NCBI GenBank assembly: GCA_965205655.1
Contig: CBDBIJ010000081.1
Coordinates: 1-52,888 of the forward strand
Direction of reading: 5' to 3'
DNA length: 52,888 nt
Origin: Candidatus Latescibacterota bacterium
Lineage (GTDB): Bacteria; Latescibacterota; UBA2968; UBA8231
A model generated the notes under the pieces. It did not search any database, was not told the DNA's origin, and saw only the letters and a program-made list of their open reading frames with translations. The position numbers and the translations under genes are program-made. Each line of letters opens with the position of its first letter. Positions within the stretch are counted from its first letter, which is position 1. Below are positions 1 to 52,888 of the stretch, piece after piece.

Positions 1-1
1 T

Positions 2-836
2 GTCAAAGAGCGCCTGTGGATCGATCGCAAGCGCCTCTTCCACGAGAAAAACTGCATCGAGATTTCTGAGCCAGATTCTACCTCCACACGTCATTCCGGA
101 TGTTCTGCTCGAGGACCGAACGAACTTCGTTCTGGTGACCAGCGCGCCACCTAGAGACGCGTTGGTGTGGGAAGAGGAGTTGGGCTCGGGCCGCATCGAC
201 CTGCAGATCGCCGCCCAATGCGGCGAACTCCTGGCGACGGTTCACAATCAGACGGCTGATGCCGGCGACCTCAAGAGGATGTTCAAGGAGACGAAGTCCT
301 TCGAGCAGCTCCGCATCGATCCCCTTTTCAAGCACCTGGCGAATTCGTTCCCGGACTTGAAAAAGGTAGTCGAAGACCAGTCCCGGAACTTGCTCAAGAC
401 TCACCACACCCTCGTGCTCGGCGACCTGCGTCCGCGCAACGTGTGGCTCAACGGGGGTCAGGTGTACCTCGTGGACTTCGCCACCGCCCACTTCGGCAGT
501 CCCTCCTTCGACCTGTCGTTCTATTCGAGCGATCTGTGTTTGAAGGCGGTGTTGAACAGCTCTCAGAAGGCCGCCTACCTCGAGGGTATCAACGTCTTCT
601 GGACCTCCTATTTCAGGATCGCAGCGTATTCGAGACGGCAGGAGGTGGAGAAAAACGCGGTGCGCGACTTTGGTTGCCTGCTCTTGAGCGCCGCCAGCAA
701 CAGTCGGTCGACTCTCGAGCTGGACGATCAGACGAGAGATCTGATCAGCCGTATCGCCGAGAGTCTTCTTTTCACCGAGCTGGAGAAGATCGAGGACATC
801 ACCGAGTTCATCAATCGGACTCTCATCGACGGCTGA
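2..836 (+). CDS. Aminoglycoside phosphotransferase / methylthioribose kinase-like protein (5'-partial; +1 frameshift near nt 62-65)
   Basis: Kinase-like motifs LGDLRPRN (HxDxxxxN-type) and VDFATAHFGSPSFD, plus 'FEQLRIDP'. Upstream frame 2 (VKERLWIDRKRLFHEKNCIE) joins frame 3 if one T is removed from gatttctg. Confidence 0.75.
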   Translation, partial: SKSACGSIASASSTRKTASRFLSQILPPHVIPDVLLEDRTNFVLVTSAPPRDALVWEEELGSGRIDLQIAAQCGELLATVHNQTADAGDLKRMFKETKSFEQLRIDPLFKHLANSFPDLKKVVEDQSRNLLKTHHTLVLGDLRPRNVWLNGGQVYLVDFATAHFGSPSFDLSFYSSDLCLKAVLNSSQKAAYLEGINVFWTSYFRIAAYSRRQEVEKNAVRDFGCLLLSAASNSRSTLELDDQTRDLISRIAESLLFTELEKIEDITEFINRTLIDG

Positions 837-901
837 CTCACACACCCCCCGACCCCAGCTCCGCCCCAGCGCTTCGAGCCCCTCGCTCTAAGAGCCCGGC
901 T

Positions 902-1990
902 CTAGTGTTCCGTCGCAGAAATACATTGACATAGTCGTTTGACCTTGGCAAGGATCGAGTCGGCCGTGGCCGTCCACACAAAGGGATGGGCATTGGCGTT
1001 CCATTTGTCGGTGTAGCGCTCGATCCTCTGAATGAGCTCTTTGACCTTGCGGAATGAGCCACGCCGGATGGCTCGCCGCGTGATGATGTTGAACCAGATC
1101 TCGACCTGGTTGAGCCACGAGGCGTAGGTCGGAGTAAAGTGGAGGTGGAATCGGGGCCGGCTGGCCAACCACTTCTTGACGCTGGCGTACTTGTGGGTGC
1201 CGTAGTTGTCGACGATCAAGTGAACGTCCAGATCCGCAGGCACGTTCGCGTCGATATGGCGTAGGAACTGCAAAAAACTCCTGATGGCGATGACGAGGCT
1301 TGCACTGAGTCAGGACTTCACCGGTGGCCACATCCAGAGCGGCAAACAGCGTTGTGGTGCCGTGTCGCTTGTAGTCGTGGGTGACGCCCTCCGCGTAGCC
1401 CAGGCCCAGCGGCAGCAACGGCTGACTGCGCTCCAGAGCCTGCACTTGGCTCTTCTCGTCAACGCACAGGACGACGGCATGGTCGGGCGGGTTGAGATAC
1501 AAGCCCACAACATCGCGCACCTTATCCACGAAGAAAGGATCAGTGGACAGCTTGAAATTCTGGGTCCGGTGCGGCTGTAAGCCGAATGTGCGCCAGATGC
1601 GATGGACCGCGTCCTTGGTCAGGCCGGTCTCCTCGCCCATGGAGCGCACCGTCCACTGGGTTTTGTCCTCCGGCTTGGTCTTCAGTGTCTTGTATACCAC
1701 CTCGGCCACTTGTTCGTCCGAGATCGATCGGGGCGCACCGGGTCGCAGCTCGTCGTACAACCCGTTGAGGCCGTTTTCCACGAAGCGACGACGCCACTTG
1801 CCGACGGTCACTTGTGACAGCCCCACAGCTTCGCCGATGGCCTTGTTGGGCCATCCCTCGGCGGCCAGCAACACGATCTCGGCGCGTCGCACCAAACCGT
1901 GCGGCAGGGATCGAGATTTGGCCATTGATTCCAATTGCTGCCGAGTTTGCCCCGTCATTTCGAGAGGTGGAAGAAAGCGTCCGCGTGGCA
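902..1990 (-). CDS. IS630 transposase (frameshift at A6 run 1272-1277)
   Basis: N-terminal HTH ([28 protein letters not shown]). DDE motifs [47 protein letters not shown]. The two ORFs join by removing one base. Confidence 0.93.
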
Positions 1991-2085
1991 TGAGTTTCCT
2001 CCGTTCCTTGTTTGTGGAATAGGTCTGGATGAAACTTAACCACACAACTGTACTAGTACAAGTTATTTGTACGACAATACACTAG
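902..2085 (-). mobile_element. IS630-family insertion sequence, about 1.18 kb, flanked by CTAG
   Basis: CTAG at 902-905 and 2082-2085. Imperfect terminal inverted repeats TAGTGTTCCGTCGCAGAAATACATTG versus reverse complement TAGTGTATTGTCGTACAAATAACTTG. Encloses a transposase. Confidence 0.9.
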
Positions 2086-3437
2086 TCCAGTCGGAAGAAG
2101 GTGCCGGCAACGTGGCGGATGACCTCCGGTTCCTGGATAGGCTCTTCCTGGTCTTTGGCACAGAACCAGTAGGCCGTGAAGATGCGACCGTCCGGCAACT
2201 CGGTGAGCACCTGGTAGCCGAAGTCCCAGCCGTAGGCGTCGCCGCGTACGACAAACTCCTCGCTCCAGGTTTCGCCCATATCCTCGCTCATCACACCGAC
2301 AATGCCGCGGTTGCCGGGGCTGGGCGTGCGCCGCGCGAACAGGATGAGGATGCGACCGTCCCGAAGCACGAGGGCCGAGGGGCAGCGCCGGCGGTTGGCC
2401 CGGGATGCTTCGTTGAGCGGACGCTCGGGCAAGGGATCGCTCATGTTGCCGTAGTGAGTGCCCGGGCCGGTGACGTAGCGCGGTTCGGACCAGGTCATGC
2501 CGTCGTCCTCCGAAAAGGCGACGCAGGGATTCTCGGGAGGATGTTTGTGCATGCTGCACATCACGCGTCCGTCCGGCAGCCGATGCACGCCCGAATAGTT
2601 GAATCCGGCGATCTCGTTTCCGCCCCCGAACTCGGCGATGCCGCTGCTGACTCGAACGACTTCGCTGCAGAACTCCCACGAGATGCCGTTGTCGTAGCTC
2701 ACATAGTAGCACTGGGCGTTGCGCCGATAGACGCCACCGACGATGCCGAGTACTCCGTTGTCGAAGCGGACATGGCCCAGATTGACGGAGAGATAGCCGC
2801 CGTCGGGGGCCCAGCCCGGGCTCTCGATCACGGTCGGGTTGCCCTCCCAGGTGCGGCCCCGGTCACGGCTGCGCAGGCTGATAGAAGGGGCGTGGTGTCT
2901 GCGGCCGGGGTTGTAGGTTTTCGCCTCGAGCGTCTTGCCGTCAGTCCCCCGGTTGCCGATGGGGTATCTGAGATAGTCACCGTGACAGAAGTGGATGATG
3001 GAGTCGTTGTCGCCCAGGTCGATCTCTTCGCGTTCATGGCGCGGCCGCGGGCGCAGCCAGTCGAGGATCTCATCGACGGTGCCGTTGTTGTTCCAGATCC
3101 ACTGGTGCTGATCGTCGGGCCAGGTCTCGCCGTAGTTGAAGGAGCGGCTCAGCATGATCCCCGTTTCGCTGCCCCAGCGTTCGTGGGTGTTCCACGTGTG
3201 GCGTGGCCCTCCGGCGTGGCGCTGCCAGGTCTTGTTGTAGCTGTCATCCATGGTCTTGTAATCCATGGGGACGGCGGCGTAGGCGACGGCGATCTCGCCG
3301 TCACCGAAGTTCCAGATACCGCCGCGATTGGTGGCGTAGAAGTACATGTCCGGGTCGCGGTGGATGATGATGTTGCGAGGGTCCTGGACCTCCACCTTGC
3401 GCACGCCGACTCGTCGTCTCGATGAATGCTGTGCCAT
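2082..3437 (-). CDS. BNR/Asp-box sialidase-family beta-propeller protein
   Basis: Five Asp-boxes: SFNYGETW, SRDRGRTW, SYDNGISW, SEDDGMTW, SEDMGETW. C-terminal 'DFGY..LTELPDGRIFTAYW'. No signal peptide evident. Confidence 0.8.
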   Translation of the reverse strand: MAQHSSRRRVGVRKVEVQDPRNIIIHRDPDMYFYATNRGGIWNFGDGEIAVAYAAVPMDYKTMDDSYNKTWQRHAGGPRHTWNTHERWGSETGIMLSRSFNYGETWPDDQHQWIWNNNGTVDEILDWLRPRPRHEREEIDLGDNDSIIHFCHGDYLRYPIGNRGTDGKTLEAKTYNPGRRHHAPSISLRSRDRGRTWEGNPTVIESPGWAPDGGYLSVNLGHVRFDNGVLGIVGGVYRRNAQCYYVSYDNGISWEFCSEVVRVSSGIAEFGGGNEIAGFNYSGVHRLPDGRVMCSMHKHPPENPCVAFSEDDGMTWSEPRYVTGPGTHYGNMSDPLPERPLNEASRANRRRCPSALVLRDGRILILFARRTPSPGNRGIVGVMSEDMGETWSEEFVVRGDAYGWDFGYQVLTELPDGRIFTAYWFCAKDQEEPIQEPEVIRHVAGTFFRLD

Positions 3438-3485
3438 TATATATGGTTTCCTTTCGGGGTTGATCGAACGGGCGTCTGGGGCATT

Positions 3486-5281
3486 CTAGGCCGGGCTGTC
3501 CTCGACCCAGTCGTCGCGGCTGACGTCGGCGAGCAGCTCCTGGGCCTCGATCATTCGCCGGTAGGGGCCGTCGTCTGTCAACAGCTGGGCGTGGCGCCCC
3601 GTCTCCACGACGCGGCCCTGCTCGAGGACGACGATGAGGTCGGCGTGGCGCACCGTCGACAGGCGATGGGCGATGACGAGGGTCGTCCGGTTCGCCATCA
3701 GGCGGCTGAGGGCCTCCTGGATGAGCAGCTCGGTGTGGGTATCGACGGCAGAGGTCGCCTCGTCGAGAATGAGGATGGGCGCATCCGAGAGCAGGGCGCG
3801 GGCGATGGCGAGGCGCTGCTTCTGGCCCCCGGAGAGGCGCACACCACGCTCGCCGATAACGGTGTCGTAGCCTTCGGGGAGCTGCTCAATGAACTCGTCG
3901 GCATTGGCGGCGGCTGCGGCGGCGCGCAGGTCGGCATCGGGGATTGCCGTCTTTGCCGCCGTGGAGGTCGCCTCCACGCCCGAACCCAATGTTTTCGGCC
4001 ACGGTACCGTGGAAGAGAAACACGTCCTGGTCCACCGACGCGATGTGGCCGCGCACCCAGGCCAGCGGCAGCTCGCGCACGTCGTGGCTGCCGATGCGGA
4101 CGGCGCCCTGCTGCGGGTCGTAGTAGCGCGGCAGCAGGTGCGAGATCGTCGTCTTGCCCGCCCCCGTGGGTCCCACGAGGGCGACGACAGCGCCGGCTGG
4201 TACGTGGAAATCGACGTCGTGCAGCACCGGGCCATCGGGTTCGTCGTAGGCGAAGGTGATACGGTCGAAGTGCACGTCCCAGGTAGCGGTATTGGGGATG
4301 CTGGCGTGGGGCGCGTCGACGATGTCGGGCTCGACGGCGAGCAGCTGGAAGACGCGGCCGGTGCTGACGGCGGCCTTCTGCAAAACATCATTGATCGATG
4401 CCAGCTGCAGGAAGGGCTGGTAGATGTGGCCGAGGTAGACGATGAAGACGAAGAGGTCGGCGACGCTGATGCGGTCGGCCAGGGCCGCCGTGCCGCCGGT
4501 CCAGATGACGAGCACGATGCCGATGCCGCCGGCAGCCTCGACGAGGCCGGCGGGAATGAGGGAGACGGAGTTCGCCTGAATGGAGGCGTCGCGGAAGGCA
4601 CTGCTGTGATGCTCGACGCGCCGCGCCGCGCGCTCCTCCTGGACGAAGGCCTTGATGACGCGGATGCCGGCGTAGTGGTCATGGACGCGGGCGACGAGCT
4701 CCGACAGCCGCGAGCGCACGTGGCCCCACAGCCGGTGCACACGGCGGACGAAACGGAAGACGAGAAAGCCGGCGACGGGGATCGGCAGCAGGGGTGATGG
4801 CGGCGAGCTCGGGGTCGAGCGTGAAGAGGACGACCATCATCGCCGTGGGGATGACGAAAGCGAGGATGGTCTCGGGCACGCCGTGGGCGATGAAGTCCTC
4901 TACGGCCTCGATGTCGTTGATGGAGCGCGAGATGAGATTGCCGGTGCGCTCGCCGGCAAAGAATCGATGCGGCAGGCTCTGCACGTGCCGGTAGACGCGC
5001 ACCATCAACTCGTGGAGGGTGCCGTAGGCGGCCTGGTGGGAGAACCGCCCGTAGCCATAGCGCGTGGCGCCGCGTAGCAGGTAAACGCACAGGAGGCCGG
5101 CGCTGAGCAGCAGGAGCTCGTCGGGGGTGCCACCGCCCTCCGTGATCCAGGCGATGAGCTGGCGGATGAGCAGCGGCGGCACCAGATTGGCGCCGGCGAA
5201 CAAGAGGCCGCACAACACCGACAGGGTCAGCAGCCGGCGGCGTCCGGCGAGGATATTCCAGAATTGGGCGAGGAAAGCCAT
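3486..5281 (-). CDS. ABC transporter, fused permease/ATPase (MsbA-like); two +1 frameshifts (~4791-4794 and ~3940-3985)
   Basis: TM domain, Walker [10 protein letters not shown], signature LSGGQKQR, Walker [10 protein letters not shown] and IAHRLST, spread over three overlapping frames. Confidence 0.88.
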
Positions 5282-5351
5282 GGGCAGAGAACAACGGGAT
5301 CGGAGCCGCCGTTGGCGAATCCGATGCAGCGAGCCTGATTTTTCGCTGGTA

Positions 5352-5981
5352 CTAGTCGCCCAGCGCTGCGAGGATGTGGGCTGCCACGACTCTGGCGAGT
5401 TCCGCCGAACCCTCGGGGGTGAAGTGCACGTCACCGGGGTTCTGGATAGCGGCGAGGCGTTCCAGGGCGTAAGCGTGGAGGTCGTTGATGGAGATGCCGT
5501 GGGCGCGCATGATGCTCTCGGCCGCTACATTGTAGGGGATCTCGTCTCCCTTCGTGCGGCGGCCGGAGCCTTTGGGCACGGGCGTGGTCGTGCACCAGAT
5601 GAGTGAGGCGCGGGTCTGTTCCAGGCGTTCGGTCAGGCTGCTCAGGTTGGTTTCGTACTGATCGATGGGTACCTGGTGCCGGCCGTCTTCCGGAGTAGCG
5701 CGCTCATCTTGCTCGTTCATGTGCTTGATGTCGTGCAGACCAAAGTTGAAGTGGATGACATCCCAGGGACCATCGCCGAGCCAGGCATCGAGTTCTGCCA
5801 CGCCGTAGCTTGTGGGGCCGCAGTTCGCGGGTGGGCGGTGGATGTTGGCCTTGTCCCGGAGCAGCTCGCGCACGGGGAGGGTGTAGGCTATGGAGATGGA
5901 ATCGCCGATGAGAAGGACGCGCGGCAGGCCGGGAACGTCCTGGATGGGCTCGTAGGGTTCGGGGGTGTCTGGTGTGCTCAT
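5352..5981 (-). CDS. SGNH/GDSL hydrolase
   Basis: LLIGDSIS, FNFGLHD and DVHF motifs. Confidence 0.88.
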   Translation of the reverse strand: MSTPDTPEPYEPIQDVPGLPRVLLIGDSISIAYTLPVRELLRDKANIHRPPANCGPTSYGVAELDAWLGDGPWDVIHFNFGLHDIKHMNEQDERATPEDGRHQVPIDQYETNLSSLTERLEQTRASLIWCTTTPVPKGSGRRTKGDEIPYNVAAESIMRAHGISINDLHAYALERLAAIQNPGDVHFTPEGSAELARVVAAHILAALGD

Positions 5982-6173
5982 GGGTTTCGGCTTCACTCGC
6001 TGGAGAGGCGGGCAAGCAGGCTGACAGCAAGCGTATTGACATTTACTGTTTGGTCAAGGACGCTCCCTACGCCGATAGCACCGGCGATCCGCCCGATGAG
6101 AGCTCCTATGCGACCTGGGATAATCCCCTTAGATTCAACTCCCGACCTTCACACAAATTAGGGTTACGCTGAC

Positions 6174-7366
6174 ATGAAGATCACAGATGTGAAATGCGCG
6201 GTCCTTGGCACCAATCCGGTCGTTCGAGTCACGACCAATGAGGGTATCAGTGGGCTCGGTGCCATGGAGTCGGGCAGGGCCTACAACCGGGAGCAGGTTC
6301 CTTTCTACAAGGGCCGCATTCTGGGCGAAGATCCCACGAGCGTCGAACGGGTGATGATGAGCATCCGCAGGCTGGGGGCCTTCAAGCCCTGGGGCAGCGT
6401 GGTCAGCGCCATCGAGATGGCTTTGTGGGATATCGCCGGAAAGGCGGCGGGCCTGCCCATCCACAGGCTGCTGGGCGGCAAGGTCCGCGACAAGGTGCGG
6501 GTGTACAACGGCGGTCTGCGTTTCCCCATGGACGGCTCCTCTCCGGAAGCCTACGCAGACAACATGGCCAGGATGAAGGCGGCCGATGAAGGGTTCACCA
6601 TCATCAAACAGGGGGTCGTCTTCCACAGCGGGATGCCGACCGAGGTCCCCAACTTCTTTTACGGTGACCGGATCGGGAATGCACATTACGCCAGCCGCGG
6701 ACCCATGACCGAGCGCGGGCTGAAGCATGTCGTCTCCTGCGTAGAGGCCATGAAGGGGGGTCCTGGGAGACGAGGTCGGCCTGGCGCTGGACTGCGGACC
6801 GGGAATGGCCGTCTCCGATGCCATCAGACTCGCCCGGGTGCTGGAGCCCTACAACCTGATGTGGCTCGAAGACATGATCACCGGAGACTACACGCCCTAC
6901 GTTCTGGCCGATCTCTATCGCGAGGTGACGCGCAGCACGTCGATTCCGATCCACACCGGCGAGCAGATCTACCTGCGACAGAATTTCAAGGAGCTCTTCG
7001 AGAAGCAGGCGATAAACGTCGTCGGACCCGACCCCTGCGACGTCGGTGGTCTGGCGGAATTGAAGTGGGTGGCCCGAGTACGCCGACCTCAACGGCATCC
7101 TGATGGCACCCCACGGAACGGCTGTCGGTCTGATCGGTCTGGCAGGGCTGGTGCAGGTTGCGGCGGTCATGCCGCAGAATTTCATGGCCTTCGAGTATCC
7201 TGTAGGTCGACCGGAATGGTGGTATGATATCGTCGAGGGGCTGCCGGACCCCATCGTCACGGACAGCTTCATAGAGGTCTGGGACACTCCGGGGCTGGGT
7301 GTAGAGATCAACCCGGAGGCGGCGGCACAGTATCTGCAGGAAGAGGACGCGGATTTCTTCGATTAG
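6174..7366 (+). CDS. Mandelate racemase/muconate lactonizing enzyme (enolase superfamily); +1 frameshifts at ~6755-6760 and ~7073-7075
   Basis: SAIEMALWDIAGKAAGLPIHRLLGGKVRD; ALDCG, WLED, IHTGEQ, GPDPCDVGG, MAPH; PGLGVEIN. Confidence 0.9.
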
Positions 7367-7433
7367 CGCCGCGGCGATTCGTGGAGCAACATAGCCGGTA
7401 GAGGGCTTGCGTCGGTTACATCTCCCCGGCTAA

Positions 7434-9509
7434 TTGATGCAGGTGTCCGATTCGAATTCGATCTTTCTCGAAGGTCCTGCCGGCGCCGGCAAGACCACAC
7501 GGGCCATATCCCGGATTCAATCTCTGATTGATTCGGGCATCCAACCCGGCAACATCCTCCTCCTGACGCCACACCGCAGCTACACTCTGCCATATCAGGA
7601 AGCGTTCGATCTACAAACATGGTACGGCCTCGGCAAGGCGACGATCGGTGGCCTGGCCCGGCGCTACGTCTCCCTGTTCTGGCCCGAGATTCCGCCGCGC
7701 GCGAAGTACTCATTCTTGGAGACCCGGGAGCCGACGTTCCTGACCTACGAGGTGGCCCAGTACTTCATGGCCCGTCTCGTGTCGCCTCTGCTGGAGCAGG
7801 GCTACTTCTCGGATCTGAAGCTGACGAGGCACCGGCTCTACAGCCAGCTTCTCGACAATCTCAACAAGCCAGCCGTCAACGACATTCCCCTCGACGATCT
7901 GAGCAGCTATCTGCAGGCGGCGAGGATCTCCGATGAGACAGCAAAGAGCAGGGTCGATGAGATTTCGAGCACGGTCGTGTCCTACCGTGAGTTCTGCGCG
8001 ACACACAATCTCATCGACTTCTCGCTCTATCTCGAGCTCTTCCGCGATCTGATCAGGGAAGTGGAGGCGGCGCGTAGCTATCTCTACGCCCAGTACCGAC
8101 ACATCGTCTACGACAACTGCGAGGAGGATGTGCCGCTGGCGCACGAGCTCATCCGCGAGTGGATGCGGCACCCGGATTCCCAGTTGGAGTCCGTCCTCAT
8201 CATCTTCGATCGGGAGGCGGGATTCAGGAAGTTCCTGGCGGCGAACCCGCACAGTGCCCGCGGCCTGGCGCAGGAGTGCGCCGAGTCGGAGGTGCTCGAG
8301 GAGACCCCACACACACCGAAACCGCTGTTGAATTTCGGCTACTGCCTCATCAACGCGATCGCGAATGCGTCGCTCCACGAGGTCGGGCCAGGCTCAGGGG
8401 AGCGTCACGTTCACGTCTACTCCGACCGCCTTCATTACCAGATGGTGCTGCGGGTCGTGCGCCGGGTCGCGTCTCTGGTCGAAAGTGGCCTCTCGCCGCA
8501 GGAGATCGTCATCATAAGTCCCTTTGTGAGCGACAGTCTCTACCATGCTCTGTCGACGGGGCTCGAGCGGGCCGGCCTCGACTACTACTGTCATCGTCCG
8601 TCCCGATCGTTGCGGGATGAACCAGTGACGAAGGTGCTGCTGACGCTTGCCGAGCTCGCCCATCCCTCCTGGGAGCTGGCGCGGCCGTCGCAGGAGGCCG
8701 TCGGTCACATGTTCACGGCGATTCTGGCCGACGCAGACCTCGTGCGCTCGGCGGTGCTGGCGGCGGCGGTGTACGCTCCAATCCCCGGGGGGCTGAAGCC
8801 GTTCGACGAGGTGCGGGCCGATGTCCGGGACAGGGTGACATACCGTCTCGGCGAATCCTACGAGAGGCTGCGGGTCTGGCTCGAGGAGTACGTGTCGAAG
8901 GAGGCGCTGCCAATCGATCATTTTCTGAGCCGCGTTTTTGGGGAGCTTCTGTCACAGCCGGGGTTTGGGTTCTACAAGGACATGCAGGCGGGGGCGCACG
9001 TTGGATCTCTGATGGAGTCGGCGCGCAAGTTCCGGCGGGCGGTCTCGGATGTGCTCGAGCGCGAAGCGGAATCGGTCGGCAAGGCGTATGTGGAGATGGT
9101 GCGGGAGGGAGTGGTATCCGGGTTCTACGCGGTCGAATGGGCCGATCAGCCGGACGCCGTCCTGATCGCGCCGGCTCACACCTTTCTGGTTCGCAATCGC
9201 AGTTGCGCTCATCAGCTCTGGGTCGATGTCGGGAGCACGGCGTGGCATCGCCGCATTCATCAGCCGCTGACGAATCCGTACGTGCTGAGCAAGGACTGGA
9301 ACAGGGACGACCAGTGGTCGGCGGTGTGGGAGCAGCGTTTCGAAACGGAGCGGCTGACGCGGATTGTGTCGGGGTTGGTCAGGCGCTGTACGGACTCGCT
9401 CCACCTCTTCGCCAGCGAGCTGAGTGCTCACGGGCAGGAGCAGACCGGGGATCTGCTCGTGGCGCTGGGGTACGCGATGCGAGAGCTGCCGGGGGAGTGG
9501 GATTCATGA
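7434..9509 (+). CDS. Degenerate SF1 helicase-like protein (AddB/AdnA/RecC-like partner, no nuclease domain)
   Basis: Walker A GPAGAGKTT and a UvrD-like motif Ia region (GIQPGNILLLTP). 'LIDFSL' and 'EIVIISP' are present, but motif II is degenerate (VYDNCEED) and motif VI is eroded. ATGA overlap with the next gene. Confidence 0.65.
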   Translation: MMQVSDSNSIFLEGPAGAGKTTRAISRIQSLIDSGIQPGNILLLTPHRSYTLPYQEAFDLQTWYGLGKATIGGLARRYVSLFWPEIPPRAKYSFLETREPTFLTYEVAQYFMARLVSPLLEQGYFSDLKLTRHRLYSQLLDNLNKPAVNDIPLDDLSSYLQAARISDETAKSRVDEISSTVVSYREFCATHNLIDFSLYLELFRDLIREVEAARSYLYAQYRHIVYDNCEEDVPLAHELIREWMRHPDSQLESVLIIFDREAGFRKFLAANPHSARGLAQECAESEVLEETPHTPKPLLNFGYCLINAIANASLHEVGPGSGERHVHVYSDRLHYQMVLRVVRRVASLVESGLSPQEIVIISPFVSDSLYHALSTGLERAGLDYYCHRPSRSLRDEPVTKVLLTLAELAHPSWELARPSQEAVGHMFTAILADADLVRSAVLAAAVYAPIPGGLKPFDEVRADVRDRVTYRLGESYERLRVWLEEYVSKEALPIDHFLSRVFGELLSQPGFGFYKDMQAGAHVGSLMESARKFRRAVSDVLEREAESVGKAYVEMVREGVVSGFYAVEWADQPDAVLIAPAHTFLVRNRSCAHQLWVDVGSTAWHRRIHQPLTNPYVLSKDWNRDDQWSAVWEQRFETERLTRIVSGLVRRCTDSLHLFASELSAHGQEQTGDLLVALGYAMRELPGEWDS

Positions 9510-11740
9510 ACCAGCTGCGTCCCGCTCAGGAAGAGATCCTGAAATACAAATCCGGCACGATGGGAATCGCGGCGGTGCCGGGCAGCGGCAAGACCTGGAC
9601 GCTGTCGCAGATCGCCGCGTCGCTGATCGTCAGCGGGGTGCTGAAGCAGCGGCAGGAGGTGCTCGTGGTGACGCTGGTGAATGCGGCGGTCGACAACTTC
9701 CGGCACCGGATCGCCGGGTTTTTGCAGGAGCGGGGGCTGCTGCCAGGGTTGGGATACCGGGTGCGGACGCTGCACAGTCTGGCGCACGAGATCGTGGCGC
9801 AGTCGTCGAGTATGGTGGGGTTGGCGAGCGACTTCTCGGTGGTAGACGAGCGCATCGCGGAGTCCATCCTGAAGACGGCGTTTCGGGCGGCCTATCCGCG
9901 GCACAGGGAGGAGCTGCTGCCGTTTCTCATCGACGACATCTCCGACTTCAGACGGCGGAAGGTCATCGACGACGATCTGCCGTCCGTGCTCGAGCATGTG
10001 ACGCGGAATGCCATCTCTCATCTGAAGAGCCGACTGTGCTCTCCGCCGGACGTTCGCGATCGTCTGACGCCTGATAGCCCGGTGCTGGCCCGGCTGGCAG
10101 TCGACGTGTATGAGCGCTACGAACAGGCGCTGGCGACTCGGGGCTCGCTCGATTTCGACGACCTGATTTCGTCGGCGATTCGAGCACTGGACATGGACGA
10201 AACGCTGGTGGAGAGGCTGCGGGAGAGGTGGCCGTACATCCTGGAGGACGAGGCGCAGGACAGCAGCGCCCTGCAGGAGCAGATTTTGCGGCGGCTGGCC
10301 GGCGAGGATGGCGGCAACTGGGTCCGTGTGGGCGATCCGAATCAGGCGATCTACGAAACCTTCACGACAGCCGACCCGAAGTACCTGCGCGCCTTTCTGG
10401 AAGAGGCGGACATCAAGCACGATCTGCCGAATTCCGGCAGGTCGGGAGGGCCGATCATCAGCCTGGCGAACGAGCTGATCCGCTGGTGCCGCCATGAGCA
10501 TCCGGTCGACGAGGTGCGCAGCGGGCTGAGTCTGCCATTCATCGAGCCGACGCCACCGGGGGATCCGCAACCGAATCCGGAAGACGGAGCCTGCCGGGTG
10601 GCGCTCGAGGATCGCGGCGATGGTCCGGAGGAGGAGTTGGAGGGGGTGATCGCGTCGGTGCGAACCTGGCTGGCGCACCACGGTGACGCAACAGTGGCGA
10701 TTCTGGTGCCGACGAATGCGCGAGGGGCGCAGGTCGTAAAGGCGCTCAACGACGCGCGAATCCCCTGTTGCGACGCGCTGCTGCGAACGGCGACGGCGAC
10801 CCGCGAAGCGGCCGGCGCTCTGGGCATCGTGCTGCGGCACTTGGCGCAACCGGATGCGCAGAGGACGGTTTCGGGCGTCTACCGGGTCTGGTATCACCGC
10901 GTGCTCAAAGAGGGGTCGACGGAGCAGGGGGAGGAGCGACTGGCAACGCATCTGACGGCACTCCAGCAGTGGGAGCGGAGCGAGGATCTCCTGTGGCCAC
11001 TGCCCGGAACGGATGACGGCGAGGGCGTGCCCGAGGGTATGAGATCCTACTTCGACCGCTTCCGCGAGCAACTGCAGCGCTGGCACGGTCTCGTGCTGTT
11101 GCCGATCGGCGAGATGCTGACGGCGATTGCGCAGGACCTGTTCGAGGAGCCGGAGAAGCTGGCGATGACGCAGCTCTTCGGTGAGATCCTGCGGGACCGG
11201 TCGCAATACAACCTGGGAGTAGACCGGCGATTGACTACGCTCGAAGAGCTGGTGGAGGAGCTCGTCGTCATCGCCAGGGATCAGCGTCAGCTGCGCTCGA
11301 TCGAGGCCGACAGCGCTGGGTTCGATCCGGAAGCGCACACCGGCGAGGTCGTCGTTGCGACGATGCACGGCGCCAAGGGGCTGGAGTGGGATCGAGTCTA
11401 CCTGCTTTCGGTGAGCGACTACGAGTTCCCCGCCGGCCGGCCGGCCGATCCCTTTCGGGCCGAGCGCTGGTACGTGCGGGACAAGCTAAGTCTGGAGGCG
11501 GAGACGCTGGCCCAGCTGGACGCCGCGATCGATGGGGGAGAGTATGTCGAAGGGGATGCGACGCGTGAGGCGCGGCTCGACTATTCCCGGGAACGGCTGA
11601 GGCTGCTCTACGTGGGGATCACGCGAGCGCGGAAGGAGCTGATGGTGACGAGCAATGTCGGACAGTATGGAAAGAATGCGCCGGCCGCGTCTTTCACCGC
11701 CCTGCAATCGTATCTGGAGCGAGCCGATGGCGAAGGATAG
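9506..11740 (+). CDS. UvrD/Rep-family ATP-dependent DNA helicase
   Basis: Q motif LRPAQEE; AVPGSGKT; VRTLHSLA; LEDEAQD; VGDPNQAIY; TMHGAKGLEWD; LLYVGITRAR. Confidence 0.93.
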   Translation: MNQLRPAQEEILKYKSGTMGIAAVPGSGKTWTLSQIAASLIVSGVLKQRQEVLVVTLVNAAVDNFRHRIAGFLQERGLLPGLGYRVRTLHSLAHEIVAQSSSMVGLASDFSVVDERIAESILKTAFRAAYPRHREELLPFLIDDISDFRRRKVIDDDLPSVLEHVTRNAISHLKSRLCSPPDVRDRLTPDSPVLARLAVDVYERYEQALATRGSLDFDDLISSAIRALDMDETLVERLRERWPYILEDEAQDSSALQEQILRRLAGEDGGNWVRVGDPNQAIYETFTTADPKYLRAFLEEADIKHDLPNSGRSGGPIISLANELIRWCRHEHPVDEVRSGLSLPFIEPTPPGDPQPNPEDGACRVALEDRGDGPEEELEGVIASVRTWLAHHGDATVAILVPTNARGAQVVKALNDARIPCCDALLRTATATREAAGALGIVLRHLAQPDAQRTVSGVYRVWYHRVLKEGSTEQGEERLATHLTALQQWERSEDLLWPLPGTDDGEGVPEGMRSYFDRFREQLQRWHGLVLLPIGEMLTAIAQDLFEEPEKLAMTQLFGEILRDRSQYNLGVDRRLTTLEELVEELVVIARDQRQLRSIEADSAGFDPEAHTGEVVVATMHGAKGLEWDRVYLLSVSDYEFPAGRPADPFRAERWYVRDKLSLEAETLAQLDAAIDGGEYVEGDATREARLDYSRERLRLLYVGITRARKELMVTSNVGQYGKNAPAASFTALQSYLERADGEG

Positions 11741-12569
11741 AGAAGCGCTGCTGTTCAGCGCTCACAGTCTGCAGGCCTACGCCGATTGCGAGCGGCGGTT
11801 CGAGCTGAGCTATCTCGAGGAGCTGACCTGGCCGGCGGTCGAGAGCGAGCCTTTGCTGGAGAACGAGCGGCACATGGCTGATGGGCGGCGCTTCCACGAG
11901 ATGGTGCATCGCGATACGCTGGGGATATCAGTGACGGTGCCATCCGGTGAAGGAGATGAAGACCTGGCGCGCTGGTGGCGGAACTACATGACCCATCGGC
12001 CGGCGGACAGGCCGGGGAGGCGGTTCGCGGAGAAGACGATGGTGGGGTCGGCCGGTGGGCGCGCGCTGGTAGCGATGTGCGACCTCATCGTCGTCGATGC
12101 GGAGGGGGATCGGTGCAGGGCGCGCATCTACGATTGGAAAACATGGCGCAAGAAACACTCGCGGCAGTGGCTGCAGGGGAGGCTGCAGACGCGGGTGTAT
12201 CCCTATCTGCTGGTGCAGGCTGGTGCGGCGCTGACGGGTGGGAAGGGGGAGGTGCGGCCGGATGATGTGGAGATGGTGTACTGGTACGCGGATTTCCCCG
12301 AGGCTCTCGAGGTTTTCTCATACAGCGAGGCGCAGTTTCGCGAGGACGAGGAGTACCTCGCGGGCCTTGTGAAAGAAATCATGGCGCGGGAGGCCGGCGC
12401 CTTCGAACTGACCGAGAACGAGAAGCAGTGCACGTTCTGCGCCTATCGCTCGTTTTGCGATCGTGGGGAAGCGGCGGGACGTGCGGAGGACGACTTCGAT
12501 TCGGAAGTCGAAGCAGAGGCGAGTCCGTTGCTGGCGAATCTGGATGATTACGAGGCCATTGCCTTTTAG
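11727..12569 (+). CDS. Stand-alone PD-(D/E)XK nuclease (AddB/RecB/Cas4-like, probable 4Fe-4S)
   Basis: FSAHSLQAYADCERRF; GRRFHE; CDLIV; IYDWKT; LQTRVY (QxxxY); C-terminal CxxCxxxxxC (CTFCAYRSFC). Confidence 0.88.
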   Translation: MAKDREALLFSAHSLQAYADCERRFELSYLEELTWPAVESEPLLENERHMADGRRFHEMVHRDTLGISVTVPSGEGDEDLARWWRNYMTHRPADRPGRRFAEKTMVGSAGGRALVAMCDLIVVDAEGDRCRARIYDWKTWRKKHSRQWLQGRLQTRVYPYLLVQAGAALTGGKGEVRPDDVEMVYWYADFPEALEVFSYSEAQFREDEEYLAGLVKEIMAREAGAFELTENEKQCTFCAYRSFCDRGEAAGRAEDDFDSEVEAEASPLLANLDDYEAIAF

Positions 12570-12610
12570 GGGCGCCATGTGCGAACGATGCGCTGGATGA
12601 ATTCACATCG

Positions 12611-14902
12611 ATGAAACTCGAGTGGCGACTACCTAGGACCGTCGAGGTCTCCGGAGCGCTGCTGGCGGCGACGTCACGCCGGCCGCTGGTGGCGCGCATT
12701 CTTGCAGGGCGCGGGATGTGCGATCCGGAGGAGGTGCGACGATTTCTGGAGCCCGAGATGTACGAGGCTGCGTCGCCGGAGATGCTCCACGATCTGGAAA
12801 TTGGCGTGGAGCGGCTCGACAAAGCGATTCAGGAGGGAGAGCGGATTCTCGTCTGGGGCGACTTCGACGTCGATGGTCAGACGGCGACGTCGCTGCTCGT
12901 CTCCGCGCTCGAAGGGCTCGGCGCGCAGGTGAAGTATCACATTCCGATCAGGGAAAACGAGTCCCACGGGATTCGGCCCGATGTGTTGCAGGGGTACATC
13001 GACGAGGGGATCGATCTGTTGTTGACGTGCGATACGGGGATCGCGTCGGTCGAGGCAATGGCCCAGGCGAATGAGGCAGGCGTGGATGTGGTGGTCACGG
13101 ACCACCACGATCTGCCGGCGAAGCTACCGCAGGCGCTGGCTCTCATCAATCCGAAGTTCCACGACAACGAAGAAAGAAAGCACCCTCTGCGGGGGCTGCC
13201 GGGGGTCGGGGTGGCCTACAAGGTCGTCGAAGCGCTCTATGCGAAGGCCGGGCGGGACAGTGAGCTCGAGCGCTATCTCGATCTGGTGGCACTGGGCATC
13301 GTGGCGGACCTGGCGATTCAGCAGGATGACTCGCGGTATCTTTTGCAGCGGGGCTTGGAGGTGTTGCGCAAGACGGAGCGGCCGGGGCTGCAGGCGCTCA
13401 TGGAAAACAGCGGCGTGCAGGCGGAGTTCCTCAACGACGAGGATATCGGCTTTCAACTCGGGCCGCGACTGAATGCGGTGGGCCGGCTGAGTGACGCGAA
13501 TGTGTCGGTGCCGCTGCTGACAACGGCGGAGGAGGCGCGGGCGCGCGAGATAGCGGAGCAGCTGGAGCGGCTGAACGAGGACCGGAGGTTCGAGACGGCG
13601 GTCGTGTATGACTCGGCAATGGCGCAGATCGATCAGGAGCCGTCGCTGTTGCAGTACGCGGTCCTGGTGATGGTGAACGAACACTGGCATCAAGGTGTGA
13701 TCGGGATTGTGGCGAGCAGATTGGTGGAGGAGTTCGGCAAACCGACGATCCTGTTCGCTTCGGGGGGAGAGGTGGCGCGCGGGTCGGCGCGGTCAGTCGA
13801 AGGATATCACATCACGCAGGCCATCGGCACACAAGAGGAGATGCTGCTGGGGTTCGGCGGGCATCCGATGGCGGCGGGGTTGTCCATCGGGACAGAGAAT
13901 ATCGACGCCTTTCGCCGCGGGGTGTCGAAGGCCATCATCGACCAGCGGCACGGCCGGGGGCCGGAACCGACGCTGGAAATCGAAGCGGAGCTGCCGCTCG
14001 GCGAGCTGACACTCGAAACGGCGCTGCAGCTCGAGGCGCTGGCGCCCTTCGGACCGGGGAATCCGCCGGTGAATGTTCTGTGTCGAGGACTGCGGGTCGA
14101 GGGGGACAAACAGATCGGCAAGGACAAGACGCACCGGAAGCTCGTCGTACGGGACGATGGCATGAGCAAGGCGGAAGTCCTGTGGTGGGGCGGAGCGGGA
14201 GAGCAGCTGCCGGAGGGCAGAATTGACGCGGTGGTGCGGATACGGGCCGGGGCATTTGCCGGGAAGCAAACGGTGACGATCACGCTGCAGGACTTCAGGC
14301 CGAGCGGAGATCTCGAGGCGGAGCTTCAGGGAGTGGACGCCGTCGTCATCGACTGCAGGGGAGAGGCCGATGGGATGAAAATGCTGGAGGAGATTCTGCG
14401 GCGGGAGGCGGGAGCGCAGATCTGGGGTGAGGTGGTGGGGGACGAGAGTATGAGGACGAGGGAAAAGTTGGAGCCGGCAGAGGTGCTCGTTCTCTGGACC
14501 GTGCCACCGGATCGAAAGGTGCTGGGTGAGATTTTGGGTCGGGCGAAGGCAGAGCGGGTCTACGTGTTCGCCGTCGATCCGGGAGTAGACGAGTACGAGG
14601 TGTTCATGCGCCGATTCGGCGGGCTGGTGAGGTACGCGCTCGAACACTACGACGGCAGCAGCACGATCGCTGAGTTGGCGGGCGCAATGGGGCACAGTGA
14701 GCGGGTAATCCTGCGGGGGATCGAGGTGCTGCCGGCGCTGGGCGTGATCGCCGTTCGCCACAATGGGGGCGTGAGGTTCAAGCGCCGGGAGGTGGCACGC
14801 GAGGAAAAAGTGGAAGAGGTGCTGCGGCTGATGCTGGCGGAGTCGCGGGCGTTCAGGCGGGCATATCGGGAGACCGGGGATTTGCAGCGGTTCCTCTCCT
14901 GA
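12611..14902 (+). CDS. recJ: Single-stranded-DNA-specific exonuclease RecJ with C-terminal extension
   Basis: WGDFDVDGQTA, TCDTGI, VTDHHD, GPRLNAVGRL, GSARS, GGHPMAAG, LAPFGPGNP. Confidence 0.96.
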   Translation: MKLEWRLPRTVEVSGALLAATSRRPLVARILAGRGMCDPEEVRRFLEPEMYEAASPEMLHDLEIGVERLDKAIQEGERILVWGDFDVDGQTATSLLVSALEGLGAQVKYHIPIRENESHGIRPDVLQGYIDEGIDLLLTCDTGIASVEAMAQANEAGVDVVVTDHHDLPAKLPQALALINPKFHDNEERKHPLRGLPGVGVAYKVVEALYAKAGRDSELERYLDLVALGIVADLAIQQDDSRYLLQRGLEVLRKTERPGLQALMENSGVQAEFLNDEDIGFQLGPRLNAVGRLSDANVSVPLLTTAEEARAREIAEQLERLNEDRRFETAVVYDSAMAQIDQEPSLLQYAVLVMVNEHWHQGVIGIVASRLVEEFGKPTILFASGGEVARGSARSVEGYHITQAIGTQEEMLLGFGGHPMAAGLSIGTENIDAFRRGVSKAIIDQRHGRGPEPTLEIEAELPLGELTLETALQLEALAPFGPGNPPVNVLCRGLRVEGDKQIGKDKTHRKLVVRDDGMSKAEVLWWGGAGEQLPEGRIDAVVRIRAGAFAGKQTVTITLQDFRPSGDLEAELQGVDAVVIDCRGEADGMKMLEEILRREAGAQIWGEVVGDESMRTREKLEPAEVLVLWTVPPDRKVLGEILGRAKAERVYVFAVDPGVDEYEVFMRRFGGLVRYALEHYDGSSTIAELAGAMGHSERVILRGIEVLPALGVIAVRHNGGVRFKRREVAREEKVEEVLRLMLAESRAFRRAYRETGDLQRFLS

Positions 14903-14917
14903 CTGCGACCCGGCCTC

Positions 14918-14946
14918 TTGCGTAACTTAAAGAAATATCTTATGTT
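14918..14946 (+). promoter_or_regulatory. Putative sigma70 promoter of the DEAD-box helicase gene
   Basis: TTGCGT (14918-14923), 17-nt AT-rich spacer, TATGTT (14941-14946). Overlapped by an imperfect palindrome CGTAAC...GTTACG (14921-14949). Confidence 0.6.
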
Positions 14947-15078
14947 ACGAGGAGTTTGGTAATCCTACCTTTTTATTTCTCCGCGATTTTCCGCGTCAAT
15001 TCTCGGCATTTCGGTCTGTCTTGATGGCTTCCCGAGTGCAGTGTCGCTGTAATCCCGGGTCACCAAGACAGGAGTCTT

Positions 15079-16341
15079 ATGCAGTTTCAGAACCTTTCTT
15101 TGAACAAATCCCTTCTTCGCGCCCTGGCGGAAGAGGGGTACGAAAAACCAACTCCGATTCAGGAGGCCGCGATTCCGGCTGCCCTGGCCGGCGAGGATCT
15201 TCTCGCTACGGCGCAGACCGGAACGGGTAAAACGGCGGCGTTTTCGCTGCCGATCCTGCAACGTCTGGCGGCGCGGCTACCGAAGGGTGCGAGACCAATC
15301 CGCGCCCTCGTGCTGGCCCCCACGCGCGAGCTGGCGCTCCAGATCTTCGCCAGTTTCCGTACCTACGGACGGCACCTGCCATTCCGCACCGCGGTTGTGC
15401 TTGGCGGCGTATCGCAGGGTCCTCAGATCAAGGCGCTGCGCAATCGCGCCGACATCGTGGTGGCCACGCCGGGCCGCCTGCTCGACTTGTGTCGCCAGGG
15501 GCATGCCCGTCTGGATCAGGTAGACGTGCTCGTCCTCGACGAAGCCGATCGCATGCTCGACATGGGTTTTGCCCCCGACGTGCGTCGAATCGTCTCGACG
15601 TTGCCGCGCGAACGACAGACGATGCTGTATTCAGCCACGCTGACGGCGGAAATCGCCGGGCTCGCTTCGGATATGTTGCGCAATCCGTCGATGGTGGCGG
15701 TGACGCCGGCCGCATCGGTTTCCACCAACATCACGCAGCAGGTCATGTTCGTCGAGCAGGTGAACAAACGCCGACTGCTGACGGAAATTCTAAGCGAAAA
15801 GAGCACTGAGAGGGCCCTCGTTTTCACCCGCACGAAGCACCGGGCGAACAAGGTCGTGCGCCAGCTTCTCGGTGAGGGCATTTCCGCCGACGCCATCCAC
15901 TCGAACAAGAGTCAGGCGGCGAGGCAGCGGGCATTGAGCGCCTTCCACCGGGGCCGGGTCAAGGTCCTGGTCGCCACCGATATCGCAGCACGAGGAATCG
16001 ATGTCGAGGGCATCTCCCACGTGATCAACTACGAGATGCCGAACGACCCGGAAAGCTACGTCCACCGCATCGGACGTACCGCCCGTGCGGGAACGGCCGG
16101 GACGGCCCTGTCGTTCTGTAATGCAGATGAAGTTCCGCTGCTCGGCGGCATCGAGAAACTGACGAGGAGCCCCCTGGTCGCAGTCGACGACCACTCGTTT
16201 CACTCCGCCGCGATTGCCTCCCTGCACGGCCGCACCGGTCCGGTGAGTGCTGTCGCCTCACCACCCAAACCGAATCCTCCCCGATTCGGGCGCAGGAGAG
16301 TCATGGCGAATCCCTCTACTCGCTCGCGATCGCGGCGTTGA
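15079..16341 (+). CDS. rhlE: DEAD-box RNA helicase (RhlE-like)
   Basis: GYEKPTPIQ, AQTGTGKT, PTRELA, TPGRL, DEAD, SAT, ARGID, HRIGRTARAG. Confidence 0.9.
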   Translation: MQFQNLSLNKSLLRALAEEGYEKPTPIQEAAIPAALAGEDLLATAQTGTGKTAAFSLPILQRLAARLPKGARPIRALVLAPTRELALQIFASFRTYGRHLPFRTAVVLGGVSQGPQIKALRNRADIVVATPGRLLDLCRQGHARLDQVDVLVLDEADRMLDMGFAPDVRRIVSTLPRERQTMLYSATLTAEIAGLASDMLRNPSMVAVTPAASVSTNITQQVMFVEQVNKRRLLTEILSEKSTERALVFTRTKHRANKVVRQLLGEGISADAIHSNKSQAARQRALSAFHRGRVKVLVATDIAARGIDVEGISHVINYEMPNDPESYVHRIGRTARAGTAGTALSFCNADEVPLLGGIEKLTRSPLVAVDDHSFHSAAIASLHGRTGPVSAVASPPKPNPPRFGRRRVMANPSTRSRSRR

Positions 16342-16363
16342 GACCAGCCGCCTGGAGACCGTC

Positions 16364-16630
16364 GTGGGGAAGAAGAAACTGAACTTCAGTAAAGCCTCTA
16401 CCAACAAGAAACTTCGACCAGACAAGGCACTCGCCGTGATCGTCGGCAAGGAACCTCGCCCGCGTACGGAAATCCTCAAGGACTTCTGGCAGTACATCGA
16501 GGACCATGGGCTGCAGGGTTCAGACCGGCGGGTGATCAATGCCGACAAACAACTGCAATCGGTGCTCGGGGGGCAGAAGCAGGTGAACATGTTCCTCGTC
16601 GCCGACCTGGTGGGCAAGCACCTCAAGTAG
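16364..16630 (+). CDS. Stand-alone SWIB/MDM2 domain protein
   Basis: LAVIVGKEPRPRTEILKDFWQYIEDHGLQ..DRRVINADKQLQSVLGGQKQVNMF matches the SWIB pattern. GGAG upstream of the GTG start. Confidence 0.88.
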   Translation: MGKKKLNFSKASTNKKLRPDKALAVIVGKEPRPRTEILKDFWQYIEDHGLQGSDRRVINADKQLQSVLGGQKQVNMFLVADLVGKHLK

Positions 16631-16647
16631 GACCGGCCCACTCCTGC

Positions 16648-17151
16648 CTAATCTGAGGGTTCCTCCGGAGGCGTGCCCTGCGCCTCGCGACCGAGACGCC
16701 CGGCGGCGAAGGCCAGCCGTCCCGACGCCGGGATGAGCTCTGCCACTTTGCCGAGACCGCGAGGCGGCATGTTCGTGTACACCGCCTCGTAGTCGCCGGC
16801 GCGGATCAGGTAGGTCTCGTGCCATATGCCGACGTCTCCGCCAAAGCCGATGTTCTTGTTGAACCACACCCAGGCGGGGTAGTGCGTCGACTCCTTGCTA
16901 CGGGCGAAGCTCTCGAGGTGCTCCCACGAACGCCAGTACTGCACGATAACCGACCTCAGCATGCCGTAGGTCTCGAACCCGAGCAGGCCGAGCTCGGGCT
17001 TGCGCTGTAATTCCGCCAGCATTTGAGGCATCGTCTTTCCGAATGAAAACAGCTTGCCGATCTTCCACGGCCGGTTGACCCTGGCGCCAATGAGGAAGAC
17101 GACGAAGTCTCCCTCGATGCGGGCGGTCATGCGTCGATTGATCGTAGTCAT
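16648..17151 (-). CDS. DUF4188 family protein (putative heme-binding monooxygenase)
   Basis: RMTARIEGDFVVFLIGARVN, VQYWRSWEHLESFA, VGIWHETY, YEAVYTNMP. Confidence 0.85.
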   Translation of the reverse strand: MTTINRRMTARIEGDFVVFLIGARVNRPWKIGKLFSFGKTMPQMLAELQRKPELGLLGFETYGMLRSVIVQYWRSWEHLESFARSKESTHYPAWVWFNKNIGFGGDVGIWHETYLIRAGDYEAVYTNMPPRGLGKVAELIPASGRLAFAAGRLGREAQGTPPEEPSD

Positions 17152-17210
17152 GTGATTGGTCGGTTTCTCCGAGATCGAGCTTCTGTCAATCCGTTGACTG
17201 TGCCACCACG

Positions 17211-18095
17211 CTACACGCGGGCGAATTTCTGGATGCGCTGCCCGAGGTCGCCCGCGCCGATTTCGGCGACGTAGATGCTGCCTTCATCGTCGACGCAGAC
17301 GCCGTGGGGGGCTTCCAGCACGCCACCCTGAGAGCCCGAAAAGCGACTCAGGCATTCGCCTGCTGGCGTCCACACGCTGGCGCGTCCGAAATCACTCTGC
17401 TCCACGACGTAAATCATGCCATCCTCCGTGATCCAGACGTCGCCGGGCATCGACACGTCCGTCCACTCTTCGATGAACACGCCGTCCGGATCGAAGATCT
17501 GGATGCGGTCGTTCTCGCGATCGCACACGAGCACCCGGCCTTCGCGGTCGCAGCCGATGTTGTGGACGACGGCGAACTGACCCGGGCCTGAGCCTGGTTC
17601 GCCCCAGGTCAGCAGATGCTCGCCTTCCTTCGAGTACTTGTGGACACAGCGGTTGGCGTATCCATCTGAAATGTAGATAGCTCCGTCGAGCCCGATGGCC
17701 ACGCCGGTGGGCATGTTGAACTGCCCGCGGTGGTAGGTCACTGCGGCTACCCCGCGGTTACCCCACTCGCGCTCCATGTCGCCCAATCTGCTGTAGCGCC
17801 GAACGATGTGTTGCAGGGAATCGGTCAGGTAGACCTCGTCGTCGGGTCCGATGAAGATGCCGTGCGAGGTGCTGATCAGGTGGGGTGAGATCCCGAACTC
17901 GCCGTAGCCCCAGGAGGTGATGAACCGACCCTCCTTGTCGAAGACGATGATCGGGTGTTTTCCACGCGTGAAGATGTAGATGTGTCCCCTCGAATCGATG
18001 GACGCGTCCGATACCAGGGAAGAGACCCATCCTTCCGGGTATTTGGCCCAGCCTTCTACGAGCTCGTACTTGAAATCACCTTCTCCGTGTGCCAA
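17211..18095 (-). CDS. NHL-repeat protein (peptidylamidoglycolate lyase-like)
   Basis: FNMPTGVA, ISDGYANRCVHKYS, WGEPGSGPGQF, CDRENDRIQIF, PHGVCVD. Confidence 0.87.
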   Translation of the reverse strand: MAHGEGDFKYELVEGWAKYPEGWVSSLVSDASIDSRGHIYIFTRGKHPIIVFDKEGRFITSWGYGEFGISPHLISTSHGIFIGPDDEVYLTDSLQHIVRRYSRLGDMEREWGNRGVAAVTYHRGQFNMPTGVAIGLDGAIYISDGYANRCVHKYSKEGEHLLTWGEPGSGPGQFAVVHNIGCDREGRVLVCDRENDRIQIFDPDGVFIEEWTDVSMPGDVWITEDGMIYVVEQSDFGRASVWTPAGECLSRFSGSQGGVLEAPHGVCVDDEGSIYVAEIGAGDLGQRIQKFARV

Positions 18096-18115
18096 AGGAT
18101 CGTCTCCTGCTTGAA

Positions 18116-18793
18116 TTAAGAGCCTGCGAGGTCGAGGTAGGATTGCGCATAGCGCCGGCCAAACTCGCGGAGCGAGGCAGAGTCGAAGTGCACGAAGTCT
18201 CCGCTGTCGGCCAGACCTTGTGAGCTGACAAAGGCACAGGCGGGAAGAGTCTCGGCTAGCTTGTCGAGAGCGCCGTTGACAGTGGCATGTCCGACGAACT
18301 CGTCCTTCAAGGAGCGCACGAGTTCACCGGTGATGAACGGCGCGCTAGCGGCAGACAACTCCTGCCTGAACGCTGAGATCGTCGCGGTCAGGCGCTCTCC
18401 ATAGGACGCCGACAGGCTCTCGTCCCTGGCGTCCGATTCGCCCTGATGCCAGAGGAAGGCGCGAAGCCGGCCTTCGGATAACGCCGGGCGGACGGTGGCG
18501 ATGGCGTTCTCGTACAAGTCGGCGCCGGGTTCCCACCGAGACAGCGGGGTGCCGCCGACGGCACATGGAACGAGACCGACGCCGGTGTCGGGGTCGCGCT
18601 CCACAAGCTCGGCGGCGAAGCTCATGCCGGGGCCGACGCCGGCGCGGGGTCCGTCGTCGTGCAATGGATCGCGGGCCTGCTGCCAAGCGCCATCCCGGAA
18701 CATGAAGATGTTGTGATGCTCGATCGGAGGCACCTCTTCGAGGGCGCCGCGGCCGGCCATGTTCGACTGGCCGATGAGAAGGAAGATATCCAT
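18116..18793 (-). CDS. Sialate O-acetylesterase / CE6-type esterase (SASA domain)
   Basis: LLIGQSNMAG, CAVGGT, WHQGESD, DFVHFD. Confidence 0.9.
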   Translation of the reverse strand: MDIFLLIGQSNMAGRGALEEVPPIEHHNIFMFRDGAWQQARDPLHDDGPRAGVGPGMSFAAELVERDPDTGVGLVPCAVGGTPLSRWEPGADLYENAIATVRPALSEGRLRAFLWHQGESDARDESLSASYGERLTATISAFRQELSAASAPFITGELVRSLKDEFVGHATVNGALDKLAETLPACAFVSSQGLADSGDFVHFDSASLREFGRRYAQSYLDLAGS

Positions 18794-18804
18794 GCGATTG
18801 TCGC

Positions 18805-19317
18805 CTAACTCCTCCAGTGGGTGTTGAGGCCGCCGTCCGTGCCGCCGACGGGATCAGTCGCCGGCAAGGGAACGCGGGCGACCTCGTCGACCGCTTTTTC
18901 GTACTCGGCGTGAGTGTCGCGGCACAAGTCCCAATCGGGTCCCGGCGGATAGGCGCCGATCACCAGTAGGTCGGCGCTGGCACCCAGATTGTAGTGGCTC
19001 ACGCCGGCCGGAATCAGCACAGCGTCTCCTGCGGATACGTCGAGCTCAACACCGTGGGGGCCTCCGAATTCCACCTTCGCCTCGCCGCAGGCGATTCCCA
19101 GCACTTCATGGGCTGTACTGTGGTAGTGCCGGAAGGAGTAGATGCCGTTGCGCCAGGAACGGTCCCAGCCGTTGCCGTGGAACTGACGCTCGAAGGCGCC
19201 TGCCGAATCACCTGCTGCCGGATCGATCGAGTGTTGGTAGACGAGCAGTGGCAATCCGTTGTTCGGGAAGGTGCCGTCATCGGCGAGATGATGGGTTTCG
19301 ATGAGAATGCTGGCCAT
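18805..19317 (-). CDS. Cupin domain protein (YjlB-like)
   Basis: DDGTFPNN.LPLLVY, WRNGIYSFRHYHSTAHEVLG, IPAGVSH, LPATDPV.G. Confidence 0.85.
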   Translation of the reverse strand: MASILIETHHLADDGTFPNNGLPLLVYQHSIDPAAGDSAGAFERQFHGNGWDRSWRNGIYSFRHYHSTAHEVLGIACGEAKVEFGGPHGVELDVSAGDAVLIPAGVSHYNLGASADLLVIGAYPPGPDWDLCRDTHAEYEKAVDEVARVPLPATDPVGGTDGGLNTHWRS

Positions 19318-19450
19318 GGCCGGATGACTGAAAATGTGGTGTCTGCCATGAACGCGCAATTGCGGGAAGCCGGAGGCTGGCACAACTTGTGAGCATCGTG
19401 GTCGTGTGTGTGTCGTAGATGACGCGAGGAATTGGAGGACCGCTGCAGCA

Positions 19451-20923
19451 ATGAGAATCGCAACAGGTGGTATCAATCATGAAACCAGCACCTTCACGCT
19501 CGTGAAAACCGATCTGGATTCATTTCGAGAGCGGGAGTATCTGCACGGTGCGGAGATAACCGAGAGGTTTGCCGGCACGAACACAGCGATCGGCGGTTTC
19601 ATGGAGGGTGCCGCCAAGCACGGATTCGAGATCGTCCCGACTCTTCAAGCTGACGCGTTCCCGAGCGCGCCGGTGTCGCGCGGGGTTTTCGATGGCCTTC
19701 TGGACGAGCTGCTGAGCGGTATCGAGGCATCGAGGGCGAATGGTGTCCTGCTGGATTTGCACGGCTCCATGGTGGTCGACCCACCCGGTTCGGCGGGCCA
19801 TATCGGCGATCCCGAAGGTCACCTCCTGGAGGCCGTCCGCGCTCTCGTCGGCACCGACGTTCCGGTGCTGGCACAGCTGGATATCCATTCCAACGTCTCC
19901 ACACGGATGGTCGAGATGGCGGACGTCCTGATCGGTCGCAAGAGCTATCCGGAGACCGATATGGCCGAGCGCGGCCGCGACTGCGCCGATGTCCTGGCGC
20001 GCATTCTGAAGGAGGGTCTGCGACCGACCATGGCGCTGCATCAGATCCCGATGATGTGGGGCATGAATCAAGTGACCGCCCATTCGCCCATGAAAGAGGC
20101 GATGGCCGAACTGTACAGGATAGAGGCGAAGCCGGGGGTGGTCTGCGGTTCGATCGCAACCTGTTACCCCATGTCCGATGTCCCGGACATGGGGGCTTCC
20201 GTGTACGTGGCGACCGACAATGATCAGCAGCTGGCGCAGGCCTGCGCGGACGAAGTGGGTGAGTGGCTCTACGAGCGACGGGCGGACTGGCACTACGACA
20301 TGCCGACGGCACGGGAAGCGCTGGCTCGGGCCGAAGAAGAGGGGTTGTATCCGGTCGTCTTCGCCGATCGCCACGACAACACGGGCGGCGCCTCACCGGG
20401 CGACAGCACCGGGGTGCTGCGGACATTCATCGAGGCCGAGCTGCAGGACGCCTGCGTACTCTACATGGTCGATCCGGAGGCGATCGCGCAGTGCCACGAG
20501 GCCGGACTCGGCGCAACGTTGACGCTCGATGTCGGGGCTAAGTCGAGTCCGCTCCAGGGAGAGCCGGTGCGCATGACGGTGGAGGTGATGGGGATGTCAC
20601 AGGGAGAGTTCACCTACGACGGCCCGATGTACGAAGGGATGAGCTCTACGATGGGCCCTTCAGCCTACATTCGGCAGGATGGTATCCACGTCATTTTGGC
20701 GACCAAACGCGAGCAGCCGTTCGACACGGCTTTCTCCCGCACGCTCGGTCTGGATCCACGGAAAATGCGCTACATCAGCGTCAAATCGACGGCTCATTTT
20801 CGCGCCGGCTTCGAGCCGTGGGCCGGGGCGATTCACGCAGTCCTCGAACCGAGCCTGCACGCCGCGCGCCACATCAAGTTCGAGCATCTGGGGCGGGAGC
20901 TGTATCCGCTGAATGAGAAGTGA
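19451..20923 (+). CDS. M81 family metallopeptidase (MlrC-like)
   Basis: MRIATGGINHETSTF, LDLHGSM, LDIHSN, DNTGGASPGD, VKSTAHFRAGF. Confidence 0.9.
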   Translation: MRIATGGINHETSTFTLVKTDLDSFREREYLHGAEITERFAGTNTAIGGFMEGAAKHGFEIVPTLQADAFPSAPVSRGVFDGLLDELLSGIEASRANGVLLDLHGSMVVDPPGSAGHIGDPEGHLLEAVRALVGTDVPVLAQLDIHSNVSTRMVEMADVLIGRKSYPETDMAERGRDCADVLARILKEGLRPTMALHQIPMMWGMNQVTAHSPMKEAMAELYRIEAKPGVVCGSIATCYPMSDVPDMGASVYVATDNDQQLAQACADEVGEWLYERRADWHYDMPTAREALARAEEEGLYPVVFADRHDNTGGASPGDSTGVLRTFIEAELQDACVLYMVDPEAIAQCHEAGLGATLTLDVGAKSSPLQGEPVRMTVEVMGMSQGEFTYDGPMYEGMSSTMGPSAYIRQDGIHVILATKREQPFDTAFSRTLGLDPRKMRYISVKSTAHFRAGFEPWAGAIHAVLEPSLHAARHIKFEHLGRELYPLNEK

Positions 20924-20951
20924 GGACTGATTCCGCGCCGGGATGCGCCTT

Positions 20952-22037
20952 TTACAGAACGATCCCGCATTGACAGCCCTGTTCGACGAACTGCATGCGC
21001 GGCACGGTGATCACGACACCATCGCGCTGAGCTCGGATCGTTTCCAGTCGACTCCCATACAGGTCGCGGATCTCGCCGAGCACATCCCCCGTACGGACGC
21101 GGTCCCAGACTTCTACCGTGGGCCGCCAGAGCCCCGCGACCGGCGTCTTGTTGTGGGTGGCCATGTCGCCGGCGCCGTGGCCGGCCGACTCGACTACTGC
21201 GCGCGGCTCTATGGGCTCGTTTTCTCCTGCCAACATGCCCAGGTGTATGATCAGCCGATTCAACCCTCGCTCGTACTCCTCCTCGCCGCCCAGGCTCCAG
21301 GGCGTCTCCCAATAGATCGCGGGGATCTCCGCAAGATACGCGGCATATAGTGCGGTGCGTCCACTGGCGTCGTCGCCCATCGCCGCCACCGCAGCGCAGC
21401 TCGGGTCAAACTCGTGGCCCCAGACGAGAGGAAATCCAGTCGCCAGACACGCCAGGCGCTGGGTTTCCGTCAAATCGGGCGTCTCCGGATTGATGTTGTA
21501 ACCCGAAAGTGTCGCGCCCAGCCGGCGCGGTCCATAGGTGTGAAGCGCCAGCAGGAAGTCGGGCTTATTGGCGCCCGACTGGCCGAGGAAATCGTTCTGC
21601 AAGGTGTAGGCGATGCGCTCGGTGAGGGTGCCGTTTGGGTTGCCGGGATAGCAGCGGGCGAGATTGTGGCCGTCGGCCCGGGCGACGCGGTCGCGGTGCA
21701 GGTAGCTGTCGACGGAACAGCAGTGGACACCGACGACCCGACCTTTCAGGACAGCCGGATCGAGGCCGTCGAGCGTTTCCTGCAGGGCGAAGATGTTCTC
21801 GTACTCGTCGCCGTGCTCGCCGGCAATCAGCAAGAGCAGCGGGCCTTCCTCAGCGCCGGCCACAACCGTGACCGGTAGGCCGCGCTCGCGCGTCAGGGCG
21901 TCGTCTCCGAACACGGGATGCTCATAGCGCGTCGTCCGACCACGAGGGGCTTTGGTCCAGGTGGAGTCGCGAATCTCCGCTGCCGGGTCGAGGTGCCACG
22001 GGTCTCGGGCGCGGACGGTGTCGAGGGTCGATGGCAT
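20952..22037 (-). CDS. Succinylglutamate desuccinylase/aspartoacylase family (M14) protein
   Basis: AGEHGDE, NLARCYPG, LALHT, and a C-terminal biotinyl-like hairpin (GDVLGEIRD). Confidence 0.85.
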   Translation of the reverse strand: MPSTLDTVRARDPWHLDPAAEIRDSTWTKAPRGRTTRYEHPVFGDDALTRERGLPVTVVAGAEEGPLLLLIAGEHGDEYENIFALQETLDGLDPAVLKGRVVGVHCCSVDSYLHRDRVARADGHNLARCYPGNPNGTLTERIAYTLQNDFLGQSGANKPDFLLALHTYGPRRLGATLSGYNINPETPDLTETQRLACLATGFPLVWGHEFDPSCAAVAAMGDDASGRTALYAAYLAEIPAIYWETPWSLGGEEEYERGLNRLIIHLGMLAGENEPIEPRAVVESAGHGAGDMATHNKTPVAGLWRPTVEVWDRVRTGDVLGEIRDLYGSRLETIRAQRDGVVITVPRMQFVEQGCQCGIVL

Positions 22038-22047
22038 GGAAGTCCTC

Positions 22048-22485
22048 TCAGATCATCCCAAGCAGCTGCTCTGCGTGCGCGCCCGCGTCTACCTTGGCGT
22101 AAGCATGAGCGATGTTTCCGTCGGGACCGATGACGTAGGTGATGCGTTTGGCCGCAGTGTCGGTCTCACTTTCAACCGCGCCGTAGGCCAGGCAGATTTT
22201 GCGGTCGGTGTCGCACAGCAGGGGGAAGGTGAACTCGTTGCTGGCGGCAAACTCGGCGTTGGCCTCGGCGTCATCGGTGCTCACTCCGAGGATCTGCACG
22301 TTTTTCAGTTCGTAGTCGTGGATTCGGACACGGAATCCGTTGCCCTCAGCCGTTCACCCTCCGGTGCTGGCCTTGGGATAGAACCACATCACGACGGTCC
22401 GTCCGGAATAATCGCCGAGACGAACGGTGGCGCCGGTGTGGTCCAGCACTTCGAAGTCGGGGGCTCGATCGCCTACCTCAAGCAT
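22048..22485 (-). CDS. bcp: Selenocysteine-containing peroxiredoxin, BCP/PrxQ class (in-frame TGA at 22354-22356)
   Basis: One frame reads MLEVGDRAPDF...WFYPKASTGG-U-TAEGNGFR...ILGVSTD...FPLLCD...AKRITYVIGPDG. The TGA sits at the peroxidatic Cys of PxxxTxxC. GGAGG RBS before the ATG. Confidence 0.92.
22320..22338 (-). promoter_or_regulatory. Candidate bacterial SECIS hairpin
   Basis: Minus strand GGATTC-CGTGTCC-GAATCC starts 15 nt after the UGA, with GU in the apical loop. Confidence 0.75.
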
Positions 22486-22716
22486 GGTTACCTCCGCGGT
22501 GAGTAGTGCGCCTCGGTGAGTCGTTCGGCTCCTACAATAGCAAAAGGTCATCCTGGGCGCGACATGATCGGCGCGGCGATGTCGGGCTCGAGGGCCGGCC
22601 CGCGCTTGAAGTTTATCCGGACCGCGACAACATTACCGGCAACACCACCAGACACTACCATGCCAATCACTCACCCAGGGCGCAGTGGGCAAGAGAAAGA
22701 GGAGATGGATGAAATC

Positions 22717-23040
22717 ATGAAGCGAGTGGGATTTCTGCTGAAGGTCAAGGAGGATGTGATAGAGGAGTACAAGGAACACCATCGCAATGTGTGGCCGGAC
22801 ATGCTGGAGGCACTGAGGCGACGCGGCTGGCACAACTACTCCCTCTTCATGCGCGCGGATGGCTTGATGTTCGGATACTGCGAAGTGGCCGACTCTTTCC
22901 AGGCTTCGCTCGACGGGATGGCGGCCGAAGAGGTAAACCTGAAATGGCAGGAGTTCATGAAGCCATACTTCGAGAGCCTCGAAGGGGGCCGGCCGGATGA
23001 ATCGATGATCGAGCTCGAAGAAGTGTTTCACCTCGACTGA
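22717..23040 (+). CDS. rhaM: L-rhamnose mutarotase family protein
   Basis: EEYKEHHRNVWPDML, GWHNYSLF, WQEFM, LEEVFHLD. Confidence 0.85.
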   Translation: MKRVGFLLKVKEDVIEEYKEHHRNVWPDMLEALRRRGWHNYSLFMRADGLMFGYCEVADSFQASLDGMAAEEVNLKWQEFMKPYFESLEGGRPDESMIELEEVFHLD

Positions 23041-23102
23041 GGGAAGACCGGCGCCCGAGAAGGATTGATAGCGTCCGGAGAAAACATGGCCAATCGAGTC
23101 AG

Positions 23103-24371
23103 ATGAAGGAGGCGGACCGCGATCCATACGGCGCTCTGAGGGTGCCGATTTTTCGGCGCTTCCTCGTCACTTCCTATCTGGTCTCGATCGGCACGGCAGC
23201 CCAGGGGCTGGCAATCGGTTGGGAGATGTACGACCGCACCGGGCAGGCCTTGGCGCTCGGCATGGTCGGCCTGGTCCAGGCAGTGCCGATGCTGCTGTTC
23301 ACCTTGCCCGCAGGCTACCTTGCCGATGTCCTCGACCGCCGCAAGCTGATGATGGCCAGCCTCGCAGGCGCCACGCTGTCTTCAATCGGCCTGGCTGTCT
23401 GCAGCTGGTATCAGGTCCCTGTCGCCTGGATGTACGTCATGCTCTTTGCCGACTCGACCTTCCTGCGCATGGGCTGGCCGGCGCGCACGGCCGTCACGCC
23501 CTTGCTGGTGTCGCCCGAACTGTTCGAGAACGCGATCAAGTGGCGCACGACCTTTTTTCAGATCGCCGGTATCGCCGGGCCCGCCATCGGCGGCTTCCTC
23601 ATCGCCAGCAACATCCAGCTCGCCTACGTCTTCAGCGCCCTGACGTCGGTCGTGTTCATCATCTTCCTGTCGACGATGAGACTCCCGGCGGCTCCGCGCA
23701 GCCAGCGGGGCGACATGCTGGGGCAAATGGTGGAAGGGGTGCGATACGTCTGGAACCAGAAACTCGTGCTCGGTGCAACGTCTCTCGATCTGTTCGCCGT
23801 TCTGCTCGGCGGCGCCGTCTATCTGCTGCCGATCTTCGCTCGCGATATCATCGATCTGACCGGCGTCGGTCTCGAGCCCGAAGCGGCCCTCGGATGGCTG
23901 CGCGCAGCTCCCGCAGTCGGCGCCCTGATCACGGCCCTGCTGATGGCCCACCTGCCACCCATCCAGCGCACGGGAAGAACACTTTTCTGGGCCGTCGCCG
24001 GCTTCGGCGCGGCAACCATCGGCTTCGGTCTCTCCGGGAATTTCTGAATATCGCTGCTGTTGCTCGCCCTCACCGGCGCCTTCGACAACGTCAGCATCGT
24101 GATACGCCACGTCGTGATGCAGATGTGCACACCGAACGAGATGCGGGGGCGGGTCAACGCCGTCAGCGCCATATTCATCGGCTCGTCGAACGAACTCGGG
24201 GGCTTCGAGTCCGGAGCGGTGGCGCAGTTGTTCACGCCGGTGATTTCGGTGGTCAGCGGCGGCATCGGCACGCTGGCGGTGGTCGCCGCGTGGACGGGGC
24301 TGTTCCCGGCTCTCAGAAATCTCGGATCGCTGTCGTCGCTGGCGGCGCAGCGCCCTGCGGCGCCGGATTAA
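23103..24371 (+). CDS. MFS transporter (EntS/MFS_3-like), interrupted by in-frame TGA at 24045-24047
   Basis: AGYLADVLDRRKLM, SLDLFAVLLGGA, MRGRVNAVSAIFIGSSNELGGFESG. Both ORFs are in the same frame. Confidence 0.87.
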
Positions 24372-25462
24372 GCTTCGAGCCGCCACATCTCCAGCGGGTG
24401 GCGGCGCTCTTCGAGCGGCAGGTCGACGCGGCGCCCGTCCCGCCGATGGGACTCGTAGATTCCCAGAATCATCTCGAAGGCCGAACGTCCCTCGGCGCCG
24501 CTGCCGGGAGGTTCCAACCCCTCGGCGTGAGCCCGCATCAGCTCGCGGTACATGGTGGCGATGGCATTCTGGTCGCCGGCGGATCCGAGATCTACGGTCT
24601 GCCAGTCGCCGTAGTCGGCCGGGGTCCCTTCCATGGGACGCGGAAGATGCCAGAGGTGATGATCCGTTTTAGAAATCCGCGTCGCCAATTGGCCATCGGT
24701 TCCGAGAACGTCGATGCCATAGTTTCGGTTGTTGCCGGGTTCGTAGTCGATGAACTGGACTTCGCCCAGGATTCCCCCCGGGAATCCGTAGTGTGCGATG
24801 GCGCGCGACCCCATGACCGGTCCCGAGTCGCGGTCCAGCGGCGACATCTCCTTCGCCTCTATGATGTCGGCGGCAGTCGCCCGGCGTCCCTCGTAGTAGA
24901 CGGTGCCGGCACACCAGTCCGCCGTGCCCCCGAAACACCGCATCATGTCCGTCACGTGGGTGCCCATTTCCGTGAACTCGTTGCCGCTCTTGCGGCCGGC
25001 CTTGTTGCGCCCACGGATCATGACCACGTCGCCGATCGCACCCTGTTGAATCATCTCCTGCGCCCTGAGAATGCTCGGGTGGAGGTGGTTCTGCTGATTT
25101 ATCGCCAGTTTGGCGCCCGACTTGTCGGCGGCGGCCACCATGTCGTCTGCCTCTGCGAGGTCGATGGATATCGGCTTTTCGCACAATACCGAGATGCCCC
25201 GCTCGAGCGCGGCGACGGCCGGCGCGTGATGTCCCCTCGTCTGTGTGGCCACGACCACGAGGTCGAGCTCTTCACGATCGTAGATTTCTTCGAAGCTCTG
25301 GTAACGGACCTGCAGGTCGAACTCCTCCTTGATCTTTGTGGCGGCCTCGGCGGAAGGGTCGCACAAGGCGGCGACCTCGAACTCGGGGAGGTGCTCGCGG
25401 ATGACGTTGAGGTGTGAGCGCCCCATGCCGCCGCAGCCAACCAGGCCAATCTTGTATGCCAC
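24368..25462 (-). CDS. Gfo/Idh/MocA oxidoreductase
   Basis: GLVGCGGMG, LCEKP, EMGTHVTD. Confidence 0.9.
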   Translation of the reverse strand: MAYKIGLVGCGGMGRSHLNVIREHLPEFEVAALCDPSAEAATKIKEEFDLQVRYQSFEEIYDREELDLVVVATQTRGHHAPAVAALERGISVLCEKPISIDLAEADDMVAAADKSGAKLAINQQNHLHPSILRAQEMIQQGAIGDVVMIRGRNKAGRKSGNEFTEMGTHVTDMMRCFGGTADWCAGTVYYEGRRATAADIIEAKEMSPLDRDSGPVMGSRAIAHYGFPGGILGEVQFIDYEPGNNRNYGIDVLGTDGQLATRISKTDHHLWHLPRPMEGTPADYGDWQTVDLGSAGDQNAIATMYRELMRAHAEGLEPPGSGAEGRSAFEMILGIYESHRRDGRRVDLPLEERRHPLEMWRLEA

Positions 25463-25633
25463 AGATACGTCTCCTTGTGCTCGGGGGATGAATTCCCGAA
25501 CGTGTCCGGCTAGTATTCGGTACTAGAGGTCCAAATGTACGCAATGGGGCGCGGGGCGACCGTCCAGGGTGCCGTCTCCGCCGGACTGTTGGATCCCTGA
25601 CGCGGTCCCGCGACACTCCGAAAGAGAGATATC

Positions 25634-26419
25634 ATGTCCAATCCACATTCGCTCCACGGAATGAAAGCATTCGTCACCGGCGGCAAGCGCCACATCGGTC
25701 GCGGAATCGCGCTGGCCCTGGCCGAAGCCGGCGCCGACGTGGGCATCAACGATCTGGAGGCCGACGACGATGTCGAGGAAACACTGCGACTGATTCGCGA
25801 GATGGAAAGGGAGGCCGAGTTCTTTCAGGGTGATATCTCCGACAGCGCTCAGGTGCAAGAGATGTTCGCGGCGTTTGTGGCGCACTTCGGCCGCGTCGAC
25901 ATACTGTGCAACAACCCCTACGGCGGTACGGCTTCGGCCTTCCTGGAGACGACCGAGGAGAATTGGGACGCGAATCTGGACGTCGGGCTGAAGGGGTTCT
26001 TCCTATGCAGTCAACAGGCGGCTCGAGCCATGGTGGAGCAGGGGGAAGGGGGCTGCATCGTCAGCACGTCGTCCGTCCACGGCAAGCGAGCCTGGAACAC
26101 GGATACCGCCTATGGGACGGCCAAGGCCGGAATCATCCGCATGACCGAGAGCATGGCGATAGAGCTAGGAGGGCACGGCATCCGCTGTAACGCCATACTC
26201 CCCGGACACATGAATGTGAAGCACGTCTTCAATACGGCCGCACCCGAGTGCGGCAATATCGACGAGGGGTTGCGCGAGGCGGTGCCCCTACGGCGGCGGG
26301 GTACGCCCGAAGACATCGGTAGGGCAGTGGCCTTCCTGTGCTCGCCGGCGGCGGGCTGCATCACCGGAGTCTCACTGCCAGTAGACGGGGGGCTGTTGCT
26401 CTACGGTGTGGGGCCCTGA
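25634..26419 (+). CDS. SDR family oxidoreductase
   Basis: VTGGKRHIGRG, YGTAK (YxxxK), GIRCNAILPG, ITGVSLPVDGG. Confidence 0.92.
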   Translation: MSNPHSLHGMKAFVTGGKRHIGRGIALALAEAGADVGINDLEADDDVEETLRLIREMEREAEFFQGDISDSAQVQEMFAAFVAHFGRVDILCNNPYGGTASAFLETTEENWDANLDVGLKGFFLCSQQAARAMVEQGEGGCIVSTSSVHGKRAWNTDTAYGTAKAGIIRMTESMAIELGGHGIRCNAILPGHMNVKHVFNTAAPECGNIDEGLREAVPLRRRGTPEDIGRAVAFLCSPAAGCITGVSLPVDGGLLLYGVGP

Positions 26420-26428
26420 CGAATCGCC

Positions 26429-27577
26429 ATGGACGCGCCCAGCTACCTGAAGCGCTGTCTCCGCACGCGCGAGGAGATCGAGGCCTTCCTGAAGGAGGAC
26501 TACGACGACCGGTACGATACCACCGGGCTCGGCTGGACCTACGACGCCGACTGCGGCTGGATCCTCGTCGACTCCGTGAGGCCCGACGGTATCGACAACT
26601 CGAACACCTTCTATCACTACGAACCGCACGGCTGCCGCAAGCGCGTCAATTTCGCCGACATGGAAGCGCGCATACATACCTACGGTGACAGCTTTACCCA
26701 CTGTGACCAGGTCAGCGACGGCGAGACCTGGCAGGAGTACCTGGCCGCCCACCTGCAGGAGCCGGTCGAGAACTACGGCATCGGCGGCTACAGCGTCTAC
26801 CAGGCCTACTGCCGCATGCTCAAGATCGAGGCCGAGCACCCGGCCGAGTACATCATCCTCAACATTTACGACGACGACCACTTCCGCAATCTCGACCGCT
26901 GGCGCACGATCCGGTGGGGCGGCAAGACGCGATGCGGCTATACTCTCCCTTACCTGACGGTGGATCTCGCCGCTGACAGCGTCGAAGAGAGGGACAACAT
27001 CTGCACGCACCCCGAGGAGGTGTACCGTCTTTCCGATCTGGATTGGGTCATGGATACGTTCGCCGACGATCCCGTCCTGAAGATCGCGCTGGCGTTGCTG
27101 GCCGAGTCAGACGAGACGATCGCTCCCAGCGAGGTGCCGACCAGCTTCGGGTTGCCTGTCGGCAGCGGCGCCGAGGATCTGAAGGCGACCCACACCAGAG
27201 CGGCTTTGAGGGCGACGCGACACGTCCTCGAAAGGACGGAGGAATTCGTCGAGCGGACCTCCCGCAAGCTGCTCGTCGTTCTGTCATTCCATGCAGAGAT
27301 GATCAGGGCGACGCTGATGGGCGAAGACGACTGGGATAGGGATCTGCTGAACTTTCTCGAAACGCGAAACTATCCCTACGTCGATTTGCGCGATTTACAC
27401 CGGGAAGAGTTCGCCAGTTTCAACGGCGATGTAGAGAGCTACATCGGGCGCTACTACAACGGCCACTATGCGCCTCATGGCAACTACTTCTGCGCCACAG
27501 CGCTGAAAAACGCCGTCGTCGACTGGCTCGATCCGAAACCAATACCGTACCTGCGGTTCGAGGAGGTCGTCGCGTGA
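26429..27577 (+). CDS. Hypothetical SGNH-like hydrolase
   Basis: YGDSFT, NYGIGGYS and a C-terminal GHYAPHGN. Confidence 0.65.
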   Translation: MDAPSYLKRCLRTREEIEAFLKEDYDDRYDTTGLGWTYDADCGWILVDSVRPDGIDNSNTFYHYEPHGCRKRVNFADMEARIHTYGDSFTHCDQVSDGETWQEYLAAHLQEPVENYGIGGYSVYQAYCRMLKIEAEHPAEYIILNIYDDDHFRNLDRWRTIRWGGKTRCGYTLPYLTVDLAADSVEERDNICTHPEEVYRLSDLDWVMDTFADDPVLKIALALLAESDETIAPSEVPTSFGLPVGSGAEDLKATHTRAALRATRHVLERTEEFVERTSRKLLVVLSFHAEMIRATLMGEDDWDRDLLNFLETRNYPYVDLRDLHREEFASFNGDVESYIGRYYNGHYAPHGNYFCATALKNAVVDWLDPKPIPYLRFEEVVA

Positions 27578-27681
27578 TAATCAGTCGTAGATACTGCGCA
27601 TCTGCCAGGCGTCCAAAGAGCGCAGGGTCGCGTCGTTTCCGACCGCACGAACCGACACGCCCGCACTTTCCGACGGCCGCT

Positions 27682-28090
27682 CCCGCCTTGGTGCCGTGGT
27701 ACATGGCAATAACGCGGTCGTCCTCAACGTAAGCGCTGCCGCTGAGACCTTGTCCTCGGGGTTGGGGTAAATCGCTAACGGCAGATCCTTCCACTGCACG
27801 AGGTCGTCACTGCAGGCGTGGCCCCAGTGTTGACGCGTATCTTCCAGGGGATAAGCCTGGTAGAAGAGATGGTAGCGCCCCTGCCAGAAGCAGAAGCCGT
27901 TCGGGTCGTTGAGGGTGCCTTCCGGACTGACGTAGTGATAGATGGGGCGGTACGGATCGGCAGCCAGCTTCCGGCGCGAGGCCTCGAAGCGCTGCAACAG
28001 CTCATCGCCCTTCAGCTGCTCGAGCTGCTCACTGAGCGTCGTCGCGTAGGTCCGTTGTGGAACTTTGGAGGTGCGGTCCATGTCTGTCAT
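27682..28090 (-). pseudogene. Truncated GH32 (beta-fructofuranosidase) N-terminal fragment
   Basis: YRPIYHY, LNDPNG, YHLFYQ, HWGHACSDDLVQW, then a frameshifted SGSA..IAMYHG. Similarity ends before the RDP and EC motifs. Confidence 0.8.
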
Positions 28091-28137
28091 TCCGTTGGTG
28101 TGGGTCACGTTGTTGGTAGGAAAGGAAACTAAGGAAC

Positions 28138-28971
28138 ATGAAGCTCGGCGCCTCGACAATCCCGTTCCGGAGCGAACCACTCACCGAGACGACCCTGGCA
28201 AATTTCAGAGACGCCGGCATCGAGTCGCTGGAGCTGAGCGATTACCATCCGAATTTTTCATTCAACGACGTCGACTTCCGCGGCTTTCTGCAGCGATCGC
28301 TTCGCGACATGGAGTTCCATCTCAACTCCATCCACATCCACCTGACACACCGCGATCCGGCCTGCGATCTGGCCAGTCTCGAGCCGCGAGATCGGGCCAG
28401 GGCCCTCGCCGACCACAAACGAGCGGTGGACCTCGCCGCCGAGCTGGGGGGCTGCATTCTGGTAACTCATGATATCGCCATACCGGAGCCAGATGAAGAA
28501 GACGGTCCGGCCAGACGCGACGCTTTTGTGAACAATCTGGGAGAGCTTGCCAGGTACGCGGTCCCGGGAGGAGTGCGGATCGCGCTCGAAAACTCACCCG
28601 CAGGCTTTACCCGCGAGCCGGAGCGGCTGGTGGGGCTGATGCAGGATCTCGGGGCGCCGAATGTGGGGGTCGTCATCGATACCGGCCACCGTAATATGAT
28701 TGGCGATCCGGCCGCGACGCTGCGAATCGTGGGGAACCATCTGATTACCCTTCACCTGCACGACAACAATGGATCAAAAGACGAGCACCTGCTGCCGGGA
28801 CGGGGCAACATCGCTTGGGGCGAGGTGAGTCGGGCGCTGCGCGATGCCAACTACGGAGGAGTGTTCATGTACGAGATCAACCGTGCCGAGGATGTGTCGG
28901 AATTGCGGGAAAACGCGGCGTGGATTCACGAGTTCACGCTCTTTGATCCTCCTGCCGCTGCAGGAAGATGA
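28138..28971 (+). CDS. Sugar phosphate isomerase/epimerase (xylose isomerase-like TIM barrel)
   Basis: IALEN, IDTGH, LHLHDNNGSKDEHLLPGRG, MYE. Confidence 0.88.
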   Translation: MKLGASTIPFRSEPLTETTLANFRDAGIESLELSDYHPNFSFNDVDFRGFLQRSLRDMEFHLNSIHIHLTHRDPACDLASLEPRDRARALADHKRAVDLAAELGGCILVTHDIAIPEPDEEDGPARRDAFVNNLGELARYAVPGGVRIALENSPAGFTREPERLVGLMQDLGAPNVGVVIDTGHRNMIGDPAATLRIVGNHLITLHLHDNNGSKDEHLLPGRGNIAWGEVSRALRDANYGGVFMYEINRAEDVSELRENAAWIHEFTLFDPPAAAGR

Positions 28972-29851
28972 TGCCCAGGGCGATGATGGCGCCTCCGACC
29001 AGGGCCATGAGCAGATTGGAGGGTACTCGCAGTCCGAGACTCGGCTCGATGGCGTTGATGGCGACCTGCAGCGCTACGGTAAAGAAGGCGGCGGTGAGAA
29101 ACAGGACCGAGCACCGCGACGCTCCGATGTGCGGCATGGCGATGTTATACATCAACCAGGATACGCCGAGGAGCGCTGCCCTGACGATAAGGAGTGAAAA
29201 GACAAGCCATCCCACATTGTGCAGAAGCGAGAAGTCATAGTAGCGGTAGCACGGGACCAGAAAAAGCGCCCCGAGCAGCAAGCCGCTTCCGGTGACGAAC
29301 TGTCCGTCGCGACGATCTAACAGCGGTTTGAGCGTCACGATTCCCGCAGCCACAGCAAGGGCCGCCAGCACGGCCAGCAATTCACCGGGGCCAAATCGCA
29401 GCTGCCACACACTGGGGTCGAAGTTGATCAGGACGGCGCCCGCCAGGGCGAACAAACTCGCCATCCAGTGTCGCAACGACCAGTACTCTCCCAAGAACAC
29501 GACGGCCAAGGCAACGACGAAAACCGTCTCCAACCGACTGAGCATCGTGGCTTTGCCCGCTCCGATCGAATCGATCGCCGCGTAGAGCAGAAGAAACCCG
29601 ACGGCAAAAGCCATCAGCGCAGCGGCGGCGAGGCGGCCCCAATCTGCCCCGGGCCAACCGCGCCAGCAATCCGGACGTTTCACGACAGCCGGGACGAGCA
29701 GAATGATCCCGCCAGGGACACTCGAGAAAAAGACGATCTGCAAACTGGTAACGCCGTAGCGGCGAAGCATGATCTCGGACAATACGAGCCCTCCTGCTGC
29801 CGCGACGGCGGAGAAGAGAACGCACAGACTGTAGCGAGCCTTGGCCGTCAT
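28934..29851 (-). CDS. DMT/EamA family transporter
   Basis: About 10 hydrophobic segments. AIDSIGAGKATML..LAVVFLGE and a second repeat AMPHIGASR. Confidence 0.85.
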   Translation of the reverse strand: MTAKARYSLCVLFSAVAAAGGLVLSEIMLRRYGVTSLQIVFFSSVPGGIILLVPAVVKRPDCWRGWPGADWGRLAAAALMAFAVGFLLLYAAIDSIGAGKATMLSRLETVFVVALAVVFLGEYWSLRHWMASLFALAGAVLINFDPSVWQLRFGPGELLAVLAALAVAAGIVTLKPLLDRRDGQFVTGSGLLLGALFLVPCYRYYDFSLLHNVGWLVFSLLIVRAALLGVSWLMYNIAMPHIGASRCSVLFLTAAFFTVALQVAINAIEPSLGLRVPSNLLMALVGGAIIALGIIFLQRQEDQRA

Positions 29852-29866
29852 CGATGCGGCACCGTG

Positions 29867-30481
29867 CTAGCGGTCATCCAATGCCTGGGCGGCGGCGACC
29901 ACAACGGCCTGCATGGCTTTGCACTCGCTCTCGTTGTGCTGAAGCAGCTTCGTCCACTGGCCCTTGACCGTTCCCGTCAGCAATTCATAGGAGCCTTTGC
30001 GCTCCAGCATGGTCCGCACGGCTCGCAGTCGTTTGGCGGAGGACCGGTTGCCCAGTTGAGGGAAGCGATCACCGGGAATGAGCGACACCAGATCGGCGAG
30101 ATGCCATTCGCGCGGTTGGCGTTCGGGGTGACACCGTTCCACCCAACGTCCGCCGATTTCGCGGGCGTCGCGAAAGACATCAGCCCAATCGATGCCGGCG
30201 TGCTGCCTGAGGGAGATGAGCGCCTGGTCCGAGCAAATGACGAGGGCGCAGCTCTCGAGCCGACAACGGGCCCGCAGGTCGGCCGCTACGTCGGCGAACT
30301 CGGCGAAGGGCAGGCCCTTCTCGGCGGCAGCCGGCATCAGCGCACGATCACAGATGATCTGCGTGAGTTCGTCGTGCACGAGGATCCCGGCGAGCGAGGG
30401 AGGCTGATTCTGGAGCCCCTCGAAGGCGGCGTACACGGCGGTCTGCGCCTCGTGCGGGGACGCTACATCTTGTGTCACCAC
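29867..30481 (-). CDS. Hypothetical protein, possibly a degenerate RNase H-like/3'-5' exonuclease fold
   Basis: 'VYAAFEG' near the N-terminus and 'LLQHNESEC' near the C-terminus resemble Exo I/III motifs with acidic residues substituted. Start uncertain. Confidence 0.45.
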   Translation of the reverse strand: MVTQDVASPHEAQTAVYAAFEGLQNQPPSLAGILVHDELTQIICDRALMPAAAEKGLPFAEFADVAADLRARCRLESCALVICSDQALISLRQHAGIDWADVFRDAREIGGRWVERCHPERQPREWHLADLVSLIPGDRFPQLGNRSSAKRLRAVRTMLERKGSYELLTGTVKGQWTKLLQHNESECKAMQAVVVAAAQALDDR

Positions 30482-30875
30482 TCGCGAAGCGCACAAGACG
30501 GGGTCTGAGGCCGAGCGGACCTGGCCGAGCAGCAGGAGTGCTCCGGCCCACCGAGGTCGGCGGCAGGCATTCGGTTATCTTTGCGTCAGAGGGTCGGCGG
30601 TGGTCATGGGGCCCTCCTATCGTCATGAGTGCCTACTATAAGGGCTACAGACGAAGTCGGCGAGTCTAAACACCGATATATATATAGATTTGCGACACTG
30701 AGGCGTCGCAATCTCCGCTAGGCGGAAATCGCTGCGAACTTCGCATTTCGCCTGATTTTGCGACATCGGCGCGTCCCTTGTCGCCCGACAACCGGAATAG
30801 AGGACTGGCCAACCAGGTGGGACATACATCTAAGAGGTGCTCACGGCGCCGGCAGGGGTTCGAGGGAAGAGAGAC

Positions 30876-31436
30876 ATGATCTGGATTGCCCTCGTCATCC
30901 TCATAGGCGAGATCGTCATCTTCTTCAGGCTCATGCTCGGCTACCGGCAGAGAGCGAACCGCCTGTTCATCGCCCAGAACCCGGTCAAGCAGCGGATGGA
31001 GAAGCACCGGGAAAAGCTGCGGGAGCTGGCCAAGCAGATACGGGAAAATGCCGCCAACGGCATCGAGAAGCTCGAGATGACCATAGAGCAGCATACCGAG
31101 CAGTCCGGCTTCGCCGCCAACACGGTAGCAGAGCTGGATTCGGAGGCCCGCGAGGCGGAGGAGGAGGAGGAAGAGAATGGGGAGGGAGAGGAGGACATTG
31201 AGGAGGGGGAGGAAGGGCCTACCGGCGAGGGGATCATCGGTCGAACCGGGGGCGGAGTATATACGGTGGATCTCGACGCCGACCGGGTGAAGCCAATGGA
31301 ACTGGTGCAGTCGATTCGCCACGAGCTCGAGGATGTGTACGAGTACATAAACGGGATAGGCCGCGACATCACCATCATTCGGCACACGGCGTCCCGACTC
31401 GGCAAGGAAAAAGGCGACGGGGAGACCTCGTCATGA
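30876..31436 (+). CDS. Hypothetical N-terminally anchored coiled-coil protein with acidic stretch
   Basis: N-terminal TM (MIWIALVILIGEIVIFF), heptad-rich helix, poly-Glu tract. Confidence 0.7.
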   Translation: MIWIALVILIGEIVIFFRLMLGYRQRANRLFIAQNPVKQRMEKHREKLRELAKQIRENAANGIEKLEMTIEQHTEQSGFAANTVAELDSEAREAEEEEEENGEGEEDIEEGEEGPTGEGIIGRTGGGVYTVDLDADRVKPMELVQSIRHELEDVYEYINGIGRDITIIRHTASRLGKEKGDGETSS

Positions 31437-31783
31437 GCGAGAATCTCTTTGTACTCGGAGGCGCCGCCGTCGCCCTCCTCATCGCGATCGCGCGCGCGAG
31501 CACGGAAGTCAGGCTGGCCCGTATGCGCACGGAACTGATGTCCCTGCGCAACCAGGAGCGGGGGTTGGAAAATCAGATCGCGGAGATGGAAAATACGAGA
31601 AATCAGGTCCGCGAAGCGATGACTCGAGCGGAGGGACGCCAGACCTCGGTAGGGCACCTCCTGGAGTCGATCTACCTCGGCCTCAATCGGCTCCATGAGC
31701 ACCTTCGCGGGGTCGACCTGCCCGAGAATCCGCAGGCGGCGCTGGCTGCGAAAAAGACAGAAGAGGAGGAGGGAGAAGAGTAA
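31433..31783 (+). CDS. Hypothetical N-terminally anchored coiled-coil protein
   Basis: ATGA overlap with the previous gene. TM LFVLGGAAVALLIAIA, coiled coil, acidic tail. Confidence 0.7.
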   Translation: MSENLFVLGGAAVALLIAIARASTEVRLARMRTELMSLRNQERGLENQIAEMENTRNQVREAMTRAEGRQTSVGHLLESIYLGLNRLHEHLRGVDLPENPQAALAAKKTEEEEGEE

Positions 31784-31869
31784 CTCCAGACGTGCAGTTT
31801 GCACCATCCTGCCAAGTCGGGTACTTTTCCCAACTTCCCCAAGCCGGGGCGAAGGAAACCGGGGGCTGG

Positions 31870-32355
31870 ATGGCCAAGAAGAAAGCGGCGGCGAAAAAAA
31901 CGAGCTCGACCGCTCAAAAGAAGAGTTCGAGCGCCAAGAAAACCTCACCACGGTGGAAATGCCCCAAATGCGGGCGCAGTTTCGCCAAGAAGAATCAGTG
32001 GCACTCGTGCCAGACCGCTCCAGTAGACACCCACTTCAAGGACAAGGATCCGAACGTTCGCAAGATCTACGACTCCCTGGTAAAGGAGCTCGAGAAATTC
32101 GGCCGGTTTCGGGCCGATGCCGTCAAGTCGTCGATCAACCTCATCAACAAGTACCACTTCGGCAGCGTGACGGTGCAGGAGAAGGCGCTACGGCTCGGAT
32201 TCGTGTCCGACGAGAAGGCCAGAAGCGCCAGGATCGTCCAGACTCAGGAGCTTGGCCCGAATAGGGTAGGACATTCGGTCAAGCTCGAGTCTCCCGATGA
32301 CGTCGATGAGCAGCTGCTAGGCTGGCTCCACAGAGCGTACGAGCTGCAGGGCTGA
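31870..32355 (+). CDS. DUF5655-like protein with Lys-rich N-terminus and Zn-finger-like motif
   Basis: WKCPKCGRSFAKKNQWHSC and a C-terminal DDVDEQLLGWLHRAY. Confidence 0.75.
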   Translation: MAKKKAAAKKTSSTAQKKSSSAKKTSPRWKCPKCGRSFAKKNQWHSCQTAPVDTHFKDKDPNVRKIYDSLVKELEKFGRFRADAVKSSINLINKYHFGSVTVQEKALRLGFVSDEKARSARIVQTQELGPNRVGHSVKLESPDDVDEQLLGWLHRAYELQG

Positions 32356-32364
32356 TCCGGCGAC

Positions 32365-33741
32365 ATGGTGCCGGAGAGTCAGGGTGCCTCTGGCGACGAG
32401 GACGCCGCCGGCGCAGGGGCGGACCTGAAGAACGAATCGGAGCGCCTTCCCCGGGAAGTCCGCGAGCACGGCCAGCGCCGCCTGATTCAATACGTCGCGA
32501 CCGGGGCGATCGCCGGTCAGTTCAGCTATTCGAGCAGCCCCCTCTTTCTTCTCGCCCTGGGGGCCACACCCTTTCACATCGGCCTTCAGGCCACCGTCCA
32601 AAGCCTCGGTAGCCTCGCCAGGCTCGCCGGACTGCGAGCCATGCCGCATCTCGGCAAGGTGCGGACAGCTGGCGTGGGGGCGGCTGCTGGCGGGCATCGG
32701 TCCCCTTCTCCTCATTCCCGTCGCCCTCCTCGGCGACGACGGGTCGGCCACCGGTGTGTGGCTGGCTCTCGGATTTCTGGCGCTGCGCCACGTGTTCATG
32801 CAGGGTGGCGGGGCCGCCTGGTGGCCGCTGGTTCAGGACAGCACCGCCGGTTCATCCATCGCCTTGTTCATAACCCGACAACGCATGACCCAGCGCGCTG
32901 CGGCTCTCACCGTTCCCCTCGCGGCCGGCTGGTATCTCGGATCTCAACCGAGTGTCGCGAGGTTCGCCGTCCCTTTTGCGTTGATGGTCGTCCTGATGGT
33001 CGTGGGCAGCGTGCTGGTGCGCGGGGTGAGCGAGCGAGCGATGCTGCGATCGCAGCAGGGCTATTGGAAGAGACTCGCGGGCGCCCTCCAGGTGCCGCGA
33101 TCCGCCGCTTTTGCACCTGCTTCGGCGTATGTCAGCTCGCCTTCACGATGATGGTGCCCTTCTGGGTCGTGCTGCTGAGGGATCGTGGCATACCGGTGAA
33201 CTACTACGTGTGGATGATTTCGCTCAGTGCTCTTGGTGAGATTCTGACCCTCCGCCTGTGGGCAAGGCTCGTCGAGGCTCACGGCAGCCGTTCGGCACTG
33301 GCGAGCCTGGCGGTGGTGGGGTTGGCAGCGCCGGTGTGGTTCACTCTGCCAACCGGGCCAACCTCGCTGATCGTGTGGGCGTGCATGCTCTATTTCATCT
33401 GGGGTCTCCTGCAGGCGGGGTGGAGCTCGGGCGAGACGAAGGCGATGCTCGACGCCGTGCCCCGGCAGTATCAGGGTGAAGGCTTCGTGGTCATACAACT
33501 CGTGCTGGCTGTAGTCGGCGGTGTGGCCGGAGTCGCGGGCGGGGTCACATTCGAATGGGTCCGGAGACTGGAACCTCTGGAGTCCGGCACGGAGCCGGCC
33601 ATCATCTACCTGGCTGCGGTTCAGATGCTCCTGCTGGTGGGATGGGCTCTCAGTACGAGACTGGTTGGAAGCGCCGACCAGGCGCCTCTCACAGCGCTGC
33701 TGCGTCAGGCGGCGGTGCGGGCGGTGAGGCGGTCTCGGTAA
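32365..33741 (+). CDS. MFS transporter (compensating frameshifts at ~32670-32680 and ~33095)
   Basis: LFLLALGATPFHIGL, then AWWPLVQD in the alternative frame, then WARLVEAHGSR. About 12 TM segments when the frames are joined. Confidence 0.75.
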   Translation: MVPESQGASGDEDAAGAGADLKNESERLPREVREHGQRRLIQYVATGAIAGQFSYSSSPLFLLALGATPFHIGLQATVQSLGSLARLAGLRAMPHLGKVRTAGVGAAAGGHRSPSPHSRRPPRRRRVGHRCVAGSRISGAAPRVHAGWRGRLVAAGSGQHRRFIHRLVHNPTTHDPARCGSHRSPRGRLVSRISTECREVRRPFCVDGRPDGRGQRAGARGERASDAAIAAGLLEETRGRPPGAAIRRFCTCFGVCQLAFTMMVPFWVVLLRDRGIPVNYYVWMISLSALGEILTLRLWARLVEAHGSRSALASLAVVGLAAPVWFTLPTGPTSLIVWACMLYFIWGLLQAGWSSGETKAMLDAVPRQYQGEGFVVIQLVLAVVGGVAGVAGGVTFEWVRRLEPLESGTEPAIIYLAAVQMLLLVGWALSTRLVGSADQAPLTALLRQAAVRAVRRSR

Positions 33742-33851
33742 CGTTCGTCGTGGCGCGCGCCTCAACCTTGCGGGGGCAGGCGCGGTGTCCGTTACTCATC
33801 CAACCCGGTGATGATGTCGGTGAAAGAGCAACTTGACCAAAGGAGTTTTAG

Positions 33852-34529
33852 ATGACGGTCGTCCCACCTGAATTACTGGAAGGGCTCGGGCAGTTCGATT
33901 CGCCCACACTGTTCAACGCGCTCACAAAGATGAACGGCGAGCCGAACGAGGATTACACGGGTCATACGATCCGTTGCCTGCTGCCGGAGTTCGGTTCAAG
34001 CATCGGCTACGCTGTCACGGCGGAGGTGACGACGAACGACGCCGACTCGGCGGCCGTCGACTGGGACGGCTACTATGACGTCCTCGACGCTCGCGACGGG
34101 CCCACGATTGCCGTCATGAAGGACGTTGATTCCCGACCAGGACGCGGGGCGTCGTTCGGTGACGGCATGGCGACGGTCCACAAACAGCTCGGCGTGGTCG
34201 CGGCAATCGTCGACGGCACGGTGCGAGATCTGCCCGGCATTCGCAATGTCCCCCTGCCGATGTACGCCTGGGGTGTCGTCCCCGGCCACGGCCAGTTCAA
34301 CTTGACGCGATTCGAGGAGCCACTCACGGTGGGCCAGCTCCGAGTTCGTCCCGGAGACCTGTTGTTCGCCGACTCGGACGGGGTGGTGCGGATTCCGAAC
34401 GATCGGGCCGAGGATGTCCTGCGCTGCGCAAACGAGGTGCGGGAATTCGAATCGGAAGTCATCGGCTACTGCGCCTCAGACGAGTTTACCCTCGAAGAGA
34501 TGCGCCGGCGCAGGGCGCAGAGGAAGTAG
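33852..34529 (+). CDS. RraA/HMG aldolase family protein
   Basis: FDSPTLFNAL, GYAVTA, FGDGMA, IVDGTVRD, VRPGDLLFADSDGVVRIP. Confidence 0.88.
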   Translation: MTVVPPELLEGLGQFDSPTLFNALTKMNGEPNEDYTGHTIRCLLPEFGSSIGYAVTAEVTTNDADSAAVDWDGYYDVLDARDGPTIAVMKDVDSRPGRGASFGDGMATVHKQLGVVAAIVDGTVRDLPGIRNVPLPMYAWGVVPGHGQFNLTRFEEPLTVGQLRVRPGDLLFADSDGVVRIPNDRAEDVLRCANEVREFESEVIGYCASDEFTLEEMRRRRAQRK

Positions 34530-34532
34530 CCC

Positions 34533-34709
34533 GGGCCGGCGGCCACCGACGCCATGAAGAAGAAATACGTCAAGGAGTTCGACATCACCGGCAAGGCGAT
34601 GAAGGGGTGGGCGATGGTCTACAACAAGGGGCTCGATGACGACGGGCAGCTGAAGAAGTGGATCGATCGCTGTATCGAATTCGTGAAGACGCTACCGGCA
34701 AAAGGGTGA
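34533..34709 (+). pseudogene. C-terminal remnant of a TfoX/Sxy N-terminal-domain family gene
   Basis: GPAATDAMKKKYVKEFDITGKAMKGWAMV...LKKWIDRCIEFVKTLPAK matches the second half of TfoX_N proteins. The first half is absent. Below the ORF-track length cutoff. Confidence 0.65.
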
Positions 34710-34727
34710 TTGAGGTGATCCGTTCAC

Positions 34728-35429
34728 ATGCTGGATGATCCGGTATCACTGATCCTGGCCGTTACAGCCGCCTTTCTCGTGGGGCTCACGAAAACCGGCA
34801 TTCCCGGGATCGGAAATGCCGTCGTCTTGCTCATGGCGATGGCAATTCCGGGTAAGTACTCGGTGGGGTTGCTGTGCACGCTCCTGATCATCGGAGATGT
34901 CTTCGCGCTCAGGTACTACCGTCTCGATGGGAAGATCTGGCTCATCCTGAAGCTGTTGCCGTCCATGGCGGTCGGTGTGGCGGTCGGCGCCTACATGCTC
35001 GCGGCGCTGGACGAAGAGATATTCCGGCCGGCGCTAGGACTGCTGGTCGGAGCCTTGGTCCTGGTCGAGCTGCTGCGACGTCGCGGCGATTCCGACACCT
35101 TCGCGGGACATCCCATGCTCGCCAACGCCGCCGGACCCATCATGAGCATCTACCTGCTGATGATGGGGCTCAAGAAGCGGGAGTTTCTCGGCACCATCAC
35201 CTGGTATTACTTTACTTTCAACGCACTGAAGATTCCCGTTTTCATGTATATCGACGTTCTGCCCGTCGAACATTTTCGCTACACCGTCTGGCTCGCCGTC
35301 CCTGTGGCTATCGGCGCAATTACCGGGGCCATCATCTTCAATCACATACCGCAGAGGTTGTTCGATGTCCTTGTGCTGGTGTTGACGGCAGCCGGGGCGG
35401 CGTGGATCCTGGTCAGCTCGATCGTGTAA
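34728..35429 (+). CDS. Sulfite exporter TauE/SafE family protein
   Basis: FLVGLTKTGIPG, LLIIGDVFALRYY, ANAAGPIMSIYLL, FLGTITWYYFTFNALKIP. Confidence 0.87.
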   Translation: MLDDPVSLILAVTAAFLVGLTKTGIPGIGNAVVLLMAMAIPGKYSVGLLCTLLIIGDVFALRYYRLDGKIWLILKLLPSMAVGVAVGAYMLAALDEEIFRPALGLLVGALVLVELLRRRGDSDTFAGHPMLANAAGPIMSIYLLMMGLKKREFLGTITWYYFTFNALKIPVFMYIDVLPVEHFRYTVWLAVPVAIGAITGAIIFNHIPQRLFDVLVLVLTAAGAAWILVSSIV

Positions 35430-35450
35430 AAGGTGCAAATACCCCCTATT

Positions 35451-35613
35451 GAGCCCGTTGAAAAAAGCCCATTTGGACTGAGGCTGGCCCTTGCGGCCGA
35501 TCTCTGCGTTGCGCTCGCACGCTGCATTTCCCCTCAATGCAGCTTGCTCGCGCGCCTTGATCTCGGCCGCAATGACTCAGCCTCGCCTTCAAAGCGACTT
35601 CTTCAACGGGCTC
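35451..35613. mobile_element. 163-bp fold-back non-coding element (MITE/REPIN-like)
   Basis: Terminal IR GAGCCCGTTGAA / TTCAACGGGCTC. Nested IRs GAGGCTG/CAGCCTC, TTGCGGCCGA/TCGGCCGCAA, GCTGCATT/AATGCAGC. Confidence 0.75.
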
Positions 35614-35631
35614 TTCAACAGTTGGAAGTGA

Positions 35632-36429
35632 ATGATGATCCACTACAGCTTCATGATTATCAAACCGCCGTCAGAGCTGGAAGTCGAGCTGGCCGACCTC
35701 TTCCCCCTCCTCGAGGAATTGGGCTATGAGGGGGTTGAGCTCAACCTGAGACCGTCGCTGATCGAAGCGCTCGACGAGGTGGAAGAGCTGGCAAGTGCCA
35801 GCAATCTCCTCATTCCGTCGTTTCTCACAGGGGTGGTGTACAGCCGCGAAGTATGCCTGAGCTCGCCCCAACCGGCGGCGCGTCAAGCGGCAGTTTCAAA
35901 GCTCATCGAGTACTTGCCGATCGCCAAGCGCTTCGACGCCATTCTCGTGGTCGGCCTGCTGCAGGGGTTTCGCAGCGATGAACCGGATGAAGCGGTGGCG
36001 AACGAGCGAATCGTAGCGGCCCTCCGCGAGGTTGGGAGCGCTGCGGAGAAGGTGGGCGTCGACATCGTCGTCGAGCCGATCAACCACCTGCAGGTCGGCT
36101 TCAACAACTCCGTCGGGGAAGTGCTCGAGCTGGTTGCGGCAGCCGGCTCGCCCGCCCTTAGGCCGATGGTGGATACCATCCACATGAACATCGAGGACAC
36201 CTCGCTTTTGCAGCCGATCATCGACTGCGGCTCCAAGCTGCGCCACGTGCATCTGTGCGAGAGCAACGGGGCAGTACTCGGCACCGGTCGCATCGACTTC
36301 GCCTCCGTGCTTACGACGCTCGGCGAGGTCGGCTACGACGGGTTCGCCTCGGTGAAGGTGTACCGCAAGGCGGGCGTCGAACAGGCGGCGCGGTCGAGCA
36401 TGGAGTACCTGCGTGCGAATGAGAAATAA
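35632..36429 (+). CDS. Sugar phosphate isomerase/epimerase (ketose 3-epimerase/IolO-like)
   Basis: GYEGVEL, VVEPINH, VDTIHMNIED, HVHLCESN..LGTGRIDF. Confidence 0.85.
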   Translation: MMIHYSFMIIKPPSELEVELADLFPLLEELGYEGVELNLRPSLIEALDEVEELASASNLLIPSFLTGVVYSREVCLSSPQPAARQAAVSKLIEYLPIAKRFDAILVVGLLQGFRSDEPDEAVANERIVAALREVGSAAEKVGVDIVVEPINHLQVGFNNSVGEVLELVAAAGSPALRPMVDTIHMNIEDTSLLQPIIDCGSKLRHVHLCESNGAVLGTGRIDFASVLTTLGEVGYDGFASVKVYRKAGVEQAARSSMEYLRANEK

Positions 36430-36434
36430 AGGCA

Positions 36435-37502
36435 GTGAAAGATAATATGGTCACCAAGTCAGCCGATGAGCTGCTGCAACTGGTAAACCGTATCTTCGCA
36501 GCGGCCGGGGCGAGCGAGGCGCACGCCGCCGAAGTGTCGCAACACCTCCTTCAGGCGAGCTTGAGCGGCGTCGATACACACGGCATTTGGTTTGTGCGCC
36601 ACTACGTCGATAGTGTTCGCAACGGGGCAATCGATCCGGTGGCTGAACCCGCGATCCTGAAGGAGTCCGATACGAGCGTCATGGTGACCGGGAACTGGAC
36701 CTTTGGCCAGGTGGCGGCGCGGTTTACGCTCGAGAAAACGATGGAGAAGGCCAAGGAGAGGGGGATCGCCATCGGCGGCCTGGTCCAGGCCTACCACATC
36801 GGCCGTCTCGGACACTACACTGAGCTGGCCTCAGCCGAGGGACTCGTGGCCCTTGTCTGTCTCGGCGGCCAGGCGGTCAAGGAGGCTCACGCAGCACCAT
36901 TCGGTGGTCGGGAACGCGCGCTGCACACGAATCCGCTGGCGGCCGGCTTCCCAGGGGCAGGTGACGATCCGGCGATGATGTTCGATTTCGCCACCACCGC
37001 GGGCGCCGGCGCCAAGGTCGTTCAGGCGCGCGATCGCGGACAACAGGTGCAGGAATCGTTCATCATCGACAAAGACGGCAATCCGACAACGGATCCGAAT
37101 GACTTCTTCGAGGGTGGGGCCATTCTTCCCTTCGGCGGGCACAAGGGGTATGGCGTCATGACGCTTGTGGACTATCTGGGCTGGATCCTGCTGCGCTCCG
37201 ACAAATACGGTGTGGACGACCCCAAGCGCGTCTTCACGGCGTTTTCCGGCACCTGCATGATCGTCCTGAGAGCCGACCTGTTTCAGCCATTGCAGGAGGT
37301 CACCGCCATGGCCGACGAGTTTGCGGAGAGGCTGCGCTCGAGCGCCCCGGCACCGGGCGTCGATGAAGTGCTGGCGCCCGGCGACATGGAGGCGCGCGCC
37401 CGCCGCCAGCGCGGCCGCGACGGCATTCCGATCGAAGACGACGTGTGGCAGTGGATCGTCGAGGCGGCCGAGATGGTCGGGATTACCGATCTGGAGGCGT
37501 GA
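36435..37502 (+). CDS. Ldh_2 family dehydrogenase (malate/L-lactate/sulfolactate/ureidoglycolate type)
   Basis: GVDTHG, HIGRLGHY, HTNPLAAG, FDFATT, PFGGHKGYG. Confidence 0.92.
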   Translation: MKDNMVTKSADELLQLVNRIFAAAGASEAHAAEVSQHLLQASLSGVDTHGIWFVRHYVDSVRNGAIDPVAEPAILKESDTSVMVTGNWTFGQVAARFTLEKTMEKAKERGIAIGGLVQAYHIGRLGHYTELASAEGLVALVCLGGQAVKEAHAAPFGGRERALHTNPLAAGFPGAGDDPAMMFDFATTAGAGAKVVQARDRGQQVQESFIIDKDGNPTTDPNDFFEGGAILPFGGHKGYGVMTLVDYLGWILLRSDKYGVDDPKRVFTAFSGTCMIVLRADLFQPLQEVTAMADEFAERLRSSAPAPGVDEVLAPGDMEARARRQRGRDGIPIEDDVWQWIVEAAEMVGITDLEA

Positions 37503-37505
37503 TCG

Positions 37506-38755
37506 ATGTCGAGCGAGGCGAAGAAGAATCTGCTGGCCGTCCTCGGTCCGGGGATTCTGGTGGCGGCCACCGGGGTCGGCGCTGGCGATTTGGCGACGGC
37601 GGCGCTGGCGGGCACGAAGCTCGGCGTCGCCATTCTGTGGGCCGTCGTCATCGGAGCCTTCGTCAAATTCGTTCTGAATGAAGGGCTGACCCGCTGGCAG
37701 CTCGTCACCGGGGAGACGCTGGTCGAGGGGGCGATGAGCCGCCTCGGTCGCCCCGCCCAGTACATCTTCCTCGTCTACCTCGCGGCCTGGAGCTTCATGG
37801 TGGCGGCGGCGCTCATGAGTGCCTGCGGGGTTGCGGCGAACGCCATGCTGCCCATCTCCGACGATCCCTCAACGGGCAAGATCATCTACGGCGTGGTTCT
37901 CAGCATCGCCGGCGTCATCATGGTGCGGGTGGGCGGATTCCGTCTGTTCGAAAAGGTGATGGGTATCTGCATCGGGCTGATGTTCGTCACCGTCGTCGTT
38001 ACGGCGGCGCTTCTGAAGCCGCAACTGAGCTCAGTCATGGGAGGTCTGCTGTGGCCCGCGATTCCGGATGTCGAGGGCGGCCTGGCGTGGACGATCGCCC
38101 TGATGGGGGGTGTGGGCGGCACGGTGACGGTTCTGTGCTACGGCTATTGGATCCGCGAGGAGGGCCGTTTTGGCGTCGAGGATCTGCGTTCGTGTCGCAT
38201 CGACCTGGCGGTGGCATACGGAATGACCGCGCTTTTCGGCCTCGCCATGGTCATCATCGGCGGCACCATTCAGGTGGAAGGCAAGGGCGCCGGGCTGGTG
38301 ATCAAGCTGGCCGACAGTCCTGGGTCAGCAGCTGGGGGTGTTCGGTCGCTGGGCTTTTCTCATCGGCGCCTTCGGGGCCATCTTTTCGAGCCTGCTGGGC
38401 GTGTGGCAGAGCGTGCCGTACCTGTTCTCCGACCTGTGGGCGATCATATGCAATGACCCGCGGCCAAAAGGGCGCGGGGTCGGGATCAATACTGATTCAC
38501 CTACCTACATGTGGTTCTTGTACGGCATGGCGACGCTGCCGATGGTGGGGCTGTGGGTGGGCTTCGCGAAGATGCAGAAGCTCTACGCCATCGTGGGAGC
38601 CGTCTTCATGCCGATGCTGGCGATCGTGCTCCTGCTGCTGGAACGGCCGTAGCGCCTGGATCGGCGAGCGTTACCGCAATCACCCGGCGACATCTCTTTT
38701 TCTGATCGCGGTGCTGGCGTTCTTCGTGATGGCTGGGTGGATGAAGCTCCGCTGA
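37506..38755 (+). CDS. NRAMP-like (YcsG-type) transporter; +1 frameshifts at ~38320 and ~38640
   Basis: GPGILVAATGVGAGD, EGLTRWQLVTGET, GGVGGTVTVLCYGYW, FSSLLGVWQSVPYLF. Confidence 0.85.
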
Positions 38756-38766
38756 GGCGGATGACG

Positions 38767-38784
38767 TGAGGTCGCGCGACCTCA
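38767..38784. terminator. Perfect 18-bp palindrome between convergent genes (possible bidirectional terminator)
   Basis: TGAGGTCGCGCGACCTCA. No U-tract. Confidence 0.35.
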
Positions 38785-38793
38785 ACGTGCGAG

Positions 38794-39541
38794 TCAGTCG
38801 AGGAGTTTCGAGCGGATGCGGTCCACCTGGTCGTCGCTGACACCGAGCCTTCTCCACGTACGATCGGATGCTGCCGTACTTCTTCTTCAAGTCCTCGAGC
38901 GTCAGCTGCATGGCTCTTGGGGGAGAAGCGGCCTCCTGGAATTCCTCCTGCGTGGCGTGACTCCCGTTCTTCTCCTGATACGCCTCACGTTCGCGGGGCC
39001 ACAGATAGGTGGCGCTGAGGGCGTAGTCAGCGACGATGGTCTGCTGCGGAACACCGGCGAGTCCGAGGAGGAGCGCCGACACGATGCCGGTCCTGTCCTT
39101 GCCGGCGGCGCAGTTGTAGAGGGCCATTCCGTCCGACTCGGCCAGTGCGCCGAGGATCTGTGAGATCGCATCCTGACTGTCGAGGAACCACTGGCAATAG
39201 GTCCACGCCGTGCTCTCTGCGTGTCCGTCCCCTTCGGGCGGCTGCGGACGGAACGCGTCCTCGCCGAGCATATCGATGTGGATGTAGGCCGGAGCGGTCG
39301 AACCTTCGAACACGCTGGGTCTGGATTCCAGCTCGCTGGGCCATCTCAGATCGACGACCGTGTTCAGGCCGAGATCGACCAGGGCCTGGCGCGATGCGGG
39401 GGTGAGCTCGTCGAGCCCGGCCGCGCGCAGGAATGTCCGCCACTTCGTCGTACGGCCATCTTCGGTTTCGTAGCCGCCCAGGTCTCTGACGCTGTGGGCG
39501 CCTTCCAGCTCGAGACCACGCTGCGGATCTTTATCAGGCAT
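38794..39541 (-). CDS. Tyrosine phosphatase family (Y_phosphatase3/IphP-like); +1 frameshift near 38850
   Basis: SVRDLGGY, VVDLR, P-loop NCAAGKDRTG, ADYALS. The corrected C-terminus reads LGVSDDQVDRIRSKLLD*. Confidence 0.9.
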
Positions 39542-39582
39542 ATTCTCTCAGTCCAAAGTTAGCAGTAAGGCACATCGAAGTC

Positions 39583-40705
39583 TCAGGCTCTACCGGCGGC
39601 GGCCTTTTCCCGCCTCACCCGCGCCGGGCACATTGTCGGCGTGCGCCTCAGCAGACTGGATGCGGAGACTGCGATCCCAGGGACAGGCAAGTGGACGCGC
39701 ACGCCCCCGCGCCGATGCGACTCGCGCATGGCGATGGCGATTTTCAGGGCGGCGCGGCCGTCCCTGCCCGAGCAGCTGGGATCCCGGCCCGCCTCGATCG
39801 AGCCGACGAGATCTTCGACGATGGTGAGTCCCATGCCGCAAGGGTAGGCCGGCTGCGGAAAAGGGATGCGAGCCGGCTGACTGGTGCCCTTCGGGCCGCC
39901 GGGGACTGGTATGTAGAGCTCGCACTCGGCGCCGCTCTGGAGCAAGCGGATGCGGCCCGCGGAACCGATGATGTCCATATCCCAGTTGAGGGCATCTCCG
40001 GTCGACATGCCGCGGAAGTAGCCCCGGACCCCGTCTTCGAAGGCCAGATAGCCGTTGCCCACGAGGTCCCGGTCGCCGGCGGCTTCTTCGTCCGATTCCA
40101 TGTCGCCGAAAACCCACCGCACCTCTCCGCCGGCAATATAGCGCATGATGTCGAGGCCGTGGCTGCCGTTGTGCGAGAGGAAGCAGGCGGCGTAGTGGGT
40201 GATCTGCAGGAGCTCGCCGATTTTGCCCTCATCGATAAGGCGACGGGCGGTGATGTAGCTGGGGTGCCAACGCCGGGCGCAGTTGACGGCGAGGGTGACG
40301 GAGTTGTCGGCGCATACCTGCACCATGCGGTCCGCTTCGGCGAGGCTGAAGGCCATGGGTTTTTCGGCCCAGATGGCGCGGACGCCGGAGCGCGCTGCTG
40401 TCTCGACAATTTCGGGGCGGATATGGGTAGTCGTGCAGACGCTGACGATGTCGGGCTGCTCGCGCTCGAGCATGGTTCGGTAGTCACCGTACATGTGTTC
40501 CGCGTCGACACCCCAGCGCTCCGCGTAGATCTCCCGCTGTCCTTCATGGGGGGTCGACGCCGGCGATGAGCTGGGTATGTGGCGAGGCGACATAGCTCGG
40601 CGTATGACAGAAGGGAAGGTAGACGGTGCCGCCCGAGCTCGATTCGTCGTCGAAGGTGCTGCCCATACGACCGAGGCCGATGACGGCAGCGCGATAGGTT
40701 GTCAT
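39583..40705 (-). CDS. Gfo/Idh/MocA oxidoreductase (frameshifts at ~40550 and near the 3' end)
   Basis: MTTYRAAVIGLGRMG (start 40705), WAEKP, HNGSHGLD, AMRESHRRGG. Confidence 0.88.
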
Positions 40706-40869
40706 GAGTGCTTTTCGCTGTCACGTATGAGGGCGGGCAAAATCACGAATCCCGGAGCGGAGCGCAACTTGGCGCCCCGGGTGCGGCAGATCACGGTGCC
40801 CGTATGGTTGTTTTTGTATCTTCTCCTTCGACCGCAGCACCGAACCACATCGAGAGGTGAGAGGCAATC

Positions 40870-41688
40870 ATGAGAATTCATCCGAAGCGGTACTCCAGTA
40901 TGACCTTGGCTCTGGCTATGGCGCTGTCGACGGCGCTCTTGCTTCAACCGGTTGAGGGGCAGAAACGGAGGTCGCGGCCGGAGGGCCCGAGAAAGGGGAC
41001 GGAGGAACGCGAGCCTCAGGCAATGCTCGCCCCCGAATCGATGGATTTCCTCCATGAATTGGCGGAACGCACCGGACGGATGTCGGTGGTCGACGAGCTC
41101 AACGAGGAGACCGTGCAGTTTGTCGGAATCGTCAGGCTCGGCAGGTCCCACGAACCGCGAGAGGGGGGACTCGTGCTGGACGAGGGGCGGTCCCTGGCGG
41201 TGTTTCGCGTACCAGTCGAGACCGAGAGACGGCCTCGCCGACCCGCGAAACGACGTGGGGAAGGTCCTAATATTGTACCCATTCTTAGTGGTGAAGAGGC
41301 GGAGGATGGCGGCATCCATATGGTCAGGATTCACAATCCGGAAATCGGTGAGCCGTCAGTCTATGTGGTCAGGCCACTTTCTACCAGCAAGGAAGACATG
41401 TCCGAATTTGCCCAGAAGACGGAATCTGCAGATCAGGACTTCACCGAGCAGGATCTCGAGGATCTGCAGGCGATTCAGGATATGTACGACAACGATGCAA
41501 TGGATCAAATGTATATGGACCAGGCGGACAATACCGGTGGGGGAGGCAGCGAGACCGGTGATGGGGGAGGTGGTGGTGACGACGGAGACGACGGCGGAAG
41601 CACGGATGATGGCAATGGCGGGGACACGAGTGGAGGCGACAGTGGTGGGGGAGGTGATGGTGGTGACGGTGGTGGTGGTGGTGAATAG
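40870..41688 (+). CDS. Hypothetical exported protein with Gly/Asp-rich low-complexity tail
   Basis: Signal-peptide-like N-terminus (MRIHPKRYSSMTLALAMALSTALLLQPVEG). C-terminal ~60 aa are dominated by G, D, S and T. Confidence 0.65.
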   Translation: MRIHPKRYSSMTLALAMALSTALLLQPVEGQKRRSRPEGPRKGTEEREPQAMLAPESMDFLHELAERTGRMSVVDELNEETVQFVGIVRLGRSHEPREGGLVLDEGRSLAVFRVPVETERRPRRPAKRRGEGPNIVPILSGEEAEDGGIHMVRIHNPEIGEPSVYVVRPLSTSKEDMSEFAQKTESADQDFTEQDLEDLQAIQDMYDNDAMDQMYMDQADNTGGGGSETGDGGGGGDDGDDGGSTDDGNGGDTSGGDSGGGGDGGDGGGGGE

Positions 41689-41715
41689 GGTATAGGCGAG
41701 TTCAATCCGATTGGT

Positions 41716-41757
41716 AGAAGCCCCACGGGACATCTGTTCCGCGGGGCTTCTTCGTTT
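41716..41757 (+). terminator. Rho-independent terminator
   Basis: AGAAGCCCC...GGGGCTTCT stem followed by TCGTTT. Confidence 0.65.
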
Positions 41758-41838
41758 GGACTCGGTGAGAGAGCACATCCGCAGGAAGGATTGACTAAAT
41801 TATCTGCTCAGGCCAATCTGGACGGGAGGACTCCATGC

Positions 41839-42597
41839 ATGCAATTCGATAGAGCCAAATACGACGAATTCTGGGGCCGCGGCTGGACGGCGGTGGAGTC
41901 GGTATTCGAGGCTTCCGAGGCGGATGCGATCGCCGAGCTGGCAGTGGAGCTGTGCGATCGGGAGGCGGAGGAAAAATCCGTAGGCCAGAGAGATCAGTCA
42001 CACGAGGGAGCCACCGCACCGCGAAAACTCGGCGCGCCTTTTCTCAAGCACGAGGATATGCGGCGGTTCGTTCTAGACGGCCGGCTTCGGGGTCTCGTCG
42101 GGCAGATTATCGGCAAGCCGGCAACTCTGTTCGCCGACCAGATCCTGATGAAACCTCCTCACTTTGGGTCGGCGAAGCCCTACCACCAGGACAATGCCTA
42201 TTTTCAGTGCGACCCGGGAGACGAGGTGGTGACGGCCTGGATCGCTCTCGACGACGTGGACGAAAGCAACGGCTGCCTGCGCTACATCGAGGGATCGCAT
42301 CTCGGCCCGGTGCTGGAGCACATTCGAGTTCCGGGCGAGCCGCACAACAAGGTGCCACCGCCGGAACTCATCGACCTGGAGCGGGAGGTGTCGGCGTGTG
42401 TGGGCAAGGGTGGGGTCGTCTTCCACCACAGTCACGAACTGCACACCTCACACAGAAATGAGTCGAATCGATGGCGCCGGGGCTATGCGACACACTGGTG
42501 CAGCGCCGACGTCACCAGTGTGATTACGACGATCTCGGATGGCTATCCACACACGCACCCCGACCTCTACGCCCGGGCGCTGGGCGGACAAGTGTGA
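41839..42597 (+). CDS. Phytanoyl-CoA dioxygenase (PhyH) family Fe(II)/2OG enzyme
   Basis: [44 protein letters not shown]. Confidence 0.92.
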
Positions 42598-42616
42598 CCA
42601 TGACGGCGTCCTTTTC

Positions 42617-43060
42617 ATGAGCAGGCTGTCCGATACTGTCCCCGAATACTGTTCCTCCGAACATTTCCTGCTGCTCGATTCTGATCTCAAGGAGCACGCG
42701 GAGACGCTGCTTGTATACTGGTCCGAGGCGGTGGGCGACAGCGCCTCCGTCGACGGCATGGAGCGGGCGCTCAAGCACGTGGCTCGTCTCGACGTGCCGC
42801 TGGAGAGCCGCAAGGCGTTTCCAGAAATGCTCCGCGGCTTTCTCGACTACGTCGTCACGACGGGCAGTTTCAGGGAGGCAGAGCGGTGGTCGTCGTACCT
42901 GCCCCGGATCGAGGACAGGTATCTGGAGAGCTTCCGCGACGATGGTTCGGTGAAAGGGGAGACGTTCCGCAAGAAGCACGAAGGCGTGGGGCGGAACGAT
43001 CCCTGCCCGTGCGGCAGCGGCAAGAAGTTCAAGAAGTGCTGCAGGGGGCTTCTGGCGTAG
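42617..43060 (+). CDS. SEC-C motif (zinc-binding) protein
   Basis: C-terminal [19 protein letters not shown]. The true start may be 42594/42600 if the T run at 42612-42615 has an extra base. Confidence 0.85.
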
Positions 43061-43171
43061 TCCGATCGAGGGGTGCGTCCTTTTCGACCTGGTTCCGTCT
43101 GTATAGGGGAGTGGCAGTCGCGGCGGTCGCAAACAGGGCGATTGCCTAAGCCTACAGGAAGGAGCTGAGCC

Positions 43172-43645
43172 ATGTCACAGCAGTCCGCAGTTTCGTTTCC
43201 GGGAAAGAGGAGGGTTCACGTGGCCCTGGGGGTCAAGGATCTGGAGCGATCCATCGCATTCTACGAATCGATGTTTGGCGGGCCGCCGTCGAAGCTGCGG
43301 CCGGGCTACGCGAAGTTCGAGCCCGAGGAGCCGTCGCTCAATCTTGCTCTGAACAAACATGCCGGGGCCGTGCCGATGACGTTTCCGGCACACTTCGGGA
43401 TACAGGTGAAGTCGACGGACGAGGTGGCAGAGATGACAGGGCGATTCGAGGAAGCCGGCCTGTCGACGCGCACAGAAGAGAATGAGACGTGCTGCTACGC
43501 GGTGCAGGATAAGGTCTGGGTCACCGATCCGGACGGCAACGGCTGGGAGGTCTTCGCCGTGCTGGAGGAGAGTGCAGAGCACGACGCTCGCGACGCCGAC
43601 GGTGAGGAGGCCTGCTGCACCACGAGCGAGTGCTGCACGGCCTGA
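43172..43645 (+). CDS. arsI: ArsI/CadI family VOC metalloenzyme (organoarsenical C-As lyase / cadmium-induced protein)
   Basis: RVHVALGVKDLERSIAFY, KLRPGYAKF, HFGIQV, vicinal Cys TCCYAVQDKVWVTDPDGN.WE, CC..CC tail. Confidence 0.85.
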   Translation: MSQQSAVSFPGKRRVHVALGVKDLERSIAFYESMFGGPPSKLRPGYAKFEPEEPSLNLALNKHAGAVPMTFPAHFGIQVKSTDEVAEMTGRFEEAGLSTRTEENETCCYAVQDKVWVTDPDGNGWEVFAVLEESAEHDARDADGEEACCTTSECCTA

Positions 43646-43658
43646 ACAACGGGTTCAA

Positions 43659-44213
43659 GTGGCACCGACGACAGAGCAGATCTGGGAGGAGCTCGGTTCC
43701 TCGCTGCGTCAGTTCATCCTGCGGCGGGTCGGCGACCGGCATGTGGCCGATGACCTGCTGCAGGATGTGTTCGTCCGCATTCACCGTGGCATCGCCAGTC
43801 TGACTGACGAGGAAAAGCTGGCGCCGTGGGTCTACCGGGTGGCCCGCAATACCCTGGCAGACTACGGTCGCCGCCGCCGCGAAGCGACGGTTCCGCTGGC
43901 AGAAAGCATCGCCGACGACAGCGAGGACGACAGCCTCGAGCAGGACCTGGGCTCGTGCATCTCCGGGATGATCGATTCGCTTTCCGACCCCTATCGGGAG
44001 GCGCTGCGACTGGTGGAACTGGAGGGGCACACTCAGACAAGAGCGGCTGAGCTCATGGGAGTGTCGGTGTCGGGAGCTAAATCACGAGTGCAGAGAGGGC
44101 GCGATCAGCTCAGGGAGATGGTGCTGGAGTGCTGTCACGTCGAGTGCGATCGATTCGGCGCGCCCGTGAGCTTCGAGCCGCGCGGCGACTGCAGTAGATG
44201 CTCGTGCGCGTAG
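43659..44213 (+). CDS. sigZ: ECF sigma factor, SigZ-like, with Cys-rich C-terminus
   Basis: ADDLLQDVFVRIH, WVYRVARNTLADY, YREALRLVELEG, SVSGAKSRVQRGR, ECCHVECD...CSRCSCA. Confidence 0.85.
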   Translation: MAPTTEQIWEELGSSLRQFILRRVGDRHVADDLLQDVFVRIHRGIASLTDEEKLAPWVYRVARNTLADYGRRRREATVPLAESIADDSEDDSLEQDLGSCISGMIDSLSDPYREALRLVELEGHTQTRAAELMGVSVSGAKSRVQRGRDQLREMVLECCHVECDRFGAPVSFEPRGDCSRCSCA

Positions 44214-44226
44214 TCGAATTCACCTG

Positions 44227-47493
<3,267 letters not shown>

Positions 47494-47622
47494 GGAGCCG
47501 AATATATACAGAAGGGAGAGCACGTGGGAGGCCGCCACAAACTGGCGGTTGACTCACGGGGCCAAATCCACGTCGTTGACGATGGCGCGAGTGCGCTGGT
47601 CAGTCGAAAATTCTCACGACCA

Positions 47623-47656
47623 CACGGAAGGACCGGATTCACGGAAGGACCGGATT
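47623..47656 (+). repeat. Perfect 17-bp tandem duplication
   Basis: CACGGAAGGACCGGATT twice, immediately upstream of the cupin gene start. Confidence 0.9.
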
Positions 47657-47660
47657 GAGG

Positions 47661-47996
47661 ATGAAACAGAAAAGCATCGATACAGCCAACCCCGTCGAGA
47701 TGTTGGAGGGGATTACGCGCAGGACTTTGACTTACAACGACGACGCGATGCTGTGCCACATTTCGCTGAGGAAAGGCTCGACGATCCCCCTGCACAACCA
47801 CGAGCCGGTACAGATCGGCATGTGTATCTCCGGCAAGATTCGCTTTTTCGGCGAAACGCCTGAGGATGAATTCATCGCTGCCGACGGGGACGGGTATGTT
47901 ATGGAAGGGAACAAGCCCCACGGAGCCGAGGCGCTCGAGGATTCGGCCGTCGTGGAGGTGTTCTCACCGTCGCGGCCGGAGTATGCCGATTTCTAA
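47661..47996 (+). CDS. Cupin domain protein (KdgF-like)
   Basis: IPLHNHEPVQIG, GNKPHGAEALEDS..VEVFSPSRPEY. Confidence 0.85.
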   Translation: MKQKSIDTANPVEMLEGITRRTLTYNDDAMLCHISLRKGSTIPLHNHEPVQIGMCISGKIRFFGETPEDEFIAADGDGYVMEGNKPHGAEALEDSAVVEVFSPSRPEYADF

Positions 47997-48054
47997 GACG
48001 TCTTCGTCGGACAGATCCTCAAAGGGTGACCGGATGGAACACCGGATGCCCTCG

Positions 48055-48801
48055 CTACAGAGACTCACCAGTAAGCATGTGAACGGGGAGGCCTTTGCCG
48101 CGAAAGGTTTTTGGCGGGCAGTCGACTTTTTCTCCCGCTATCATTTTCTGCAGAATATCCGCCACCCCGGCAATCGCCGGCTCGATCAGCTTCTCGCCTT
48201 TTTCCCGCGTCGCCACTGCGGCGCCCTCGTTCTCGATAGCGTCGGCGTGCACGCGGTCGGGGGCGAGCACGAGCATGGTGGAGGTTTCGAACTCGCAGGC
48301 GTGGCCCGGCAAACTGCCCTTTTCCATCGTAGCCTGCACGAGTGCCGGGTCGTATACGTCCCAATAGGACTGAAAGCGAAGCTCGATGCCCAGCTTGGCC
48401 CGATACTCGTCAATGCGTCTCATCAGGGGTTTGACGTTGCCGCCGTGCCCGTTGAGGATGAGAATGTTCTCGATGCCGGCGCGCTTCAGTGAGTGACAGA
48501 CATCGAATACATACTCGCAGAAAATTTCAGCCCGCACCGTGAGCGTGCCGATGTGTTCCATCCAGTGTTCGGACACGCCGATCGGTATCGGGGTGGCGAC
48601 GACGACCTGCGGATGCAGTCGCCTGGCCGCCTGCTCCGCCATGTGCGAGCAATGAAAGATATCGTGGATCATTTCGAGGTGTTCGTTGTGCTGCTCGGTG
48701 GCGCCGGTGGGCACGATGGCGGCGCGAATGACGCCCTCCTGCATGCGCTCACGGAACTCCCTGCGGGTGAAGTCTCCAACAAACACGCGTTCATCAGACA
48801 T
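48055..48801 (-). CDS. Creatininase/mycofactocin peptidase family protein
   Basis: PTGATEQH, GVSEHW, NGHGGN, GHACEFETS. Confidence 0.9.
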   Translation of the reverse strand: MSDERVFVGDFTRREFRERMQEGVIRAAIVPTGATEQHNEHLEMIHDIFHCSHMAEQAARRLHPQVVVATPIPIGVSEHWMEHIGTLTVRAEIFCEYVFDVCHSLKRAGIENILILNGHGGNVKPLMRRIDEYRAKLGIELRFQSYWDVYDPALVQATMEKGSLPGHACEFETSTMLVLAPDRVHADAIENEGAAVATREKGEKLIEPAIAGVADILQKMIAGEKVDCPPKTFRGKGLPVHMLTGESL

Positions 48802-48903
48802 CGTCGACCTCTCAGCTTGTCATGTTATTGGCGTAGCCGCCACTCAATCGCGATTCAGCGTTCAATAGATAAACCGGGTAGTCGGTGATATGGTCAAGAG
48901 GTT

Positions 48904-49920
48904 GTGCAGCTGACAAATCAAGTGATGACTGAAAGTCCGCCGGCAGTTCCCAGAGCGACACTCGGCCGCAGCGGCATCGAGACAACGCGCATCGGACTCG
49001 GTACGGCTGTGTGGCCCTTCAAGATGCCGTACGAACAGGTCCTCGAAATGGTACAGACGGCACTCGACTGCGGGATCCGATATTTCGATACCGCAGCGCT
49101 TTACGGCACGGAGGACATCCTCGGTCGGGCACTTGGGGATCTGGATGTCCCGGAGGATACGGTGATTGCCACGAAGACCTGCTCCTATCGCGACGAGCTC
49201 GGCATCAATTACATGGAGTACTCAGGCGATACAGTATACGGCTCTGTAGAACGCAGTTTGAAGCGGCTGCAGCTGGATCGCCTCGACATCGTCCACATCC
49301 ACGACGTGCTGCCAGAGGACTCTGAAAGGGTCTTCTCCGGCGACGGCGCCCTGCGGGCACTGTTGGACCTGAGGGATCAGGGAGTCGTGGGATCGATCGG
49401 GATGGCGACCGACCACCTCGGCTGTCTATTGAAAGCGGTTGACAGCGGCGAGTTCGATCACCTCCAGATGTACCATTCCTATACGTTGCTGAACTGGGAG
49501 GCAAAGAAGGAGTTGATTCCGCGTGCTAGGGAAGCGAGTCTGTCGACGATGAACGCCGCACCGATGGCCGGCTACATCCTGGCATCCGGAGCGGTTTGGG
49601 GCGCTTTGTACAACTACCGGCCAGCGTCCGAAGAAGTGATGGAAGCGGTTCGTCGCCTCGAGCGATTCTGTGAGGAGAAAGCGGTCGCGCTGCCAGACGC
49701 AGCCCTGGCGTTGTCGTTGAACAGCCCCGATGTCGACGTGACGGTGATCGGGGCGGATACTCCAGACCTGGTGCGGCAGAGCGTGGCGGCATTTGGGGTC
49801 CGCCTGGCGATCGAAGAGATGAAGGAGCTGGTCGCCGAGGTCGGGGGGCCCTTCGAGATTGAGGCGGCGCGGCCGGGTAATCCGGCGTTCGCAGGACGGT
49901 GGAAGAAACCCGAATCGTAG
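48904..49920 (+). CDS. Aldo/keto reductase
   Basis: GIRYFDTAALYG, IATK, SLKRLQLDRLDIVHIHD. Confidence 0.92.
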   Translation: MQLTNQVMTESPPAVPRATLGRSGIETTRIGLGTAVWPFKMPYEQVLEMVQTALDCGIRYFDTAALYGTEDILGRALGDLDVPEDTVIATKTCSYRDELGINYMEYSGDTVYGSVERSLKRLQLDRLDIVHIHDVLPEDSERVFSGDGALRALLDLRDQGVVGSIGMATDHLGCLLKAVDSGEFDHLQMYHSYTLLNWEAKKELIPRAREASLSTMNAAPMAGYILASGAVWGALYNYRPASEEVMEAVRRLERFCEEKAVALPDAALALSLNSPDVDVTVIGADTPDLVRQSVAAFGVRLAIEEMKELVAEVGGPFEIEAARPGNPAFAGRWKKPES

Positions 49921-49956
49921 GCTGGAAATTTCTAGCGGCCCGTCAATCCCGAGTCA

Positions 49957-50214
49957 TCACACCATAGCCGCGGCATCGCTACTGAGCAGGTTGCCTCGTT
50001 CCGCAAAGCTGGCGATCACGCTGGTAACCTCGACTCCGGCAGACCGGCAGCGGCCGGAAACATCTGCCAGTTCGCCATCGCTCATGTCGACCCTCAGGTC
50101 CTTGCGCTTGTCAAACGTGAGCTTGACGGCATCGTAGCCCGCCGCGTCGCACAGAGTCAATGTCTGATCGAGTGACATGTCGCCGAGTACGATCTGTGTG
50201 ATCCCCAGCTTCAC
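49957..50214 (-). pseudogene. Truncated N-terminal fragment of a sugar phosphate isomerase/epimerase
   Basis: MKLGITQIVLGDMSLDQTLTLCDAAGYDAVKL...GVEVTSV...LLSSD, then stops after about 85 aa. Confidence 0.65.
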
Positions 50215-50261
50215 GATTTTCCCAACTGTGATCCGGCGATGACCACGCGCGGGAGCGGGAC

Positions 50262-51713
50262 TCAGAACCCCAGTATCTTGCGAGCCAACCCCCAACCGCT
50301 CGTGACTGCAAAGATAATCAGGACAACCGACGATATCGCCGAACCGATCAATATCGGGGGCCGGGTGCGATAGACGGCTGGCAGCTTGAAGTTCAGATAG
50401 AGGGCGGCGACCATGATGAGAGCTATGGCGAGATTTGCGAAGAGAAAACCGGCGATCTGGATGAGTATGTTGAATGGTATTTCCGACCACACGAGAACCA
50501 TGGTGACCAGAAATAAGTAGAGGCAGATCGCGCGCTTGACCCCGTGATAGGACCACTTGCGCTGGGGCCATATCGATTGCAGGAATTCGTGTGTTACCCG
50601 CCCGTAGATTTCGGGCAACGCCTGCAGGGATCCCCACAGCGCGGCGATGACGCAGATGTAGTAGATCCATATCAGGGTCGGATGAATGGTAGCCCACACG
50701 TGAGCCTGGTTCGTCAACAGACTCCAACCCTCGAATCTGCTCTGAAGTGGCATCAGGACCGCCGCCCCGGACAGCATGAACGCCGCCGTGACAATGAAAA
50801 GGACGAGTGCTCCCATGCTGACATCCCAATGCAGCGGTGAGCACAGTCGTCGCAGGCGGTCGACCGACTCGGCATCTTCCGGGAGGTAGTCGATCCTCTC
50901 CCGAGTGAGGGCGTGGCTGCGAATGGCGTCGATGTCTTTGTGGCTGTTGAGACCCCATTTGTGAAGACCGACCCAGTTGGCATAGACGACGTAGGCCATG
51001 ACCGAACCACCGACATACCCGAATGTCGTGGCCATCGTCAGCATCCGGTGTTTGACCGCGTCCTCCGGGGCCCACGCGGGAAATTCAGGAAAATGTCCAA
51101 AGCTGAACGTGCCCACTAACGCTTTGAAGAAGTCGGGCCGGACCATGAGGGTCCCGAGAATCGTGCCGGTAACCAGAATCCCGCAGATCAGCAGCTGTTG
51201 CTTTTCAACCTTCTCGTACGAGAGTTTCAGGCCCAGCCCCAGGGCCAGGGCTATGAAGAAGGAGGAGATGAGATTCTCCCAAACAGGTTCCGAAAACGTG
51301 TCGGGGAAAGGCAACACGTAATGAAACAGGTCCCCGCACGGTTTCGAGATGGCCACCCATCCCATGGGCGCGGCAAATCCCTCCATCAACAGAATGATTA
51401 TGAGCAGCCAGCCCCGCGGGCCCGGGAACCTCACCATGCGGTGTCCGATCAGCTCGCCGCTCACCGCTGTGTAGCGGCCGATCAAATAGGTGACGAAGAT
51501 TCCCTTGGCGAGACAGCTGAGCAATACGAGCCACAGGAGGTCGTACCCGGCCCAGGCACCGGCGCGAACGACGACGATGGTCTCACCGGCACCGATTGCC
51601 ACGGAGGCAACGATGGCCGCCGGACCGAACACACCCAGCAGGCCAACGAGCTTCCTCCGCGACCACGGCTCAGCGAGGATTCCCTCGAGTTGGGGTATGT
51701 CGAACTTCTTCAT
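50262..51713 (-). CDS. NRAMP-like transporter
   Basis: FGPAAIVASVAIGAGE, GRYTAVSGE, FGYVGG, AFMLSGAAVL; multiple TM segments. Confidence 0.82.
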   Translation of the reverse strand: MKKFDIPQLEGILAEPWSRRKLVGLLGVFGPAAIVASVAIGAGETIVVVRAGAWAGYDLLWLVLLSCLAKGIFVTYLIGRYTAVSGELIGHRMVRFPGPRGWLLIIILLMEGFAAPMGWVAISKPCGDLFHYVLPFPDTFSEPVWENLISSFFIALALGLGLKLSYEKVEKQQLLICGILVTGTILGTLMVRPDFFKALVGTFSFGHFPEFPAWAPEDAVKHRMLTMATTFGYVGGSVMAYVVYANWVGLHKWGLNSHKDIDAIRSHALTRERIDYLPEDAESVDRLRRLCSPLHWDVSMGALVLFIVTAAFMLSGAAVLMPLQSRFEGWSLLTNQAHVWATIHPTLIWIYYICVIAALWGSLQALPEIYGRVTHEFLQSIWPQRKWSYHGVKRAICLYLFLVTMVLVWSEIPFNILIQIAGFLFANLAIALIMVAALYLNFKLPAVYRTRPPILIGSAISSVVLIIFAVTSGWGLARKILGF

Positions 51714-51864
51714 GATTTCATCCGATGTGTTTCGAGTGATTGCTCCAAAATAGCACCATGCTCGCAATAGCGAAACGCGGGCTTTGTCCGGCATAGTATC
51801 AGCACTATCTTACCTACGGTCACTCAGAAAATCGGAATCGCCAACGTCTTTCGCGGAGGACAAC

Positions 51865-52305
51865 ATGCAGCCAGAGATAGCAATCAACCATCTTGCCGTG
51901 ATCGTTTGTGTCATTGCCTCGATGCCGGTAGGCTACCTGTGGTTTGGCCCTTTGTTCGGCACGGCCTGGGTCAGGCATATGGGCATGGAGGACATGGAGC
52001 CGCCCGGCGGTGGCGCGATGGCGAAGTCGCTGGGGCTCTACGCTCTGGGATCGCTCCTGATCGCCTTCGTTCTCGCACACAGCATCCAGGTGTGGATGCC
52101 GTCGACGTGGGGCGTGGGAGAGAATGCCGCGCCGCATGTCTACGGACTGAACGGTGCCATCTGGACGTGGCTCGGTTTTTTCCTTCCTCTGCAGATCGGC
52201 CGCGTCGCGTGGGAAGGGAGGCGCTGGGGGCTCGTCGTCATCAACAGCAGCTTTGACCTTGTCCGACTGTTGATGTTCGGCATGATTCTGGCGTACTGGC
52301 AGTAG
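51865..52305 (+). CDS. DUF1761 family membrane protein
   Basis: INHLAVIV, GYLWFGPLFGTAW, WLGFFLP, WEGRRW.L..IN. GGAGG RBS. Confidence 0.85.
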   Translation: MQPEIAINHLAVIVCVIASMPVGYLWFGPLFGTAWVRHMGMEDMEPPGGGAMAKSLGLYALGSLLIAFVLAHSIQVWMPSTWGVGENAAPHVYGLNGAIWTWLGFFLPLQIGRVAWEGRRWGLVVINSSFDLVRLLMFGMILAYWQ

Positions 52306-52308
52306 AAT

Positions 52309-52888
52309 GTGCAACCCCTGAAGCTTCTCGTATTCGTCGGCACCGAAGGCATCTATCACGACCATGAGGGCCAGGGTAAGTTTCTCGCCACTACGCTCTC
52401 GAAAACAGACGAGTTCGAAGCCGATTTTTCGCGAGACTATGCGATCATGGCGGACGGCCTCAACGTCTATGAGGCCGTCCTGTTTTACACCGACGTCGGT
52501 GACTTCACAGAAGCGCAGGAAAGCGGCCTGTTGAACTTCATCAGGGAAGGCGGCGGATTCTTCGGCTTGCACACAGCCGCGGCGTCGTTTCTCGAGTGTG
52601 ACGGCTAGCACGACATGCTGAATGCGCGCTTCAACGGGCACAGTGAGTACATGGATTTCACCGTCGACATTGCCGATTCCAATGACCCGATCACCGATGG
52701 GTTGCAGGCGTTTGGTGTGACCGATGAGCTGTACTACCTACAGCACGACCCCTCGAAGTCACATCACCTGATGAATGCCTACGATCCGGCGAAGGATGAA
52801 ACGCACGTTATGGCTTTCAGACACACCTTCGGACAAGGTAGGGTTTTCTTTTTTGCCCTGGGTCACGATATGGCTGTGATCGAGAATC
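52309..52888 (+). CDS. ThuA-like (class I glutamine amidotransferase-like) protein, 3'-partial, with in-frame TAG at 52606-52608
   Basis: GGGFFGLHTA before the stop. The same frame continues HDMLNARFNGH...DPITDGL..F.VTDELY...GQGRVFFFALGHD. Confidence 0.82.

Follow-up and report, generated by a model that had tools for sequence, protein, structure and literature searches.

The window analysed here, a 52,888 nucleotide stretch of a Candidatus Latescibacterota contig (CBDBIJ010000081.1), contains four consecutive open reading frames on the plus strand (Table 1), with gene 1 opening at 7434 or 7437, an ATGA overlap of genes 1 and 2 at 9506-9509, a 14-nt overlap of genes 2 and 3 at 11727-11740 and a 41-nt gap between genes 3 and 4, exactly the co-oriented layout described in the initial annotation. 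A single contig from an independent public run covers positions 8108-14974 without gaps, differs there 12 times and bridges all three gene junctions, which excludes a mis-assembly as the origin of the operon. Neither a sigma-70-like promoter nor a terminator excess was found.

Table 1. Features of the four-gene operon, with positions in the window.
Feature	Position	Strand	Basis
Gene 1, UvrD-fold pseudo-helicase, 690 aa	7437..9509	+	PF00580, E 2.5e-7
Gene 2, 744 aa, predicted SF1A helicase motor (3'-5') without nuclease domain	9506..11740	+	PF00580/PF13361
Gene 3, 280 aa, free-standing PD-(D/E)XK nuclease with a 1+3 Cys iron-sulfur motif	11727..12569	+	PF12705, E 3.9e-23
Gene 3 C-terminal tail, acidic, low-confidence, hydrophobic end motif; candidate docking peptide	12495..12569	+	pLDDT, motif conservation
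Gene 4, long RecJ, 763 aa: DHH, DHHA1, OB and C-terminal domain of about 200 aa	12611..14902	+	TIGR00644, over cut-off

The gene 1 product, with an SF1A fold predicted over its full length (pLDDT 94), combines a preserved Walker A motif (GPAGAGKT, residues 14-21) with a degenerate motif II (DNCEED, residues 226-231), as had been noticed before. Among 113 homologues, K19 is found in 106 and the motif VI arginine Arg650 in 100, while the position of the catalytic glutamate is occupied by asparagine in 99 and that of the motif III glutamine by glycine in 107. This family-wide loss of the catalytic Glu and the motif III Gln next to a retained P-loop suggests that gene 1 has no motor activity. Its profile matches AddB (E 1.7e-5), and the proposed role is AdnA/AddB-like, without a fused nuclease. 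In gene 2, all SF1A motifs are intact, with Q8, G26/G28/K29/T30, D248/E249/Q251, Q280, F286 at the aromatic pawl position, R312, T619/H621/K624 and T706/R707 invariant in 57/57 aligned homologues, and by these motifs, already recognized in the initial annotation, its product would be an intact SF1A motor subunit. UvrD/PcrA is the best match of both genes by sequence and by Z-score; gene 2 nevertheless scores under the cut-off of every PcrA/UvrD/Rep/AddA/RecB model, and far under that of AddA, while a separate PcrA-like paralogue is encoded away from the operon in the host genome. The two proteins stop at 690 and 744 aa and PF12705 is absent from both, in agreement with the claim that neither carries a C-terminal nuclease.

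The nuclease is instead encoded by gene 3, in which C21 and C235/C238/C244 are invariant in 33/33 alignment rows and D119 and D136-W-K138 are conserved. Single-sequence searches against PDB gave no match for gene 3, nor for gene 1, and profile and fold searches were needed. The top match of the gene 3 fold search is the AdnA nuclease (Z 17.4, rmsd 2.8, 215 aligned), followed by the AddB nuclease and ACE1 (each Z 14.8), while the Cas4 model is matched with 15.5 bits against a cut-off of 65. The initial view of gene 3 as a free RecB-family nuclease with four Cys is thereby upheld and can be refined, on motif and fold similarity, to a putative four-Cys (1+3) nuclease of the AddB/AdnA kind with a predicted iron-sulfur cluster. 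No longer proteins with the gene 3 domain were seen among 8000 candidates, a count that is weak evidence. Residues 257-280 have a pLDDT below 50 in the predicted structure, and the tail motif coincides with the protein end in 26/26 complete metagenome homologues. It occurs at 12/14 loci with a long RecJ and at 6/24 loci without one, and a complex prediction of tail and gene 4 gave a weak score; exceptions included, the end of gene 3 may be an SSB-tail-like peptide that docks on RecJ.

Gene 4 had been called RecJ and proves to be one, exceeding the cut-off of the equivalog model (497.9 versus 396.9 bits) with DHH, DHHA1 and OB domains present and metal-binding motifs intact. Its C-terminal domain is found in 8/41 genomes, all of them with gene 1 (8/21 carriers versus 0/20 non-carriers), and by features it resembles PF10141 clusters. 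The host genome encodes a second, short RecJ away from the operon, and in many relatives RecJ is absent or catalytically decayed.

The gene order recurs across several bacterial phyla, as expected for the proposed conserved unit with AddAB/AdnAB-like anatomy, namely in Chloroflexota-type loci, in Rhodothermia and, with all four genes, on the Salinibacter plasmid pSR56. Among the best 80 of 473 metagenome loci, which are biased towards the Chloroflexota type as the query was the narrower alignment of that clade (A2; A1 was too diverse), gene 2 follows gene 1 in 50/58 loci with at least 1 kb downstream, genes 2 and 3 follow in 24/34 with at least 4 kb and all four genes are present in 15/23 with at least 8.5 kb. 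The module is carried, nearly always in single copy, by 54/63 genomes of the host family, where a quick tree places gene 1 in two separate clades, and by 5/151 genomes of the class of G143, with all four genes in 4/4 further carriers. Large insertions separate the genes at some relatives' loci. The neighbours are housekeeping or metabolic genes; defence neighbours were neither found in the window nor recurrent in the best 80 of 473 loci. Gene 1 matches 2/72,556 plasmid records, one strongly, and had no match in phage records or viral contigs. An apparent fusion of genes 2 and 3 in G017 (1097-aa frame) was rejected as the two genes lie in different frames, as was a weak gene 1 match in G208, a UvrD-like protein.

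The anti-correlation with addAB and recQ predicted in the initial annotation is absent. AddAB-like pairs coexist with the module in 9 clear and 3 probable cases among 21 carriers; in the class of G143, AddAB is present in 1/5 carriers and 57/146 non-carriers, figures that show no depletion, and a RecQ-like gene away from the operon shows that module and RecQ are not exclusive. The near mutual exclusion in the AddAB/RecBCD group, where a survey counted only 16 genomes with both machines, is therefore not shared by the module. Neither an intact AddA nor a RecC domain nor a long PF12705 pair was found in the host genome, G013, G015 and G016, all of which have RecO.

Comparison with known systems shows that the module is not a member of AddAB, AdnAB, RecBCD or Gabija. 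AdnAB of Mycobacterium smegmatis pairs an active 3'-5' SF1A motor with a nucleotide-binding non-motor partner and an AdnA-type iron-sulfur nuclease, as the module is predicted to do, but has both nucleases fused, whereas in the module this nuclease is free, an AdnB-type 3'-strand nuclease is missing and a long RecJ is added. The AddAB machine of the Bacillus subtilis type likewise combines a motor with an inactive helicase-fold subunit, and genes 1 and 3 match AddB and its nuclease, respectively; its nucleases are fused, however, while the module has none fused, lies far under AddA cut-offs and often stands beside a true AddAB-like pair. As for RecBCD, the operon lacks RecD, the RecB model stays under cut-off and the RecC domain PF04257 is found in 0/5 four-gene genomes. 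With the RecF pathway the module shares a RecJ equivalog, extended by a C-terminal domain of the kind that binds the SSB tail in Deinococcus radiodurans RecJ, but its linked helicases are SF1A rather than RecQ and the SSB-like tail sits on the nuclease. ACE1 and solo Cas4-like nucleases are also free four-Cys PD-(D/E)XK enzymes, yet ACE1 and CRISPR Cas4 are encoded with long-A Argonaute or cas1/cas2, whereas gene 3 adjoins helicases and RecJ and no Argonaute or CRISPR genes. The unfused UvrD and Cas4-like operon of Clostridiales in non-defence context (Hudaiberdiev 2017), compared by description only, comes without mention of RecJ or a degenerate helicase in the accessible part of that paper. 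Gabija also links a UvrD-like helicase to a nuclease, and matches to GajB are generic; its GajA is of the OLD family, though, while no GajA model matches any of the four proteins, and the module has two helicase-fold subunits and RecJ. Literature searches retrieved neither a description of the four genes as a unit nor a characterised system of this architecture, as initially surmised, and no DNA-damage phenotype for any member.

With a probability of about 0.58, the module is a split AdnAB/AddAB-like DNA-end machine that serves repair as well as restriction of incoming DNA. Gene 2 would hydrolyse ATP and move 3'-5' along one strand, with gene 1 as its nucleotide-binding, non-hydrolysing partner. 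At the fork, the gene 3 nuclease would nick the displaced 5'-ended strand in the manner of the AdnA nuclease, and RecJ, possibly tethered by the gene 3 tail, would degrade the same strand exonucleolytically. The initial annotation had let the iron-sulfur nuclease cut one strand and RecJ the 5' strand; this division gives way to a shared one since gene 3 is nearest to the AdnA iron-sulfur nuclease, which cuts the 5' strand, so that both nucleases probably act on the 5' strand. The operon has no gene for a nuclease acting on the 3' strand, so that processing would leave a 3' tail on which RecO could load RecA, and would release fragments of the 5' strand. Foreign DNA that enters the cell or is displaced as a strand would be destroyed in the same way, and the module could supply an Argonaute where one exists. 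The anatomy, the motifs, the folds and the conservation of gene order are direct results of the analysis; complex formation, 5'-strand polarity and the roles in repair and restriction are what we infer, and the first interpretation of the operon as a whole is partly supported.

Genetic data may come from Synechococcus elongatus. According to the accessible part of the source, Synpcc7942_0992, _2515 (uvrD), _2273 (cas4-like) and _0517 (recJcy) encode proteins of 665, 755, 255 and 775 aa assigned to COG0210, COG0210, COG2887 and COG0608. By size and COG class, these genes may be the counterparts of the operon's four. Both organisms also possess PcrA and RecJ paralogues, and a Cyanobacteriota cluster has a feature score of 0.99 (227/256 shared). 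In contrast to the operon, the four genes are scattered and, in that portion of the source, not presented as a complex, and for 0992, the annotations of which conflict, a PD-(D/E)XK-like domain is given that is absent from gene 1. In two published screens these genes come up together with ago as limiting: their mutants gain transformation (+1.11, +1.12, +1.34 and +2.68) and RSF1010 maintenance (+2.26, +2.24, +2.39 and +3.39), with ago at +5.16 and +5.58; S. elongatus also has AddAB, and the addA mutant is opposite in sign (-0.58, -0.71). The transformation phenotype fits an end-processing enzyme because loss of true AddAB in Thermus also raises transformation. Among the roles considered, the anti-plasmid one, proposed earlier as an alternative, is alone in having genetic support, on condition that the S. 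elongatus genes are orthologues.

These phenotypes could also be accommodated by a dedicated surveillance of foreign DNA, in which the module would attack single-stranded or strand-displaced intermediates, such as transforming DNA or replicating RSF1010, and make Argonaute guide fragments with little part in chromosome repair. The ago-like gain of the candidate mutants in the reported screen values, the likeness of gene 3 to ACE1, the coexistence with AddAB, and the patchy occurrence in the class of G143, on a plasmid and in two gene 1 clades speak for it. Near-core presence in the host family and the lack of defence neighbours in the window, or of recurrent ones among the best 80 of 473 loci, argue against it, as does the Thermus addAB phenotype, while a strong Piwi match was seen in 0/21 carriers by a search that also missed the control SeAgo; overall we regard such specialization as unlikely, though to be taken seriously. 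Less probable still is action on stalled forks, gaps or D-loops rather than double-strand ends, as anti-recombinase or in fork trimming like UvrD/PcrA with RecJ, to which the UvrD/PcrA affinity of genes 1 and 2, the single-strand-specific kinds of both nucleases and the replication link suggested in the accessible text of Taton et al. would point; a degenerate partner plus an AdnA-like iron-sulfur nuclease is an end-resection layout, however, and a separate PcrA-like gene is present. That four co-regulated enzymes work physically independently, with RecJ a mere frequent neighbour, would agree with RecJ as the least constant member, the insertions between genes and the exceptions to the tail rule, but we give it very little credence in view of the restriction of the long-RecJ C-terminal domain to gene 1 carriers, the existence of a separate short RecJ and the closely similar fitness scores reported for the candidate genes of S. 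elongatus.

The module could, tentatively and with some doubt, represent a fourth type of machine for processing DNA ends in bacteria, used by Chloroflexota, Cyanobacteria and others. A nuclease-less helicase heterodimer would act with two separable nucleases for the 5' strand, connected through a peptide that mimics the SSB tail, and 3' tails would arise without a Chi switch. In cyanobacteria, such a machine might be what is missing to account for Argonaute guides and for the restriction of transformation and plasmids, with the four S. elongatus screen genes forming one complex. About 12% of genomes in a survey have none of the three known machines, and according to a 2025 paper RecBCD and AddAB are absent from most cyanobacteria, where the origin of Argonaute guides is unclear. 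The module is a concrete candidate for such machine-less genomes and, if the S. elongatus match holds, can be studied in a tractable host for which mutants already exist. Deletion of recJ in Synechocystis raises transformation approximately 100-fold, as cited in the accessible part of another paper; should the match hold, the module would explain this effect and suggest further knockouts for cyanobacterial engineering.

The four genes form a real and conserved module, probably a variety of helicase-nuclease end-processing machine. An ORF check bore out the four frames, two overlaps and 41-nt gap initially described (Table), and one contig of an independent public run aligns ungapped across 8108-14974, differing at 12 positions. 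The operon is flanked by metabolic genes, a DEAD-box helicase and a SWIB-domain gene, with no defence gene among 36 flanking ORFs in a Pfam scan of the window. The third codon position of genes 2-4 is G-rich (G3/C3 about 1.7-2.0 versus about 1.0-1.1 in three genes flanking the operon), which together with a local GC-skew peak may indicate foreign origin.

Table. Coordinates of the module, of neighbouring features in the window and of features at compared loci
Feature	Coordinates	Strand	Remark
Gene 1	7437-9509	+	UvrD-fold pseudo-helicase, 690 aa
Gene 2	9506-11740	+	SF1A helicase, 744 aa
Gene 3	11727-12569	+	Free PD-(D/E)XK nuclease, 280 aa
Gene 4	12611-14902	+	Long RecJ, 763 aa
Genes 2-4	9506-14902	+	Local GC-skew peak
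ORF at window's start	888-2045	-	Transposase-type helix-turn-helix domains
ABC transporter gene	3486-5434	-	Distributed across three overlapping frames
Enolase-superfamily (mandelate racemase-like) gene	6174-7366		Broken across different frames; frameshift or assembly error
N-terminal domain of the latter	6174-7103		
C-terminal domain of the latter	6805-7227 onward		
Salinibacter plasmid pSR56 (56 kb)	L043:10001-17884		Whole operon
Decayed operon RecJ, locus L032	L032:5942-7858		DHH and metal-binding motifs lost
Decayed operon RecJ, locus L031	L031:11075-12990		DHH and metal-binding motifs lost; split across two frames

The gene 1 model shows a UvrD-type fold over its entire length (pLDDT 94, pTM 0.93), with UvrD as the best structural match (Z 29) and AdnB at Z 24.7 (rmsd 4.6, 602 residues). 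Its motif II is degenerate, as the initial annotation stated, with DN in place of DE in the alignment to UvrD, and motif III has Gly where UvrD has Gln; within the family, Asn occupies the motif II position in 99/113 and Gly the motif III position in 107/113. As the P-loop Lys (106/113) and the motif VI Arg (100/113) are kept while motifs II and III are changed, gene 1 presumably binds nucleotide without motor activity. Gene 2 indeed has all SF1A motifs, every catalytic position being kept in 57/57 aligned rows, and its ratchet-pawl residue is still aromatic; in AdnB, Phe is tolerated there (PMC5314763 / PMC13000450). Genes 2 and 4 are not housekeeping copies, since the host genome encodes elsewhere a short RecJ and a PcrA-like helicase, besides a RecQ-like gene and RecO. 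An Atlas cluster (rank 16) near gene 1 by features comprises UvrD-like proteins of 976 aa, one of them classified as Melainabacteria, and could represent helicases to which a further domain is fused. P0242, a 1419-aa protein with a long low-complexity region preceding the gene 1 C-terminal half, is probably a chimera.

Gene 3 proved to be the proposed four-cysteine nuclease, with a D-DWK motif and all four cysteines invariant; its model best matches the AdnA nuclease (Z 17.4, rmsd 2.8, 215 aligned), ACE1 and the AddB nuclease come next, both at Z 14.8, and RecB reaches only about 10. Gene 4, likewise in line with its first assignment, passes as RecJ equivalog and carries about 200 extra residues, by features like the Bacillota RecJ C-terminal family (score 0.91).

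Of 8000 candidates scored, at least 2277 are relatives of gene 1, those named being Chloroflexota (Anaerolineae, Caldilineaceae, Thermoflexales), Rhodothermales/Bacteroidota, Clostridiales, Desulfotomaculales and a MAG labelled Gemmatimonadetes, and a nearby Atlas cluster (0.99; automatic name 'recombinase family protein') is commonest in Cyanobacteriota. A Chloroflexota-type alignment yielded 473 metagenome loci, and among the best 80, counted only where long enough, gene 2 follows gene 1 in 50/58 with 1 kb or more of downstream sequence, genes 2 and 3 follow in 24/34 with 4 kb or more, and the complete set of four is present in 15/23 with 8.5 kb or more. Other recurring neighbours, recognised by eye, we take to be housekeeping genes (ribosomal proteins, thymidine kinase). 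In the host phylum gene 1 occurs in 57/141 genomes, that is in the host, 54/63 others of its family, 2/3 of a second family and none elsewhere; in the class of G143 it occurs in 5/151, with the four genes in order in 5/5. The clustering in other genomes sought by the initial annotation is found in several groups and on plasmid pSR56. On this plasmid the operon follows an XRE regulator, and an antitoxin-like gene and a large DEAD/DEAH helicase lie nearby. In G015 (L129) an insertion of about 8 kb separates gene 2 from gene 3, and in G013 (L025) one of about 1.5 kb separates gene 1 from gene 2; G011 carries two gene 1 copies and G103 a fragmented second copy. A quick tree (midpoint root) places the window's gene 1 among Rhodothermia-type sequences (support 96-100) and not in the other gene 1 clade of its own family, which suggests transfer.

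On the features tested, the module does not belong to AddAB, AdnAB, RecBCD, Gabija or APACE1, and no description of the four genes as one unit was found in the literature, subscription papers being mostly outside search reach; this agrees with the initial annotation, which knew of no characterised system of such an architecture but allowed that one might exist. An operon of unfused UvrD and a Cas4-like gene in Clostridiales (Hudaiberdiev 2017; PMC5704561) may overlap with the module, and the accessible part of PMC5101192 lists recJcy without link to such a module. The module probably works like AdnAB, from which we infer all mechanistic steps. The AdnAB motor moves along the 3' strand, and its non-motor partner subunit carries the Fe-S nuclease, which cleaves the displaced 5' strand (PMC5314763, PMC13000450). 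By analogy gene 3 and RecJ would both attack the 5' strand, which departs from the initial proposal of one strand for the nuclease and the 5' strand for RecJ. As no module member would cut the 3' strand, the expected product would be a 3' tail loaded by RecO without a Chi switch; the 5'-strand fragments might serve as Argonaute guides, or cutting might amount to plain destruction of incoming DNA.

The gene 3 C-terminus, a low-confidence acidic linker followed by a conserved hydrophobic tip, resembles an SSB tail, the host SSB having a similar acidic tip, and in Deinococcus the RecJ C-terminal domain binds the SSB tail (PMC4846377). The tail motif, a pattern set after viewing the data, is present in 26/26 complete metagenome homologues and, among genomes and plasmid (window excluded), in 12/14 loci with and 6/24 without a long RecJ, counts which include kin and are not independent. 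Those six all belong to one genus, and the 5 checked genome-wide have no long RecJ. The predicted complex of gene 3 residues 232-280 with RecJ scored 0.35 versus 0.00 for the best control; the mark is reached by 116/157 solved complexes and 2/215 mismatched pairs, at a score of 0.60 or less by only 18/157 solved complexes and both mismatched pairs. With agreement between runs in 40% or more of contacts, a pLDDT of 38-43 for the partner and a pass that may stem from an already solved like complex, the model weakly supports docking of the tail on RecJ.

The module would replace AddAB only in part. Neither intact AddA nor a RecC domain was detected in the host genome (84% complete), G013, G015 and G016, and G103 has AddA fragments only. 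The anti-correlation with addAB proposed as a check did not materialise: as judged by eye from frame lengths, 9 of 21 carriers encode an AddAB-like pair side by side, another 3 probably have one split over contigs, and 9 show none. AddAB depletion was not seen in the class of G143 either, where 1/5 carriers have such a pair and 57/146 non-carriers the domain in a long frame. Module and AddAB are both intact in G001 and G265; G017 combines the module with two AddAB-like pairs. In AddAB-bearing carriers RecJ is often absent or decayed; the decayed RecJ of G012 and G024 (loci L031 and L032) still has OB and C-terminal domains, and other members of the genus are without operon RecJ altogether. In one survey, by contrast, RecBCD and AddAB were found together in just 16 genomes (PMC12094033 / PMC6452273).

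A genetic lead comes from Synechococcus elongatus, where loss of six genes, ago, rpoD2, 0992, uvrD 2515, cas4 2273 and recJcy 0517, favours plasmid RSF1010 (Taton et al. 2023, PMC10653904). Of these, 0992, 2515, 2273 and 0517 (665, 755, 255 and 775 aa from the published coordinates; COG0210, COG0210, COG2887 and COG0608; PMC10653904) match genes 1-4 in size and class, and orthology is quite likely. Against it count the description of 0992 as a PD-(D/E)XK-like protein in the paper's text (table label pcx; PMC10653904) and 2273 being 25 aa shorter than gene 3, so that it may lack the tail. RSF1010 fitness is 2.26, 2.39, 3.39 and 2.24, respectively, compared with 5.58 for ago and -0.71 for addA (PMC10653904), and an earlier transformation screen gave 1.11, 1.34, 2.68 and 1.12, compared with 5.16 and -0.58 (PMC7125226). 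With integrating plasmids delivered by conjugation, the values of the four lie near or slightly below zero (-0.35, -0.51, -0.02 and -0.26; addAB -0.22). Defence and repair cannot be told apart by this phenotype, because AddAB loss also raises transformation in Thermus, 100- to 1000-fold (PMC9751324); in Synechococcus PCC 7002 it lowers it 400- to 500-fold (bioRxiv 2024.09.10.611283). The putative orthologues give the module a link to a model organism that can be tested directly.
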